Positions 1 to 64,000 of a stretch of DNA of 64,000 nt are shown in pieces. The stretch's first letter is position 1; every line of letters starts with the position of its first letter. The notes below the pieces were generated by a model that saw nothing but the letters and a program-made list of their open reading frames with translations, ran no database searches and was not told the origin of the DNA. The stretch lies in the NCBI GenBank assembly GCA_964412505.1, contig CAYPOM010000006.1, positions 9,437 to 73,436 on the forward strand, in the 5' to 3' direction. A program made the translations under genes and the position numbers. This stretch comes from an uncultured Alphaproteobacteria bacterium (GTDB lineage Bacteria > Pseudomonadota > Alphaproteobacteria > UBA3830 > CAYLKK01).

Positions 1-9463: not shown

Positions 9464-10453
9464 ATGCAACATGTAATTTTAACAGGTGATAGACCGACTG
9501 GTTGTTTACATCTTGGACATTTTGTAGGCTCTTTACAGCAACGTGTTTATCTACAAGAGCAATATTTACAATATATAATGATTGCAGATATACAAGCACT
9601 TACAGACTATTTTGAGAATCCTAAACTTGTCACTCAGAATGTTGCAGAAGTCATAAAAGATTATTTAGCTGTTGGGATAGATCCACAAAAAAGCATAATT
9701 TTCATCCAATCAAAAATCACAGAATTGGCAGAATTGACAATGTTTTTTTTAAATCTAGTTTCTATGTCTAGACTACAAAGAAATCCTACAATTAAAACAG
9801 AAATACAACTTAGAGGATTCCAAGAATCAATCCCAGCCGGTTTTTTGTGCTATCCAGTAAGTCAAGCAGCAGATATAACACTATTCAATGCAACACTTGT
9901 ACCTGCCGGAGAAGATCAGGCGCCTATGATAGAACAAACTAATGAAATTGTTAGGAAGTTCAATCGCATATACGAAACTGACTGCTTAAAAGAAGTAGAA
10001 TTAATGCTCAGTCACACTCCTAGATTAGTCGGAATTGACGGAAGAGCAAAAGCTTCAAAGTCGTTAAAAAATGCAATTTTTTTATCAGACAGTGCGGACG
10101 AAATAAAAGACAAAGTTTTTTCTATGTATACAGATCCAAATCACATTAAAGTTTCAGATCCGGGAAACGTTGATGGAAATGTTGTTTTTGAGTATTTAGA
10201 CGCTTTTTATCATGATAAAAATGAAGTTGCAGACTTGAAAGAAAAATATAAAAAAGGCGGCCTTGGTGATATGACACTAAAAAAGCTACTAAATGAAACT
10301 TTGCAAAGCATGCTTAAACCGATAAGAGAAAAAAGAGCGTCAATCGATACTAATTATGCACTTGAAGTAGCATTAGAAGGCACAGAAAAAGCACAAAAAA
10401 CAGCACAAGCGACAATCAAGCAAGTGAAAGAAGCCATAGGAATTTTGTACTAA
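9464..10453 (+). CDS. trpS: tryptophan--tRNA ligase
   Basis: 329 aa class I aaRS. HIGH-type motif TGCLHLGHFVGS, KMSKS-type KASKSL, overall TrpS size. Confidence 0.93.
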   Translation: MQHVILTGDRPTGCLHLGHFVGSLQQRVYLQEQYLQYIMIADIQALTDYFENPKLVTQNVAEVIKDYLAVGIDPQKSIIFIQSKITELAELTMFFLNLVSMSRLQRNPTIKTEIQLRGFQESIPAGFLCYPVSQAADITLFNATLVPAGEDQAPMIEQTNEIVRKFNRIYETDCLKEVELMLSHTPRLVGIDGRAKASKSLKNAIFLSDSADEIKDKVFSMYTDPNHIKVSDPGNVDGNVVFEYLDAFYHDKNEVADLKEKYKKGGLGDMTLKKLLNETLQSMLKPIREKRASIDTNYALEVALEGTEKAQKTAQATIKQVKEAIGILY

Positions 10454-10613
10454 AATTATTATACATAATCGTAAAATTGTATACTATGTCAAATAATTTG
10501 AGAAAATTCGCTATATATCGCGTTTAGTCTGCCCAATAGATCAATAGTAAATCTATCATTGACTATATACTTATTCAGTCGTAAGATTAATTTAATATTT
10601 ATTAGAGGAAATA

Positions 10614-11000
10614 ATGAAAAAATATATGATACTAGGATGTTTATTGCCACTCTTTCCTGTATACGAAGGTTGTTCAGGATGCCTGAAATACAGGTCGGCA
10701 TTTGAAAGCTTCAAAACGACAAACGGAGACTTTGATAAAAGCAAATTTACGGAACAAAATATACAAGCATTCATTTCCGCCCGAACAAAAGATATAGAGG
10801 ATTTAGATCCGATTCATAATCTTTCATATGATTATTATAAAAAAATGCTTGAAAAGCAAATTAGCTGCGTTACGTCTCTTAAAAACTTACTTAATTTGCA
10901 AGCAGATAAAAAAGAAGTTGAAAAAGAATTTTTGGAACAATATAAAGACGATATAATGCTAACAGAACTAATAAACAAAGTATTTGCGAACTCAAACTAA
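10614..11000 (+). CDS. small exported protein or lipoprotein, unknown function
   Basis: 128 aa. Hydrophobic N-terminus MKKYMILGCLLPLFPVYEGCSGC with several Cys. The stop abuts the recG start, suggesting an operon. Confidence 0.5.
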   Translation: MKKYMILGCLLPLFPVYEGCSGCLKYRSAFESFKTTNGDFDKSKFTEQNIQAFISARTKDIEDLDPIHNLSYDYYKKMLEKQISCVTSLKNLLNLQADKKEVEKEFLEQYKDDIMLTELINKVFANSN

Positions 11001-13031
11001 ATGAATAAACTATTTGAGCCATTTTCTAAATATTTACTGCTTTCTGACTATTCCAAAAAGTTATTAATCAAATGTTGTGGAGAACGAGTCATCGATTTGC
11101 TCATGCATTTCCCTTCTTCTGTTTTAGAAATAACAGATAATTTAGAGAAATGCTTAAAAGCAAATTCATGCAAAGATGAGGTAGATGGAAGACTGCCTTT
11201 TTTCAATGCAGTAGTTACAGTTTGTGATTATGAAATTCCATCAAATAAAGCAAAACCATTTAAAATCGTTTGTTCTAGTGATTATGGTGAGTTTTATATA
11301 AGCTATTTTTCTTGGTATTTAAAAACAATCAAAAAGCTTTATCCAATCGGAGAGCAGGTATCCGTTAGCGGACGTATAAGTAGATACAAAAACTCTTTAC
11401 AAATGGCTCATCCAGACAAAGTCGGAAAACTGGACATTGCCAAATATTGGAACGGAGTAGAACCGATTTATCCAACAATCGCGAATCTTTCAAATGAATT
11501 TATTTCGATGCAAATCAGAAAAGTTTTAAAACTTGTAGAAGATATTGACGAATGGATTCCAGAGCAAATTTTAGAAGAGAATGGCTGGGAATCGTTTGTT
11601 AATTCAATATATAAAATTCACCATCCAAAATCATATGAAGATATTTCTATTTTTTCTAAACCTAGAGAAAGAATAGCTTTCGATGAAATTTTAGCCAACC
11701 AAATTGGCCTTATGAATATAAGAAAAAAAGTCGAGTCAATTACAGGCTCGGCTTTCGCAAAAAACGATAATTTCATAAATAAAGTAAATTTGCCATTCGA
11801 TCTTACAGATGACCAAAAGACGGTTTTAGAAGACATTTATGCAGATTTATCAAATCAAAAGCCAATGAACAGGTTAATTCAAGGCGATGTCGGATCAGGA
11901 AAAACTGTTGTTGCATTTTTATCAATGCTAAGCGTAATTTCTGGAGGAGGACAAGTTGCGTTTATTGCTCCGACAGAAGTTTTAGCCACACAACATTATG
12001 AAAAAATCAAAGAATTAGCAAAAGATCTACATATTAATATAGATTTGATTATCGCTAAAAATCGTAAATACAGAGATAGCCAAATTCGCTGTTTAAAATC
12101 TGGATTTACAAATATTGCTATTGGAACGCATGCATTACTTGAAGACAACATCGAGTTTCAAAAACTTGGTTTAGTTGTGATAGATGAACAGCAAAGATTC
12201 GGCGTAATGCAAAGGCTAAAATTAATAGAGAAAGGAAAGGGAGTAAATTCACTATACCTATCTGCAACACCAATCCCAAGAACGTTAGTCCTTAGCATAT
12301 TTGGGGATCTAGACGTTTCAACTATTAAAACAAAGCCTAAATATAGACAACCTATAGAAACAGCTATATTAAGCCAAAAGAGGATAGATGATGTTATTGC
12401 CAGAATAAATGTATTCGACCAACAAGTATATTGGATATGCCCTCTTATAGAAGAATCTGAAACTAAAAAAATGTCTAACGTATCTGATAGATTTGATTAT
12501 CTAAAAAATCGCATATCGTCTGTAGGTTTTTTGCATGGAAAAATGAAATCAGAAGAAAAGCAAAAAGCTCTAGATGATTTTAAAGACAATAAATTTAAAG
12601 TATTAGTATCTACAACCGTTATAGAAGTTGGCATAGATGTTCCAAACGCAAATATTATTGTTATAGAAAACGCAGAAAATTTTGGTCTATCTCAACTTCA
12701 CCAATTACGCGGGCGAGTCGGACGAGGAAAAGATAAGTCATACTGTATACTTCTGTATGGAAATAATATTTCAAAAGATGGAATTAATAGGTTGAGTATA
12801 TTGAAAAATACTAATGATGGATTTGAGCTAAGCGAGGCTGACATGCGTATACGTGGATATGGAAATATTTTAGGAACAGAGCAAAGCGGCTTTAATTCAT
12901 TCAAGTACTGCGATTTATCTAAACAACAAAATTTATTAGAAATAGCCAATAAAATCGCAAGTAACATCACAATAAACAAAGAAGCATTACTCAACATATA
13001 TAAAAAAAATGAAAATTTAATATTGATGTAA
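11001..13031 (+). CDS. recG: ATP-dependent DNA helicase RecG
   Basis: 676 aa. Wedge/OB N-terminus, helicase motifs GDVGSGKT, DEQQRFG, SATPIPRT, QLHQLRGRVGRG. Confidence 0.95.
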   Translation: MNKLFEPFSKYLLLSDYSKKLLIKCCGERVIDLLMHFPSSVLEITDNLEKCLKANSCKDEVDGRLPFFNAVVTVCDYEIPSNKAKPFKIVCSSDYGEFYISYFSWYLKTIKKLYPIGEQVSVSGRISRYKNSLQMAHPDKVGKLDIAKYWNGVEPIYPTIANLSNEFISMQIRKVLKLVEDIDEWIPEQILEENGWESFVNSIYKIHHPKSYEDISIFSKPRERIAFDEILANQIGLMNIRKKVESITGSAFAKNDNFINKVNLPFDLTDDQKTVLEDIYADLSNQKPMNRLIQGDVGSGKTVVAFLSMLSVISGGGQVAFIAPTEVLATQHYEKIKELAKDLHINIDLIIAKNRKYRDSQIRCLKSGFTNIAIGTHALLEDNIEFQKLGLVVIDEQQRFGVMQRLKLIEKGKGVNSLYLSATPIPRTLVLSIFGDLDVSTIKTKPKYRQPIETAILSQKRIDDVIARINVFDQQVYWICPLIEESETKKMSNVSDRFDYLKNRISSVGFLHGKMKSEEKQKALDDFKDNKFKVLVSTTVIEVGIDVPNANIIVIENAENFGLSQLHQLRGRVGRGKDKSYCILLYGNNISKDGINRLSILKNTNDGFELSEADMRIRGYGNILGTEQSGFNSFKYCDLSKQQNLLEIANKIASNITINKEALLNIYKKNENLILM

Positions 13032-13116
13032 TCACTATTTAGAAAGAATATAAAAGATCTTGTATACTTAAGCAAAAACTATCAATCACGAATAAACATT
13101 GGAAATAACACAAATA

Positions 13117-13145
13117 TTGTTTTTAAAAACGCGATTTGGTATACT
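13117..13145 (+). promoter_or_regulatory. candidate sigma70 promoter for rpmF-plsX-fabH
   Basis: TTGTTT (13117-13122), a 17-nt spacer ending in TGG (extended -10), then TATACT (13140-13145), about 40 nt upstream of the rpmF ATG. Confidence 0.45.
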
Positions 13146-13184
13146 AGAAGAAATTTTATTATATTGATTTATTAGAGGTTTTGT

Positions 13185-13379
13185 ATGGCTGTTCCAAAGA
13201 AAAAGGTATCTAAATCGCGCAGAGATTTAAGACGTTCACATTTAGCTTTAAAGCGTTTTAATGGTCTTGGCGTATGTAAGAATTGTGGTGCGACTGTAAT
13301 GCCTCACAATGCATGTGAAGTATGCGGTCAATATAACGGCATGCAAATATTGAAAGATAAAAGAATTAGCGCTCAATAA
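13185..13379 (+). CDS. rpmF: 50S ribosomal protein L32
   Basis: MAVPKKKVSKSRRDLRRSH plus the CxxC...CxxC zinc ribbon (CKNCG...CEVCG). Confidence 0.95.
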   Translation: MAVPKKKVSKSRRDLRRSHLALKRFNGLGVCKNCGATVMPHNACEVCGQYNGMQILKDKRISAQ

Positions 13380-13412
13380 TTTTATTTAACTAGCGCGGAA
13401 GCTGTCCAGAGT

Positions 13413-14441
13413 ATGTGTAAAGAAAGAAAGATCGCGATAGATACTATGGGCGGTGATTTAGGCCCAGAGGAAGCTGTAAAGGGCGTCGCAAACTCGATTC
13501 AAAACGGAGTACGTTTTAAATTGTATGGTGATTCTCATGTTTTGCATCAGCTTGTAGACGCGTATATTGAGCGCAAAGAAAGTATTGAGATTGTCCACGC
13601 AGATAATTTTGTCGATGCAGATTCGTCTATATTAAACTCATTAAAAAAGGCAAAATCATCTAGCATGGGTATGGCTATTAGTGCTGTAAAAAATGGAGAG
13701 GCAGATTTAGCAATATCAGCTGGCAATACTGGTATTTTGATGTCTCTTTCAAAGATTATTCTCAATACTATGAGCGGCATAGATAGGCCTGCTTTGGCAA
13801 CGGCTGTTCCTGGTAAGAATGGTAGATCGATAGTACTCGACTTAGGAGCTAATGCTGAATGTAGTGTTAGAAATCTAGTTGAATTTGCTGTTATGGGCGA
13901 AGCTCTTGCTCGATCTGTTTTTAACAAAGAAAATCCATCTATATCTATCCTGAATATAGGCTCAGAATCTGGAAAAGGCAGTCATTTGATTAAAGACACT
14001 GCAGCCATAATTTCAAATATGTTCCATTCTTATATCGGATATATTGAAGCAGATAAAATTATAAATGGTGATGTTGATGTTGTTGTAGCAGATGGTTTTT
14101 CTGGAAATATAGCGTTAAAAGCAATGGAAGGCGCTGCCCGTTTTGTCTTAAATGAATTCAAAAATATGTTCCGCTCTGGAATAATATCAAAAATATCAGC
14201 AGCATTATTGATGAAAAAGTTAAAAAATATGGCACAGCAATATAATCCACAAAAGCACAATGGAGCTATATTACTTGGGCTAAATGGATTAGTCGTGAAA
14301 GCACATGGAAATAGCAATTCAGTTGGGTTTGAAGCCGCGATAAAATTTGCAATTGATGTTCTTTCCGATAATATATTTGAAAGGATTAGGCAGCAGCTAG
14401 AAGCTAAACAAACTACGTTAGAACAAGTAGATTCATTTTAG
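13413..14441 (+). CDS. plsX: phosphate acyltransferase PlsX
   Basis: 342 aa. IAIDTMGGDLGPEE start, SAGNTG and DGFSGNIALK motifs. Conserved rpmF-plsX-fabH order. Confidence 0.93.
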   Translation: MCKERKIAIDTMGGDLGPEEAVKGVANSIQNGVRFKLYGDSHVLHQLVDAYIERKESIEIVHADNFVDADSSILNSLKKAKSSSMGMAISAVKNGEADLAISAGNTGILMSLSKIILNTMSGIDRPALATAVPGKNGRSIVLDLGANAECSVRNLVEFAVMGEALARSVFNKENPSISILNIGSESGKGSHLIKDTAAIISNMFHSYIGYIEADKIINGDVDVVVADGFSGNIALKAMEGAARFVLNEFKNMFRSGIISKISAALLMKKLKNMAQQYNPQKHNGAILLGLNGLVVKAHGNSNSVGFEAAIKFAIDVLSDNIFERIRQQLEAKQTTLEQVDSF

Positions 14442-14453
14442 TGGAGATCTCTC

Positions 14454-15398
14454 ATGCACTCTGTTATTTCAGGATTCGGGTCTTTTTTACCTAGTAAATG
14501 TGTAAATAATGTAGACCTACCTAGTCATTTAAATACTTCTAATGAGTGGATAGTTCAACGGACAGGTATTAAACAGAGATTCATAGTATCATCAGATGAG
14601 AAAACATCTGATCTAGCTATGAATGCATGCAAAAACGCGTTAGTAGACGCTAATATTTCACCATCTGATATAGATGCAATCATCGTAGGAACAGTAACAC
14701 CAGATTTAACATTTCCATCTGTCGCAACAATTATTCAAAAAGAACTAGGCATTCCAAATGCATTTGCATTTGATTTAAGTGCAGCGTGCAGTGGTTTTTT
14801 ATATGCAATGGATGTAGCAGATTCATATATAAAACTTGGGAAGATAAAAAGAGCATTAGTCGTAGGGGCTGACACTTTCTCTAAGATAGTAGATTGGAAT
14901 GATAGGTCTAGCTGCGTTTTGTTCGGAGATGGTGCAGGTGCTGTAGTATTAGAATCTTCAGATTTATCTGACAAAGGCATTCAGGATACTATTTTATTTT
15001 CCAATGGATGTATAGATGAATTAAAAACAAATGGAGGAGTTTCTAGCACTCAAAACTCAGGTTTTGTCCAAATGAATGGAAAAGAAGTTTTCAGATCTGC
15101 AATAGAGGTTATGAAAAACGCTGTTTCAGAAATTATGCATAGAAATAATCTCACACAAAGTGATGTAGATTTCCTTATTCCGCATCAAGCTAATTTGAGA
15201 ATTATTTCCGCATTAGCTGAATCCTTAAACTTTGCAATGGAAAAGGTGATAGTTTCTGTAGATGAACACGCCAATACCTCCGCTGCATCGATTCCGCTAG
15301 CTATGGCAAGCCACAAACAAAAAATTATAGGGAAAAATGTTATTTTGGTCTCTATGGGAGCCGGATTTACATGGGGTGCTTCATATATCAAAATGTGA
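14454..15398 (+). CDS. fabH: 3-oxoacyl-ACP synthase III
   Basis: 314 aa. Active-site AACSGF, HQAN, and GAGFTWG C-terminus. Confidence 0.93.
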   Translation: MHSVISGFGSFLPSKCVNNVDLPSHLNTSNEWIVQRTGIKQRFIVSSDEKTSDLAMNACKNALVDANISPSDIDAIIVGTVTPDLTFPSVATIIQKELGIPNAFAFDLSAACSGFLYAMDVADSYIKLGKIKRALVVGADTFSKIVDWNDRSSCVLFGDGAGAVVLESSDLSDKGIQDTILFSNGCIDELKTNGGVSSTQNSGFVQMNGKEVFRSAIEVMKNAVSEIMHRNNLTQSDVDFLIPHQANLRIISALAESLNFAMEKVIVSVDEHANTSAASIPLAMASHKQKIIGKNVILVSMGAGFTWGASYIKM

Positions 15399-15406
15399 GA
15401 ACAGAT

Positions 15407-15715
15407 ATGAAAGAATTTGAAAAAGCATTAACGACAAAGATATCATTAGGAAATCATATATTTAAATATGTGAAATTACCTATTAGTACACTTGATGATT
15501 GTGTAAGTATATTTTTTAATGAAATATCTGAAGCTTTAGCAATTGGAGAAAACGTAAAATTGCAAGATTTTGGAACATTTATTGTCAGAGAAAAAGCAGC
15601 AAGATCCGTTAGGAATCCAAATACAGATGGGATGGTAGATCTTCCTGCTAGCCGTTGCGTAACGTTTAGAAGCTCTAGAGCGTTAAAAAATATTCTAAAT
15701 GGAGAAAATAAATGA
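15407..15715 (+). CDS. ihfA: integration host factor subunit alpha (HU/IHF family)
   Basis: DFGTFIVREKAARSVRNPNTDGMVDLPASRCVTFRSSRALK matches the IHF-alpha arm and the RVVTFR..LK signature. Position after fabH is as in other alphaproteobacteria. ATG at 15407. Confidence 0.85.
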   Translation: MKEFEKALTTKISLGNHIFKYVKLPISTLDDCVSIFFNEISEALAIGENVKLQDFGTFIVREKAARSVRNPNTDGMVDLPASRCVTFRSSRALKNILNGENK

Positions 15716-16080
15716 TCAAACCACTTTTTTCTATAGCGATAGTTTTATTATGCTTATCATCCTGCGAAAAAAACATAGATACAAGAGGAACTTATATACC
15801 TGGCGACAATTTAAAAAAGCTAAAAATTGGCGTAGATAAGTATGAAGATGTACTGCAAAAATGCGGTTCTCCATACATGATGATCACTAAAGATGAGTGG
15901 GTATACTTATCTAAAAAAGAAGTCAGAGTGCCATTAAGAAAAGATTCTATTATCAAAGAAAAAAATGTGAGAATAAAATTTAATCAAAAAGGAGTCTTAG
16001 AAAATGTAGATTCGATACATTTGAAAAAAGCAAATATATCGACAGATTCAGCATCTACAGATGTAAACAAAAAACTTTAA
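15712..16080 (+). CDS. bamE: outer membrane protein assembly factor BamE (SmpA/OmlA lipoprotein)
   Basis: Lipobox LLCLSSC. The 'LKKLKIGVDKYEDVLQKCGSP' segment is typical of SmpA/OmlA. ATGA overlap with ihfA. Confidence 0.7.
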   Translation: MIKPLFSIAIVLLCLSSCEKNIDTRGTYIPGDNLKKLKIGVDKYEDVLQKCGSPYMMITKDEWVYLSKKEVRVPLRKDSIIKEKNVRIKFNQKGVLENVDSIHLKKANISTDSASTDVNKKL

Positions 16081-16164
16081 TAAACGTAACGATTCGCTTG
16101 ATTATCTGCTAATTTTTACAATGCTTTATAAATAATTTTATCAAATAAAAAGAGACGTTATGCT

Positions 16165-16575
16165 ATGAACGTTATAGATATTTCAGATGAAAATGATACC
16201 AAGCAATTAGCAGAAAAGTTAGCATTAGCCTCTACTAAAGGAGATTGCTTAGCACTTTTTGGCGATTTAGGATGTGGGAAAACGACATTTGCAAAATATT
16301 TTATTCAAGCATTAACTTCCCCTACTCTACCAATTCAAAGTCCGACATTTAACATTATTAAAACATACGATTCTGATGTATGTACAATTCTACACGCAGA
16401 TTTATATCGTTTAGAAACATTTGATGATATACTAAATATAGGAATTTTAGATGAGTTGCATGATAAAATATCAATAATAGAATGGCCTGAATTAATAGAA
16501 AAGCATTTACCTAAAAAGAGCAAAAAGCTGAAATTCAAATTTAGCGGGAAAAAGAGAATAGTTGAATTTTTATGA
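16165..16575 (+). CDS. tsaE: tRNA t6A37 biosynthesis ATPase TsaE (YjeE)
   Basis: 136 aa. GDLGCGKTTFAKYF P-loop, SPTFNII, HADLYRL motifs. Confidence 0.88.
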   Translation: MNVIDISDENDTKQLAEKLALASTKGDCLALFGDLGCGKTTFAKYFIQALTSPTLPIQSPTFNIIKTYDSDVCTILHADLYRLETFDDILNIGILDELHDKISIIEWPELIEKHLPKKSKKLKFKFSGKKRIVEFL

Positions 16576-19193
16576 ATGAATGCATATATATTCCAGCTCA
16601 AGATGATTTTTTAAATTCAATAATTCGAATTTTTTTTAAGAATTTAGATTGTAAAGATACAACAAATATAAAGATTTTTTTACCTACTACAAGAAGCTGC
16701 AGAAAATTAAGAAAAAAATTTTTTGATTGTGGCATAACAACGATTATTCCAGAGATTATTTGTCCACTTAGCAAAAGCAAATTCACTAATGATGATCAAA
16801 TAGATCAATTCACTCAAATCATACCAATCTTAGATATATATAAGATAATAAGATTTAATAGCTCATTTTATTCACGACTTTCCTTAGCAAAAGATATATT
16901 GAAATTTATAGAACAACTATTTTTTGAGAAATTATCTCTTGAAGATGTATCAGCTTATTGCAGCCAATCTATGCATACTATTAATGATAAATTATCAGAA
17001 TGTATAGCCAATTCAATGCAATTAGATAGTGTACAAAATTACATAAATGATAAAGCATTTTATATTATTTCTTTAGAAAAAGAAAAACTATCAAAAAAGC
17101 AGATTACCATAATTGCTGGATTTAATTTCGCTCATAGATACATAATGGATTTAATAAAGTACTATTGTAATAATGCTCATTGTATTTTTATTCAACAAGA
17201 AAATTTATTTGGTTCAGAAAAATGTGCACATTACCTAGGTTTAAAATCGACAATTAATAAACCAAACACTATTACGAAAACGATATATTTATTAGAACAA
17301 AAAAACATATACGAAGAAGCTGAAAACATAGCAATTTTAGCAAACAAATATTTGCTAGAAAACCGTGATATTACAATTGTATCCAATAACAAACACTTCA
17401 ATTGTATCCTAGAGAAAGCATTGCTAAATTTTCAAATTTATCCAGATAATTCAAGCGGACAAAAATTTGTAGATACTGACATCGGAAAATTCTTTATAAA
17501 TCTATTAAACTGTTTTTCTGATAACTTTTCTATTCAGTCTGTTTTACAACTGTTTTCTTCTATTGAAAAGATTACAAACCAATTAGATATAAAGTATCGC
17601 AGAAGTATTCAAGAATTTTATGAAAGTTTAGGATATTTATACACTAAACACAAAACTATTTTTGGAAATTTTATAGATAACTACAGCATAATTGTTGCAA
17701 ACAATAAAGATACATTTATATTATCTATTCTAGATATAATTCTAAAACACTATCAAATTTTTCATAAAGACAAAGATAACATTAAAATCTTTTTAGATAC
17801 ATTTAAAACATTATTTCATGAAATTTTGCATACTTTGTTAGAAGATAAGAACACTATCAAAATAGTTGCCCAAATATTTAATCTATTATCTACTTTAAAT
17901 ATAACAAACTTAGACACTGAAAATGTAATATTTTTAATACGAGATATTGTAAAAGACATTACAGAAAGAACGCCTATCGGGTTTACTGAAAGAATAAGAA
18001 TATTAGCTCCAATAGAAGCACAACTAATAAAGCCAGATGTTTGCATCGTCTGTAATTTTAATGATTCCAGCTGGCAAAAAGATAATGAGAATTTTTTCGT
18101 TACTAATGAAATTCGCGAAAAATTATCTCTGGACTGGGCTAACAGACGCAATTTAAATTTAATAGATTTGTTTTTTACTTTAGCATCAAGTGCAGAAGCA
18201 ATGATATTTTCCAATGCGACAACAGGGCCGATTTCAGGAACTAATATGAGCTCATACCTAGAATGTTTTAATGCTAATATTGAAAAAATTCAATTAGACT
18301 GCTTCAATAAATTTAAGGAAGAATGCACAAATGAGAAGAAAAAAAACATTAGTGTTCTGAATCGCAATATACAAACTTCTATAGGCATAAATGATCTAAA
18401 CTCAACATGTATAGAACTTTCTGTAACTGATATATGTGATCTCGCGAATAATCCTTATGAGTTTTATGCGAAAAAAATTCTAAAACTTCCTGTAATAAAT
18501 TTAGAAATAAATCATGATAATTTTAGAGCGATTCGCGGAAGTATTATTCATAAATCTATAGAATATATTGAAAAAAATATAGAAAAATTTTTCTCTCAAG
18601 ATAGAGAACAATTAATAAAAAATAGAATAATAGATCTAGCTAATTCATCAAAAATAAAAGATATTTACAAAAAAGATTTACTTATATGTATAGATAAGAT
18701 TTTGTTTTATTATACGAAAAATATCCAAAACAACGACGAAACTTTTATAGAACATTCAGGCGAACTTATTATAGAATTAGCCAATAAGACAAATGTGAAA
18801 ATTAAATGTATTGCTGATAGAATCGATAGATACAATGACAGTATAATTATTACAGATTTTAAAACAGGCAAGCTTCCTACTATTGCTGAGATTATCAACT
18901 TTCAAAAACCTCAAATAGGAATAGAATCTTTAATTTTCTCGCAAAATGAAAATATCAATGATTTTCTGCTTTTGCAGCTTGGGAAAAGTAGAAATAATCA
19001 AAAGAAAATAACACTAAACGATATCATAAAGCATCGAGATGTAAAAAATATAGATGAATTTTTAGAAAAATATCGCCAAGAATTAACAAATCTTCTGAAT
19101 AAGTTTTTTGTAGAAAAAAGCAATTTCGAGCAAAATTTAGATGCACATTATAATGAATATTCGCATCTTGGCAGAATAAAGGAGTACTGTTAA
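16572..19193 (+). CDS. addB: double-strand break repair protein AddB (alphaproteobacterial type)
   Basis: 873 aa. 4-nt overlap with tsaE and immediately upstream of addA. C-terminal PD-(D/E)XK nuclease motif (IADRIDRY...IIITDFKTGKLP). Confidence 0.8.
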   Translation: MNECIYIPAQDDFLNSIIRIFFKNLDCKDTTNIKIFLPTTRSCRKLRKKFFDCGITTIIPEIICPLSKSKFTNDDQIDQFTQIIPILDIYKIIRFNSSFYSRLSLAKDILKFIEQLFFEKLSLEDVSAYCSQSMHTINDKLSECIANSMQLDSVQNYINDKAFYIISLEKEKLSKKQITIIAGFNFAHRYIMDLIKYYCNNAHCIFIQQENLFGSEKCAHYLGLKSTINKPNTITKTIYLLEQKNIYEEAENIAILANKYLLENRDITIVSNNKHFNCILEKALLNFQIYPDNSSGQKFVDTDIGKFFINLLNCFSDNFSIQSVLQLFSSIEKITNQLDIKYRRSIQEFYESLGYLYTKHKTIFGNFIDNYSIIVANNKDTFILSILDIILKHYQIFHKDKDNIKIFLDTFKTLFHEILHTLLEDKNTIKIVAQIFNLLSTLNITNLDTENVIFLIRDIVKDITERTPIGFTERIRILAPIEAQLIKPDVCIVCNFNDSSWQKDNENFFVTNEIREKLSLDWANRRNLNLIDLFFTLASSAEAMIFSNATTGPISGTNMSSYLECFNANIEKIQLDCFNKFKEECTNEKKKNISVLNRNIQTSIGINDLNSTCIELSVTDICDLANNPYEFYAKKILKLPVINLEINHDNFRAIRGSIIHKSIEYIEKNIEKFFSQDREQLIKNRIIDLANSSKIKDIYKKDLLICIDKILFYYTKNIQNNDETFIEHSGELIIELANKTNVKIKCIADRIDRYNDSIIITDFKTGKLPTIAEIINFQKPQIGIESLIFSQNENINDFLLLQLGKSRNNQKKITLNDIIKHRDVKNIDEFLEKYRQELTNLLNKFFVEKSNFEQNLDAHYNEYSHLGRIKEYC

Positions 19194-19195
19194 TA

Positions 19196-30462: not shown

Positions 30463-31896
30463 TTACTGTTTACTTGTTAAATTATGGACTTCTGGAAGTT
30501 CAAGTAATGCCTTTTCAGACTCCAACTCATTAAATTTTCTAACAGAGACTAAAACTCTGCGTTCCATAGTAGATGAAAAACTATTATAAGCATCAACAGT
30601 CGAATTTATGTTTTTTCCAAGTCTAGTAATATGCTCGCTCATATCAGCCAAACGTTTATACAGCTCCTTTCCAAGTTTTACAATATTCTTGGCATTTTCT
30701 GATAATGCTTCATTTTTCCACCCCATAGCAACAGCATGCAATAATGCTAATAAAGTTGTTGGTGTAGCAATGACAACACGTCTTTCCATAGCAAACTCAA
30801 TTAATGATGGATCCTGTTCTATAGCGGCAGAAAAGAAAATCTCTCCAGGAAGAAACATTACGACAAAATCTGGTGTTTGTCCAAACTGATCTAAATATTT
30901 TTTACTACCTAAGACGGTACAATGATGTTTTACGTGTTTTGCATGATCTAACAACAACCGTTTTTTCTCCTCTTGATTCTCTGCATCTAAAGCTGCGCTA
31001 TATGCGTACAAAGGAGTCTTTGCATCTACAACAATATTTTTTCCACCTGACATATAAATAACCATATCAGGGCGCAAAATTTCATTTGCATCATTTATGA
31101 CTGTAACCTGCTCTTCGAAATCGCAGTGATTAACCATACCTGCAATTTCAACAACTCGTCTAAGTTGCATTTCCCCCCACTTTCCTCTTATATTCGGAAC
31201 TTTTAAAGCAGATGACAATTTGTTTGTTTCATCTTTTAATTCCTTCTGAGAAACAAGCAAAGATTTGACCTGTTCATGCATCGATTGGAAAGCTGCTATT
31301 CTGTCTTTTTCTAATAGCTGCAACTTAGCATCGACATCAGTCAACGTTTTCTGGATTGGAGATACCATATCAGCCATTTCTTTCTTTCCAGTCTCAATAT
31401 CCTTTTTTGCTGATATTTTTAAGTTCTCAAACGACGTTTTTGCTAATTCTAGAAATGACTGATTATTTCGAGATAAAGCCTGAGCACTCAAAGCAGAAAA
31501 TTTGTCAGATAACATCTTTTCAGCAGACTGCAATAATTCTATTTTCTCTTGAATATTCTTTCTTTCATTTTCTACTGTACTCTTTAATTCTGAAATTTCA
31601 ACTAAACTCAAATTATATTTTGAAAGCAGAGAATTATATTTTTCCTCTATCGTCGATAGAAACGCTACTCTTTCCGTAAGTTTTGCGTTTTCAATCTTCA
31701 AACTATTGTACGCATTTTGAGCTTCTATTACATTATTTTGTAATTGATTGTTCTTTTCTGTGAAATCATTAAAAAACAATTTACTTTGCGCAATATTGTT
31801 TTTAAGATCAAAAAACTTTAATAATAATGCGCAAATGACAACAGACAAAATCGCAATAATTACAATATAATAAATTTCCATCGTACGCCTATTCAA
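30463..31896 (-). CDS. rmuC: DNA recombination protein RmuC
   Basis: 477 aa. N-terminal TM segment, long coiled coil, and a C-terminal RmuC nuclease-like domain (RPDMVIYMSGGKNIVVDAKTPLYAY, FVVMFLPGE). Confidence 0.88.
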   Translation of the reverse strand: MNRRTMEIYYIVIIAILSVVICALLLKFFDLKNNIAQSKLFFNDFTEKNNQLQNNVIEAQNAYNSLKIENAKLTERVAFLSTIEEKYNSLLSKYNLSLVEISELKSTVENERKNIQEKIELLQSAEKMLSDKFSALSAQALSRNNQSFLELAKTSFENLKISAKKDIETGKKEMADMVSPIQKTLTDVDAKLQLLEKDRIAAFQSMHEQVKSLLVSQKELKDETNKLSSALKVPNIRGKWGEMQLRRVVEIAGMVNHCDFEEQVTVINDANEILRPDMVIYMSGGKNIVVDAKTPLYAYSAALDAENQEEKKRLLLDHAKHVKHHCTVLGSKKYLDQFGQTPDFVVMFLPGEIFFSAAIEQDPSLIEFAMERRVVIATPTTLLALLHAVAMGWKNEALSENAKNIVKLGKELYKRLADMSEHITRLGKNINSTVDAYNSFSSTMERRVLVSVRKFNELESEKALLELPEVHNLTSKQ

Positions 31897-33019
31897 AATA
31901 CTTCAGAATAAATCTTTTGTAAACATTTTTTAATTTTTCACAATCGCAAATTTCGATATGTTCATTTACTTGATGAAGTGTTCTATCTACCATTCCGAAT
32001 TCGACAACAGGACAGTAATTTATCATGAATCTACCATCAGACGTTCCACCTCCTGTTGAAAACGCAGGATAATATCCTAATTCTTCATATATAGAATTTT
32101 TTGCACATTCTAGCAACCTCTCGTTTTTACAGATATAAGGCTCACCAGATTTAGTGAAATTAGCTGTCAATCCATCTTTCTCAGCTAAATCCTTGAAAAT
32201 TTCGAATATCGACTCAGATGTGAATTTATCCGAAAATCTAACATTAAAATTTACACTAGCTAATGGTGGAATAACATTTACGGCTAGATTAGATGAATTT
32301 AAAATTGTAGGAGAAGCAATTGTAGCTTTAAAAAACTCGGATTCATCCTTAAAATCATAATTAGAAATTTTCGAAACGAAATTACATATTTTCTCTAATG
32401 CATTTTCAGAAGATTCTTTAGTAACATATGCGGAGTGCGATTGGATACCATTCGCTCTAACCTCTATATTTATACTGCCTCTATGTCCTATGTAGATTCT
32501 ATCACCAATTTTCTTATTTGATGATGGCTCACAAATTAAACAATCCGTAGGTATTTCATTACGCTCTTTAGCCCAATCGAGCATAGCCTGTACGCCTTCA
32601 TAGCTACCAACTTCTTCATCACACGTGAAAAATATGCTAATTCGATCATGAGAAGTTTTGTCTAACTCTTCTAAAGCAGCCAAAACGCACCCTACTCCAC
32701 CTTTCATATCTACTATTCCACGACCATATAATTTTCCATTATATTCAGTAGCTTTAAAAGGATCAAAGTTCCAACCTTCTCCAGCTGGAACAGTATCAAG
32801 GTGTCCTAGAATCCCTAAACTGTCAATAGTCTCACCTCTACTAGCAAATAAATTCTCAACACATCGCCCAGTTTTCTCATCAGTAAATTCCAGTATTTGG
32901 ACATCAAAATCTACAGCAGTTAATATAGACTTTACGTACGCTAAAATATCGCTTTTATTGTACGTGACGCTATTGAAGCCAACTAAATCTCTGCAAATTT
33001 CTAAAGCTCTACTCATCAC
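31889..33019 (-). CDS. dapE: succinyl-diaminopimelate desuccinylase (M20 peptidase)
   Basis: 376 aa. GHLDTVP, GRGIVDMKGG, DEEVGS, and a HQVNEH-type C-terminal motif. Confidence 0.85.
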   Translation of the reverse strand: MMSRALEICRDLVGFNSVTYNKSDILAYVKSILTAVDFDVQILEFTDEKTGRCVENLFASRGETIDSLGILGHLDTVPAGEGWNFDPFKATEYNGKLYGRGIVDMKGGVGCVLAALEELDKTSHDRISIFFTCDEEVGSYEGVQAMLDWAKERNEIPTDCLICEPSSNKKIGDRIYIGHRGSINIEVRANGIQSHSAYVTKESSENALEKICNFVSKISNYDFKDESEFFKATIASPTILNSSNLAVNVIPPLASVNFNVRFSDKFTSESIFEIFKDLAEKDGLTANFTKSGEPYICKNERLLECAKNSIYEELGYYPAFSTGGGTSDGRFMINYCPVVEFGMVDRTLHQVNEHIEICDCEKLKNVYKRFILKYFE

Positions 33020-33029
33020 TTATTACCAC

Positions 33030-33689
33030 TTATCTAGACAAACTACTCATATATAATCTAATCCTTTTTTTCATATTTTCTGTAGCATTCTTATCCTTTT
33101 GGATTTCGTTAAAACAAGACTTAGCTTTCAAAATATCTCCAGTTTCCAAATACAAAGCACCTAAGCACTCCAAAGCTGACAACCTTAAAGGTCTTCCAAG
33201 TGCAACAATAGGTTCTAGCATTTTTATCAACTCTTTTGCATCAACAAGCATCATTTTTGCATTTGTTACATACACTAAAGTAGCAAGATCTTTCCAAATT
33301 ATATCTACACCATTTTTTTCGATAACACTCAACAAACCAGACAAAGCCGCTTTCCGCTTTTCTGCATCTTGCTCAAGACGCACTGTCATGCCTGCCTTAA
33401 TAATATTTATAATAGGTTTAATAGACGCTGGAGCATTCTCCTCAATACTTCCAAGTATCATATCTGCCTTATTGTTATTTGAAATCATAACTTCCATCAA
33501 GCTGAAAGTTGTATCTTCCAATTCTTTTTTTACTCTACTCTGCCAAGAAGTATACATAACTATCCCAGCAATACCACATAAAATCACAGCAGTTATTGTA
33601 TTCTGATTTCTCTTTACAAATTTCACGAATTGATCATGTTTCAATTCCTCTGTTATTTCGTCTAATATAGCTTGATCTTCATTATTCAT
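33030..33689 (-). CDS. membrane-anchored TPR-like protein (YfgM/UPF0070-like)
   Basis: 219 aa. Acidic N-terminus, a single TM segment (ITAVILCGIAGIVMYTSW), then a helical-repeat periplasmic part. Confidence 0.4.
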   Translation of the reverse strand: MNNEDQAILDEITEELKHDQFVKFVKRNQNTITAVILCGIAGIVMYTSWQSRVKKELEDTTFSLMEVMISNNNKADMILGSIEENAPASIKPIINIIKAGMTVRLEQDAEKRKAALSGLLSVIEKNGVDIIWKDLATLVYVTNAKMMLVDAKELIKMLEPIVALGRPLRLSALECLGALYLETGDILKAKSCFNEIQKDKNATENMKKRIRLYMSSLSR

Positions 33690-33742
33690 AGTTCATCTCA
33701 AAAAATACACAATCTAAAAAATTGATTACAAGAAACTTCCAC

Positions 33743-34216
33743 CTAGATAGCTTTTATTCTTGATCTACCATTGTAGTTAATTATTAAATGTACTTTCTGG
33801 CCAGCATTGTATATAACATCCTTGCCATGCACTACCGTATACAACTTACCATTACTCAATCGTACAGAATACTCCACAGCCTGTTGACTAGACAGTTTAT
33901 CCTCTAAATATGCGCCACCAACAGCACCTCCGACAGCTCCCAACGTCGTTGTAGCAACACGCCCTTTTCCACCGCCGAGCATGTTTCCAAGAACGCCGCC
34001 AGTAACACCTCCTAACAATGCGCCTGTAGCATTATCACTAATTTTTTCATTTCCTTTTACGTTTACAAAACGGACAGATTCTATTACGCCTTCATAAGTA
34101 TATCCTACCTCACCTACACTACTTTCTGAGTAAGTATTTCCACCTATATCCCTAGCACAACCACACACAGCCAACATTGACAAAACAGTCAAGCACCCCA
34201 AAAGATTTCTGTACAT
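33743..34216 (-). CDS. outer-membrane lipoprotein with glycine-zipper domain (SlyB/17-kDa-antigen family)
   Basis: ATG at 34216 with a GAGG RBS. Lipobox-like MLAVCGC. Glycine zipper GALLGGVTGGVLGNMLGGGKG...LGAVGGAVGGAYL. Confidence 0.7.
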   Translation of the reverse strand: MYRNLLGCLTVLSMLAVCGCARDIGGNTYSESSVGEVGYTYEGVIESVRFVNVKGNEKISDNATGALLGGVTGGVLGNMLGGGKGRVATTTLGAVGGAVGGAYLEDKLSSQQAVEYSVRLSNGKLYTVVHGKDVIYNAGQKVHLIINYNGRSRIKAI

Positions 34217-34312
34217 ATCTAAAACCTCAAATTTTTTAATTATAACATGCAAAAATACAAAGGAACAAATAAAATACAATTGAAGATTTTTTATATCTTA
34301 CACATGATGCCG

Positions 34313-35653
34313 CTAATCTACAGCTGTCATATTTATTCTAGCGACACCTACAGAGGCTTTAAATTCGCACACGAATAATGTGACGACAGTAATAGAACAA
34401 ACAAACATAAGGTAATAAGCTATAGCAAAAATTGAACCAAATACATCTATCAACCACATAGACAATACTGGCGCGACACTGCCAAATACTACTGAACTTG
34501 AATTCCAACAGAAAGTTACACATGAAGCCCTAATATTTGTAGGGAAAGATTCAGCAGTAAGAGGATTTAACGTCCCTTCTGTCATTCCAATAAACATACC
34601 CATTAGAATTGAAAAAAACAAAATCAAAACTTGCTGTTTTCCTGCATACAATACATTTATAAACGGATACGCAAAAATCAATAATCCGACTGTTCCGAAA
34701 AAAATTATATATTTTTTCTTAATTTTATCAGAAAGATATCCAAATATAACAGTAGAAATTGTATAAGAAATTACACTGATCATATTGTATATCCCAGCCA
34801 ATGCTCCATCATAGCCGAGAAATTTAATCATCATACTTTTTCCAAATATAAATACGACAAAAAAAGATACCTGCGTAGTGACGAAAATACCAAATAATTT
34901 CGCTATCTGAAGTTTATAATTTAGGAACATCTCTTTTATCGGATTGGCCAACAAAGTCCCACCGAGCTTTTCTGATTCGAAGCAATTACTTTCAGATAAA
35001 GATTTTCTCATATAAAACGCTATGCAAGCGCCAAACAAACTAATAAAAAATGGCAAACGCCACGCATATTCATATATTTCTGATTGAGAAAAAATACGTT
35101 CTATGATGAGAATAGTAAGCGAACTAAATACCAACCCTAAACCGACACCTGTCAATGCTAATGTTCCAAAAAAACCACGTTTATTTTGAGGAACAGACTC
35201 ATATAAATACGTGCATGAAGCACCGAACTCTCCACCGAGAGCAAACCCCTGAAATATTCTTAATATTACTAAAATTATAGGAGCAGCCAATCCTATTTGA
35301 GAATATGTTGGTAACAGCCCTATACATAATGTAGGAATAGTCATTAAAAACATAGTGAGTGTAAGCATACTTTTTCTACTAAACTTATCTCCTATATACC
35401 CGAAGACAAGACCGCCTATTGGCCTTGCGGCTAACCCAACAGCAAATGTAGAAAATGTCAATATCATAGAGACAAAAGTATCATGCGATGGAAAAAACAA
35501 CGCACTTATCACAGTTGCGAAATACGCATACAAAGTATACTCGTACCACTCTAAAATATTTCCGATTAAAGACGAAACGACAGACTTAAAAACAACTTTT
35601 CTCACTATTATCACATTAATAACTCGATTCAGTATAACGATTGAAATAAGCAA
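34313..35653 (-). CDS. proP: MFS transporter, proline/betaine (ProP) subfamily
   Basis: 446 aa, 12 TM segments. GNILEWYEYTLYAYF N-terminal signature and GGLVFGYIGDKFSRK (MFS motif A). The exact start is uncertain. Confidence 0.8.
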   Translation of the reverse strand: MLISIVILNRVINVIIVRKVVFKSVVSSLIGNILEWYEYTLYAYFATVISALFFPSHDTFVSMILTFSTFAVGLAARPIGGLVFGYIGDKFSRKSMLTLTMFLMTIPTLCIGLLPTYSQIGLAAPIILVILRIFQGFALGGEFGASCTYLYESVPQNKRGFFGTLALTGVGLGLVFSSLTILIIERIFSQSEIYEYAWRLPFFISLFGACIAFYMRKSLSESNCFESEKLGGTLLANPIKEMFLNYKLQIAKLFGIFVTTQVSFFVVFIFGKSMMIKFLGYDGALAGIYNMISVISYTISTVIFGYLSDKIKKKYIIFFGTVGLLIFAYPFINVLYAGKQQVLILFFSILMGMFIGMTEGTLNPLTAESFPTNIRASCVTFCWNSSSVVFGSVAPVLSMWLIDVFGSIFAIAYYLMFVCSITVVTLFVCEFKASVGVARINMTAVD

Positions 35654-35677
35654 ATGTCAATGCGTATTAAATGTCTA

Positions 35678-37669
35678 TCAGTACCGTTTTATCCACGAAA
35701 CCCCTACCTCACCACCAGATGTTCCCTCGACAAAAACCTGCGGACTCACATTAACTCTTATATTAACGTTAGCGTTTTCTTTCTCAAAATTCTTCTTAAC
35801 TCCAACATATATTTTATCTGTTACATATGTACCTGCATTTACTGCATATGTCTCTTGTCTATTAGATTGATTTACTTCTTGATGAATTCCTATGTTTAAA
35901 AACGTCAATTTTTTCAATACATCTAGTATAGATTTTGAATCATTTTTAAATGTAATATTTTTTATTGCTTCTTTAATACGTAATGCTTCTGAAATTTTTA
36001 AATCATGCATGTTCCTTCCAAAAATAATATTTGCAAGAATTTGTTCAGGACTATACTGCGGAGTAGACGATATATCAATAGACATATTAAGATCATCTTT
36101 AGACTTAACGTTGATAAATACAAGGAGATTTTTGAAAACACTAGAAGCTAAAATATCAACTTTAGGAACAAACTGATTGCACTTATCAAATATTAATTTT
36201 CCTCTTTTTATATTTATATTTTTTGCTGCAACATTTATGTAACCTCTTTTAAGAGATAACATTCCGTCTAACGCCAACAAGCCTTTAAAAGTTAAAAATT
36301 TTATTTTTCCAGAAAACACGCCATCAATTGCACTTCCAAAAACTCTTAGTTTTTTACAATTTAAATCTATGTCAAATACAAATGGAGATAAACTAGCGAT
36401 AGTTTCTGCAATCTTATTATCCTTCGCCACATTTCCAACCTCATGAAACTTCACAAAATCTTGTGAATTATATTGCCTAAAAGCTTCATCAATATTATAG
36501 CTTATATTTGTATCAACATTGCCTTTTATATTTAATTTATTTATTCTCCCACTTCCGATAGCTTTCCCAGTTATCGAAACGCCTAATCCTACAGAATCTA
36601 TTATTTTAAAATTCTTACATTCCATAGACATATCACAATCTATATTTGGAAATCCACTATCGACTACCAAGCTTCCACCTCCATATATAGTAAATTTATT
36701 CCCTCGACTATCAATAGCAATTGCCTTCCTAATCTTTATTTTGTTTAAATCATCAGAAAACAAATCTATACTTATATTTGGAAATAACACTCCATCTTTT
36801 TCAAATAAACCTTGAGAAATTTTTATATTAGTATCGACTTTCGGGTTATCTTTATTTCCAGATATTATCATGTTACCTACACAATTCCCTTTTATAGTCA
36901 TATTGTCATCGAATAACAATATTTTTTCTAATGCACCTTTTATTGACACATCGACAAAAATCTTTTGCGTCTTAGAATCGTGGACCTTTAAATCTGAGAT
37001 AGAATAGTAAAATGGCAATTTTACATCAGCAAAAAAATTATCAACCCCACCTTCATGTCGAATTTTACACTCGAAAAAGTTCTCGTCAAAACATGATTTT
37101 ATTTGTGATACTTTCTTATCATTTGCATGCAAATCTAATATTAAATTTCCAAGCAAAATACCATTTTTAGTATGTAAATCACATTGGCCAAAACCATATA
37201 TTTTCTTTGATATATTGTATTTAAAGATTTTCTTAATTTCCAAAAGATTGTACAAATTGACTTTTGCAAATTTTACATTAAATATCAAATCGTTAACTCT
37301 ATGCAAAGCATGTAAATTTAAAACGCCTTGCCCTATTTTTAAATTATCTATATCAACAGCAATAGCATTATCTTTTTTCCAAAGACGTAATTCAGCCATT
37401 TTTGATACAACAGGCTTTGCTTTATCTTTTTGTTTAAATAAAAAGGAATTTATCGCATATATATAACAATCATCATTCGATAATAAATTCCCACTAATTC
37501 CAAGTTTTAACGTCTTATTTTTAGCAAGGGCATTAATCTGAATCAATGATCTATTTTTGTTGAAATCAACGTTTTCTAATACCATATTTTGGAATTGAAT
37601 TTTATCCACATTTACGGACATATCAGCATTTAAAAAACCAGAATTAGAAAATTTCATTTCTAGATTCAC
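35678..37669 (-). CDS. tamB: TamB (translocation and assembly module subunit), C-terminal fragment including DUF490-like end
   Basis: 663-aa ORF of beta-rich repeats. The C-terminus AGTYVTDKIYVGVKKNF...VSPQVFVEGTSGGEVGVSWIKRY matches the TamB/DUF490 end pattern. Its frame opens exactly at the A10 tract at 37836-37845. Confidence 0.75.
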   Translation of the reverse strand: MNLEMKFSNSGFLNADMSVNVDKIQFQNMVLENVDFNKNRSLIQINALAKNKTLKLGISGNLLSNDDCYIYAINSFLFKQKDKAKPVVSKMAELRLWKKDNAIAVDIDNLKIGQGVLNLHALHRVNDLIFNVKFAKVNLYNLLEIKKIFKYNISKKIYGFGQCDLHTKNGILLGNLILDLHANDKKVSQIKSCFDENFFECKIRHEGGVDNFFADVKLPFYYSISDLKVHDSKTQKIFVDVSIKGALEKILLFDDNMTIKGNCVGNMIISGNKDNPKVDTNIKISQGLFEKDGVLFPNISIDLFSDDLNKIKIRKAIAIDSRGNKFTIYGGGSLVVDSGFPNIDCDMSMECKNFKIIDSVGLGVSITGKAIGSGRINKLNIKGNVDTNISYNIDEAFRQYNSQDFVKFHEVGNVAKDNKIAETIASLSPFVFDIDLNCKKLRVFGSAIDGVFSGKIKFLTFKGLLALDGMLSLKRGYINVAAKNINIKRGKLIFDKCNQFVPKVDILASSVFKNLLVFINVKSKDDLNMSIDISSTPQYSPEQILANIIFGRNMHDLKISEALRIKEAIKNITFKNDSKSILDVLKKLTFLNIGIHQEVNQSNRQETYAVNAGTYVTDKIYVGVKKNFEKENANVNIRVNVSPQVFVEGTSGGEVGVSWIKRY

Positions 37670-37824
37670 ATTACCAATTAATATGTCCTTATACTTTATG
37701 CCGTTTTGCGAATATACAGCTAAATTAAAATTCTTTGCATTCTGTTCAAAGCAGATAGCAACATCCCCATATATTTTCTTATCGCTAAAACCTTCGAAAA
37801 TATCGCCTAGAAATGAGATATCAT

Positions 37825-39162
37825 TTATTTTGATGTTTTTTTTTTATCAGTTTTACATTCTAAACGAGGACCATTTGCTTCAAATTGCTTCAGTTTAAAT
37901 TTTCCATCTTGAATTTCTAATTCAGTATCGATCATTGTATCACCAATTTTTACGTGACTTTCAATCTCTTTAAATGGCTGTTTAAATCGAACAGATATTT
38001 GGTCAATTTTTTTTGTTTTTATATCTGCGATTTTTATTCCTTCAGGAATTTTATCTATAGATATCAGTATATCTTCGTTATTTATATTTAATAACCTACC
38101 AAACTCGATTGTTCCGCTTAGTAAACTTGCTTTCTCATTATTTAAACTGAATTTACAATTATTGCCATCAAAAAAATTTGCTTCTCCTGATACAACAAAC
38201 TCAACTGCATCTAAGCCTTGATTTCCTACATATAAAGATTTAGTTAGCAGCTCTGATAAAATAGGGGTTTTAAAAACAAAATTTCCAACTAGTTTTCTCC
38301 CATCTATTTTTATGTCTTTACCAGTTGCAGTTATAGATCCTACAAAGATATGTGATTCTATATTACACTCAGAAATAGCTATATGATTCCCATTAAGTGA
38401 CGCATTCATCGTAAGCCTTGTATTAAAGTTTTTACCAAGAATTTTCTTAATTTTCAAATCGACAAAGTACGTTCTATCATCTATATCATTTATTCTAGCA
38501 GAAAACGTGTTACCCAAAAAATTAGTACATTCTATATCTGTGTATTTATCTTTAGCCCAACGCCAGATAGAAAAACTAGAATTATCTTTGGCATTCCCAT
38601 AGAAAGAAAAGCAAACACCATCTATCGTATCATAACTATAACTTGATACTGTTATACAGTCTCCGTTGATAAATATTTTGCCAGCAATGTCTTTACTTCC
38701 CCCACCCTTTGTAGACGTAGAAAGCACTTTACGAAATACAAGTTTAAAAATTTTTGAATAAGTTAGAAATTTATCTATTAACTCATGAATGTTTTTATCT
38801 TTCTTTCCAGTAGATACAGTTTCTTTCTTTTTATTCTCTATGTTAAGTTCAAAATAACCGGTCATAATATCTAGACCGGCACAACGTGGGCTTACAAAGG
38901 TATGCCTTACGAAGAAGTTCCCTATTGTAATTTTTTCTATATAAAAATTAGGAATTATATAGCCATATACTCTTACATTTTTTATTTCTGTTTTCTGCCC
39001 AGTAATAATTGTAACTATACTTGCAGCACAATTGCATAGCAACGATCTTGTGGAATCAAACCAAATAGCTGAATATAAAATAGTAATTGTCGCAATCAAT
39101 ATTAAAGTGCCTTTCAATACAAAATTTGCAATCAAACGCAACCACTTCATTTTCAACCTCAT
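37825..39162 (-). CDS. tamB: TamB, N-terminal fragment with signal-anchor
   Basis: 445-aa ORF 5 nt downstream of tamA. N-terminal anchor WLRLIANFVLKGTLILIATITILYSAIWF. It terminates 9 nt after an A10 run (..TDKKKTSK*). Confidence 0.75.
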   Translation of the reverse strand: MRLKMKWLRLIANFVLKGTLILIATITILYSAIWFDSTRSLLCNCAASIVTIITGQKTEIKNVRVYGYIIPNFYIEKITIGNFFVRHTFVSPRCAGLDIMTGYFELNIENKKKETVSTGKKDKNIHELIDKFLTYSKIFKLVFRKVLSTSTKGGGSKDIAGKIFINGDCITVSSYSYDTIDGVCFSFYGNAKDNSSFSIWRWAKDKYTDIECTNFLGNTFSARINDIDDRTYFVDLKIKKILGKNFNTRLTMNASLNGNHIAISECNIESHIFVGSITATGKDIKIDGRKLVGNFVFKTPILSELLTKSLYVGNQGLDAVEFVVSGEANFFDGNNCKFSLNNEKASLLSGTIEFGRLLNINNEDILISIDKIPEGIKIADIKTKKIDQISVRFKQPFKEIESHVKIGDTMIDTELEIQDGKFKLKQFEANGPRLECKTDKKKTSK

Positions 39163-39167
39163 TACAA

Positions 39168-41096
39168 CTAAAATGCTTGTCCTAAACTAATATATATCTG
39201 ATACCTCCTATCTACAGCGCTCCTTTTTTTTAATGGCGTAGCAATATCAAATCTAATAGGCCCGACTATTGTATTATACCTCAATCCGATACCAACACCT
39301 GTATGCCAATTATCTTTAGCCAGCACACTATTCTTTGAAACTTTTGCTGTATCTAAAAATAAAACGACACTAGTATCATTTTTGATATTCTGCCGAATTT
39401 CGCCAGAAAATTCAAGCAACGCACCACCACCAATTGGATATCTAGTTTTGTCATGTAAATTTGAAGCCATTTGATCAGCATACCCACGTACAGATGATAT
39501 TCCACCTGCGTATAATTTTTTATCAACTGGAATTTTATCCAATTTTTTACCTAGCATTTGAGCTCCAACACATTTTAGGGAAATAACCGTTTTTTTCCGT
39601 TTACTAATATCAAAGTTGATTGATCCACTCATTTTACATAAAGTCGCATTGTTTGTTAGCCCTGACGAAAAAATCATAGGAATAATCGTTGTGGAAAATT
39701 CTCCATTTTTAGTAGGATTAAGCGTACTATCTCTTTTGTCTATGGAAAAAGAAATTGGCATACATATCGAATTGTACTTATCAATCACCTCAATAGGCTT
39801 ATCCTCCCGAGTAAGTGGACTAGTCGTATTATTGTCGTCGACAAAAACACCAGCTTGCAATTTAAAATCTTGAATAGTTGGAGGAGATGTCCAAACTACA
39901 GAAAAAACTTGAGATTTTTTATAATAAGCATTTTTATAAACCTGAATATTTTTTGCTGAATAAATGATGTTATCACATGGAATGAATGTATCAGGCACAT
40001 CTAACTCTGCAAACATTTCATAATCATTAGCTTCATTTTTTTTAAATACATTGTGTGGCGTACCAGACATGCCAAAAGAAAGCTTGCTACTAGTTGAAAA
40101 AACATTATAATGAGACCATTTAAATTTTCCAGTCAATGATTTCAATTTCCCCTTCCCTTTGTAATGCTTATAAAAGCCGTTCCTTTTAGATGTAGAATAA
40201 GTTAGATTAAATTCTATTGCTCTAGGTTTTTCTTCTTTTAACTTTAAATCAATTGGAGCGATATATCCATTTCCTCCATCTATTTCTATCGCGTTTTCTT
40301 TATCTAATAAAATATCAATATCAGAAAACATTTGTGAAACCATTAGCATATGAGAAGTCATTTGAATATTATTCTCTTTATACACACCATTTTTATTCCA
40401 AAATATTCTATTTTTTATGAAATTTCTATTTACGTTGCTAGGCGCTAATATTCTAGTTTCTCCAATATAAAATTTATCTCCACGTTTTACGTTAATCACA
40501 ACCCTAACGTTTTTTTGCTCCCTATTTGCATAAACATCTGATCCTGTCACTTTGGCATAAGGATACCCAATGTTACGAAACTCTGATTCAATTTTATTAC
40601 AAACATTGATTAAACGCTTCGTATCATAATAATTTCCAACTAATACTTCACGATTCTGAATATAGTCACCAGAAACATTTAATTTACATTCTGTTAACAA
40701 ATCTATATTAGATATTTTATATCTTGCTCCAGTATCAACGTATATCTTTATTGCTACATCACGATTACGCACATGAGAAATTTTGTATTTGACAGATATA
40801 CCAAAATATCCATAATCTGAAGCTACCTTTCTTATCTCTTCTATAATATTTTTTAACCTGCTCTTAAGTACATACATATTCGGGATAACTTTCATATTCT
40901 CCCCAAATACAGCTACATCCATAAGAGTGGAGGCCAACTCTTTTGACACATTTTTATCTTTATATTCCACACTTAGTTTACACTTAAAATTAGATAATGT
41001 ATCTATAGATAGCTTATTTTTATGAACTCTCTCTTGAGCATAACAATTGTTATTACACAAAAAAAATGCAGCACATAAACAAATAATCAGAGCCAT
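39168..41096 (-). CDS. tamA: Omp85-family outer membrane protein TamA
   Basis: 642 aa. Signal peptide, POTRA-like N-terminal repeats, a C-terminal 16-strand barrel ending in the beta-signal YISLGQAF. Adjacent to tamB. Confidence 0.85.
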   Translation of the reverse strand: MALIICLCAAFFLCNNNCYAQERVHKNKLSIDTLSNFKCKLSVEYKDKNVSKELASTLMDVAVFGENMKVIPNMYVLKSRLKNIIEEIRKVASDYGYFGISVKYKISHVRNRDVAIKIYVDTGARYKISNIDLLTECKLNVSGDYIQNREVLVGNYYDTKRLINVCNKIESEFRNIGYPYAKVTGSDVYANREQKNVRVVINVKRGDKFYIGETRILAPSNVNRNFIKNRIFWNKNGVYKENNIQMTSHMLMVSQMFSDIDILLDKENAIEIDGGNGYIAPIDLKLKEEKPRAIEFNLTYSTSKRNGFYKHYKGKGKLKSLTGKFKWSHYNVFSTSSKLSFGMSGTPHNVFKKNEANDYEMFAELDVPDTFIPCDNIIYSAKNIQVYKNAYYKKSQVFSVVWTSPPTIQDFKLQAGVFVDDNNTTSPLTREDKPIEVIDKYNSICMPISFSIDKRDSTLNPTKNGEFSTTIIPMIFSSGLTNNATLCKMSGSINFDISKRKKTVISLKCVGAQMLGKKLDKIPVDKKLYAGGISSVRGYADQMASNLHDKTRYPIGGGALLEFSGEIRQNIKNDTSVVLFLDTAKVSKNSVLAKDNWHTGVGIGLRYNTIVGPIRFDIATPLKKRSAVDRRYQIYISLGQAF

Positions 41097-42271
41097 TCTT
41101 TCCTAAGTTTTTCAAATGTATTATTGTTTATTGCAATACGTATTTTTTCCATCAAAGAATTCATAAAGAAAATATTATGAACAGATATTGCCTGAATAGC
41201 CAACATTTCTCTAGCTTTCAATAAATAATGCAAATATGCTTTTGAAAATTGTCTACAACATTCACACTCACACTGATCATCAATAGGAGTATTATCATGC
41301 TCATATTTTGCATTTTTTATATTTATATGTTCTTTATTTTGAATATCTCTGAATTCAGGCCTTACTAATGCACCGCCATGTCTCGCAATTCTAGTAGGAT
41401 GAACACAATCGAATGTATCTATACCCAACGATACCCCATTAAATATATCAGAAATACCACCTATTCCTAATAAATGTATAGGTCTTGACGTATTCAAATT
41501 TTGGAATGCCATATCTACAACTTCATGCATTTGATCTTTAGTTTGCCCTAAAGTCCCACCTATAGCCGTACCAAAAAAGTTGTTTTCACTAACGAATTCA
41601 GCGCCTAATTTTCTCAAATCAGGATATATACCACCCTGAATAATTCCATAAAGGGCCTGAGAACCATCATGTAACTCTTCGAATCTTTTTAATGACCTTA
41701 GCTCCCAATTATGAGACCTTTGTAGCGACTTTTCTGTATATTTCCTTGAAATGTGGAATGGAGTACATTCATCTAAAACAACTACTAAATCCGCCCCTAA
41801 GTCTTTCTGCGTCTCTATTGATTTTTCCGGAGTCAATAATTTATATGAACCGTCCCAATAAGAACGAAAACTAGCGCCTTCATCTGTGATTTTTAAAAGA
41901 GATTTCCTGCCGATTCTTTTTCCCTTAATTTCATCAGCTACTGATCCATGCCCAAAGCTAAAAATCTGGAATCCTCCTGAATCAGTAAGCATTGGCTTAT
42001 TCCAGTTTAGCATTTTATGCAAACCGCCCATCTTCCTTACATTATCGCCACCAGGATTTAAAAAAAGGTGATATGTATTTGAAAGAATTATCTGAGTATT
42101 TGCTCTCTCTAACTGTTCTGGCCACACACCTTTCATAGCAGCCTTCGTAGCACAAAATATGAAAGCCGGAGTTCTAATACACCCATGCGGTGTATTTAAC
42201 ACGCCACACCTAGCCTTACCGTCTGTTTTTACAACTTCAAAATCGAATTTTTTATACATTCTAAGTTTCAA
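41087..42271 (-). CDS. tgt: queuine tRNA-ribosyltransferase
   Basis: 394 aa. LTDSGGFQ, VVLDECTP, zinc site CECECCRQFSKAYLHYL. Confidence 0.93.
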   Translation of the reverse strand: MKLRMYKKFDFEVVKTDGKARCGVLNTPHGCIRTPAFIFCATKAAMKGVWPEQLERANTQIILSNTYHLFLNPGGDNVRKMGGLHKMLNWNKPMLTDSGGFQIFSFGHGSVADEIKGKRIGRKSLLKITDEGASFRSYWDGSYKLLTPEKSIETQKDLGADLVVVLDECTPFHISRKYTEKSLQRSHNWELRSLKRFEELHDGSQALYGIIQGGIYPDLRKLGAEFVSENNFFGTAIGGTLGQTKDQMHEVVDMAFQNLNTSRPIHLLGIGGISDIFNGVSLGIDTFDCVHPTRIARHGGALVRPEFRDIQNKEHINIKNAKYEHDNTPIDDQCECECCRQFSKAYLHYLLKAREMLAIQAISVHNIFFMNSLMEKIRIAINNNTFEKLRKEWL

Positions 42272-42338
42272 AAAATTACATCTAATTTAGATTATATGAC
42301 ATTTATCACAGAAACAAAACGCATCAAAAGAAGAGACT

Positions 42339-44156
42339 TTATTCCACAACTGCATCTGGCGCACTACTTACTTCCAGTGCAATATCATTTTCTATTTGTT
42401 CACTAGAAGAAGGTTGAGACGAATCAGCAACATTTTTCTTCTTACGTATACGTGAATTATTTCTAGTTTTTTTCTTTGCAGTCGTTTTATTCTTTCCTGA
42501 CTTTTTCTTAGATTTATTACATTGGGCATTTTCTTGTACAGTGTGATCATCAACATCATCTAAAACTTGCTCGCATAAAACTGGCTCTACAGAGAAATCA
42601 GATAACGACATATCGTAATCTATTCCAACCAAAATTTTGCAATTTCTACTCTTCTCTATTGATGTAATAAACGATCTTTTATTATTCAACAAATATACAG
42701 CAGTTTGCGGAGATAAAACTATTTTAACTTCTTTTACATTCTCAAAAGCGCAGCTCTCTTCAAGTTTTCTAAGCGCCTGAACCATCATTGATTCGATCGA
42801 CCATATAGTCCCAGCCCCATTACAGTACGGACACGTAATCCTATGAGTTTCCATCAAATTAGACTTCAATCTCTGCCTAGAAATCTCTAAAAGGCCAAAT
42901 TGGCTTATATCACCGACTTGAGTTTTAGCTTTATCGCTTTTAAAAATCTGCTTTAATGTCTTTTCGATAGTTTTTATATTTTTACTATCAGCCATATCAA
43001 TAAAATCTACAACTATCAACCCGCCCAAATCTCTTAATTTTATCTGTCTAGCTACTTCAGTAGCTGCCTCTAAATTTGTCTTTAATGCTGTATCCTCTAC
43101 ACTTCTCTGTTTAATAGATTTACCAGAGTTCACATCTATTGACACTAACGCCTCAGTATTATTAATAACGATATACCCACCTGAAGGCAAAGAGACTCTC
43201 GTAGAGTACATTTGGGCGATTTGTTCATTCAATCCATATTTACAAAACAGAGGGACACCATCACTCTTATAATGTTTCACTTTTTGCGCGTGACTAGGAA
43301 GCATTTTTTTCATAAACGACTTCACTGTTTTATAGCTAGTTTCACCTTCTACAATAACTTCATCTATTTCTTTAGAATACATATCTCTTATAGAGCGTTT
43401 TAGTATCCCAGCTTCCTCACTAATTAAACACGGCGCTTGAGACTTTAGAACGACATCTAGCATATCAGTCCATACCTTATGTAAGAACTCATAATCTCTC
43501 TTCAGCTCTTGTTTTGTCTTATTAGTACCGGCTGTTCTAACTACAATACACATCTCAGGTGGAATATTAAAAGTACTCAACATATTCTTTATCTTAGTCC
43601 TTTCCGCCGTAGAAGAAATTTTCTTAGAAATACCATATGGTTTATGCGTATTTGGCATAAGAACACAATATCTGCCAGATAAAGATATATATGTACTTAG
43701 AGCTGCGCCCTTCACTCCACGTTCATCCTTCATAACCTGGACAAGCAAAACTTGCCTTTTCTTTATGACTTCTTGTATTGTATATTTTTTATAAAATTTT
43801 GTTTTTATATCAAAAACCACCTGAAATTTATCTTCTTCCGACGCATCTTCTGGCATTTTTGATAAAGCCACATCTATTATCTCATTTAATTTTTCCTTAT
43901 CAGAGACAGGAATCTGATAATAATTTGGATGTATTTCACTAAAACTTAAAAAGCCGTGCCTATCTCTACCATAATCTATGAACGCCGCTTGCAAAGAAGG
44001 CTCTATTCTAATGATCTTAGCTAAATATACATTACCTTTTAATTGTGTTTTTGATAGTATTTCAAACTCAAATTTTTCTAATCGCTCTTCATCTGAGATA
44101 GCCACCCTTATTTCTTCTTCATGTGCACCATCTATCAACAAACGTTTTGCCATCAA
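42339..44156 (-). CDS. rne: ribonuclease E/G family endoribonuclease
   Basis: 605 aa. S1 domain GNVYLAKIIRIEPSLQAAFIDYG, catalytic-core motifs (VSIDVNSG, IVVDFIDM), CPYCNG zinc link, and a Lys-rich C-terminal tail. Confidence 0.88.
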   Translation of the reverse strand: MMAKRLLIDGAHEEEIRVAISDEERLEKFEFEILSKTQLKGNVYLAKIIRIEPSLQAAFIDYGRDRHGFLSFSEIHPNYYQIPVSDKEKLNEIIDVALSKMPEDASEEDKFQVVFDIKTKFYKKYTIQEVIKKRQVLLVQVMKDERGVKGAALSTYISLSGRYCVLMPNTHKPYGISKKISSTAERTKIKNMLSTFNIPPEMCIVVRTAGTNKTKQELKRDYEFLHKVWTDMLDVVLKSQAPCLISEEAGILKRSIRDMYSKEIDEVIVEGETSYKTVKSFMKKMLPSHAQKVKHYKSDGVPLFCKYGLNEQIAQMYSTRVSLPSGGYIVINNTEALVSIDVNSGKSIKQRSVEDTALKTNLEAATEVARQIKLRDLGGLIVVDFIDMADSKNIKTIEKTLKQIFKSDKAKTQVGDISQFGLLEISRQRLKSNLMETHRITCPYCNGAGTIWSIESMMVQALRKLEESCAFENVKEVKIVLSPQTAVYLLNNKRSFITSIEKSRNCKILVGIDYDMSLSDFSVEPVLCEQVLDDVDDHTVQENAQCNKSKKKSGKNKTTAKKKTRNNSRIRKKKNVADSSQPSSSEQIENDIALEVSSAPDAVVE

Positions 44157-44590
44157 ATCCCCCGAATAATTTCATTGCTAAACGAGTGGCGAATATATCA
44201 ATCATTTTTGTACTAGAAGTGAAATATAAATTACAAACATACATTTCTTTTAATTACCACCCATAACTATATCTAAAAATATAACATCTATCTCACTAAC
44301 GAGATATGTTTAATAACATCTCATCGACTATGCAATATCGCACAGCAATCACATGATAATTTTATTACATTCACATAAACATGTAAATGATAGTCCACGC
44401 AAATTATAAATATAAAATTCTATGTTTTTACAAACTAATTTTAGCTATAGGCATTAAATAACAATCAGTTTACCTATTATTGAGCATATACAGCATTAAA
44501 TACAATTTATAATTTAATATTATAAAGAAATATTATGAAACTATAAATTTGCTTAATATACATGAACTTATATATTGTTTATAAATAAAT

Positions 44591-45538
44591 TTGGACTATA
44601 ATATATTACTGTATTCTTCGATAGGAATTTATATGCCTTTAAGCCTTTCTTTATTAATATACCCATTACTATTCATGTTTGGTCATGCTTTTACAGCTGT
44701 TTTGCAGTTTGCTGTAGAAGATTATTTTCAGAAACCCGTAGGGTCATGTTTTATCTTTGCATCTAGTTACATAAAATGTTTAGCTTGTATTTCAGTCCTA
44801 GCAGTAGTACTTAGCTCGTGTATTTATATCTGGAAAAAATACTTTTTTAATAACGACTCTAATAACGACAACAAAACAGCGGTATCTACCGTTAACCGTA
44901 TATTTAAAGATATTGTTTTTTGTATATCCGCATTTATTAGTTTATATTTTTGCACAAGAACTTTCTATTGTTTTCTGGTAGGACAAGTAGACGTTTATTA
45001 TCTATTGAAGATTGCTATCGATGTTTGTGGGCTAGCTATATTTATGGTGTTTATAGCACTCGACCGAAAAAACATATTCCGCACAAATTTCAAATTATTT
45101 TTTGGGACATTCATTACTGTGATACTGCTTGCCGTGCTAATAACATTATTATGTGTACATAAGTTTGCTAATTTAGGCGCAGTTAGTAGAGTGCGACCAG
45201 ACGTCATTATATTTCGATGTTTAGAAACAATTGACTATGAGACTAGAAATTGCACGAGTTATAAATATTCTAAACATGACATCGATAGTAAGTTATACGA
45301 TAGACTGCTAAGCACGGGTCTGGAACAACTACCCAAAGGGGCTATACAGTACAAAGTTAACGATACTCATGTAGATGTAACTTTCAACATACAATCTGGC
45401 GAAAACGATAGAGACAAAACTAGAGCAATTGATCGCATTGTTTATCAATATAATAAATCTGAAATTAGAAAATATTTCAACGAATATAAACAACCTGGAG
45501 AGTATACAAAGACTTTTAAAATTGAGAAAAAGAAGTAA
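44591..45538 (+). CDS. hypothetical membrane protein with C-terminal soluble domain
   Basis: 315 aa. About 6 TM helices, then ~110 aa of charged soluble sequence. No family recognised. Start uncertain (TTG at 44591 or ATG at 44633). Confidence 0.45.
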   Translation: MDYNILLYSSIGIYMPLSLSLLIYPLLFMFGHAFTAVLQFAVEDYFQKPVGSCFIFASSYIKCLACISVLAVVLSSCIYIWKKYFFNNDSNNDNKTAVSTVNRIFKDIVFCISAFISLYFCTRTFYCFLVGQVDVYYLLKIAIDVCGLAIFMVFIALDRKNIFRTNFKLFFGTFITVILLAVLITLLCVHKFANLGAVSRVRPDVIIFRCLETIDYETRNCTSYKYSKHDIDSKLYDRLLSTGLEQLPKGAIQYKVNDTHVDVTFNIQSGENDRDKTRAIDRIVYQYNKSEIRKYFNEYKQPGEYTKTFKIEKKK

Positions 45539-45708
45539 CCTCTTAAATTCATACTACATTGGATAATGCGTATGTGAACATGTTCTTGCGAGACTGAAAA
45601 TGTCATTTCTAATTAAATGCAGACCTATAAAGTACAAAATCACTTTCGCAAGGACTATATTGCGCAAAAAATCTCCATATATTGTTTTAAATTTATCAGA
45701 TTGCTAAG

Positions 45709-46425
45709 CTACATAGCTATATTTATAATTTCTTTAAAACTGTATGCATCTAAACATGCATTTCCTACTAGAATTCCATCTATTTTTTCTATATTTAGGA
45801 ATTTTTCTGCATTAGATACTTTTATTGATCCGCCATATAATACAGGCACTTTCTCTCCTGTTAATTTTATTACATGCTCTACAATAAATTCAGCGACTTC
45901 TTCTACCTCTGCTACGCTTGGCACTCTGCCAGTACCTATAGCCCATACAGGTTCATATGCTACAATTAAATCGTGGAAATTAACGTCATCATTTTTACGT
46001 GTAAGTATATTCAATTGAGCTCTAATAATCTCGAACCTCTGTTTCCTCTGACTTACTTTTTCACCTACACATAGCACTGGCTTTAATTCATTACAGATTG
46101 CACTTCTAAGCTTCTTGTCTATAATCTCATTTGATTCTTGATGATTAATCCTTCTTTCTGAATGGCCTATAAGAACGTACTCGCAGCCACATTCCTTTAA
46201 CATAGCTGCACTGATATCCCCTGTGTATGCGCCATAATCTTCGTAATAACAATCTTGCGCTCCATATTTAAAATTAATCCCGTCAACATACCCAAAGAAC
46301 GTGTAAGGAAAAAATACACAAATGTTTTGCAGTGTTTCATTGGATAATTCATTTATAGAATTGATATATTCACAAATATTCTTTATCTTTCCGTTCATTT
46401 TGAAGTTACCGAAAACTAATTTCAT
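45709..46425 (-). CDS. tpiA: triosephosphate isomerase
   Basis: 238 aa. GNFKMNG, IGHSERR, AYEPVWAIGTG, YGGS motifs. Confidence 0.93.
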   Translation of the reverse strand: MKLVFGNFKMNGKIKNICEYINSINELSNETLQNICVFFPYTFFGYVDGINFKYGAQDCYYEDYGAYTGDISAAMLKECGCEYVLIGHSERRINHQESNEIIDKKLRSAICNELKPVLCVGEKVSQRKQRFEIIRAQLNILTRKNDDVNFHDLIVAYEPVWAIGTGRVPSVAEVEEVAEFIVEHVIKLTGEKVPVLYGGSIKVSNAEKFLNIEKIDGILVGNACLDAYSFKEIINIAM

Positions 46426-46509
46426 AAAAGACCTCGCAAATTAGTGATATCATGTTATAATACTACATTATATGATATGTTCTAATAAAATATTTAAGGA
46501 AGTGTATAT

Positions 46510-48120
46510 ATGCTCGGTTTTATAAGAAAACATTCTGGTTCTTGGTTCGTAAAGTTGTTTTTAGGAATGATTGCTTTTACGTTTTTATTCTTTTTTGGCA
46601 TGTCTGATGTAATTCGTAGGTATATGGGGAAAGACTATGTCGTTAAAGTTGGTGATGTTAAAATAGGACCTAATTTACTTAGATTCGAAGTACAAAAACG
46701 TTCCAATCAATTTAAGAAAATGAACATAAATAATGAGAACTTAATCTTAGGAATTGTAATTAACCAGATAATCGATGAATTACTTACAGACCAAATAGCT
46801 AACTTTTCTGGTATTTCAGTTGGCGAAAGGTTAGTAAAGACATATATACGCAGCATTGCTGGTTTTGTAGATCAAGATGGCAATTTAAAAAAACGTGAAA
46901 TAATGAATTTAATGGCTAATATGGGCTTACCAGAAGAAGATTTCATAAATTTCATAAAAAGAAATATAGAAAGCAATATAATTAGCGGTACGTTGTCTAA
47001 TGTCTTACCGTCTTGTATAGCTCCTTTTTATATTACCGCAAATCTTGAAATGCGTAATATAAAATATGTAGAGATTTCTTCAAACGATGTTCGCGAAAAA
47101 GTTGCAAATCCCACCGAAGATGATCTAAATGATTTCTACACAAAGAATGGAGAGTTGTTCAAACTTCCAGAATCGAGAGATTTTACTGTTTTGATGATAG
47201 ATGAGAAAAGATTACGTAATACGATAAATGTTTCAGAAGAAGACATAAAGAAAGAGTATAATAATTCTAATGAAACAGATGATTTATCTGTAGTTCACGA
47301 TAAAATAAGGAATAATCTTGTAGCGGAAGCTTTAGAAAATAAGATAGAAGATTTAAAGAGAGAAATAGAGGACGATCTTACAGCTGGAATTTCGTGCAAA
47401 GACGTCGCTAAAAAATATAATTTACGAATTTCAGAATTCAAAAAAATAACAAAGGATTACGTTACACCATCTGGATACAAAGAAACTGAGTTACCATTTA
47501 TGAAGAAGGCTATAGATGTTGCTTTTTCTCTTGATGAAGGACTTGAAAGTTCGTTTGCTTATGCGCTAGATAAAAAGAACAATAGAATTCATTGGTTGAT
47601 ACGCTCTAACAAAATAACTCCAGAACGAGTAGATAGTTTTGATAATGTAAAAAAGAAAGTTAGAAATGAGTTCATGAAATTCGCTTTAAATAAAGCTATG
47701 GTGGATTTAGCTAACAGTTACGTATCTCAAATAAATGATGGATTAGCTATAGAATCTGTCACTAAAGGTTCTATACATAAAATTCGCGATATTTCAAGGA
47801 ATATGGCGCTTACTGACGATAAAATCAAAGGCATGAAACTAGAGCAAGCATCATTAGATATAATAACAGATACTGAATTATTAAAGTCTGGATTTTTCTC
47901 TAGTGGCGATAAGTATATAGTATTCCAAGTAGTTGGAATAGATGCTCCTAAGGATATTAACAAGGAGAAAATGGAAGAATATGGCAGAAAATTGGCTAAG
48001 GAATTAAACAACGATTTATATGTAGAAATGAAGCGATATTTTGCTGAAAAACTCGGCATAAAAATCAACAAGGATTTACTAAAACACGGAGAAGAACAAA
48101 TTCCAGATATTGATTTTTAG
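46510..48120 (+). CDS. ppiD: periplasmic chaperone PpiD-like (SurA-N domain protein)
   Basis: 536 aa. N-terminal MLGFIRKHSGSWFVKLFLGMIAFTFLFFFG anchor is typical of PpiD. Long helical chaperone region. The parvulin motif is not evident. Confidence 0.55.
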   Translation: MLGFIRKHSGSWFVKLFLGMIAFTFLFFFGMSDVIRRYMGKDYVVKVGDVKIGPNLLRFEVQKRSNQFKKMNINNENLILGIVINQIIDELLTDQIANFSGISVGERLVKTYIRSIAGFVDQDGNLKKREIMNLMANMGLPEEDFINFIKRNIESNIISGTLSNVLPSCIAPFYITANLEMRNIKYVEISSNDVREKVANPTEDDLNDFYTKNGELFKLPESRDFTVLMIDEKRLRNTINVSEEDIKKEYNNSNETDDLSVVHDKIRNNLVAEALENKIEDLKREIEDDLTAGISCKDVAKKYNLRISEFKKITKDYVTPSGYKETELPFMKKAIDVAFSLDEGLESSFAYALDKKNNRIHWLIRSNKITPERVDSFDNVKKKVRNEFMKFALNKAMVDLANSYVSQINDGLAIESVTKGSIHKIRDISRNMALTDDKIKGMKLEQASLDIITDTELLKSGFFSSGDKYIVFQVVGIDAPKDINKEKMEEYGRKLAKELNNDLYVEMKRYFAEKLGIKINKDLLKHGEEQIPDIDF

Positions 48121-48646
48121 TAGATATGTAAGTGGCGATTCGTTGTTCATTTAATAAGCAAGCAGATTAAAAAAGAATCTGAATGGAATATTGAAAGAAT
48201 AGTCGATAGGTTTTGTATTTGGTATATCATTTAAATTTATTTTTAAATGTATACTGGCCACTAATAACACACAACTTAGATGTATAGTCTTTTCACCATA
48301 GGAGGCTATACACTCTAAATATCTCGGAAACTGTAAGTTTACTAGGTAATGCTACATCATAGTTAAATTCGTAGTTATATGTTTTCCAAATATTTAACTT
48401 CTAAACAATTTAATAATAACGCACTAAAAACAATCTATATACATAGCATTAAATCATGGCTCAGTATAAAGTAAATGCATTTCAGAAAGATTTAAGTAGA
48501 GAAATATACTTAATACAAAAAAGTAAATCTAATTTAGTTAGATAAATGTTCGTGACATATCTGTTTTTAAAAAGCAAAGAAAAAATTTAGCAATATATAA
48601 AAATTTGGTGTAGTATTATAAATATAGAGTATTTTGGATTTTTTGA

Positions 48647-49669
48647 ATGGAAAAGAAGAAGGCATTAGAAGCGGCAGTTGCGCAGATAGAAAAAGCGTTT
48701 GGTCGCGGTTCGGTTATGAAGTTAGGGCAGAGATCTGCGATCGTTGATACAGAAGTTGTTTCTACTGGTTCGATCGGTCTAGATATAGCGCTAGGAGTCG
48801 GAGGATTTCCAAAAGGAAGAATTATAGAAGTGTTCGGCCCAGAAAGCTCAGGTAAAACTACTTTAGCTCTACATACTGTAGCTGAATCTCAAAAATTAGG
48901 TGGAACTTGTGCGTACATAGATGCAGAGCATGCATTAGACCCAGTTTATGCAAAAAATTTAGGCGTAAATGTTGATGAGCTAATATTGTCTCAGCCTGAT
49001 ACTGGTGAACAAGCATTGGAAATCGCTGACACATTAGTACGTTCTGGAGCTATTGACGTTCTAGTAGTGGACAGCGTCGCAGCGTTAGTACCTAAAGCTG
49101 AAATCGAAGGGGAAATGGGCGATTCTCATATGGGTTTACAAGCTAGGTTGATGAGCCAGGCGTTACGTAAATTGACTGCCACAGTAGCTAAGTCAAACTG
49201 TATAATGATTTTTATTAACCAGATTAGAATGAAAATAGGTGTGTTTTTTGGCAGCCCAGAAACAACGACTGGCGGGAACGCATTGAAATTTTATTCTTCT
49301 ATTCGCGTAGATATTCGTAGAATCGGTTCAATAAAAGACAAAGATCAAATTATAGGAAATCAGGTTAAAGTAAAAATAGTAAAGAACAAAGTCGCGCCTC
49401 CATTTAGAGTAGTAGATTTTGATATTATATATAGCGAAGGAATTTCTAAATTTGGAGAACTAATAGATATAGGTGTAAAAGCTGGTTTTGTCGATAAATC
49501 TGGAGCATGGTTCTCAATGGGAGACCAGAAACTGGGCCAAGGTAGAGAAGCAGCAAAAGCATTTCTAAAAGAAAATCCTCAGGTTGCACAAAAATTAGAA
49601 TCTTTAATTAGAAATAAACCAGACGCTGTAAATAATTTAGATATAGATTTAGATGCTTCCAGTGACTAA
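48647..49669 (+). CDS. recA: recombinase RecA
   Basis: 340 aa. [37 protein letters not shown] motifs. Confidence 0.98.
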
Positions 49670-49687
49670 ATAAGTATTTCTCCGCAT

Positions 49688-50386
49688 ATGCTCATCGAAA
49701 AAATATTAGATATTATATTCCCTAGACGGTGCGTATTTTGCGGAGATTTAATAGACTCAGCGGATGTTTGTCCTGAATGTTGGAAAAACGTGTTTTGGAT
49801 TTCTGCGCCGATTTGCGATATTTGTGGCAAACCTCTTGAATATTCTGATACAAGTTTATGCTATTCATGCATGTCACACAAATTCTGTTTTAATAAGAGC
49901 AGGTCAGTTTTCGTGTATGACGATATTACAAAAAATGCGATTTTAAACTTTAAGCATAGAGAAGCAACTTACATGAGTAAAACTTTTGCTTCTTGGTTGT
50001 ATAGAGTCGGTAAAGAAATTTTAGAAGATACACACATTATAACATCTGTTCCAATGTATAGAACAAAGCTGCTTAAACGAATGTTTAATCAATCTGCGAT
50101 TTTAGCTAATGATCTTGCCAATTTATGTGGCGTATATAGAAATAACCTGCTTTTAAAAAAGATAAAAGATACTCACACGCAAGAGGGTCTTACTCTTGAA
50201 GAAAGAAGAAGAAATCTAATCGGCACTTTTACTGTTAATGAGAAGTGTAAAAGTATAATCAAAGGGAAAAATATTACAGTAGTAGATGATGTACTTACTA
50301 CTGGATCTACGATTAATGAATGCGCAAAAGTACTTAAACAAAATGGAGCTAGTAAAGTATATGCGCTAACATTAGCTAAAACATAA
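49688..50386 (+). CDS. comF: ComF family protein (PRTase fold, N-terminal zinc ribbon)
   Basis: 232 aa. CxxC...CxxC...CxxC...C N-terminus and the PRTase motif ITVVDDVLTTGSTI. Confidence 0.82.
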   Translation: MLIEKILDIIFPRRCVFCGDLIDSADVCPECWKNVFWISAPICDICGKPLEYSDTSLCYSCMSHKFCFNKSRSVFVYDDITKNAILNFKHREATYMSKTFASWLYRVGKEILEDTHIITSVPMYRTKLLKRMFNQSAILANDLANLCGVYRNNLLLKKIKDTHTQEGLTLEERRRNLIGTFTVNEKCKSIIKGKNITVVDDVLTTGSTINECAKVLKQNGASKVYALTLAKT

Positions 50387-50424
50387 ATAATTACCTGGTA
50401 TTTTTTGTTAAATATTCACACCGT

Positions 50425-51444
50425 TTATTGCTTAATTTTTTTATCATTCAAAAAGTTCTTGATTGCTTGAGATAAATGTTTTTGACAATACATATACAAG
50501 ATCCTTTGGCTAACATTTCTATAAACATTTTCTAATCTTAACTCGTATTGTTCATCAATTAATGAGTATAAGAAATATCCAACGTAGTAGAATGTGCTAA
50601 CTGGTAAAATGCAATCATGAAATATCAAACCAGATTTTTTGTTGATGTAGAATCCTAACCCATATGAAATTTTTGGAATATTTGTATGTACAGTATACTC
50701 TAGCATTTTTTTGATGTTTTCTTTGCTATATAAAAATTTAATTATTTTGCAAAGCTCACTGCTACTAGAAATCACGCCCCCACAGAAACTACCCCCAGTC
50801 CATTTCCCTTTTATCTGAGGGTTATTCGGAAAACTTAGATCCATGCTAGCTCTTAAATCTGGGTTCGATTTATATAAATCTAAATATGTCGAATCACTTA
50901 TCAAAAATGTATTCTTTAATCCTAGTTCTTCAAAAAAATTTGAGCATAAAGTAATGAAACTTTTTTTAGAAATGTACTCTAAAATTTTTCCAGCAATTAT
51001 ATAATTGCAATTATCATATCTAAAAACTTGCCCAGGGTGAGCATGCTTAACATTTTTTGCAAAATCAACTCCACTAGAATGTGTCAATAGGTGTTTTATT
51101 TGTACACCATCTAAAGTATTCATGTTTATTGCATTTGAAAATAATCTACTGGAACTTTTAATTTCTTCTAGTTTGTCTTCATTTAATATATCTGTAACAT
51201 ATAGATCAATATCATCTACGTATTTTACCACCAAATACGCAGTAATTTGCTTAGATAATGAACCTATAAAAAATTGAGTGTTCTCATCTACATATTTGCT
51301 GTGTTTAACTATATTGTCGTTTCTGTATAATATTCCACTAAATGATAATTCATTATTGAGATATTCGAATATGTAGCTAGCTGATAAAAATATAAGAGCT
51401 ACTAATAACGTTTTGACTTTTATGCTATTTTTCGTCTTACACAT
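50425..51444 (-). CDS. membrane-anchored serine hydrolase of the beta-lactamase/AmpH-PBP4* family
   Basis: ATG at 51444 (MCKTKNSIKVKTLLVALIFLSASYIF anchor). SxxK = SLSK, YxN = YDN. The 25-nt overlap with the rodA 3' end suggests coupling. The track's longer 51600 start lies wholly inside rodA. Confidence 0.65.
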   Translation of the reverse strand: MCKTKNSIKVKTLLVALIFLSASYIFEYLNNELSFSGILYRNDNIVKHSKYVDENTQFFIGSLSKQITAYLVVKYVDDIDLYVTDILNEDKLEEIKSSSRLFSNAINMNTLDGVQIKHLLTHSSGVDFAKNVKHAHPGQVFRYDNCNYIIAGKILEYISKKSFITLCSNFFEELGLKNTFLISDSTYLDLYKSNPDLRASMDLSFPNNPQIKGKWTGGSFCGGVISSSSELCKIIKFLYSKENIKKMLEYTVHTNIPKISYGLGFYINKKSGLIFHDCILPVSTFYYVGYFLYSLIDEQYELRLENVYRNVSQRILYMYCQKHLSQAIKNFLNDKKIKQ

Positions 51445-52616
51445 GAAATTGCTAGTCCTAAAGAAATAGATAATGTAAGTAAAGAGCTTCCTCCATATGA
51501 TAAAAATGGAATAGGGATTCCGACTACAGGGACAAGTCCTATAACCATGGATATATTTATAAAAGCATGTAAAAATATCATTATAGCGACTCCCAAACAA
51601 ACATATTTATCAAACCTATTTTTCGCTCTAAAATACATGTATATCAGATAGTAGATTAAAAAAAGAAATAAAATCACTATCAATACAGCTATAAAAAAAC
51701 CTCCCTCTTCTAATATGGCAGTAAATATAAAATCAGTATTTTTTTCTGGAAGAAAATTAAGAGCGGATTGTGAACCTGCTGCATATCCTTTTCCATATAT
51801 TCCACCGGACCCAGCTGCTATTTTAGATTGCAAGATGTGATAACCTGTTCCAAGTGGATCTCTTTCTGGGTCTAGAAAAGTTAGTACTCGTGATTTCTGG
51901 TATGGTCTCAAAGCGAACCATATACATGGCATAGATATTAACACTGAAGCAATTAACATAATTATATATTTTAGAGGGAATCCAGCTGTAAATATTATTG
52001 CAGCTCCTATGCCTAAAAATAACAATGCTGTTCCCAAGTCAGGTTGTTTTGCTATTAATATAACTGGCACCATTAGTATGCAGATTGCTCCAATATGCTC
52101 CTTTAATTTAACTGTATTTATGCTTGATCTTTGATTGTAATATCTTGCTAATGCAATAATTATAGTAAATTTTGCTATTTCCGATGGTTGAAGAGATATT
52201 ATGTATAAATCGATCCATCTTTGTGCTCCTAATTTTGTGGAACCAAAAAAATGCACTATTATTAATACAAAAATTGATGTTATATAAATTGGGTAAGCAA
52301 ATGCTTCAAAGTTTCTTTTATCTAGAGAAGCGACGAAAAATATTATAACTATTGCTGCAGCAATTTTAAATGTGTGCTTTATAAATATAGTATTTAAAGA
52401 TAATCCATTTATCGAAAATTGATACAAACAACTTAGCGCGAATAAAGAAAATAAACAAAAGAATAAAGGCCAAAAAGCAAAAAAAATATCCAATGCTATT
52501 TTTAAAAAATCTCCACATAAATTAGATTGAACAAGATATTTTATTCTTCTGTGGGAAAGCATATCAATATTGCTATTTTTTTTGTTATTTAACTTGATTG
52601 CTTTTTTCATTTTCAT
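51420..52616 (-). CDS. rodA: SEDS-family peptidoglycan glycosyltransferase (RodA/FtsW)
   Basis: 398 aa, 10 TM segments. PSEIAKF, QPDLGTA, TDFIF and PFLSYGGSS motifs. Not in a dcw cluster, hence RodA is preferred. Confidence 0.8.
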   Translation of the reverse strand: MKMKKAIKLNNKKNSNIDMLSHRRIKYLVQSNLCGDFLKIALDIFFAFWPLFFCLFSLFALSCLYQFSINGLSLNTIFIKHTFKIAAAIVIIFFVASLDKRNFEAFAYPIYITSIFVLIIVHFFGSTKLGAQRWIDLYIISLQPSEIAKFTIIIALARYYNQRSSINTVKLKEHIGAICILMVPVILIAKQPDLGTALLFLGIGAAIIFTAGFPLKYIIMLIASVLISMPCIWFALRPYQKSRVLTFLDPERDPLGTGYHILQSKIAAGSGGIYGKGYAAGSQSALNFLPEKNTDFIFTAILEEGGFFIAVLIVILFLFLIYYLIYMYFRAKNRFDKYVCLGVAIMIFLHAFINISMVIGLVPVVGIPIPFLSYGGSSLLTLSISLGLAISCVRRKIA

Positions 52617-52712
52617 AATCTTCTAAAAATCTTTATTCCATAAATGCTTAATAGAATATATATTGCATCTTTTATCATACACAAACAAGTATGTTTTATA
52701 ATTAATCACCAT

Positions 52713-54152
52713 CTAAAAAATATTTAATATTACTGATGTCGCGCAGTTAATGTTGATTGCAGCTATTTCTTTCCCATACTTATCAAAACATCCAGAAAAA
52801 CCATAATTATTAACCCTAATATATGGAATACCATATTCTATTGCCATAGCTCTTGAAATTAAATGATGGTGCTTTGCTTCTTGAGAATTTTTGAACCAAC
52901 CGTCGTTTGTGATGTTTACGACAAAATCTGCGTTTCTGTAATTTACAGGTGGAAATATTGCTTCGTAACAGATTTGCAGTAAAATTTTACATCCATTAAT
53001 TACAAAAATATTTTTAGAGTTTCCTTTTGTAAAAGAGCCAAGTTGGTTTGCTATGCTACTAAACTTAATATACTCTTTTGCCGGTATGTATTCTCCAAAA
53101 GGCAATAAATGTTGCTTGTCATAGTACTCTACATGATCGTTAGAAAAAATTATTGCAGAATTATAATAATTACCATCATTATCTTTTCTAATCGCACCAA
53201 ATATAAAATTATCGCAATTTTTTAGTACAGGTGAAAGTATATCGCGAACATAACGACTATCTTTATCTAAATAAACCCATGGGAATGTCACTTCTGGCCA
53301 AATTTCTAGATCTACATGATCACATCTTTCTTGCGATATCTTTATATACTTTTCTAAATTTTTAACTGCTAAATCCGTATTCTCTTTATCTGATTGCCAA
53401 ATGTTACCTTGTACAATTTTTACTTTAATACTTCTTTTGTTATATTCTTGGTCAAGAGTATTTATGCGTACTAAACCAAATAGTAAAATAAATGAAAAAA
53501 TACATACAGCAATATATAATACATTCCTTTTTTTAGTGCCAATATAAAGAGCAAGTAATACAGTAATTAGGTACGTAAAAAAACTTAATCCATATATAGA
53601 TATCGCAGACGTAATTTGTAATGGTATAATACTTCCAATCCAACAATACCCAATTATATGCCAAGTAAATCCAGTAAATGCATATGAAGCTATAATCTCA
53701 CAAAATACAAAAATCCCTGAACAAATCACAGACAACACAAATTTATTGGATATTATTTTATGCCAGCATAGTCTAGATATAAAAAATGCAGGAACTAATG
53801 AGTAGCATGCCAAATAAATCGGCATAAAAACTACAGAAAATGGCATAAGCCAAAAATACTGATTTATATCAAATGTTAGAGGTGTATATACCCAATATAA
53901 ATTCCCAAGATAAACACAAAAAAAAGCCGCAAATGTTTTTTTATATATTTGCATATTCTTTTTTAAGTCTTCAATAATATATGAAAAAATTACAGATAAG
54001 TTTAGAACAAATAAACAAGCTGTTGCTAAATTTTCTTTCGAAAGAGCAGAAAGAGCAATAAGTAAAATACAGTGACAGTATAAAGCCGCACCGCTTCCTT
54101 TATTTTGATTAAAACAAGACACGAATTGATTAATACATGATAAAATTTCCAT
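52713..54152 (-). CDS. lnt: apolipoprotein N-acyltransferase
   Basis: 479 aa. N-terminal 7-8 TM domain plus a C-terminal nitrilase-fold CN-hydrolase domain (VKIVQGNI..., WPE, ICYE, NITNDGWF). Confidence 0.88.
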   Translation of the reverse strand: MEILSCINQFVSCFNQNKGSGAALYCHCILLIALSALSKENLATACLFVLNLSVIFSYIIEDLKKNMQIYKKTFAAFFCVYLGNLYWVYTPLTFDINQYFWLMPFSVVFMPIYLACYSLVPAFFISRLCWHKIISNKFVLSVICSGIFVFCEIIASYAFTGFTWHIIGYCWIGSIIPLQITSAISIYGLSFFTYLITVLLALYIGTKKRNVLYIAVCIFSFILLFGLVRINTLDQEYNKRSIKVKIVQGNIWQSDKENTDLAVKNLEKYIKISQERCDHVDLEIWPEVTFPWVYLDKDSRYVRDILSPVLKNCDNFIFGAIRKDNDGNYYNSAIIFSNDHVEYYDKQHLLPFGEYIPAKEYIKFSSIANQLGSFTKGNSKNIFVINGCKILLQICYEAIFPPVNYRNADFVVNITNDGWFKNSQEAKHHHLISRAMAIEYGIPYIRVNNYGFSGCFDKYGKEIAAININCATSVILNIF

Positions 54153-54231
54153 ATACTTATGCTGCCTTCTTATGTATCCACAATCCAGCTAAATAGGCGA
54201 GGCAGTTAGCCTCACCTTTGCTTTTTATGCT

Positions 54232-55698
54232 TTATTTTTGAAGTTCTTCTAAAAGAATTTCATTCAATAATTTCGGATTAAGTTTACCCCCAGTTTTCTT
54301 CATGACTTGTCCAACAAAAAATCCGAATAATTTGTCTTTCCCAGATTTATACTCTAAAACCTTATCTGCATTCGTTTCTAGGATTTCTCTAATTTCTTGA
54401 GCTATAACGTTAGCATCAGAAACCTGAACTAATCCTTTTTCTTTCACAACTGATTCTGCATCTTTTCCTGATGTCCACATGTTTTCGAAAACTTCCTTTG
54501 CTATTTTAGAAGAAATCGTGCCATCTAAAATTAGCTTGATTAATCCAGCTAAGTTTTCTGCAGAAATTTTACATTCTACTATTCCTAATCCATCTTTATT
54601 CAAGTAAGAGAAGCATTCTCCTAGGAGCCAGTTGGATATTAATTTTGCAGACTCTTTCGTCCCATCAGAAAAAGAGACAGCCGTGTCATAATATTCTGCT
54701 ATTTCGATTTCTGACGATATAAGTTCAGCGTCATATTTAGGCAATCCTAATTTTTCTTGCAATCTTTCTGATTTTGCATCAGGAAGCTCTGGGATTTCTG
54801 CTTTTATTCGATCTATTCGCTCTTGCGTCAAAATTAGCGCAGGTAAATCAGGATCTGGGAAATACCTGTAATCTTGCGCATCTTCTTTTGAACGCATCAA
54901 ACGTGTCTCGCCTGTAGTACTATCAAATAAGCGAGTTTCTTGTTCAATGGCTCCTCCATTTTCAAGTATTTCTATTTGACGATTTATTTCAAAATTTATT
55001 GCTTGTGCCAAGAACCTAACAGAGTTAACGTTCTTTATTTCAGCTCTTGTTCCGTATGGTGTTCCTGGTCTGTGAATGGAAATATTTACATCAGCTCTCA
55101 TGCTACCTTCTTCCATGTTGCCATCACATGTCTTCAGATACCTAAAAATCGACCTTAATTTTTTTAAGAACAAAGCCGCTTCTTCCGCAGATCTCATATC
55201 CGGATGCGTAACAATTTCCATCAGACCAACGCCTGATCTATTTAAATCAATAAATGATTTTTTAGGGTCTTGGTCATGTACACTTTTACCAGCATCCTGT
55301 TCTATATGAATACGTTCGATTCTTATATCGTGTTTTACGCCATCTTCCGTCTCTACTGTTACCAAACCATCACTAACTATCGGATGTTTAAATTGTGAAA
55401 TTTGATATCCTTGAGGAAGATCTGGATAAAAGTAATTTTTTCTATCAAAGTGTGAAACTAAATTTATTTTAGCATTCAATCCAAGACCAGTTTTAATTGC
55501 TTGATCTACACAAAACTCATTTAAAACAGGTAGAACGCCAGGTAATGCCATATCGACTAATGATACGTTCTTATTTGGATCTGCACCAAATTTTGCAGAA
55601 GCGCTAGAAAATAACTTAGATTCTGAAATAATCTGAGCATGAACTTCAAGTCCTATTACCGCTTCCCATTCGCCAGTAGATGTAATGATATAAGCCAT
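54232..55698 (-). CDS. gatB: Asp/Glu-tRNA amidotransferase subunit B
   Basis: 488 aa. [27 protein letters not shown], and a C-terminal YqeY-like domain. Confidence 0.97.
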
Positions 55699-55717
55699 TT
55701 TTATCCTCTTAATAATG

Positions 55718-57166
55718 TTAAATACATAAAGATTTAAAATTAGCTGATTTTTCTATAACATAACCAGCTGAAATTAAATCTTTTTCATGGAACTTCTTTG
55801 CTATTAATTGTATCCCTAATGGTAATCCATTTTTATCCAAGCCTGCAGGAATCGAAATTGCTGGCAATCCAGTTATATTTACAGTAACTGTAAATATGTC
55901 GTTTAAGTACATCTGAATAGGATCTTTCGGTTGGCTGTTTATTGAAAACGCACTTCCTGTCGTTGTTGGCATTAATATCAAATCAACTGATTTGAAAATT
56001 TCATCATATTTTTGAGAAATAACCTTTTGTACAGCTTTAGCTTTTGCGTAATATGCGTCGAAATATCCTGAAGATAAAACATACGTCCCTATCATAATTC
56101 TTCTTTTTACTTCCGCACCAAAACCTTCAGTCCTTGTATTTTCATACAATTCATTCAAAGAATTTGCATTTGGACTTCTATATCCATACCTCACACCATC
56201 ATATCTAGCTAAATTTGAAGAAGCTTCTGCTGGTGCTATCACATAGTAAGCTGCCAATGATATGTCGCAATCAGGAATAGAAATTTCTACTAAATCCGCT
56301 CCATTTGCTTTGAGCCATTGCTTTGCTTCTTCTATGTATTTGAGCATACATGGAGACGTACCTTCAAATACTTTATCAGATAAAACTCCGACTTTCATGC
56401 CCTTTATCGAGTTTCCTATATACGATTCAAAATCTTCTTTTTCCAGATTCTTTGATGTTGAATCGTTTGTGTCATACCCTGCGATCGCATTTAAAAACAT
56501 TGCTGCGTCACGTACAGTTTTTGTCATTGGTCCAGCTTGGTCTAGTGACGATGAAAAAGCAACCATGCCATATCTTGAGCATCTTCCATAAGATGGCTTG
56601 AGTCCAACTATCCCGCAAAATGCTGCTGGTTGTCTTATCGACCCTCCTGTATCAGAACCGGTCGCCGCAGCACACAAACCTCCAGCTACAGCAGCAGCAG
56701 AACCACCAGATGACCCTCCAGGAACTAGTGCTTCACTTCTACTCCAAGGATTAACAACTGCTCCGAAATAGCTAGTAGTATTTGAAGAACCCATAGCAAA
56801 TTCGTCCATATTAGTTTTCCCAAGAAAAACACTTCCGCAATCTAGCAATTTCTGAGTAACTGTCGATTCGTATGGGGCTATAAAATTATGCAACATTTTT
56901 GAACCAGCTGTAGTCTTTATGCCTTTTGTTAAAAATAGGTCTTTTATAGCCAAAGGAATACCTTCTAAATACCCTTGTTCATTTTTTGAAATCTTATCGT
57001 CTGAAATTTTCGCTTGGTTTAATGCATAGTCTTGGCAAACAGTTATATATGCATTTAAATTAGAAAACTTTTCTATTCTTTCTAAATAATGTTTTGTTAA
57101 TTCTACAGCTGAAAATTCTTTTTTTAATAAAGCCGACTTAAGTTCGAATATCGACAATTTATTCAT
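55718..57166 (-). CDS. gatA: Glu-tRNA(Gln) amidotransferase subunit A
   Basis: 482 aa amidase signature ([24 protein letters not shown]). Directly upstream of gatB. Confidence 0.97.
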
Positions 57167-57195
57167 ATTTTCCTCAAATAATTTCTATCTTATAT

Positions 57196-57232
57196 AAAAA
57201 AGAGCGATTCGAACTACGAAGCTCAAATCGCT
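57196..57232 (-). terminator. candidate intrinsic terminator after rpsR
   Basis: The minus strand reads AGCGATT-16 nt-AATCGCT, then C, then TTTTTT. It lies between the rpsR stop (57259) and the gatA start (57166). Confidence 0.4.
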
Positions 57233-57258
57233 ACACTTACCATAAAAGCGTAATTTTG

Positions 57259-57546
57259 TTAGTCTGCTACATATGGAAGCAAAGCTAAAAACCTGGCTCT
57301 TTTAATTGCGATCGCTAATTCTCTCTGATATTTAGCAGATGCCATAGTAACACGATTTGGCATTATCCTTCCGTGTTCAGAAACGTATTTCTGCAAAGTT
57401 CTTGGATCCTTGTAGTCAATCTTTTCTTTACCTTGAGAAAAAGGGCAAATGCGTTTTTTCTCTACTGCGCCACCGAGATTATTTCTCGAATTATTGCGAG
57501 CTCCATCTATCTTATTTAAAGTAACGTTACTTTCAACTTTTTTCAT
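57259..57546 (-). CDS. rpsR: 30S ribosomal protein S18
   Basis: 95 aa. [25 protein letters not shown]...[21 protein letters not shown]. Confidence 0.96.
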
Positions 57547-57550
57547 AATC

Positions 57551-58024
57551 CTATGCCTCCTCAGCTTCCTGCTTTACATTTAGTTCAGCAGAGCTATCTG
57601 CGTCACCAGTTTCACTGTCTGAAGTATTTATCGCGTTTTTGTTTCTATACCCTGAATCTTTCATCTTAGACTTTGCTATAGCTGAATTACTTTCAGAGAA
57701 AAACTTAGCTTGAGTAATTAAATTTTCTCTAGTTTCAAATGAGTCTACTTTTACGACTAAGAAACGAATGATATCTTCATTCAAACCCATCATTCGCTCT
57801 AATTCTCTGATATGTTTAGACCCAATTTTAATTTGCATTACATAATAATGCCCTTTGTTATTTTTCTTTATAGGATAGCACAAATTTCTTAATCCGCAGT
57901 ACTCGCTTCTTACGACTTCCCCGCCATTCTTTGTAACGAACAAATCAAGCCCAACTACTAGAGCTTCCATTTGCTGTTGCGTTAAGTCTTGACGACCTAT
58001 AATTACATTTTCATACAATTTCAT
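57551..58024 (-). CDS. rpsF: 30S ribosomal protein S6 (with acidic C-terminal extension)
   Basis: [18 protein letters not shown]..., [16 protein letters not shown]. Upstream of rpsR. Confidence 0.93.
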
Positions 58025-58358
58025 ATTTACAAACCAAAAATAAAAAGAAAGTAAAGCTCTTATGCCTTACATAAAATCCTCTTTATTATAGCATGCATAT
58101 AAATCTTGCGTCAATATTATTGGGATTGACTGTATAAGTTCTATACACTAATTGATATATTGAATATGTACATTAATTTAATGACGCTGTCAAGCTATCT
58201 ATTTCCAAATATATTCTTTTTCCATTAGTTTAAGCAAATGATGATACTAATTGATATCGGCTTAAGTTATATTTTACATCTGATGTATATTAACAAATAC
58301 AATGAGGCTAACAAACGGTCTCAATATACTTGAACTTATACAATACAAACAACTAGCT

Positions 58359-58386
58359 TTACATTCGATATTTATTGAAGTACAAT
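58359..58386 (+). promoter_or_regulatory. candidate promoter for tRNA-Thr
   Basis: TTACAT (58359-58364), a 16-nt spacer, then TACAAT (58381-58386). The tRNA starts 13 nt further on. Confidence 0.35.
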
Positions 58387-58398
58387 TATACATGTAAT

Positions 58399-58474
58399 GC
58401 CGAATTGGCTCAGCTGGTAGAGCGGCTGATTTGTAATCAGTAGGTCGGGGGTTCGAGTCCCTCATTCGGCACCA
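58399..58474 (+). tRNA. tRNA-Thr (UGU)
   Basis: 76 nt. Acceptor GCCGAAT/ATTCGGC, D-arm GCTCAGCTGGTAGAGC, anticodon loop TTTGTAA, T-arm GGGGG-TTCGAGT-CCCTC, encoded CCA. Confidence 0.92.
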
Positions 58475-58655
58475 TCTGAAATTCCAGCAAAAATTAAAGA
58501 CTTTTAGAGTGTATGGGAACTGCGATTTTGAAAATTTATCCAATTGCTGTGTTTTTTAACTTTTCTATATTATCGTAAATTTCTCCTTTCCAAACCTCTA
58601 ATTCACTCAGTAATAACACGCAAAAAACGATTGCTACACATGGTCTTTAACCCAT

Positions 58656-58700
58656 AAAATACTAATAACTTAAAAAACATATAAAACCTCTATTAATACA
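58656..58700 (-). repeat. 45-bp relic copy of the toxin-gene translation-initiation region (copy A)
   Basis: 42/45 identical to 60590-60634. It covers the RBS, the ATG (58680) and the first 8 codons (MFFKLLVF vs MFFRLLVF). It then diverges into a 25-codon ORF ending at 58603. Confidence 0.8.
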
Positions 58701-58712
58701 AGGTAATAATAC

Positions 58713-58745
58713 AAGCTGGGCTTTAAAAAACATCCAGCCCAGCTT
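58713..58745 (-). terminator. GC-rich hairpin immediately after the immunity-like ORF
   Basis: AAGCTGGGCT (58713-58722) pairs with AGCCCAGCTT (58736-58745): a perfect 10-bp stem with a 13-nt loop, 5 nt downstream of the stop at 58751. The trailing U-tract is weak (GTATTATTA). Confidence 0.5.
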
Positions 58746-58750
58746 AAAAG

Positions 58751-59110
58751 TTAGTTACACGCCTCTTCTCCTAATCTTAAATACTCTTCAAGTTCATCAT
58801 CTTCTGATGAGAACTCATATTTATTAATAACATAATCCCACAATCCTGCTTCTTTAATTTCTTCGCGAGTTGCAGGTCTTGCATACGTAGGCAAGTCATA
58901 AATTTTATTTAATCTACAATCGAAAAAAGCTTCTTTTCCAATGTCCAGATGGGTCCTATAACAATCCTGTGCTTGAAATACTACGCCAATATTTGGAATA
59001 TATGATAGAGTAACTTTACAATCTAGCCAATCAAAAAAGCAAACTTCACCATCTGGGGACACGCTTTCGCCATTCGTATAATCAACAATATATGGATTAT
59101 AATTCGTCAT
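58751..59110 (-). CDS. small acidic protein, candidate cognate immunity or antidote to the upstream 505-aa protein
   Basis: ATG at 59110 (MTNYNPYIVDY...) lies inside GATGACGAATTATAA, i.e. a 14-nt overlap with the upstream stop. 119 aa, cytoplasmic-looking, with an acidic C-terminus (SSEDDELEEYLRLGEEA). Confidence 0.55.
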   Translation of the reverse strand: MTNYNPYIVDYTNGESVSPDGEVCFFDWLDCKVTLSYIPNIGVVFQAQDCYRTHLDIGKEAFFDCRLNKIYDLPTYARPATREEIKEAGLWDYVINKYEFSSEDDELEEYLRLGEEACN

Positions 59111-60614
59111 CCCATTTTTCCCCGTGCAATAATGGTCTTCTACTTGACGGATATGCATCCTTTAACCGATTAGTTCCCTTTTCAACTACTATAGTAATAT
59201 AATCACAATTTGTATTCGGAAACACTGGATGAGTACCACCAGTTTTGCTGGCTAAAGATACAGTTCCACCAGAGTATTCATAACCAGCATTTGAAAATGG
59301 AACAACATAATGGTCAAAGCCGCGACCTTTGTAGTCAATTTTTGTTACAGGCTCAATTCCTAGTTCATGAGCTTTTCTCCACGCTAGCTCAATTTTTTGC
59401 TTTGGGGCACCATAAAAAACACCATTCTTTACTTTAGCAGGATTGAACTGAGAATGCTCAATTTCTATATGTTTGTACGCTGGAATTCCATTTGTTCTCG
59501 AACCTACAAAGTCCAAAGGCATAAACTGTTTCACAGATTTACTTTTTTCGCTTGTACCAGTTTGTCCTTTATGCGTTACTGATTTAGAAACATATGTATC
59601 TTTAACTACTCTTCTGCTGAGTAAATTTTGTTGTTTAGAAAGAGCTAAAGCTTTTGAAATAGGTAATTTTTTGGCTATTGCACCAGTAAGCCCATAATTT
59701 GCTACAAAATCTACAAAGAAGTCACATGTTTTGAGGTATGATGCATACAAACTTTTATCTTTTCTAGCAGCGTGCCAAGATAATTCATCTCCACCTTTTT
59801 CTAGTACATTGTTGACTAATGCTTCAATTCCGCTAAACACAGCGCATGTAGCTGCAGCAGCTACTAAAGTTGTTCCTCCGGTTTCAGCTGCACTGGCGAG
59901 GACTACCCTTACGTTATTTAGCAAAATTCCTGTGTAGTAAGTCTCTATTAGAGAAATTATCTTTTGATATTTAGCTGGATTTTCTTCTCTAAATTTTTCT
60001 ATATCGTATCGCAGAAAAGTAGCTCTGCGCATTATCCCATTGATGAGCGGAAAATCCTTTTGATTCCCAACTAAATCTAATTGCCTCTTATCACGCCAAG
60101 AAATTCTTTTCTCGTATTCTTTAGGTATAGATCTATCTTCTTCATATTCATCAAACAAAAGATCATCATATCCATCTTGATCACATTCTATCTTAGCTAA
60201 AGCAAAAAACAGCCATGCATCTATCTCTAGGATTTCTTCATCATTGAAAATACAAGAAATTTCCTGTTTAGTACGCTCTAACGCTTTCCCTGAAAGTCCA
60301 GAACGTGCGTAAGCTTCTACAATCTCATCTTTAATAGGATGAAATCGAATATCATCGTACCAATCTTCTTCTATCCTTGGTTCTACTATTCCATGATACT
60401 CAGGAGTATAATCTAAATATGAGTCAATGTGCTGCTGTTGAAAAGTGCTTTGCGTTTGCTGCTGTAGATTAGGTGTAGCACCAATCGCATAATTAAATTC
60501 CGTAATAAACCTGTCTGCCTTTTGTAAACCTCTCTCAAGTTTGTCAAAAAACTTAGCTCCATCTGCATCAAACGCAAATAAAAATGATAAAAATACTAAT
60601 AACCTAAAAAACAT
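59097..60614 (-). CDS. secreted modular protein, candidate polymorphic-toxin-like effector
   Basis: 505 aa. Signal peptide MFFRLLVFLSFLFAFDA. An acidic region. An Ala/Gly/Thr-rich hydrophobic helix pair with a TG motif (ASAAETGGTTLVAAAATCAVFSGIEAL, aa ~240-267). A Ser/Lys/Thr linker. A distinct C-terminal ~130-aa module (aa ~365-495) with the HIEIEH motif. Confidence 0.55.
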   Translation of the reverse strand: MFFRLLVFLSFLFAFDADGAKFFDKLERGLQKADRFITEFNYAIGATPNLQQQTQSTFQQQHIDSYLDYTPEYHGIVEPRIEEDWYDDIRFHPIKDEIVEAYARSGLSGKALERTKQEISCIFNDEEILEIDAWLFFALAKIECDQDGYDDLLFDEYEEDRSIPKEYEKRISWRDKRQLDLVGNQKDFPLINGIMRRATFLRYDIEKFREENPAKYQKIISLIETYYTGILLNNVRVVLASAAETGGTTLVAAAATCAVFSGIEALVNNVLEKGGDELSWHAARKDKSLYASYLKTCDFFVDFVANYGLTGAIAKKLPISKALALSKQQNLLSRRVVKDTYVSKSVTHKGQTGTSEKSKSVKQFMPLDFVGSRTNGIPAYKHIEIEHSQFNPAKVKNGVFYGAPKQKIELAWRKAHELGIEPVTKIDYKGRGFDHYVVPFSNAGYEYSGGTVSLASKTGGTHPVFPNTNCDYITIVVEKGTNRLKDAYPSSRRPLLHGEKWDDEL

Positions 60615-60634
60615 ATAAAACCTCTATCTATACA
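60590..60634 (-). repeat. 45-bp translation-initiation region of the toxin-like gene (copy B, functional copy)
   Basis: AAAATACTAATAACCTAAAAAACATATAAAACCTCTATCTATACA. See copy A at 58656-58700. Confidence 0.8.
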
Positions 60635-60827
60635 ACATGACTATAGACTATGCCCATAGTTAGCGTAATTCAACAGAAACTTCATTATAACGATAAAAAT
60701 GTAAAAATTGTGTTGATAAATGGCAACAATAAAAACAGCATATACTTGATTTTATAATATCTTATATTTTAAGCAATTTTACGATAATTATGATAAACTA
60801 TTTTGTATTTAAGTATATAGGAACATA

Positions 60828-64000: not shown

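Follow-up and report, generated by a model that had tools for sequence, protein, structure and literature searches.

Rhs and CdiA-type carriers serve interbacterial competition. In the polymorphic toxin systems CdiA-CT/CdiI and Rhs-CT/RhsI, a conserved N-terminal carrier runs to a demarcated junction and is followed by a variable C-terminal toxin, a small gene lies directly 3' and the loci bear recombination scars (Zhang et al., 2012, PMC3482391). The CRCT/CRCA modules of Rickettsia are small Rhs/CDI-type toxins without a giant carrier, which occur with small antidote partners in an AT-rich alphaproteobacterial lineage, decay frequently, and occupy recombination hot spots adjoining tRNA genes, one of them a tRNA-Thr (Verhoeve et al., 2022, PMC9111745). 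In 'Ca. Bodocaedibacter vickermanii', an endosymbiont of Bodo saltans, novel N-terminal parts are joined to varying tips (PMC8163844). The concept of exchangeable toxin tips is already established, Rickettsiales and protist endosymbionts included, and the case presented here extends it without adding a new principle. We think it likely that the locus is a two-gene polymorphic toxin–immunity cassette on an uncurated carrier in an AT-rich alphaproteobacterial genome.

The locus shares with the polymorphic toxins the features listed above, but none of the known trafficking domains (TPS, FHA, YD/Rhs, PAAR, LXG or others) is present on its carrier, and the cassette is followed by a truncated copy of the toxin gene's start rather than by downstream orphan tip modules. 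It resembles the Rickettsia modules, as these are described, in all the respects given; however, the CRCT-1 antidote is reported to lie upstream of its toxin and the small gene here lies downstream, and a carrier made of a signal segment and a helical pre-toxin module is missing from the CRCT/CRCA description (PMC9111745). The Bodocaedibacter loci differ in that orphan modules come after full-length toxins, in that their toxin and immunity domains are recognised by Pfam, and in their link to a T6SS (PMC8163844). The features of the locus are as follows, in coordinates of the window (the whole stretch of DNA that was analysed, 64,000 nucleotides).

60615–60759, minus strand: upstream conserved block, with DNA homology to the cassette of a relative (L001), 78–95% identical up to the ATG.
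60726–60698, minus strand: promoter-like TTGCCA-17-TACATT within the upstream conserved block; an RBS, 'agaggtttt', and then the ATG follow.
60590–60635, minus strand: upstream copy of a 46-nt direct repeat, covering the intact gene's RBS and start (repeat search).
59097–60614, minus strand: predicted toxin precursor gene, 505 aa (ORF listing).
60555–60614, minus strand: signal-peptide-like N-terminus, aa 1–20, MFFRLLVFLSFLFAFDADGA (Kyte-Doolittle).
60120–60554, minus strand: acidic lineage-specific region, aa 21–165 (homologue search).
59619–60119, minus strand: all-helical pre-toxin module, aa ~166–332 (homology and AlphaFold model).
59520–59618, minus strand: Ser/Lys/Thr-rich linker and putative recombination junction, aa 333–365, where similarity to P0002/L001 stops.
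59127–59519, minus strand: predicted C-terminal toxin domain, aa 366–496, with key residues H382, H387, K394, D486 and Y488 (homology and model).
58751–59110, minus strand: candidate immunity ORF, acidic, 119 aa (ORF listing; 135 aa from an alternative ATG at 59158).
58712–58746, minus strand: terminator-type hairpin at the end of the cassette (folding against shuffles).
58656–58701, minus strand: truncated duplicate of the toxin-gene RBS and first ~10 codons (MFFKLLVFYG...; repeat search).
58399–58474, plus strand: tRNA-Thr(TGT), which marks the flank of the island.

A sequence-only reading of this DNA had picked out the gene pair, and the elements that it described are all present. The 505-aa and 119-aa ORFs overlap by 14 nt (59097–59110): the last codons of the toxin gene are tgg gat gac gaa tta taa, and gATGacg within them contains the start codon of MTNYNPY. 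The N-terminus is strongly hydrophobic (Kyte-Doolittle >1.5), and the Ala/Gly-rich central stretch (aa ~237–271, VVLASAAETGGTTLVAAAATCAVFSGIEALV) is the only other hydrophobic segment of the protein. The S/K/T linker (SKSVTHKGQTGTSEKSKS, aa 343–360) and the paired histidines (AYKHIEIEH, aa 379–387) were both located, as were the GC hairpin at the 3' end, which has an 11-bp stem (−20.3 kcal/mol, z = −3.05 against shuffles), and the adjoining tRNA-Thr. The DNA of the locus, whose source samples are SRR14160763-65, has a GC content of ~32%.

Residues 1–20 look like a putative Sec signal peptide, with a possible cleavage site, assigned by eye, before the last residue of A-D-G-A. The first 17 residues are the same in P0002, the only full-length relative, and the carrier relatives P0006 and P0022 have hydrophobic signal-peptide-like segments within their N-terminal regions too. 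The region that follows (aa 21–165) has 27 D+E against 13 K+R, is modelled by AlphaFold with low confidence and is matched, among 1.84 billion representatives searched, only by P0002 and a fragment, P0005. Only two of 5.8 billion proteins match the whole 505-aa query, one of them being the query itself. Neither the 505-aa protein nor the 119-aa ORF gave any match in Pfam or NCBIfam, which bears out the earlier statement that the larger protein carries no T5SS, T6SS or Rhs domain. Specifically, Pfam detects no TPS domain, FHA repeats or RHS_repeat in the protein, which is only 505 aa long, and the neighbours of the cassette are an S9 peptidase gene and the tRNA-Thr, not cdiB.

The central region of the carrier (aa ~166–332) precedes at least eight other C-termini. 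It is homologous to parts of P0006, P0007, P0010, P0012, P0018, P0022, P0027 and P0048, whose C-termini differ: the tip in P0022 is a Colicin-DNase/WHH nuclease, one tip type is common to P0006 and the locus L005, and further tips are found in P0007, P0010, P0012, P0018 and P0027. The module is helical in the AlphaFold model, with pLDDT of 70–84 in blocks of ten residues (the model of carrier aa 21–365 has a pLDDT of 50). The sequence-only reading had noted a TG motif here and suggested a comparison with Pfam PT-TG. It does resemble PT-TG (PF14449) in its place directly before a variable toxin, in its small-residue-rich stretch and in a conserved T-G dipeptide, here part of a conserved E-T-G motif at aa 244–246 inside the Ala/Gly-rich hydrophobic hairpin (aa 237–271). 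The Pfam part of the comparison did not hold, however, as the window protein gave no PF14449 match at E≤1 and none of its 11 middle-domain relatives gave one at E≤10. PT-TG identity was rejected on this result, and by sequence the central domain is a separate, uncurated pre-toxin module.

The hairpin also raises the question of which part of the protein is toxic. As the sole hydrophobic segment besides the signal, it could make the middle domain a membrane-inserting or pore-forming toxin, with the C-terminal domain serving, for example, in binding, and the top Foldseek matches of the carrier model are indeed ClyA-type alpha-pore-forming toxins. Those matches are non-significant and meaningless by score (E 0.37, TM ~0.12), and they come from the same low-confidence model. 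Moreover, the middle domain is conserved, the C-terminus is variable and one relative has a recognised nuclease at that end, which together are the signature of a carrier and not of a payload. We therefore regard a pore-forming middle domain as very improbable.

P0002 is 66% identical over aa 1–370 and then continues into an unrelated C-terminus. At the DNA level, homology to its cassette (L001) extends from 60759 to 59543 (codon ~357) and then stops, and the small gene after P0002 differs from that of the window, being of the DUF6980 type. The C-terminal swapping for which the sequence-only reading had suggested a survey of related genomes is thus found: P0002 retains the first ~357 codons and has exchanged both tip and downstream gene. 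In the compared loci the downstream gene changes along with the tip, and in P0004 an S-rich linker like that of the window leads into this toxin domain. These comparisons show everything 3' of the linker, that is, the toxin domain and the overlapping small gene, to be, at the level of sequence, a replaceable module. They also support the architecture originally proposed, in which a carrier and pre-toxin module are followed by an exchangeable toxin and a small downstream gene.

The same evidence bears on a more mundane explanation, in which an ordinary periplasmic or envelope protein lies beside an unrelated small gene. Such an explanation can draw on the lack of Pfam and NCBIfam matches for both proteins and of relatives for the small ORF, but it is scarcely credible in view of the C-terminal swap in P0002, the tip's homologues at the ends of Rhs and CdiA proteins and the consistent presence of small downstream genes across the tip family. 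A housekeeping periplasmic enzyme was also rejected.

Further traces of exchange lie at the two ends of the cassette. A 46-nt direct repeat flanks the gene pair, its copies (60590–60635 and 58656–58701) being 93% identical and spaced by 1934 nt. The outer stem of the hairpin, AAGCTG...CAGCTT, recurs 3' of the downstream genes in L005 and L001, and L005, a locus of a related MAG, has the same hairpin-plus-remnant junction, its tip and antidote being different ones and its toxin gene decayed. L001 hints at tandem arrays. A tblastn search of the window found no second tip or carrier fragment elsewhere, only the 46-nt duplicate of the start 3' of the cassette. We propose that new tip–antidote pairs would be installed by homologous recombination through the 5' block, from promoter to linker, and through a 3' end that would consist of the hairpin and the 46-nt copy of the toxin gene's own start. 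Both conserved flanks are visible, and the locus is therefore a clear example of tip and antidote replacement.

Homologues of the tip itself (aa ~366–496) are much more numerous than those of the whole protein. A word-indexed homologue search returned very few proteins and it was an exhaustive HMMER search that found the families; 39 of its 50 representative-library matches align to aa ~350–496, and nearly all sit at the extreme C-terminus of their proteins. The carriers of this tip include proteins with RHS repeats (P0021 and L013) or a Rhs-core end (P0051), one with TPS and Fil_haemagg_2 domains (P0028) and three with Fil_haemagg_2 and DUF637 (L015, L016 and L025); the domain also occurs on short proteins. 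In the closest homologue, P0003, the tip is 60% identical. The module is basic (pI 8.7) in the window protein, and in the family alignment (A2) H382 is invariant, with H387, the second conserved His of the family, and K394 near-invariant. Homology thus shows aa 366–496 to be a member of a widespread family of predicted toxin tips common to Rhs and CdiA-type effectors. The family matches nothing in Pfam or NCBIfam, and a search of PDB sequences with the family profile gave chance matches only. On these databases it appears to be new, the comparison with the Rickettsia CRCT/CRCA toxins being by published description alone.

The sequence-only reading had suggested a nuclease or RNase-type tip, and structural comparison gives a tentative lead towards an RNase of one particular kind. 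The AlphaFold model of the tip has a pLDDT of 83.4 and a pTM of 0.77, and the top two PDB matches in Foldseek are 5e3e_D and 5e3e_B (probability 0.72 and 0.57; next ≤0.16), although the matches to these chains are weak (E 0.18, TM 0.39–0.49). In 5E3E, B and D are the chains of the CdiA-CT toxin of Yersinia kristensenii (Ykris; PF18431, RNAse_A_bac), which is RNase A-like and has the catalytic residues His175, Arg186, Thr276 and Tyr278 (PMC5435912). By motif order and model, the two appear to share a catalytic-type His on helix 1 and a basic residue 11–12 positions on: in the tip family the His is invariant and a Lys lies 12 residues further, just before strand 1. The last strand of each likewise carries '(I/V)(I/V)T-x-(Y/F)-P', a motif in which a Y/F alternation has also been reported for the Ykris toxin family (PMC5435912). 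The spacing from His to Thr is similar, at 85–105 in the tip family and 101 in the Ykris toxin. On this motif order and the predicted model, H382, K394 and Y488 would mirror the catalytic layout of the Ykris CdiA-CT, and the tip is probably an RNase.

The tip family differs from the Ykris toxin in its additional conserved His (H387), in a Lys in place of Arg and in the absence of a sequence-level relationship. With the 5E3E toxin sequence recovered by means of an X-padded query, hhalign aligned the two over 9 columns at a non-significant probability of 6.7%; the family consensus and 22 members gave no match to PF18431 at E≤10, a profile that 5e3e_B itself matches at 8e-29. The partners differ as well, the Ykris toxin being paired with an all-helical CdiI and the tip family with a Zn-ribbon protein or the 119-aa acidic ORF. 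BECR-fold, EndoU and colicin nucleases, other forms that a nuclease tip might have taken, were rejected: they gave no Pfam match with 22 members and no PDB sequence match, and are absent from the top 50 Foldseek results.

One residue of the proposed active site departs from the family. The window tip has Asp486 where nearly all relatives have the Thr that is the counterpart of Thr276, and its toxin may be weakened as a result. The replacement raises the possibility that the locus is a decaying relic, with intact frames but a toxin that is catalytically dead or unexported, and heading for loss. In the equivalent cassette of the related MAG the toxin gene has an internal deletion, and a truncated start and an IS630-like fragment are present. 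A truncated start duplicate lies 3' of the cassette in the window itself, and the Rickettsia CRCT/CRCA modules are mostly degraded (PMC9111745). Against this, both ORFs here run their full length uninterrupted by a frameshift or stop, the invariant His, Lys and Tyr are retained, the Thr position is occupied by Asn in two other family members and the identical locus was recovered from three sequencing runs. A relic is on balance improbable.

The small downstream ORF was also proposed to be an immunity gene, and here the evidence is divided: its overlap with the toxin gene, its acidity and the terminator directly behind it agree with that role, but homology lends no support. The protein has a pI of 4.2, with 24 D+E against 10 K+R. 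Gene callers choose the longer form of 135 aa that starts at ATG 59158, and the 119-aa form starts at ATG 59110. The chance of an ORF of 119–135 codons at this exact spot in DNA of ~32% GC is very small, estimated at about 4e-5 for one frame, and a spurious ORF was rejected. The 119-aa ORF forms a singleton cluster with no detectable relative. In the tip family at large the usual partner is a Zn-ribbon ORF of 74–85 aa, found directly after the tip gene in 20 of the 25 loci examined, often with a 4-nt overlap; the 25 include 21 loci from a metagenome scan run with a tight core alignment, 19 of which have this partner. Its family (alignment A5) is marked by the zinc knuckles CPxCxQG ... CEDCESEW. 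Compared with these partners, the 119-aa ORF has no CxxC pairs and gives an empty BLASTP result, and hhalign against the Zn-ribbon family reaches a probability of 16.6% over a 23-residue tail ('ATREEIKEAGLWDYVINK') only; nor is the ORF similar to the gene that follows P0003. From its position, its charge and the analogy with known systems, the 119-aa protein is most likely the antidote. It would be made by coupled translation, bind the basic toxin domain in the cytoplasm of the producer and block it.

As for the toxin, the precursor would leave the cytoplasm through Sec and would next be released or presented, and the toxin domain would enter a target cell and cleave RNA without metal. In an active site laid out like that of RNase A and the Ykris CdiA-CT, the role of general base or acid would fall to His382 and stabilisation of the transition state to Lys394, with Tyr488 of the last strand as the remaining member of the site. 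Machinery for export or delivery of the precursor was not identified, and how it would get from the periplasm to a target is therefore conjecture. It is conceivable, though we consider it doubtful, that the signal peptide and the hairpin-bearing helical module form a self-sufficient delivery system of AT-rich, endosymbiont-like bacteria, which takes nuclease tips into a rival bacterium or a host without a T5SS, T6SS, Rhs or other apparatus, and whose tips are shuffled by way of the 5' block and the 3' patch copied from the start. If true, a Sec-exported carrier alone would bring nuclease tips from inside a Gram-negative cell to the inside of a target.

The target may alternatively be a eukaryotic host, which an endosymbiont would addict or manipulate by means of the same cassette; the host cell would receive the released toxin and the antidote would guard the bacterium before export or be co-delivered. 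Several observations are in keeping with this: the genome is AT-rich (32% GC), the close relatives of the carrier lie on contigs that are similarly AT-rich and in a MAG, contact-dependent delivery machinery is absent from the protein by Pfam, and the polymorphic toxin loci of a protist endosymbiont, with their novel N-terminal parts, have been proposed to be host-addiction systems (PMC8163844). However, the tip family also rides on Rhs and CdiA-type carriers, and the Rickettsia CRCT/CRCA modules near tRNA hot spots have been read as interbacterial weapons (PMC9111745). We regard a host target as possible but rather unlikely.

The locus introduces a new, testable toxin–immunity family, probably of RNases, whose tip occurs in many metagenomes on effectors of the Rhs and CdiA types and is paired with a conserved Zn-ribbon partner. 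It also introduces a new carrier, small and made up of a putative signal peptide and a helical pre-toxin module that is uncurated, that bears a tip known from Rhs and CdiA proteins, and that bears on the question of how the polymorphic toxins of reduced or host-associated bacteria exit the producer and enter a target.

The housekeeping genes of the window are ordinary alphaproteobacterial ones (AddAB, RecG, TamA/B, RNase E/G, Lnt, GatA/B, S6/S18 and KdsB).

The toxin-immunity cassette proposed in the sequence-only reading is supported, with its RNase part provisional and its immunity part positional. All of the anatomy described there is present in the window: an ORF pair with a 14-nt overlap, hydrophobic segments, an acidic small protein, a hairpin and a neighbouring tRNA-Thr gene.

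59097..60614, minus strand: toxin gene, a 505-aa ORF (ORF list)
59110 to 58751, minus strand: small ORF; the ATG at 59110 (MTNYNPY...) gives 119 aa, and another ATG further upstream, at 59158, gives 135 aa (ORF list)
58712-58746: hairpin with an 11-bp stem, 3' of the small ORF (-20.3 kcal/mol, z -3.05)
58399-58474: tRNA-Thr(TGT)

The toxin frame terminates in '...W D D E L *' and the MTNYNPY ATG lies within 'gATGacgaattataa'. Strongly hydrophobic segments in the 505-aa protein are confined to the N-terminus (MFFRLLVFLSFLFAFDADGA) and aa ~237-271, and the small protein has a pI of 4.2 versus 8.7 for the C-terminal module. Neither protein has any match in Pfam or NCBIfam. The pair is flanked by ordinary genes, with GatB, GatA, S18 and S6 on one side and an S9 peptidase and KdsB on the other.

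Searching 1.84 billion representatives exhaustively with HMMER returned 50 matches, of which 39 align to aa ~350-496, essentially the C-terminal toxin domain or 'tip' (aa 366-496). In nearly all of them the aligned stretch lies at the very C-terminal end of the protein, leaving 1-47 residues after it. These 39 proteins range from 99 to 3804 aa, and the tip is carried by proteins with RHS repeats (P0021 and locus L013), TPS and Fil_haemagg_2 (P0028), or Fil_haemagg_2 and DUF637 (loci L015, L016 and L025), and by one carrier ending in an Rhs core (P0051). Judged by its sequence relatives, the window tip is a widespread putative effector toxin domain. In an alignment of 22 sequences H382, F400, P404, W412, Y436 and G444 are invariant, and H387 and K394 nearly so. 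Pfam gives no meaningful match for any family member, and a family profile run against PDB sequences found nothing.

At the N-terminal end of the part preceding the tip (the carrier), aa 21-165 are matched, in the same search of 1.84 billion representatives, by P0002 and a fragment, P0005, only. The helical pre-toxin module (aa ~166-332) is homologous to regions in P0006, P0007, P0010, P0012, P0018, P0022, P0027 and P0048, and these relatives continue into different C-termini: a Colicin-DNase/WHH domain in P0022, the window's own tip type in P0048, a type common to contig L005 of a related MAG (44% identity) in P0006, and several unclassified C-termini in others. P0006 and P0022 also have signal-peptide-like hydrophobic segments in their N-terminal regions. 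The module includes an Ala/Gly-rich hairpin with a conserved E-T-G motif. Membership in the Pfam pre-toxin domain PT-TG (PF14449) is rejected, as none of 11 module members matches PT-TG, or any other Pfam entry, at E<=10. AlphaFold models the carrier as all-helical at low confidence (pLDDT 50), with per-10-residue blocks of the module at 70-84, and Foldseek with this model found nothing reliable.

Comparison with P0002 delimits the exchanged region. A full-length query of 5.8 billion proteins retrieved the 505-aa protein itself and P0002 only; the two share 66% identity over a stretch that begins at residue 1 and takes in the S/K/T linker (to ~aa 370, BLASTP), beyond which similarity is nil. 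At the DNA level, homology between the window and P0002's contig (L001) starts at 60759, 145 nt upstream of the ATG, and ends at 59543 (~codon 357), within the linker. A different small gene lies 9 nt downstream of P0002, and upstream of P0002 is an incomplete gene, with a weak DUF6980 match, that overlaps P0002's small gene near-identically. In the related MAG ('uncultured Alphaproteobacteria'), contig L004 keeps the same gene order (KdsB, S9 peptidase) and breaks at the toxin gene start. Positions 1-1320 of L005 hold a decayed cassette. Its toxin gene survives as an N-terminal fragment carrying a stop; next come a P0006-type tip (88 aa) and a DUF6980 protein (213 aa), then a hairpin, a truncated 'MFFMLLVFLSFLFAFDANGAKFFGL*' toxin start and part of an IS630-like transposase. 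The window gene pair is itself bracketed by a 46-nt direct repeat, 93% identical (58656-58701 and 60590-60635), whose downstream copy (58656-58701), just past the hairpin, is a truncated duplicate covering the toxin-gene RBS and the first ~10 codons. This hairpin-remnant junction aligns to that of L005 despite the different tip and downstream gene there. The tip swap in P0002, together with the flanks shared with L001 and L005, shows that tip and small gene together make up the variable unit, flanked by a 5' block and a 3' end that are both conserved. The ends of the 2-kb contig L001 (1-46 and 1999-2044) overlap imperfectly, at ~41/46 nt, in the DUF6980-like gene, which suggests tandem toxin-antidote cassettes left unresolved by the assembler.

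A metagenome scan with the tip-family core gave 21 loci, which with four fetched earlier made 25. Strong evidence that the tip requires a dedicated partner comes from 20 of these 25, where a gene for a 74-85-aa protein directly follows the toxin gene, often with a 4-nt overlap. Examples among loci L012-L031, L008 and L009 are:

L013, 4143-4367: 74-85-aa Zn-ribbon partner
L016, 4373-4600: 74-85-aa Zn-ribbon partner

The partner, with the pattern CPxCxQG...CEDCESEW...T-x-E-E...W, follows the tip on almost all carriers, whether Rhs, CdiA-type or short. The family is uncurated, with only sub-threshold Zn-ribbon matches in Pfam (Lar_restr_allev in 10/13 members), and is probably the tip's cognate immunity family. 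The 119-aa ORF was compared with this family and set aside as a member: BLASTP similarity is nil, CxxC knuckles are absent, and the hhalign alignment is limited to the tail 'ATREEIKEAGLWDYVINK', at a probability of 16.6%. It is also unlike the overlapping gene after P0003, the nearest tip homologue (60% identity), and forms a singleton cluster seen at this locus only, in three runs. Because it is a singleton that resembles neither, we infer an immunity role from where it lies, its overlap with the toxin gene, its charge and the way the tip family behaves, and regard it as a candidate immunity protein.

The AlphaFold model of the tip is good (pLDDT 83.4, pTM 0.77) and has a helix, a strand, a helix and then four to five strands. 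The top two Foldseek matches in the PDB, both weak, are chains of 5E3E, with E values of 0.18 and 0.33, probabilities of 0.72 and 0.57, and TM 0.39-0.49; all further matches have probability <=0.16. Both chains are the CdiA-CT toxin domain of Y. kristensenii, an RNase A-like RNase whose catalytic residues are His175 (helix 1), Arg186, and Thr276/Tyr278 in a C-terminal 'KIITGYPTP' (PMC5435912); the domain is a member of Pfam PF18431. The tip family has a similar layout: an invariant His in helix 1, its own Lys 12 residues after the His and just before strand 1, and its own '(I/V)(I/V)T-x-(Y/F)-P' in the last strand, with the same Tyr/Phe alternation as reported for the CdiA-CT family (PMC5435912). 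On the strength of the 5E3E match and this shared residue layout, the chances that the tip would be a metal-independent RNase seem about evenly balanced; of the nuclease or RNase tip originally proposed, the RNase version is retained provisionally. The window tip has Asp486 (codon 59157-59159) where nearly all relatives have the Thr of this last-strand motif, which the nearest homologues, P0003 and P0004, retain.

Polymorphic toxins are a well-established class (PMC3482391). Rickettsia carry small Rhs/CDI-type tips with antidotes at tRNA-linked hot spots, often decayed (PMC9111745), and polymorphic toxin loci whose N-terminal parts are novel occur in a protist endosymbiont, where an addiction function was proposed for them (PMC8163844). 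New here are the particular carrier of the window toxin, the uncurated tip family plus its Zn-ribbon partner, and the clear flanks of tip/antidote exchange.

Further observations concern the surroundings. The S9 peptidase gene (60828-62879) contains a perfect 30-nt tandem duplication at 61776-61835 (plus strand), so that EKFADINFLQ is encoded twice; the orthologue on L004 has it once (673 aa versus 683 aa in the window). A 1086-aa ORF at 22337-25597 (minus strand), adjoining AddA/AddB among housekeeping genes, gave one chance match only against Pfam at E<=10 and is possibly a surface or effector protein specific to this lineage. Finally, three independent run assemblies of the locus (L002, L010 and L011) end inside tRNA-Thr, at window ~58426-58431, 320-325 nt past the end of the small ORF, a possible sign that this junction varies between strains or is repetitive.
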